Positions 1 to 15,022 of a stretch of DNA of 15,022 nucleotides are shown here, piece by piece (position 1 is the stretch's first letter; every line of letters begins with the position of its first letter). The DNA comes from Thermoproteaceae archaeon (GTDB taxonomy: Archaea > Thermoproteota > Thermoprotei > Thermoproteales > Thermoproteaceae). The notes below the pieces were generated by a model. It was not told where the DNA came from. It worked only from the letters and a program-made list of their open reading frames with translations, and ran no database searches. The stretch covers positions 1 through 15,022 of the forward strand of contig JAJHRB010000039.1 of NCBI GenBank assembly GCA_020833025.1. Reading direction: 5' to 3'. A program made the translations under genes and the position numbers.

Positions 1-2
1 GC

Positions 3-473
3 GATCTGGCAGCAGTCCTCGAGCCCGGCGCCCCGCGCCCCTCTGAGAGGCTGGAGGCCGTGAGGCGCACCGCCGCCGCGGGAGTGCCCGTCAGCGTGAG
101 ACTCGATCCCCTGATACCTTACATAAACGATGACCCCGAGAATGTCGAAAGCGTTATATCAGCGGCGGCGCGCGCCGGGGCATCTCACGTCGTGGTCAGC
201 ACGTACAAGGCAAGGCGCGACAACTTTGCACGCCTTGCGAGGGCCTTTCCTGATCTCGCGAGCCTCTGGCAGAGGCTGTACTTCATCGAGGGCACCTACT
301 TTCACGGCCAGTGGTACGCTCCGAAGAGCTACAGGGCGAGGGTGTTGGGGCTCGCGGCGAGCGCCGCCGAGAAGTACGGAGTTGCACTCACAGTCTGTAG
401 GGAGGGGTTTGCGCACTTGAGCGCCCCCGGCTCGCGCTGCGACGGCAGCCACCTAATGCCGGCGCGCAGCTGA
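3..473 (+). CDS. SplB/spore-photoproduct-lyase-like radical SAM protein, C-terminal part (5' truncated by window edge)
   Basis: Frame is open from position 3 (DLAAVLEPGAPRPSERLEAVRR...) to TGA 471-473. 'LEPGAP..SERL', 'GVPVSVRLDPLIPYIND' and the C-terminal 'C.E' are typical of COG1533-type proteins. The CxxxCxxC motif would lie upstream of the window. Confidence 0.75.
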   Translation, partial: DLAAVLEPGAPRPSERLEAVRRTAAAGVPVSVRLDPLIPYINDDPENVESVISAAARAGASHVVVSTYKARRDNFARLARAFPDLASLWQRLYFIEGTYFHGQWYAPKSYRARVLGLAASAAEKYGVALTVCREGFAHLSAPGSRCDGSHLMPARS

Positions 474-490
474 CGGCGGCCGGCGAGAGG

Positions 491-497
491 TATATAT
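491..497 (+). promoter_or_regulatory. Putative archaeal TATA box (TATATAT)
   Basis: The only AT-rich tract in this GC-rich intergenic region. It lies ~25-29 nt upstream of the structured element starting at 520. Confidence 0.5.
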
Positions 498-519
498 TTC
501 CGTGCAGTGAGCGACACAC

Positions 520-733
520 GCCCCTGGCGTGGGGTGTCGAGAGGCCGCGCCGGCGCCGATGAAAGCGCCCCCTCCAGGGGGCGCACACGCGCCCTCGCCC
601 CTCCCTCAGTATCTCCCAGTCCGTGACGGCCGGCGGGCCGGCCGCGCGCTCCAGAGTGAGGGGGGAGGGAGGGGGGCGGGGCCTCCTGGCGCATCGATCT
701 CCAGACCGCCCGGCCCCTCCGTTAGGCAGGGGC
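520..733 (+). ncRNA. Candidate structured non-coding RNA or long structured 5' leader, family unassigned
   Basis: Ends pair (GCCCCTG 520-526 / CAGGGGC 727-733). Internal perfect hairpins at 565-584 and 627-644, plus a long imperfect stem 591-607/665-682. TATA box just upstream. No convincing ORF. Confidence 0.35.
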
Positions 734-769
734 ACGCACGCAAAAATACCACGTCAGGAGGAGGGCTCC

Positions 770-1498
770 GTGCTCTCCGTTAAAGAGCTGACGGCATATA
801 GGGGCGGGAAGGCCGTGGTGGAGGGCGTGACGCTCTCCGCCTCGCGCGAGCTCGTCCTGATCACCGGGCCCAACGGGGCCGGCAAGACGACGCTCCTCCT
901 CGCAATTCTCGGGCTGGTGCCCCACACGGGCGAGGTGTGCGTCGATGGAACTTGCGGCGCTGAGCGCGTCGTGAAAATAGGTTACGTGCCTCAGTGCATA
1001 ACGCCGGAGGCCCGGGCGACGGTGTGGGAGTACGTTTACCTTCCTGCTAAGTTCCGGGGAGTGAGAGACCCGGAGGGGGCCTCCGAGAGAGCCCTCAGAG
1101 CGGTCGGGATGCGCGAGCTCAGAGACGCGCCCGTCGACTCGCTCTCGGGGGGCCAGTTGCAGAGGGCCGCGATAGCCAGGGCGCTGGCCACGGGAGGAGA
1201 CGTGCTGCTGCTCGACGAGCCGTTCGCCAATGTAGACCCGCAGGGCAGGGTCGAGCTGCTCTCGCTGCTTGGGGAGCTCAAGAGGGATAGAACGGTCCTC
1301 GTGACGACGCATGAGCTCTCGCTGCTGCTCCCCATCGCCGACAGAGTGATGCTCCTAAACAGGAGGGTTCTCGCGTACGGTAGGCCGGAGGAGGTCGTGA
1401 GAGAGGAGGTGCTGCGCAGTGTGTACAGGTACGTGCGCGTGGGCGCGACGCCGCGGGGCATTTGCTGCGTGACGGAGGACTTCGCGCACCCGCACTGA
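770..1498 (+). CDS. Metal (Zn/Mn-type) ABC transporter ATP-binding protein, ZnuC-like
   Basis: Walker A GPNGAGKTT, Q-loop 'GYVPQ', signature LSGGQ, Walker B LLLDEP, H-loop TTHE, and a Cys/His tail (ICC...HPH). GTG 770 follows AGGAGGAGG; the ORF-track start at 623 is probably too long. Confidence 0.85.
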   Translation: MLSVKELTAYRGGKAVVEGVTLSASRELVLITGPNGAGKTTLLLAILGLVPHTGEVCVDGTCGAERVVKIGYVPQCITPEARATVWEYVYLPAKFRGVRDPEGASERALRAVGMRELRDAPVDSLSGGQLQRAAIARALATGGDVLLLDEPFANVDPQGRVELLSLLGELKRDRTVLVTTHELSLLLPIADRVMLLNRRVLAYGRPEEVVREEVLRSVYRYVRVGATPRGICCVTEDFAHPH

Positions 1499-1578
1499 GC
1501 GCGCTAACGGTGGCAGCTCACTTCGGGCAGGTAAATTCCCGCCTGAGGGCGGGTAGAGGCGCGCAGAGACAAAGGAGC

Positions 1579-1674
1579 TGGGGCCGCCGCCGGGATTTGA
1601 ACCCGGGTCAACGGGACCACGAGGCCCAGCACTGCTGGTCAACCCGCCATCCTGACCGCTAGACTACGGCGGCC
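1579..1674 (-). tRNA. tRNA-His(GUG) with encoded G-1 and CCA, containing a 20-nt intron
   Basis: Minus strand reads G-GCCGCCG TA GTCT AGCGGTCA GGAT G GCGGG TT G[intron]TG GT CCCGT TGAC CCGGG TTCAAAT CCCGG CGGCGGC C CCA. This is a full cloverleaf, and G-1:C73 is the His identity element. Confidence 0.93.
1620..1639 (-). other. tRNA intron at position 34/35 (ACCAGCAGTGCTGGGCCTCG)
   Basis: Bulge-helix-bulge: 4-bp helix GGGU/GCCU, 3-nt bulges UGA and CGU, intron helix CCAGC/GCUGG. Cleavage after the second nt of each bulge restores the GUG anticodon. Confidence 0.8.
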
Positions 1675-1943
1675 GTCACGCTACCGTGATTAAAATTATA
1701 AAGCTTTACGCCAGTAGCTTCTCTGCTGCAAGCTAATACGGCGCGCCGGAGGCCCTCCACGAAGCGGGGAGGGGGATTCGCGCCCCCAACGCGCTCGAGA
1801 ACGAGCCCGGGCAGGAGCTTCTTGTCGTAATCGCCGATCATTCGCTTTATCGCGTCTACGACCTCCCTGCACGTGAGGCCAGAGCCCGAACCGCCCGGCG
1901 AGTAGTTTCTCGGCAGGCTTGCAGCGCGCCTAACTCCAAAACC
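1659..1943 (-). pseudogene. Possible gene remnant (…LTCREVVDAIKRMIGDYDKKLLPGLVLERVGG…)
   Basis: Open minus frame between TAG at 1944-1946 and a stop inside the tRNA. Codon usage is host-like over ~1710-1880. There is no good start and the frame overlaps the tRNA promoter. Confidence 0.2.
1696..1702 (-). promoter_or_regulatory. TATA box of tRNA-His (TTTATAA on minus strand)
   Basis: AT-rich tract 22-28 nt upstream of the tRNA 5' end at 1674. Confidence 0.7.
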
Positions 1944-1962
1944 CTAAAACTTTCGCCCAGCG

Positions 1963-2095
1963 CGAAGAACGGCGCTTCGGCTTTACCCAGTGCCGTGTTT
2001 GATGAACGTAGAGCGGGGTTTCAAGCCGGCCGCCGAGCCAACAAAAAGCCGGAGAGAAGCCCAAAAACTCGCAAGAGCCGGACACGCGGGCGGCC
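1963..2095 (+). promoter_or_regulatory. CRISPR leader (copy 1, probably decayed)
   Basis: Aligns without gaps to 10514-10646. Shared motifs sit at identical offsets from the repeat: CGAAGAACGGC (-133), ACCCAG.GCCG.GTT...TGAACGTA.AGCGGG (-111), GAGAAGC (-42), ACGCG.GCGGC (proximal). Confidence 0.7.
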
Positions 2096-2117
2096 GAATC
2101 TCAAGAAGGGTTGAAAC
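2096..2117 (+). CRISPR. Solitary CRISPR repeat GAATCTCAAGAAGGGTTGAAAC
   Basis: Identical to the repeat at 10716-10737 and preceded by a leader homolog. No second repeat is found downstream. Confidence 0.7.
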
Positions 2118-2216
2118 TGCGTTGGGATCAGGCTCCGAGAAGGCCGCCGAGACGGCCCCCGGCGGTACCTGCGGAACACGGCGGCAGACTTATTAGAGGG
2201 GCGGGGACCTGCCCCC

Positions 2217-2579
2217 ATGGATCTGGCAAAAATAGGCGTTCTGCTGATCGGCGTGGCTCTCATGGTACTCGCCGTCACTGCCGCGCTCTCATATCTTGGC
2301 GTGAGGCCGAGCTCCGGCCCGCCGCCCGCCACCCCTACGCCTCTAAACGCCTACTGCGTCGACCGTGTTGTCGTAATCTCGGCGCATGTCGATCTGAGGG
2401 GCGTGAGAGTGGTGGACGCGGACGGGAGAGTTTACTGCGCCTTTGACCGCGTCCAGGCGGGGTCGGACAGGGTGTGCCGGGTCGGCAACACCACGCTCTA
2501 TCTCGTGGAGGCCGGCGACATCTCCCGCGCTGTTTTCTGCCGCTTGCCGCATGCAATTCGAACGCCCGCGGGAGACTGA
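2217..2579 (+). CDS. Hypothetical membrane-anchored protein
   Basis: 120 aa with an N-terminal hydrophobic helix, a Pro-rich linker and a beta-rich domain with 4 Cys. TTATTA lies ~27 nt upstream. Confidence 0.7.
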   Translation: MDLAKIGVLLIGVALMVLAVTAALSYLGVRPSSGPPPATPTPLNAYCVDRVVVISAHVDLRGVRVVDADGRVYCAFDRVQAGSDRVCRVGNTTLYLVEAGDISRAVFCRLPHAIRTPAGD

Positions 2580-2603
2580 TTTAAGAGCCCCTCTCAATCT
2601 CTC

Positions 2604-2813
2604 GTGCTCAGAGTTGAGAGGCAGGGCCCGCTCGTGAGGCTCGCGTACAGCGGGGGCGGCAGGGAGGCAGTGGCGGTGGGGCCGGCCGGCGACCTGCCGT
2701 CGCTGCTCGGCGTCTTCGTCGCGCAGATGGTCAGGGAGGGCTTCTCGGCGGAGGAGATGTGCCGCGCGCTGCGAGAGGCGCTGGAGGCACTCCGCGGGCG
2801 CCCCAACCTTTAA
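2604..2813 (+). CDS. Small hypothetical protein
   Basis: 69 aa with host-like codon usage. TTTAAG TATA-like box at 2580-2585. Lies directly upstream of eif2g. Confidence 0.65.
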   Translation: MLRVERQGPLVRLAYSGGGREAVAVGPAGDLPSLLGVFVAQMVREGFSAEEMCRALREALEALRGRPNL

Positions 2814-2829
2814 AGCGGCGCCGCACTTA

Positions 2830-4065
2830 ATGCCGATGGGGGGTTTTGTCTACCCAGACGCCGTGGTGACAACGGCAGGTCACGTCGATCACGGGAAGAC
2901 CCAGACGACTTACGCGCTGACGGGAGTGTGGGCGATGAGGCACAGCGAGGAGATGAAGAGAGCCATGACGATAAAGCTCGGCTACGCGCAGATGGGAATT
3001 TACGATTGCGGCGAGGAGTACTACTACCCCGACGGGATGCTCAGGAACGGGAGGTGCCCGAACGGGTCCGAGCCGAGGCTAATCCGGCGCATATCAATAC
3101 TTGACGTCCCGGGGCACGAGGTTCTCGTCGCGACGATGGTGTCCGGCGCGGCTGTTGTCGACGGCGCGCTGCTCGTCGTGGACGCGTCGCAGCCAGCGCC
3201 CCAGCCGCAGACAGTGGAGCACTTCGCGGTACTGGACATAATCGGCGTCAGGAACGTCGTGGTGGCGCAGAATAAGATCGATCTCGTGACCAAGGAGAAG
3301 GCTGTGGAGAACTACAGGCAGGTAAGGAGGTTCCTGGCGGGGACGTGGGCCGAGAGGGCAAAGATAGTGCCGATATCGGCGCTTCACAGGGTGAACATAG
3401 ACGTCCTCGCGACCCACATGGCCAAGGCGGTGCCGCCGCGTGAGGCCGAGCTGGGAAAGCCGGCGAGACTGTCAGTGCTCCGGAGCTTTAACGTCAACCC
3501 GCCGGGAACCCCGCCGGACAAGCTCAAGGGCGGCGTCCTCGGGGGCACGCTGCTGCAGGGAGTGCTGAGAGTCGGCGATGAGATTGAAATAAGGCCGGGG
3601 CTCAAGACCGACAGGGGGTACCGGCCAATACTCACTAGGGTCTTGAGCATAGAGTACGGCGGGTACAGAATTGAGGAGGCAAGGCCGGGAGGGCTAGTCG
3701 GCATCATGACGGGGCTCGACCCCGCGCTGACAAAGGCAGACGCGCTCGCCGGGACCATAGCCGGCAAGCCAGGCACGCTGCCCCCCGCGTGGACCGCGAT
3801 AGAGGTTGAGGTGAGAGCAATTCCGAGGTCGCTCGTGACAGGGCTGGAACAGTTCAAGCCGGGAGAGGTCGTCCTAGTCGCAGCGGGACCTGCCACGACG
3901 TTCGGCGTCGTGCAGGCTGTCGGGAGGGGGCTCGTGACAATAGTGCTCAAGAAGGCCGTGTGTGCAGAGCAGGGGTCAAAGGCCGTGATAATAAGGCAGA
4001 CGAAGAACAGGTGGGTCGTGACAAACTACGGCATCATAAAGGGAGGGAAGGCCGTTCTCGAGTGA
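2830..4065 (+). CDS. eif2g: Translation initiation factor 2 subunit gamma (aIF2-gamma)
   Basis: GHVDHGKT, 'RHSEE.KR.MTIKLGY', DVPGHE, QNKID and 'RSFNVNPPG...GGV.GG' motifs. The true start may be ATG 2836, 27 nt after TTTAAA at 2809. Confidence 0.96.
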   Translation: MPMGGFVYPDAVVTTAGHVDHGKTQTTYALTGVWAMRHSEEMKRAMTIKLGYAQMGIYDCGEEYYYPDGMLRNGRCPNGSEPRLIRRISILDVPGHEVLVATMVSGAAVVDGALLVVDASQPAPQPQTVEHFAVLDIIGVRNVVVAQNKIDLVTKEKAVENYRQVRRFLAGTWAERAKIVPISALHRVNIDVLATHMAKAVPPREAELGKPARLSVLRSFNVNPPGTPPDKLKGGVLGGTLLQGVLRVGDEIEIRPGLKTDRGYRPILTRVLSIEYGGYRIEEARPGGLVGIMTGLDPALTKADALAGTIAGKPGTLPPAWTAIEVEVRAIPRSLVTGLEQFKPGEVVLVAAGPATTFGVVQAVGRGLVTIVLKKAVCAEQGSKAVIIRQTKNRWVVTNYGIIKGGKAVLE

Positions 4066-4187
4066 GGGCGGCTCAGACCGCGGAATACATCTCACCGGTC
4101 GAGAGGGGGCAAGTCGTCCTCATCGCCGTCTGTGCCCGCGTGTTTGATATTTGAGCCTTTGTTGCGCGGCAGGGCTGCTGCCGCCCC

Positions 4188-4400
4188 CTAGCTCACCACA
4201 GGTATCCTCGCCCGCCTCATCAAGTCCCTGAAGTGGTCCAAATTCAGCCCGCTGATCCACTGGGCCCGCCGGAGGTCCCCGGTCTCGACATAATAGATCA
4301 ACGCGGCCCTTAGCCTTGGGGGGAGTCTCTCGATGAAGTTCCAGTCGGCGTGTTTTCTTCTGAGCTCTCTGGCCTCTGCCTCCTCCTGACCAAGTTCCAT
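4188..4400 (-). CDS. Antitoxin-like HTH protein, paralog of 4890-5105; possibly a 5'-truncated copy
   Basis: Shares ARELRRKHADWNFIERLPP.LRAALIYY.E.GD with the upstream paralog. Its ATG lies inside the PIN coding region. Confidence 0.55.
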   Translation of the reverse strand: MELGQEEAEARELRRKHADWNFIERLPPRLRAALIYYVETGDLRRAQWISGLNLDHFRDLMRRARIPVVS

Positions 4401-4900
4401 ACTTGCTCCCAGTCTCTCCTCCTAAATAAGTGCAGCGCTTCCCTCTCGTACCGTCTCAGCTCCTCCACAATGTTTTGTACGAGCCCACGCCTCCAGGCCT
4501 CCACAAGCACCTCGAATGCCCTCCACACGGTCACGTCGAGCGTGAGCACGCGCGGCGCGAAGAAGGCGCCGCTGTTTTCGGAAAGCGCCGTGTATCCAAA
4601 CCTTAAGCCCGCGGCCAGACACACAGCCTCAGGGTAGTCGATCGCCTTGAGAGGCTTGGACCGGCTTAGCGCCATGAGCTCCCTTGCCCTCGCCTCGATG
4701 TCCGGCGTCTCCGTAAAGAGGGCGAAGGAGCCGTCTGCGAGCCTCTCTGCAATCCAGTCCACTGCAGGCGGCAGCTGGATCTCCCGCAGCACAGACTCCG
4801 GCACGTGAATGACGTCGAATAGTTGTGTCAGTAAGTCGCGCCTCGAGTACCGGCTCCAGTCTATGAGGAAGGAGGAGTCGGCTATGGCCTCACGTAACAC
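4310..4900 (-). CDS. PIN-domain (VapC/DUF3368-like) ribonuclease toxin
   Basis: N-terminal 'AIADSSFLID', 'VPESVLREI', 'DYPEAVCLA' and 'LSEN' acidic PIN motifs. Start overlaps the antitoxin stop. Confidence 0.8.
   Translation of the reverse strand: MLREAIADSSFLIDWSRYSRRDLLTQLFDVIHVPESVLREIQLPPAVDWIAERLADGSFALFTETPDIEARARELMALSRSKPLKAIDYPEAVCLAAGLRFGYTALSENSGAFFAPRVLTLDVTVWRAFEVLVEAWRRGLVQNIVEELRRYEREALHLFRRRDWEQVWNLVRRRQRPESSEENTPTGTSSRDSPQG
4324..4377 (+). repeat. 54-bp perfect direct repeat, copy 1
   Basis: AGTCTCTCGATGAAGTTCCAGTCGGCGTGTTTTCTTCTGAGCTCTCTGGCCTCT, identical to 5026-5079. Confidence 0.9.
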
Positions 4901-5105
4901 TGGGGACCCTTGCCTTTATCCTCAGCTCGTTGAACTCGGCCACGGACATTCCGGCGATGCGGGACGCGACGTAGATATCCCCGGCCTCAATGTAGTAAAT
5001 CAGCGCCGCTCTGAGCTTAGGCGGAAGTCTCTCGATGAAGTTCCAGTCGGCGTGTTTTCTTCTGAGCTCTCTGGCCTCTCTGAGCGCCTCAAGAACCTCC
5101 TCCAT
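4890..5105 (-). CDS. Putative antitoxin (UPF0175-like HTH) of the PIN toxin
   Basis: 71 aa, directly upstream of and overlapping the PIN gene. C-terminal 'ASRIAGMSVAEFNELRIKARVP' is an HTH-like pattern. Confidence 0.7.
   Translation of the reverse strand: MEEVLEALREARELRRKHADWNFIERLPPKLRAALIYYIEAGDIYVASRIAGMSVAEFNELRIKARVPSVT
5026..5079 (+). repeat. 54-bp perfect direct repeat, copy 2
   Basis: Identical to 4324-4377. Confidence 0.9.
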
Positions 5106-5342
5106 GACTGCAGACAGGCGGGGAGGTTATGAGCTATTTGTGCCTCAACGATTGCACAGCGCGTGCAATGTTGTTTCTAGCAGCCGCGCCTATCTTAACA
5201 GGATGAAGAAGGTCAAGACCCGCCCTCGCCGCATTACCAACGGCCTTTGACGCAACCGTCATCGCGACAGTGACGTGAGACAGGCGGGCGTATCGCCGGC
5301 AAACTCAGCGGGGGCAGTTTAAAATGCCGTGCAATTAGGTAT

Positions 5343-5699
5343 GTGGGCTTTCTCAGAGTTAAGGTCGGCCTTTTTGAGCCGACAAGGCCTGAGAGGGTCG
5401 TGGAGATAGAGGCGGTGGTGGACACCGGCGCCATTTACAGCGTGGTGAGGCGGGACATTCTCGAGCAGCTTGGCGTGAGACCTCTTGCGAGGAAGAAGTT
5501 CAGGGCCCTCGGGGGCCACGTTGAGAGAGACGTGGGCGAGGTCGGGATGGTGTTGATGGGCGAGAGGCGCACGGTTCCCGTCATCTTCGGCGAGGGGGGA
5601 GACCCCGCCGTGCTGGGCGTGACGGCGCTTGAGATTTTTGGCCTTGAGGTGGACGTCGTGAGGGGTACTCTAAGAGAGGCGGAGCTGCTCCTCCTCTAG
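5343..5699 (+). CDS. Clan AA (retropepsin-like) aspartic protease-like protein
   Basis: 'AVVDTGA' catalytic motif and C-terminal 'VLGVTALE.FGL.VD'. TTTAAAA at 5318-5324 lies 25 nt before the GTG. Confidence 0.8.
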   Translation: MGFLRVKVGLFEPTRPERVVEIEAVVDTGAIYSVVRRDILEQLGVRPLARKKFRALGGHVERDVGEVGMVLMGERRTVPVIFGEGGDPAVLGVTALEIFGLEVDVVRGTLREAELLLL

Positions 5700-5773
5700 C
5701 GCCTAGAGTCAGGGTTGCAGGCGAGCTCCCGCGCCCCCGAGGGCAGTTTTTATTGTGCGGGCGGGCTTCCGGC

Positions 5774-6853
5774 GTGTCTTGCGAGCTCGAGCCGCTGGGG
5801 AGGTACCACGTGCTAGAGGGCCCGAGAGTCAAGCTGAGAGCCTCGGCGGCGCGCGCCCTGATAGAGATGCACTACGGCGCGGCGGGCCACGCGACGGTCG
5901 AGCTCTGCAAGTGGACTAGAGAGGCGCTGGAGGGCGGCAGGTCTTGTTACAAGGTGAAGTTCTACGGGGCGCCCGCCGGCGGCTCCCACCGCTGCGTCGA
6001 GATGTGCCCCGTGGGGCTCGTGTGCAGCAACCGCTGCGTGTACTGCTGGAGGCCCACCGAGGAGTTCGACTCGTTCCTAGTTGACGACAGGTTCTACATG
6101 GAGCCCGAGGAGATCGTCAGGGGGGTGCTCGAGGAGAGGAGGAGGCTGCTCTCGGGCTACTGGGGCCACCCCGAGGGCCGCAAGAGGATTAAAGAGGCCC
6201 TCGAGCCGACTCACTGGGCCGTGTCGCTGTCCGGGGAGCCCGCCATGTACCCGAAACTGCCGGAGCTGATCAAGCTCGTGAGGTCGCTGCCGGGCACGAG
6301 ATCCGTCTTTCTCGTGACGAACGGGCAGCACCCGGAAATGCTAAGGCGCCTAGTGGAGGAGGACGCCTTGCCGACGCAGCTGTACCTGTCCGCAAACGCC
6401 CCGAACAGGGAGCTCTACTACGCGATTAACGTCCCCGTCTACCGCAGGGAGGACGCGTGGGAGAGGTGGCTCGAGTCGCTGGACATCGCGGCCAGGGCGC
6501 CCGCGCGCACGGTCCTCCGCATAACGCTAATCAGAAGCCTCAACTGCGCCGAGAAGTACATACCGGAGTTCGCCGAGATCGTCGCGCGAGGGAGGCCTCA
6601 CTTCGTCGAGGTCAAGAGCTACATGCACCTCGGCCACGCGACGTTCCGCATGAGGAGGGAGGACATGCTGAGCCACGAGGAGGTGAGAGAGTGGGCGCGC
6701 GGGCTGCTCGCCGAGCTCGGGAGGCTCGGCGCCGAGTTCGAGTACATGGACGAGGACGAGGCGAGCCGGATCGTCGTGCTGCAGAACAAGGACAGGTATG
6801 TCGACAGGTGGATAGTGCCCCCGGGCGCGGCGGCCGCCGGCGCGCTGGCTTAA
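5774..6853 (+). CDS. taw1: 4-demethylwyosine synthase TYW1/Taw1 (radical SAM)
   Basis: 'HATVELCKWT', 'CYKVKFYG', 'SHRCVEM.P', CSNRCVYCWR, 'SLSGEP', 'FLVTNG', 'PTQLYLS' and 'FVEVKSYMHLG'. GTG 5774 chosen by TATA spacing (TTTTTA at 5747); the ORF track starts at 5753. Confidence 0.92.
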   Translation: MSCELEPLGRYHVLEGPRVKLRASAARALIEMHYGAAGHATVELCKWTREALEGGRSCYKVKFYGAPAGGSHRCVEMCPVGLVCSNRCVYCWRPTEEFDSFLVDDRFYMEPEEIVRGVLEERRRLLSGYWGHPEGRKRIKEALEPTHWAVSLSGEPAMYPKLPELIKLVRSLPGTRSVFLVTNGQHPEMLRRLVEEDALPTQLYLSANAPNRELYYAINVPVYRREDAWERWLESLDIAARAPARTVLRITLIRSLNCAEKYIPEFAEIVARGRPHFVEVKSYMHLGHATFRMRREDMLSHEEVREWARGLLAELGRLGAEFEYMDEDEASRIVVLQNKDRYVDRWIVPPGAAAAGALA

Positions 6854-6876
6854 ATGCTGGTGCCGGCGCTGTGCCG

Positions 6877-7266
6877 GTGCCCCTGCTGCTGAGGGTCAAG
6901 GCCCACGGGCTCGTCGTCACGGGGAAGAACCTACACTACGAGGGGTCCCTGACGCTCGGCAGGGACATAATGGAGGCAGCCGGGTTCTACCCGCTGGAGC
7001 GCGTCGAGGTCTATAACGTCACTAACGGCGCGAGGTTCGCGACGTACGTGATGCCCGGGAGCGACGGCGAGGTCGTGCTTAACGGCGCAGCCGCGAGAAT
7101 GGGGGAGGTGGGCGATGAGATAATAGTGGCTGCCTACGAGTGCGCGGCGGACCCGTGCGTCCACGTGGCGCGTATCGCGATCTTCAGCGGCAACAGGCTG
7201 AGAGAGGTCAGGCGCGCGTCTCTGCGCGAGCTCTCGGGCCTCTGCGCCGGGCAGTCTACTGCATAG
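6877..7266 (+). CDS. panD: Aspartate 1-decarboxylase (pyruvoyl-dependent PanD)
   Basis: 'KAH..VVT..NLHYEG|SLT' self-cleavage site, 'NGARFATY' and 'VLNGAAAR...GD.II'. TTAAAT at 6850 suggests GTG 6877 (alternative 6871). Confidence 0.9.
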   Translation: MPLLLRVKAHGLVVTGKNLHYEGSLTLGRDIMEAAGFYPLERVEVYNVTNGARFATYVMPGSDGEVVLNGAAARMGEVGDEIIVAAYECAADPCVHVARIAIFSGNRLREVRRASLRELSGLCAGQSTA

Positions 7267-7285
7267 CGTTAATTCAATATTAATA

Positions 7286-8188
7286 ATGGCCGCGGGCCCC
7301 GCCCCCGTGGAGGGCGCGTTCACGCTGCTGGGCCTGTTAGCGTTGTCGTTCGCCATAGGCGTGGTGGCAACGCTGGGAGGAGTCGGCGGCGGCGTGCTGT
7401 TCACGCCAATTATGATGGGCTTTACAAACCTGCACCCAGACCTCGTCAGGGCGGCCGGGCTGGCAGTTGCGTGCTACTCGTCCATCATGGCGGGCATCAC
7501 ATTTTTCAGACAGAGAATCGCGCCGTTCAAGTTCGTGATACTCGCGTCAGTAATACTGCTTCCGGCCGCGATAATAGGCTCCATGTTCGGGATTTACGTC
7601 GCCGCGCTGGGGAAATGGGGCATGGGGCTCATAAGGGCGCTTCTCGGCATTATGATGTTTATAGTAGTGGCGCTCATGACGGTGAAGCGGATAGACTGGC
7701 CAGAGGCCAGGCCTCCCGGCAGGCTGGCCAGAGCCTTCGGCCTCGAGTACACGTACTTCGAGAAGACCCTCAATAGAGAGGTGACGTACTGCCCGGTAAG
7801 GCTTCACATTGTGCTGGCGCTCCTGTTCCTGCTAGGCTTCTGCTCTGGCTTCTTCGGTCTCGGCGCTGCGTGGGCAATGATACCGGTGTACAACCTGGTG
7901 GCGCTGCTGCCCCTGAAGGTCACGGCGGCTACCGCCAAGTCCTCGCTCGCCTTCGCCGACGCGGGAGCGCTGTGGGTCTACATACATTCCGGGAAGGCGT
8001 GCCCGGAGATCTTCGCGACGTGCTCCCTCGCCGTGATAGTCGGCGCGTGGCTGGGGGCCAGGCTGCTGCTTATAGCAAAGGCCGCGTTCATAAGGTGGCT
8101 GATAATAGCCATAATGATATTCAACGGAATTCAGCTGGTCACGAGAGGCACGTACGAGATGGGAATGCTGCCCTTCAGGCTGTTCTAG
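7286..8188 (+). CDS. TSUP family (TauE/SafE) membrane transporter
   Basis: 'GVVATLGGVGGGVLFTP' N-terminal repeat, second repeat 'GFCSGFFGLGAA', multiple TM helices, 300 aa. Confidence 0.85.
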   Translation: MAAGPAPVEGAFTLLGLLALSFAIGVVATLGGVGGGVLFTPIMMGFTNLHPDLVRAAGLAVACYSSIMAGITFFRQRIAPFKFVILASVILLPAAIIGSMFGIYVAALGKWGMGLIRALLGIMMFIVVALMTVKRIDWPEARPPGRLARAFGLEYTYFEKTLNREVTYCPVRLHIVLALLFLLGFCSGFFGLGAAWAMIPVYNLVALLPLKVTAATAKSSLAFADAGALWVYIHSGKACPEIFATCSLAVIVGAWLGARLLLIAKAAFIRWLIIAIMIFNGIQLVTRGTYEMGMLPFRLF

Positions 8189-8190
8189 CC

Positions 8191-8556
8191 ATGCCGGCGG
8201 CAGAGAGGCGGCGGGCGTCGGAGGACATATACGCCGGGGTGGCCAGGTGGCTCATCTACATAGCGCTCGTCGCGATGGGGGTGACGCTGGCGATATACAT
8301 TGCGGCAGACCCGGACAGGGTCTTTGCCGAGCTGAGCGCGGCCATGGAGGGGAAGCTAAAGGTCTGGCACCCGAACGCGCCTCAGGATCAGTGGGCCCTC
8401 TATGCCACAATGTTCACGAACACAATAGTGATCATAGCCCTGCTCCCCGCCCTTCCGAGGCTCGCCAGAGAGAGGCCTGCCGCCGCCGGTGCGGCGCTGG
8501 CCGTGCTCGCCATACTGGTGCTGGCGGCGCTGGGGATAGTGACGGTCAAGGAATAG
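8191..8556 (+). CDS. Small membrane protein, likely partner of the TSUP transporter (DUF1634-like)
   Basis: ATG lies 2 nt after the TSUP stop. 121 aa with three hydrophobic segments. Confidence 0.65.
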   Translation: MPAAERRRASEDIYAGVARWLIYIALVAMGVTLAIYIAADPDRVFAELSAAMEGKLKVWHPNAPQDQWALYATMFTNTIVIIALLPALPRLARERPAAAGAALAVLAILVLAALGIVTVKE

Positions 8557-8626
8557 CCGCGAGAACCATCCTCATTTTTTGCTCGCGCTTAACACCCACA
8601 CATAAGGACGGTACCGAGGCCGTCGC

Positions 8627-9691
8627 GTGGGCGGGCGCGCGCTGCGCCTCCGGGCGCGCTACGTGCTTGCCGGCGGGCTAGAGGTGATCGAGAACGGCGT
8701 TGTGGAGATAGACGACCACGGGGTGGTGGTCGGGGTGGGCAAACACACCGGCGGGACTGCAGCAGATCTGGGAAACGTCGTGCTGATGCCGCAGCTGGTC
8801 AACGGGCACGTGCACGTGCTCGACGCGGCGATGGCCGACGCGGACGGCATGTACATAGACGACCTCGTCGGGTGGCCCCACGGGGTCAAGTACCACGTCG
8901 TGCGCCGCCTAGTGTCCAGGCGGGGGCACCTGCGCCTGCTCGACGCGGTGGCGCGCAGGATGAGGAGGTACGGCGCAGGCTGCGCGCTCGTCTACGCCGA
9001 GTACGCCGCGCGCGACGTGGAGGAGGCGCTAAGGCGCCACGGAATCGAGGCGGTGGTGTTCCAGGAGGCCCACGGCGGCTTTCCCGACTACCCGAACGTG
9101 CAGGTCGCCTCGCCGCTCGACCACCCGCCCGAGTACCTGAGGCAGCTGAGGGCCAGGTACGCCCTCGTCTCTACTCACGTCTCGGAAACGCCGGAGTGCC
9201 ACGAGGAGGGGGATCTCGAGCTCGCGCTGAGGGTTCTCGATGCCGACGTTCTAGTGCACCTGACGTACATAACTCCCGAGGAGGCCCTGGAGATCCCGCG
9301 CGGTAAGGTCGTCGTGGTGAACCCCAGGGCTAACGCGTATCTCGCCGGCCGCATCGCGCCCGTGCCGCTCTTGCTGCACCTCAAGCCGCTCCTGGGCACG
9401 GACAACGTCTTCGTCAACGAGCCCGACCTCTGGTCGGAGATGAAGTTCATGCACGCCTACGCGGCTGCCGCCGGCTGGAATCTGGGCGAGCGCGAGGTTC
9501 TGGCAATGGCCACGGTCTGGAACTGGGAGATGGTGAAGTGCGCGCCTCCGATCGAGCCTGGCAACAGGCTGCGCGCGCTCGCCGTGGCCGCGCCGTACGC
9601 CGGCAGCAACGTGCTGAAGTACCTAGTGAGGCGGGCCACGCACGCCGACATAGTCGCGTTCATCGAGGGCAGCGAGATAATACCCGCCTAG
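8627..9691 (+). CDS. Metal-dependent amidohydrolase (SsnA/MTA-SAH deaminase-like)
   Basis: 'MPQLVNGHVHVLD' (HxH), 'THVSET', 'LVHLT' and 'LGTDN' metal ligands. Confidence 0.85.
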   Translation: MGGRALRLRARYVLAGGLEVIENGVVEIDDHGVVVGVGKHTGGTAADLGNVVLMPQLVNGHVHVLDAAMADADGMYIDDLVGWPHGVKYHVVRRLVSRRGHLRLLDAVARRMRRYGAGCALVYAEYAARDVEEALRRHGIEAVVFQEAHGGFPDYPNVQVASPLDHPPEYLRQLRARYALVSTHVSETPECHEEGDLELALRVLDADVLVHLTYITPEEALEIPRGKVVVVNPRANAYLAGRIAPVPLLLHLKPLLGTDNVFVNEPDLWSEMKFMHAYAAAAGWNLGEREVLAMATVWNWEMVKCAPPIEPGNRLRALAVAAPYAGSNVLKYLVRRATHADIVAFIEGSEIIPA

Positions 9692-9931
9692 ACCTCTCTC
9701 AGCCTGGGGCCGCCGCCTGCGCCCGTCAGGCTCGCGCCCGCACCGCCGCCCCTCCAGCTCGCCTGCACTAACGTCGCGCGGCTCGACGAGCCGCCGAAGG
9801 TGAGCTACGTGAGGAAGCACTACCTCGCGCTGAGAGAGAAATTCGGCGAGGGAGGTGGCCGCGGCACGACAGAAGAGGAGCTGAAGCTCCTGGAGGAAGT
9901 CATCACGTCGCTAGAGAGGGAGCTTGAATAG
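9692..9931 (+). pseudogene. Gene remnant or small ORF (…KVSYVRKHYLALREKFGEGG…EEELKLLEEVITSLERELE*)
   Basis: Open frame continuing the amidohydrolase frame past its TAG. The only start is GTG 9800 (43 aa). Ends in an amphipathic/coiled-coil segment with host-like codons. Confidence 0.3.
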
Positions 9932-10049
9932 GAAATGTTATAAATCTCCTTGATTTCATTAATCCAGTGCCAGTAATACAAAGACAGGTACGGCATGTTT
10001 CTCCGTCTCCCGATTGTAGGTCTCGGCGACGCTAAGTTTGCGTTAATAG

Positions 10050-10214
10050 CTCAGGAAGTTGGTCGAAGCCGCCGAGAGGCTCGCGAGGGCCAGGAAGGTT
10101 ATCGCAGTGGAGTTCGCGTCGAAAAATGCGGCGGAGCGCCTGAGGAAGGCCGCCGAGGAGGAGGGGATCTACCTGATCCTCGGCGGGGACTACGAGCGCC
10201 TGCCCCCGGCGTAG
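10050..10214 (+). pseudogene. C-terminal remnant, resembling the tail of archaeal coiled-coil/PD-(D/E)xK-like proteins
   Basis: LRKLVEAAERLARARKVIAVEFASKNAAERLRKAAEEEGIYLILGGDYERLPPA*, with strong coding-like codon usage and an in-frame TAG just upstream. The family resemblance is inference. Confidence 0.4.
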
Positions 10215-10353
10215 TCCAAAAGAGCTGGTAAGTGCGTTATAGACGCTGTATCAAGCAGCAGAAGACTGAGGACTAAGCGCGTTGTCAATAAGACAGCAAC
10301 TCATTACTTAAGGCCCGCGCGAGCGCAGAGCTTGGCTTACCATTGCCTTCGCC

Positions 10354-10375
10354 ATCTCAACCCCTCTTGAGATTA
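10354..10375 (-). CRISPR. Degenerate CRISPR repeat copy in inverted orientation
   Basis: Minus strand TAATCTCAAGAGGGGTTGAGAT matches the repeat at 18/22 positions. Confidence 0.5.
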
Positions 10376-10513
10376 TATTATACAGTAGAGAGAGGCCGGC
10401 GCGCCGGGAGCCTCTTGCCGCTCGCGCAAACGTGCCGAGCGCAGGTAAAGGCCAGCCGCCGAAGAACGGCGCGCCGAGACGCCGGGCCTCCCGGCGCTAT
10501 TCTCGCGGCGCGC

Positions 10514-10646
10514 CGAAGAACGGCATCCCGGCGCGACCCAGCGCCGCGTTAAGTGAACGTAAAGCGGGCCGGAAGGGCGAGCGCCGGGGGCGCAGAGAAC
10601 GGGCGAGAAGCTTAAAAGTGCCGGAGGGCGCGCGACGCGAGCGGCA
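10514..10646 (+). promoter_or_regulatory. CRISPR leader (copy 2) with BRE/TATA (GAGAAG-CTTAAAA, 10605-10617)
   Basis: Homologous to 1963-2095. TATA lies ~30-35 nt before the first repeat. The GCCGAAGAACGGC motif is duplicated at 10458-10470 and 10512-10524. Confidence 0.75.
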
Positions 10647-10737
10647 GAATCTCAAGGAGGGTTGAAACAGCGGGAAGCCCAGCCTGCGGTGCGCGTCGAT
10701 GAACTTGGCGGCGCAGAATCTCAAGAAGGGTTGAAAC
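10647..10737 (+). CRISPR. CRISPR mini-array: 2 repeats, 1 spacer (44-47 nt)
   Basis: GAATCTCAAGGAGGGTTGAAAC (10647-10668) and GAATCTCAAGAAGGGTTGAAAC (10716-10737). Both are preceded by GCA, so the repeat may be 25 nt. 3' GTTGAAAC is a typical 8-nt crRNA handle. Confidence 0.8.
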
Positions 10738-10747
10738 TAGACGGGAA

Positions 10748-11173
10748 TTACCAGTACTGCGGCCTCTCGCTGCGCCTGATCACGTCGGGTGGGTCGTCAA
10801 TAAGCTTCCACCTCCCCGATCCCGGCGCTATCAGCACTATGCCGAGATCCTCGGCGAGCTTGTCGCTGATCAGCACCTCCGTCTCCGTCGCCGAGATTAT
10901 GACGTCCGCGGTCCTGGGGCCGATCTCTCTGTCCCCGGCGAGCACCCACACCTCAACCGCGTCCCTCACGAAGAAGACTCTAATGGGGCCGCCGGCAGTC
11001 CCGACCTCAATGAGACTTGCGGTGGGGGGCGGCGGGTAGAGCGAGAGCTGCCTGGCAAGCGAGGTCGGCAGGAGGAGCTGCGGCGTCTCTGCCTCGAACC
11101 CGGTGTTGACCAGAGCTGAGCTCTCGACCTCCGCGGACTTAGACCTGACCCTGAGCCTCACCCTCACCGCCAT
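10748..11173 (-). CDS. Clan AA aspartic-protease-like protein with Asn at the catalytic position
   Basis: 'SALVNTGFEAETPQLLLP', 'GTAGG' and 'EVLISD.L.E.LGI'. Confidence 0.75.
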   Translation of the reverse strand: MAVRVRLRVRSKSAEVESSALVNTGFEAETPQLLLPTSLARQLSLYPPPPTASLIEVGTAGGPIRVFFVRDAVEVWVLAGDREIGPRTADVIISATETEVLISDKLAEDLGIVLIAPGSGRWKLIDDPPDVIRRSERPQYW

Positions 11174-11273
11174 GCCCGTGCCGGAGGGGATAGACGTGGC
11201 CTATCCTCCCCCTCGTCAGCTTGTATATGTGGCCTATCCTCGCCTTCTGCTGCGCCGCCTGGCCTGTCTCCAC
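11139..11273 (-). CDS. Small 44-aa ORF with internal repeat, upstream of and overlapping the protease-like gene
   Basis: METGQAAQQKARIGHIYKLTRGRIGHVYPLRHGHGGEGEAQGQV. GTG lies 28 nt from the minus-strand TTTATA (11296-11301). Confidence 0.35.
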   Translation of the reverse strand: METGQAAQQKARIGHIYKLTRGRIGHVYPLRHGHGGEGEAQGQV

Positions 11274-11371
11274 GATTTCTGGGACAGCGCCGCGGTATAA
11301 ATCAGTGGCGCCCGCCGGGCAGGGCGCCGCCCCTCAAGAGAGCGCTTTTTAAATTCCGGCCCGCATGAGGC

Positions 11372-11752
11372 GTGGAGTTTCTAAGGGAGCGAGCCCTCCA
11401 GTTTCTCGAAATGTCGAGGGCGGCGGCCGAGAGGGGCTTCTACGAGCTCGCCCTGTTTAACGCAGAGCAGGCGCTGCAGCTTTACGTCAAGTATTTGATT
11501 TACAGAAAGGTGGGCGACTACCCCAAGACTCACTCACTCCGGGACCTCCTGGAGAGGGCGCTGGAGCTGTACGGCGGTGCATGCGGCCTGGGGGAACTCT
11601 TAAGGCGCCGCTCCACCGCGCTGACGCTGCTGGAGCACGCCTACATAACCTCTCGCTACCTGCCGTTTAGGGCCAGGCGCGAGGACTACGAGACAGCGCG
11701 CGACACGCTGGAGGAGGCCGCGAGGGCCTTCTCATGTCTCGAGAGTTTATAG
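11372..11752 (+). CDS. HEPN domain protein (COG2250-like)
   Basis: 'A.F.AEQALQLYVK', 'PKTHSL..L' and 'LE.AYI.SRY' are typical of this HEPN class. TTTTTAAA TATA lies 25 nt upstream. Confidence 0.85.
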   Translation: MEFLRERALQFLEMSRAAAERGFYELALFNAEQALQLYVKYLIYRKVGDYPKTHSLRDLLERALELYGGACGLGELLRRRSTALTLLEHAYITSRYLPFRARREDYETARDTLEEAARAFSCLESL

Positions 11753-12111
11753 AACTGCTAAAGCGGCAGCGCGCCGCCAGGGAGATAGTTGTAAAGAACC
11801 TGAATCTCTACCTCTGCAGGATACTGCAGATTGCGAGAGAGCTGGACCCCTCTGCCGAGGTGTACCTCTTCGGCTCCTTCGCTAGAGGCGCGCCGAGACC
11901 CGACAGCGATGTCGACGTGCTCGTCATTTCCGACGCCACCGGGAGAGACTTGCTCAGCGCGGCCATGGCGGTGGACAGGATTACCGCGGAGCTCGGGGTG
12001 AGTGGAGTATTTGAGATACACGTGGCGACGCGGGAGCTGTTTGAGAGGTGGTACAGGAGATTCATAGATGTAATGGTACTGGCAAGGTGCGAGGCGCCAC
12101 CAAGGGGCTAG
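11734..12111 (+). CDS. Minimal nucleotidyltransferase (MNT)
   Basis: 'VYLFGSFARG...DSDVDVLVI' and 'FEIHV'. Overlaps the HEPN gene. Confidence 0.87.
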   Translation: MSREFIELLKRQRAAREIVVKNLNLYLCRILQIARELDPSAEVYLFGSFARGAPRPDSDVDVLVISDATGRDLLSAAMAVDRITAELGVSGVFEIHVATRELFERWYRRFIDVMVLARCEAPPRG

Positions 12112-12447
12112 GGGACGGGCTCCGCTGGCGCGCCCGGAGGGCAGTTAGGGATTGAAGGCGCCAGCCCTCCCCGCCAACTCTCTTCGCCAGCTCAATTATT
12201 TCGCCGCGGCGGCGAGCAGCGCCTCCACGCATGAAAGGCCTCTCCGGCAGTGCCCCCATGCAGACCTTACTCGAGGAACTTAAGCGCGAGCCCCGCCTCC
12301 AGCACGGCCCCCTCCAGCCCCAGCCTTATGTACTGAACCACGCCGCGCCACGGGGGCGCACACGCCGGCGCCACCTGGCGGGAGTGCCGCTGCGGATTTA
12401 AGCCCTCGTGCTCAAACCTCCCGCCTGGATCGCAGATGGTGGGACTC

Positions 12448-12855
12448 TCAGGGGCCTCTCGTCGCTTCTAGGATCTTCAGTGCGAGGCCTACCAGCTTCC
12501 TGTACTCCCGTCTCGCGAGTATCTGCGAGACTCTCGACACGTCGATCGAGACATACCCGTGCACCAGCACATTCCTGAAGCCCACGATCGCGCGGTAGAG
12601 CCTGAAGTCCTCCTCCGTGAGCATGCCCCTCCTTAGGAGCGCAATGCCGGCCCCGACGTAGCTGTGGCTCGGCTCGCCGAGAAGCGCCGCGGCCCTCTGC
12701 GCCATGTCTATCAGGGCCTGCGCCTGCATCTGGAGCGCGTGGAGGAATTTCAGCAGCTGGCCGAAGTCGTCAAGGTCAAACCCCCTCGAGACCTCCTGGT
12801 CGAGGAAGTCCGCCAGCTTCGCGACGAGCTCTGCCAGCGCCTTTACTTCCGCCAT
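12448..12855 (-). CDS. HEPN toxin, HepT/DUF86-like RNase
   Basis: Rx4H motif 'GFRNVLVHGY', including the Tyr that MNT partners AMPylate in characterized HepT systems. Confidence 0.87.
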   Translation of the reverse strand: MAEVKALAELVAKLADFLDQEVSRGFDLDDFGQLLKFLHALQMQAQALIDMAQRAAALLGEPSHSYVGAGIALLRRGMLTEEDFRLYRAIVGFRNVLVHGYVSIDVSRVSQILARREYRKLVGLALKILEATRGP

Positions 12856-13268
12856 CGCGCCATTAGGGTCTCGTGCAGCTGGAGCTTCCTGGCGTCTATC
12901 TCCCAGTCCTGGCAGACGTTAAAGAGGCGGAAGACGAGGTCCCAGTCGCCGACGTGGAGGGGAATCCCCCCGAGTGCCTCCAGGACCAGGGGACAGGGCG
13001 TCTCGGGCCCCACCTCGACTAGGTCTATGTAGTCCTCGCTCATGCCGAGCCAGAGCGCGAGCTCGCCCAGAAGCTCGGAGTAAGTGTCGAGGTCAACTGC
13101 GGGTATCGCTACGTCGAGGTCTCTTGCTGGAGCCCCGCTGGCCGCGGAGCCGAACAGGAACGCGAACTTGACGTAGCGGCTCCAGGGGAACTGCTTGAGC
13201 CGCTCAAGCGACACCCTGTAGCACCTGCCCACCAGAACTTCACGCGGGCTCACGCTAACCCTAATCAT
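12843..13268 (-). CDS. Minimal nucleotidyltransferase (MntA-like antitoxin)
   Basis: 'FAFLFGSAASGAPARDLDVAI' and 'IDLVEV'. Overlaps the HEPN start. ATG 13268 preferred, with TATAAA on the minus strand at 13296-13301. Confidence 0.83.
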   Translation of the reverse strand: MIRVSVSPREVLVGRCYRVSLERLKQFPWSRYVKFAFLFGSAASGAPARDLDVAIPAVDLDTYSELLGELALWLGMSEDYIDLVEVGPETPCPLVLEALGGIPLHVGDWDLVFRLFNVCQDWEIDARKLQLHETLMARWRK

Positions 13269-13801
13269 GGACGCGAGTGCGCCCCCGCGATTGTCTTTAT
13301 ATCTGTTGCCCGTGCTCCCGTACGCCGTTTGCACCTCCCCGCCAGAACTATAGATGCTGCCACAGCCGCGTGTTGCATGGACGCGCTCCTGACGCAGATT
13401 CAGAGGGGGGAACCTGGCTGGGCCAGAAGCCGCAGCGCGCGTCAGTCTCGCTATTGTGGACCTCGCCTCTCCCCACGCCCGCCACGCCAGGGCGGGAGCG
13501 CGCGTCAGGGCAAACCAGAGCGCGTCATGGAATCCCTGGAGTAGGGGTTCCTCCCAGGAGGTCTGCGGGCAGGGGACAGCACGAGACCGCCGCCTGTGCT
13601 CGACGCTCAGCCGAGGCTCAATAACGATGAGGGACCTAGGCCGTGGCGCACTCGTTGACGCGGCAAGGCGCGAGGTTCGCGGAGGAAGCTCGGCAAGTGA
13701 GCGGGGGCTCCAGCCCCTGAGCGCGGCGGGGAGCTGAAAGGGGGTGCCGCGCGCCCTTTCATGTCGGCGCGGGCTTTTTAAAATGCTTGTGATACCGGGT
13801 T

Positions 13802-15022
13802 ATGCGCGCGGCGTTTCTCGCGCCGGCCCTGCTCGCGGCTGTGGCGCTGGCACTGCAGCTCCCGCTAGTCGAGGTGCGGGACTGGAATGCCAGGCCGCTC
13901 GCCGCCGGCACTGCCGTCGTGACGGACGCGGCCGGCAATATCGTTGCGGTGGCCTACGTGACGGACGGCAGGCTGGACCGCGCGCTGCCGTGGGGCCCCG
14001 GTTACGCGCTCAGGGTTGCGTGGGGCCACGTGACTAGAGAGGACATAGAGAGGGGGCTTGCAATCTGGATATACGACAGCTCCAACCCGCTTGACGTCGC
14101 GCTGCTCGGCAGCCCGGAGCACGCAAGCATACGCACCTATGTCTACCCGCTTGCCGTGACGCTGACCGACTCCATGGGGAGGCCTGTGGCGGGCTGCAGT
14201 GTTGTCGTAATTGACGAGGCCACCGGCGGGAGGCTGTACAGGGGCACCGGAGAGACCGACTCGACTGGCACGACGAGGGTGGTGCCCGTGCAGCCGCCGT
14301 CGCGGCACTCGCAAGTGCCGCACGGCACCTTCAGGATAGAGGCTTACTGCGACGGCGTGATGGCGGCGAGCGCCAGCTATAGAATCGAGAGGGGGGCCGC
14401 GGTGCCCGCGGAGGGCTGGAACGCCCGGCTCGTGGTCAATCTGGCGCCCTCCCTGCCGGCCCGCGGGGGCCTTGAGGCCAGGGGCTACCTCGCCGTTCGG
14501 GGCGTCAGGTTCGCGAACGGCACGGCGGGCAGCATTATCGTGCCCCTGACAATTGCGGAAGGCGCTGCCGTGCTGGAGAGGGCCGTCCCGCTGCTGCCTG
14601 AGTACGGCGCCGAGGTCTACATAACCGCAGTTCGCGCGGGCGGGGTCGAGCTGGCGGTGCTCGGCGGGAGGCGCTTGGTGTTCAACGGGAGCGCCCAGCA
14701 GCTGACTGGCGGCGTTGACCTATCGCGGCTCGCGTCGCGCGTGGTCGTGCGCGCGGTGGGCCGCGAGGGCCTCGAGCGCGGAGACGTGGCGCTGGAAATC
14801 CTGGCGGGAGGTCACGTTGTGGCGAGAGGGCAGGGCCGTGTCGAGGCGGTGCTGCCGGCGAGCGAGCTAGTGGGGAGCTACACGCTGAGAGTAAGCATGC
14901 CGGGAGGAACGACTGAAGAGCTCCCGCTCGCCGTGGGGGGTCCCGCGGTCAACATAACAGTGGCAGTCGTCAGGGTCGCGGTGCGGGCAATTGACGGCTT
15001 CGGCCAGACGCGCCCCCTTTCA
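13802..15022 (+). CDS. Large secreted/cell-surface protein with Ig/transthyretin-like beta domains (3' truncated by window edge)
   Basis: Open from ATG 13802 to the window end (407 codons, absent from the ORF track because it has no stop). Signal peptide MRAAFLAPALLAAVALA and repeated 'V.V.D..G(R/Q)P(L/V)' motifs. TTTAAAA at 13777-13783. Confidence 0.8.
   Translation, partial: MRAAFLAPALLAAVALALQLPLVEVRDWNARPLAAGTAVVTDAAGNIVAVAYVTDGRLDRALPWGPGYALRVAWGHVTREDIERGLAIWIYDSSNPLDVALLGSPEHASIRTYVYPLAVTLTDSMGRPVAGCSVVVIDEATGGRLYRGTGETDSTGTTRVVPVQPPSRHSQVPHGTFRIEAYCDGVMAASASYRIERGAAVPAEGWNARLVVNLAPSLPARGGLEARGYLAVRGVRFANGTAGSIIVPLTIAEGAAVLERAVPLLPEYGAEVYITAVRAGGVELAVLGGRRLVFNGSAQQLTGGVDLSRLASRVVVRAVGREGLERGDVALEILAGGHVVARGQGRVEAVLPASELVGSYTLRVSMPGGTTEELPLAVGGPAVNITVAVVRVAVRAIDGFGQTRPLS

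Follow-up and report, generated by a model that had tools for sequence, protein, structure and literature searches.

A Probable Minimal Orphan CRISPR Array of Pyrobaculum with a Spacer Matching a Globulovirus-Like Gene

Anatomy of the locus

The DNA analysed here (the window) is the whole of a 15,022-bp contig, C112, from an archaeal metagenome-assembled genome (MAG) of 1.56 Mb in 126 contigs, which is 93.9% complete with 0% contamination and has a GC content of ∼64%; the organism is a Pyrobaculum. Among the genes on the contig are those for eIF2-gamma, Tyw1, PanD, TauE and an amidohydrolase. The array lies on the forward strand and consists of a leader of ∼190 nt (10455–10643), recognized by its homology to the leaders of arrays and solitary units sharing this repeat, a 25-nt first repeat (R1, GCAGAATCTCAAGGAGGGTTGAAAC; 10644–10668), a single 44-nt spacer (10669–10712) and a 25-nt terminal repeat (R2, GCAGAATCTCAAGAAGGGTTGAAAC; 10713–10737). 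The stop codon of a convergent 141-aa open reading frame (ORF; 10748–11173, reverse strand) is just 10 nt past R2. The first-pass annotation had proposed this same order of elements, ending 10 nt from a convergent stop, and this is confirmed in every detail; the spacer length, which the annotation left at 44–47 nt, is 44 nt, and becomes 47 nt when the first three repeat bases are assigned to the spacer.

R2 is identical to the repeat consensus, and R1 matches it at 24 of 25 positions, the sole difference being an A-to-G substitution at 10657; two near-identical direct repeats enclosing a unique 44-nt spacer are what is expected of a canonical array. The R1 variant recurs as a solitary repeat at C105:1688, and R2 is found exactly in the arrays on contigs C103 and C86 of the same genome. 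The last eight nucleotides of R1, GTTGAAAC, would by their sequence become the 5′ handle of a crRNA.

In a BlastN comparison, a stretch of 286 nt that takes in the leader and the repeats aligns with the C103 leader at 86% identity (E=2e-92), with leader identities of 82% to C89 and C50 and 78% to C86; the leaders of the Pyrobaculum sp. WP30 arrays are 65–68% identical. Alignment of these leaders reveals a BRE/TATA-like promoter block, GCGAGAAGCTTAAAAGTG, at 10603–10620 on the forward strand, within which the TATA-like element CTTAAAAG (10611–10618) is separated from R1 by 25 nt. The GCTTAAAAG core of this block is retained in 10 of the 11 aligned leaders of this genome, and the block resembles the conserved Pyrobaculum CRISPR promoter AAAAACTTAAAAA, a promoter-like element that is nearly invariant ahead of all 37 Pyrobaculum arrays studied by Bernick et al. 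(PMC3396285). The array thus has a leader with a conserved TATA block, homologous to the leaders of other arrays, as a canonical array does, and the block is a putative promoter. An Rfam scan of positions 9600–11300 identifies no family, and a scan for sigma-70 promoters and terminators, a bacterial model that is not relevant for an archaeon, gives nothing.

About 270 nt upstream of the array there is a degenerate, inverted copy of the repeat (18/22 matches; 10354–10375, reverse strand); by our own calculation a repeat match of this quality is expected by chance ∼0.1 times per whole genome. It adjoins an AT-rich TATAATA sequence and points away from the array (10354–10426, reverse strand), and is possibly a relic of a divergent, back-to-back unit. 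In an independent assembly from the European Nucleotide Archive (ENA), described below, a 23-nt tandem duplication lies beside it (L007, 4770–4830). To the other side, two HEPN/HepT and MNT nucleotidyltransferase pairs resembling type VII toxin-antitoxin systems adjoin the array (11372–13334). The intervening 141-aa ORF is a member of a family that is conserved in Thermoproteota and faintly resembles clan-AA aspartic proteases, and is not a toxin-antitoxin gene.

Repeat family, cas genes and independent assemblies

The 22-nt core of R2 is identical in the repeats of Pyrobaculum sp. WP30, for which a complete genome is available, and the core also occurs in a Pyrobaculum MAG and in Thermoproteus sp. 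CP80, which hosts the globulovirus TSPV1. In WP30 the same repeat builds four long ordinary arrays, and the repeat is therefore shared with multi-spacer arrays of both the genome and the genus, as in canonical arrays. In the terms of Bernick et al. (PMC3396285), its 5′ half is family-I-like (GAAT-CTC-AAGAA), and its 3′ end, GTTGAAAC, is a handle belonging to repeats associated with type III systems.

The small and orphan arrays of Pyrobaculum and Thermoproteus described by Bernick et al. in 2012 (PMC3396285) share several features with this one: a crenarchaeal repeat of 25 nt built as GAAT-CTC-AAGAA-...-GTTGAAAC, a conserved leader promoter, (A/G)CTTAAAAG, immediately before the first repeat, and a location away from the cas genes, with cas6 and the effectors acting in trans. 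The array described here differs in having only one spacer, in a repeat that combines a family-I-like 5′ half with the type-III-associated handle, and in protospacers that show TTC rather than the CCN of this genome's family-I array (see below).

The locus had been described as lacking cas genes, and while this holds for the 15-kb contig, where a Pfam scan of 20 ORFs finds no cas family, it does not hold for the genome. Contig C46 encodes Cas6 (detected by PF10040, but missed by PF01881, Cas6_C), a full type III-B (Cmr) cassette composed of Cmr2/Cas10, Cmr3, Cmr5 and three RAMP proteins, and also Csx1, a Cas_APE2256 protein and a Cas3 HD protein. The type I-A genes csa3 and csa2/cas7 are on C106, and an adaptation module of Csa1, Cas1 and Cas4 is on C118. 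The genome can thus supply, in trans, processing functions, effectors of both type III-B and type I-A, and an adaptation module, in agreement with the earlier suggestion that the array acts in defence from a distance. Two identical repeats of the array's own family (family A, below) bracket, in direct orientation, the cmr cassette together with csx1 and the Cas_APE2256 gene (C46:16584 and C46:28623; L024); the first has a leader, and the second is ∼270 nt downstream of cas6.

An array with one spacer could arise trivially if a longer, population-variable array had been collapsed by the metagenome assembler, and some features of the MAG invite this explanation: it is broken into 126 contigs, many of its arrays look as if reduced to a single repeat, and in the C103 array the three spacers nearest the leader are copies of one sequence (C103:1084–1233, L028), which may mean that a repeat-spacer unit was duplicated in tandem or that the assembly contains a loop. 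We find, however, the identical order of trailer, R2, spacer, R1 and leader in two further public assemblies, both located via the neighbouring 141-aa protein. One is a MEGAHIT k141 contig (ENA ERZ27247216, k141_99217), whose 23-nt tandem duplication near the array marks it as an assembly different from that of the window. The other is from Logan run SRR10916987, assembled at k=31, a word length greater than the 25-nt repeat, and its contig runs unbranched from the trailer through R2, spacer and R1 to the leader. The leader and single-repeat unit on C13 likewise recurs in two other assemblies, one from ENA and one from a second Logan run, and an array of 63 repeats was assembled on C47 of the same MAG. 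Because the array is identical in independent assemblies, the C13 unit is reproduced and the C47 array is resolved, array collapse is very unlikely, to the point that we regard it as negligible, and the one-spacer and zero-spacer leader-repeat units of this MAG are real rather than artefacts of assembly.

The spacer and its protospacer

Scanning of metagenome contigs with a codon-degenerate pattern of the spacer yielded two hits, OFEJ01005189.1 (2,814 bp) and Ga0080005_120057 (2,327 bp), and the spacer matches both perfectly (44/44; L034, positions 477–520, and L035, positions 1704–1747). The two contigs are 98% identical to each other, their protospacers have no flanking repeats, and searches against the host genome at the DNA and translated levels find nothing in common beyond the spacer. 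A 405-aa ORF contains the protospacer, close to its 5′ end. Reverse-complemented, the spacer gives AAKFIDAHRRLGFP, and the first-pass annotation had proposed that this reads as coding sequence; exactly that frame is used in the target gene, where the protospacer region reads …CAAKFIDAHRRLGFPLKYDG…, and the match extends over all 44 positions. The direction of transcription is set by the leader, and a crRNA made in that direction would be complementary to the sense mRNA.

The 405-aa product belongs to no Pfam or PHROG family and an exact-protein look-up finds no record of it, but a tblastn search of 50,697 phage records matches only the Globuloviridae: Thermoproteus spherical piliferous virus 1 (TSPV1; E=1e-28), Thermoproteus tenax spherical virus 1 (TTSV1; E=7e-21) and Pyrobaculum spherical virus (PSV; E=1e-6). 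All three matches are within the leftmost 2.3 kb of the viral genome, and in TSPV1 and TTSV1 the matched gene is the first annotated, GP1/ORF1. There is a full-length relative (P0002, 594 aa, 84% identical), and BlastP relates it to TSPV1 GP1 (E=4e-34) and TTSV1 ORF1 (E=1e-28), with a Walker-A-like GPMR(E/S)GKT motif within the alignment. P0002 is encoded on a 10.9-kb contig (L038) of almost only ORFans, which carries a copy of the protospacer with nine mismatches and the same flanks. By tblastx this contig shares just one gene, the GP1-like one, with TSPV1 and TTSV1, and one of its genes, primase-large-subunit-like, shows 78% identity to a gene of the host; for these reasons 'globulovirus-like' is the best name for the element. 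Strictly, the target 'virus' is a mobile-element-like contig with one globulovirus gene, and the target contigs themselves are short (2.3–2.8 kb).

Several further searches had negative outcomes. Matches to the spacer in IMG/VR had been suggested as a check, but among the viral contigs of that database there are none (0 hits), either with the exact spacer or its codon-degenerate version, and the target protein searched in IMG/VR gives nothing. Neither the target contig nor the C89 array matches any of the 50,697 phage records at the DNA level. The other spacers of this genome and those of WP30, CP80 and a DAITPC MAG show no further significant matches to the target contigs, TSPV1 or TTSV1. Through the array a Pyrobaculum host is linked to an uncultivated globulovirus-like element, represented by OFEJ01005189.1, Ga0080005_120057 and the 10.9-kb relative.

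Read on the strand that has the spacer sequence, the three bases before the protospacer are TTC. The same trinucleotide precedes the targets of a C89 spacer on C79 and of a C103 spacer on C106, and TTT precedes the target of a C89 spacer on C6, so that the proposed TTC protospacer-adjacent motif (PAM) is based on four protospacers, three of which are on contigs binned in the same MAG. In the family-I array on C47 CCN lies ahead of two of three targets, suggesting that the GAATCTCAAGAAGGGTTGAAA(C/G) repeat family uses a TTC PAM as opposed to the CCN of the family-I array in the same genome. The TTC argues for spacer acquisition by normal PAM-selecting machinery and for possible DNA targeting. 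The 3′ flank of the target RNA, GAAGUACG, can form only two Watson-Crick pairs and one G-U pair with the eight positions of the handle GUUGAAAC, and because it barely pairs it would be read as non-self in type III targeting. A spacer of mobile-element origin, with a protospacer and a PAM, is what a canonical array contains, and the supposition that this might be something more than a routine short array gives way before a protospacer that agrees with the spacer at 44 of 44 positions and lies in a GP1-like gene of Globuloviridae type.

Array and target agree over 49 nt, more than the spacer itself (window positions 10668 and 10713–10716 versus L034, 473–521), with an overrun of one nucleotide into R1 (a C, the last PAM base) and four into R2 (GCAG). 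Of the three bases that lie 3′ of each of the four protospacers, 8 of 12 equal the first three bases of the repeat (G-Y-A). The overrun may reflect chance, or may be a hint of a 3′ motif or of microhomology at integration.

Some of the other matches are to sequences within the MAG itself. Spacers of the C47 and C89 arrays match small contigs at 43/43 (C16), 42/43 (C94) and 93–97% identity (C6 and C79), and these four contigs may be proviruses or mobile elements that were binned together with the host. The C103 array ends in a spacer that fits the type I-A cas7/csa2 gene (C106:1281–1329; L006) at 50 of 51 positions, with a TTC PAM and with the guide antisense; the array may target a cas gene of its own genome, or else C106 is from another strain or a mobile element that was binned in.

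Given a spacer aimed at a virus-like element, one can ask whether the array itself rides on an integrated mobile element and acts in conflicts between elements, as do the virus-borne mini-arrays of the Sulfolobales. The site is not conserved in WP30: comparison of synteny shows that the 9.7–13.4 kb segment of the window, with small ORFs, the array and the two HEPN/MNT pairs, is absent beside the WP30 amidohydrolase gene. What the locus has in common with virus-borne mini-CRISPR arrays (Medvedeva et al. 2019, PMC6858448) and the solitary repeats of viruses (Racrs, PMC10651486) is a content of one or two spacers, a lack of adjacent cas genes and a spacer against a crenarchaeal virus. The array described here, however, is in a host chromosomal context and has a host-type leader, a paralogue of the other array leaders of the genome; the flanking genes are housekeeping genes, the same arrangement recurs in all three assemblies, and a Pfam scan of 20 ORFs on the contig reveals no integrase, capsid or other viral or plasmid hallmark. 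The array does not reside in a viral, proviral or plasmid genome but among host housekeeping and HEPN/MNT genes, the analogy with viral mini-arrays fails, and carriage on a mobile element has in our estimation a vanishingly small chance of being correct.

Function of the array and the solitary leader-repeat units

We consider it very probable that the locus is a genuine minimal orphan Pyrobaculum CRISPR array, and that its spacer is an immune memory of a Globuloviridae-like virus or mobile element. In the mechanism that we envisage, the conserved leader promoter would transcribe the repeat-spacer-repeat unit, and Cas6 encoded on another contig would cut each repeat 8 nt before its 3′ end to release a crRNA composed of the handle GUUGAAAC and the 44-nt guide. 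This crRNA would be loaded in trans into the type III-B Cmr complex, or perhaps into a type I-A Cascade; loading into Cmr is the most plausible because the handle is of the type III kind, the C46 cmr cassette has family-A repeats on both sides and the guide is antisense to mRNA. The guide would then pair with the sense transcript of the viral GP1-like gene, and since handle and target-RNA flank do not pair, Cmr could cleave this mRNA and activate signalling through Cas10/Csx1. With TTC lying 5′ of the protospacer, PAM-dependent targeting of DNA would be possible as well. Pyrobaculum arrays of size 2–3 are transcribed and processed, and yield abundant crRNAs (Bernick et al., PMC3396285), which makes expression of the present array plausible; a point against this reading is the one substitution in R1, which might affect Cas6.

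The array is not the only unit of its kind. The genome contains ∼20–25 units consisting of a promoter and a single repeat, all spacerless and falling into two families. Units of family A have the ∼190-nt leader of the array described here, and the solitary members are at C5:12038, C13:7807, C17:3246, C46:16584, C50:27743 and C105:1688, with a further one in the window. The last of these is the solitary repeat that had been noted earlier on the same contig, a perfect repeat at 2093–2117 preceded by a degenerate leader (the unit spanning 1963–2117, forward strand) that is 69% identical and in which the TATA element has become CCCAAAAAC. Family B, whose leader is homologous to that of the 63-repeat C47 array, has solitary members at C9:24001, C10:4996, C11:1628 (the same as C27:7973), C18:24471, C44:2169, C66:15864, C89:18986 and C52:2312; the family-B repeat, GAATCTCAAAAGAAGGATTGAAAG, is present in no array of this genome, and a search of 17 other Pyrobaculum species genomes did not find it. 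These numerous units are an unusual feature of the genome, separate from the present array.

The smallest unit known to take up spacers is a leader with a single repeat (Yosef 2012, as cited in PMC3396285; Wei et al. 2015, PMC4330368). The solitary units correspond to it, and the present array is one step further on. The units in those studies are laboratory constructs in bacteria, whereas those described here are natural and numerous, and are putative substrates for adaptation.

The abundance of solitary units, and the small number of spacer-bearing arrays, also raise the possibility that the locus is a relic, one of many decaying leader-repeat remnants, in which a longer array has been reduced to one spacer and is now neither expressed nor used. 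The neighbouring unit at 1963–2117 has indeed lost its TATA box, the mutation in the array is in the leader-proximal R1 while the terminal R2 is intact, and newer spacers are absent in all three assemblies. Weighing on the other side are an intact promoter block, a spacer that still matches an extant element perfectly, the presence of genes for Cas6 and effectors, the abundant crRNAs of other Pyrobaculum arrays of size 2–3 (PMC3396285), and the pattern of conservation, with mean pairwise identities of 93% among repeats and 66% among leaders. That repeats are kept so much better than leaders argues for constraint or gene conversion and not for free decay, and we think it unlikely that the array is a relic.

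Type III crRNAs need no downstream repeat for trimming of their 3′ ends. The ruler-type crRNA ends reported in Pyrobaculum (PMC3396285) are consistent with this, and it gives some substance to the idea of a regulatory, crRNA-like guide, acting either through a partial target in the host, as CreA/CreR does, or through an RNA of R2 and its trailer that would direct Cmr to the 3′ end of the 141-aa gene. Only 10 nt separate R2 from the convergent stop, so that the handle followed by sequence from 10738 onwards is antisense to the 3′ end of the 141-aa mRNA, and several solitary repeats elsewhere in the genome similarly abut or overlap gene ends. The same geometry arises, however, for any array beside a convergent gene, and the orientation of the solitary units, ∼15 convergent versus 8 co-directional on rough gene calls, shows a bias that is not significant.

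Nor does the host provide a persuasive target. When the whole host genome is searched with the spacer, as had been recommended, the best match is 17/18 in mid-spacer (spacer positions 14–31; E=0.15), which is at chance level, and there is none at the seed end; the perfect target with a PAM is foreign. CreA/CreR and other crlRNAs (Shmakov et al. 2023, bioRxiv 10.1101/2023.03.03.530964) share with this array the format of two repeats, one spacer and a dedicated promoter, but here the locus is neither in nor next to a cas operon, its neighbours being the clan-AA-protease-like ORF and the HEPN/MNT genes, the repeats show no degeneracy (R2 is the consensus itself and R1 departs from it by one substitution), and the spacer, instead of partly matching the promoter of a cas or toxin gene, matches foreign DNA perfectly over its full length. 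The analogy with CreA/CreR drawn in the first-pass annotation is not borne out, and a regulatory role seems quite improbable.

A broader explanation would make the array one face of a lineage-specific expansion of promoter-plus-repeat modules, whose transcripts, joining the handle to flanking host sequence, would serve as type III-B antisense guides, or which would act as 'seed' sites for adaptation. If this were true, the product of Cas6 cleavage at R2, together with the trailer, would here be antisense to the 3′ end of the 141-aa gene. We regard such an expansion as decidedly unlikely to account for the array. As a probable minimal orphan array holding an immune memory, the array itself matters little, behaving as textbook CRISPR memory; the solitary units, being real, raise the more interesting question of why the lineage keeps so many. 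For the gene next to the C5 unit an exact-protein look-up finds no record. Several of the solitary units abut or overlap the start codons or the stop codons of neighbouring genes.
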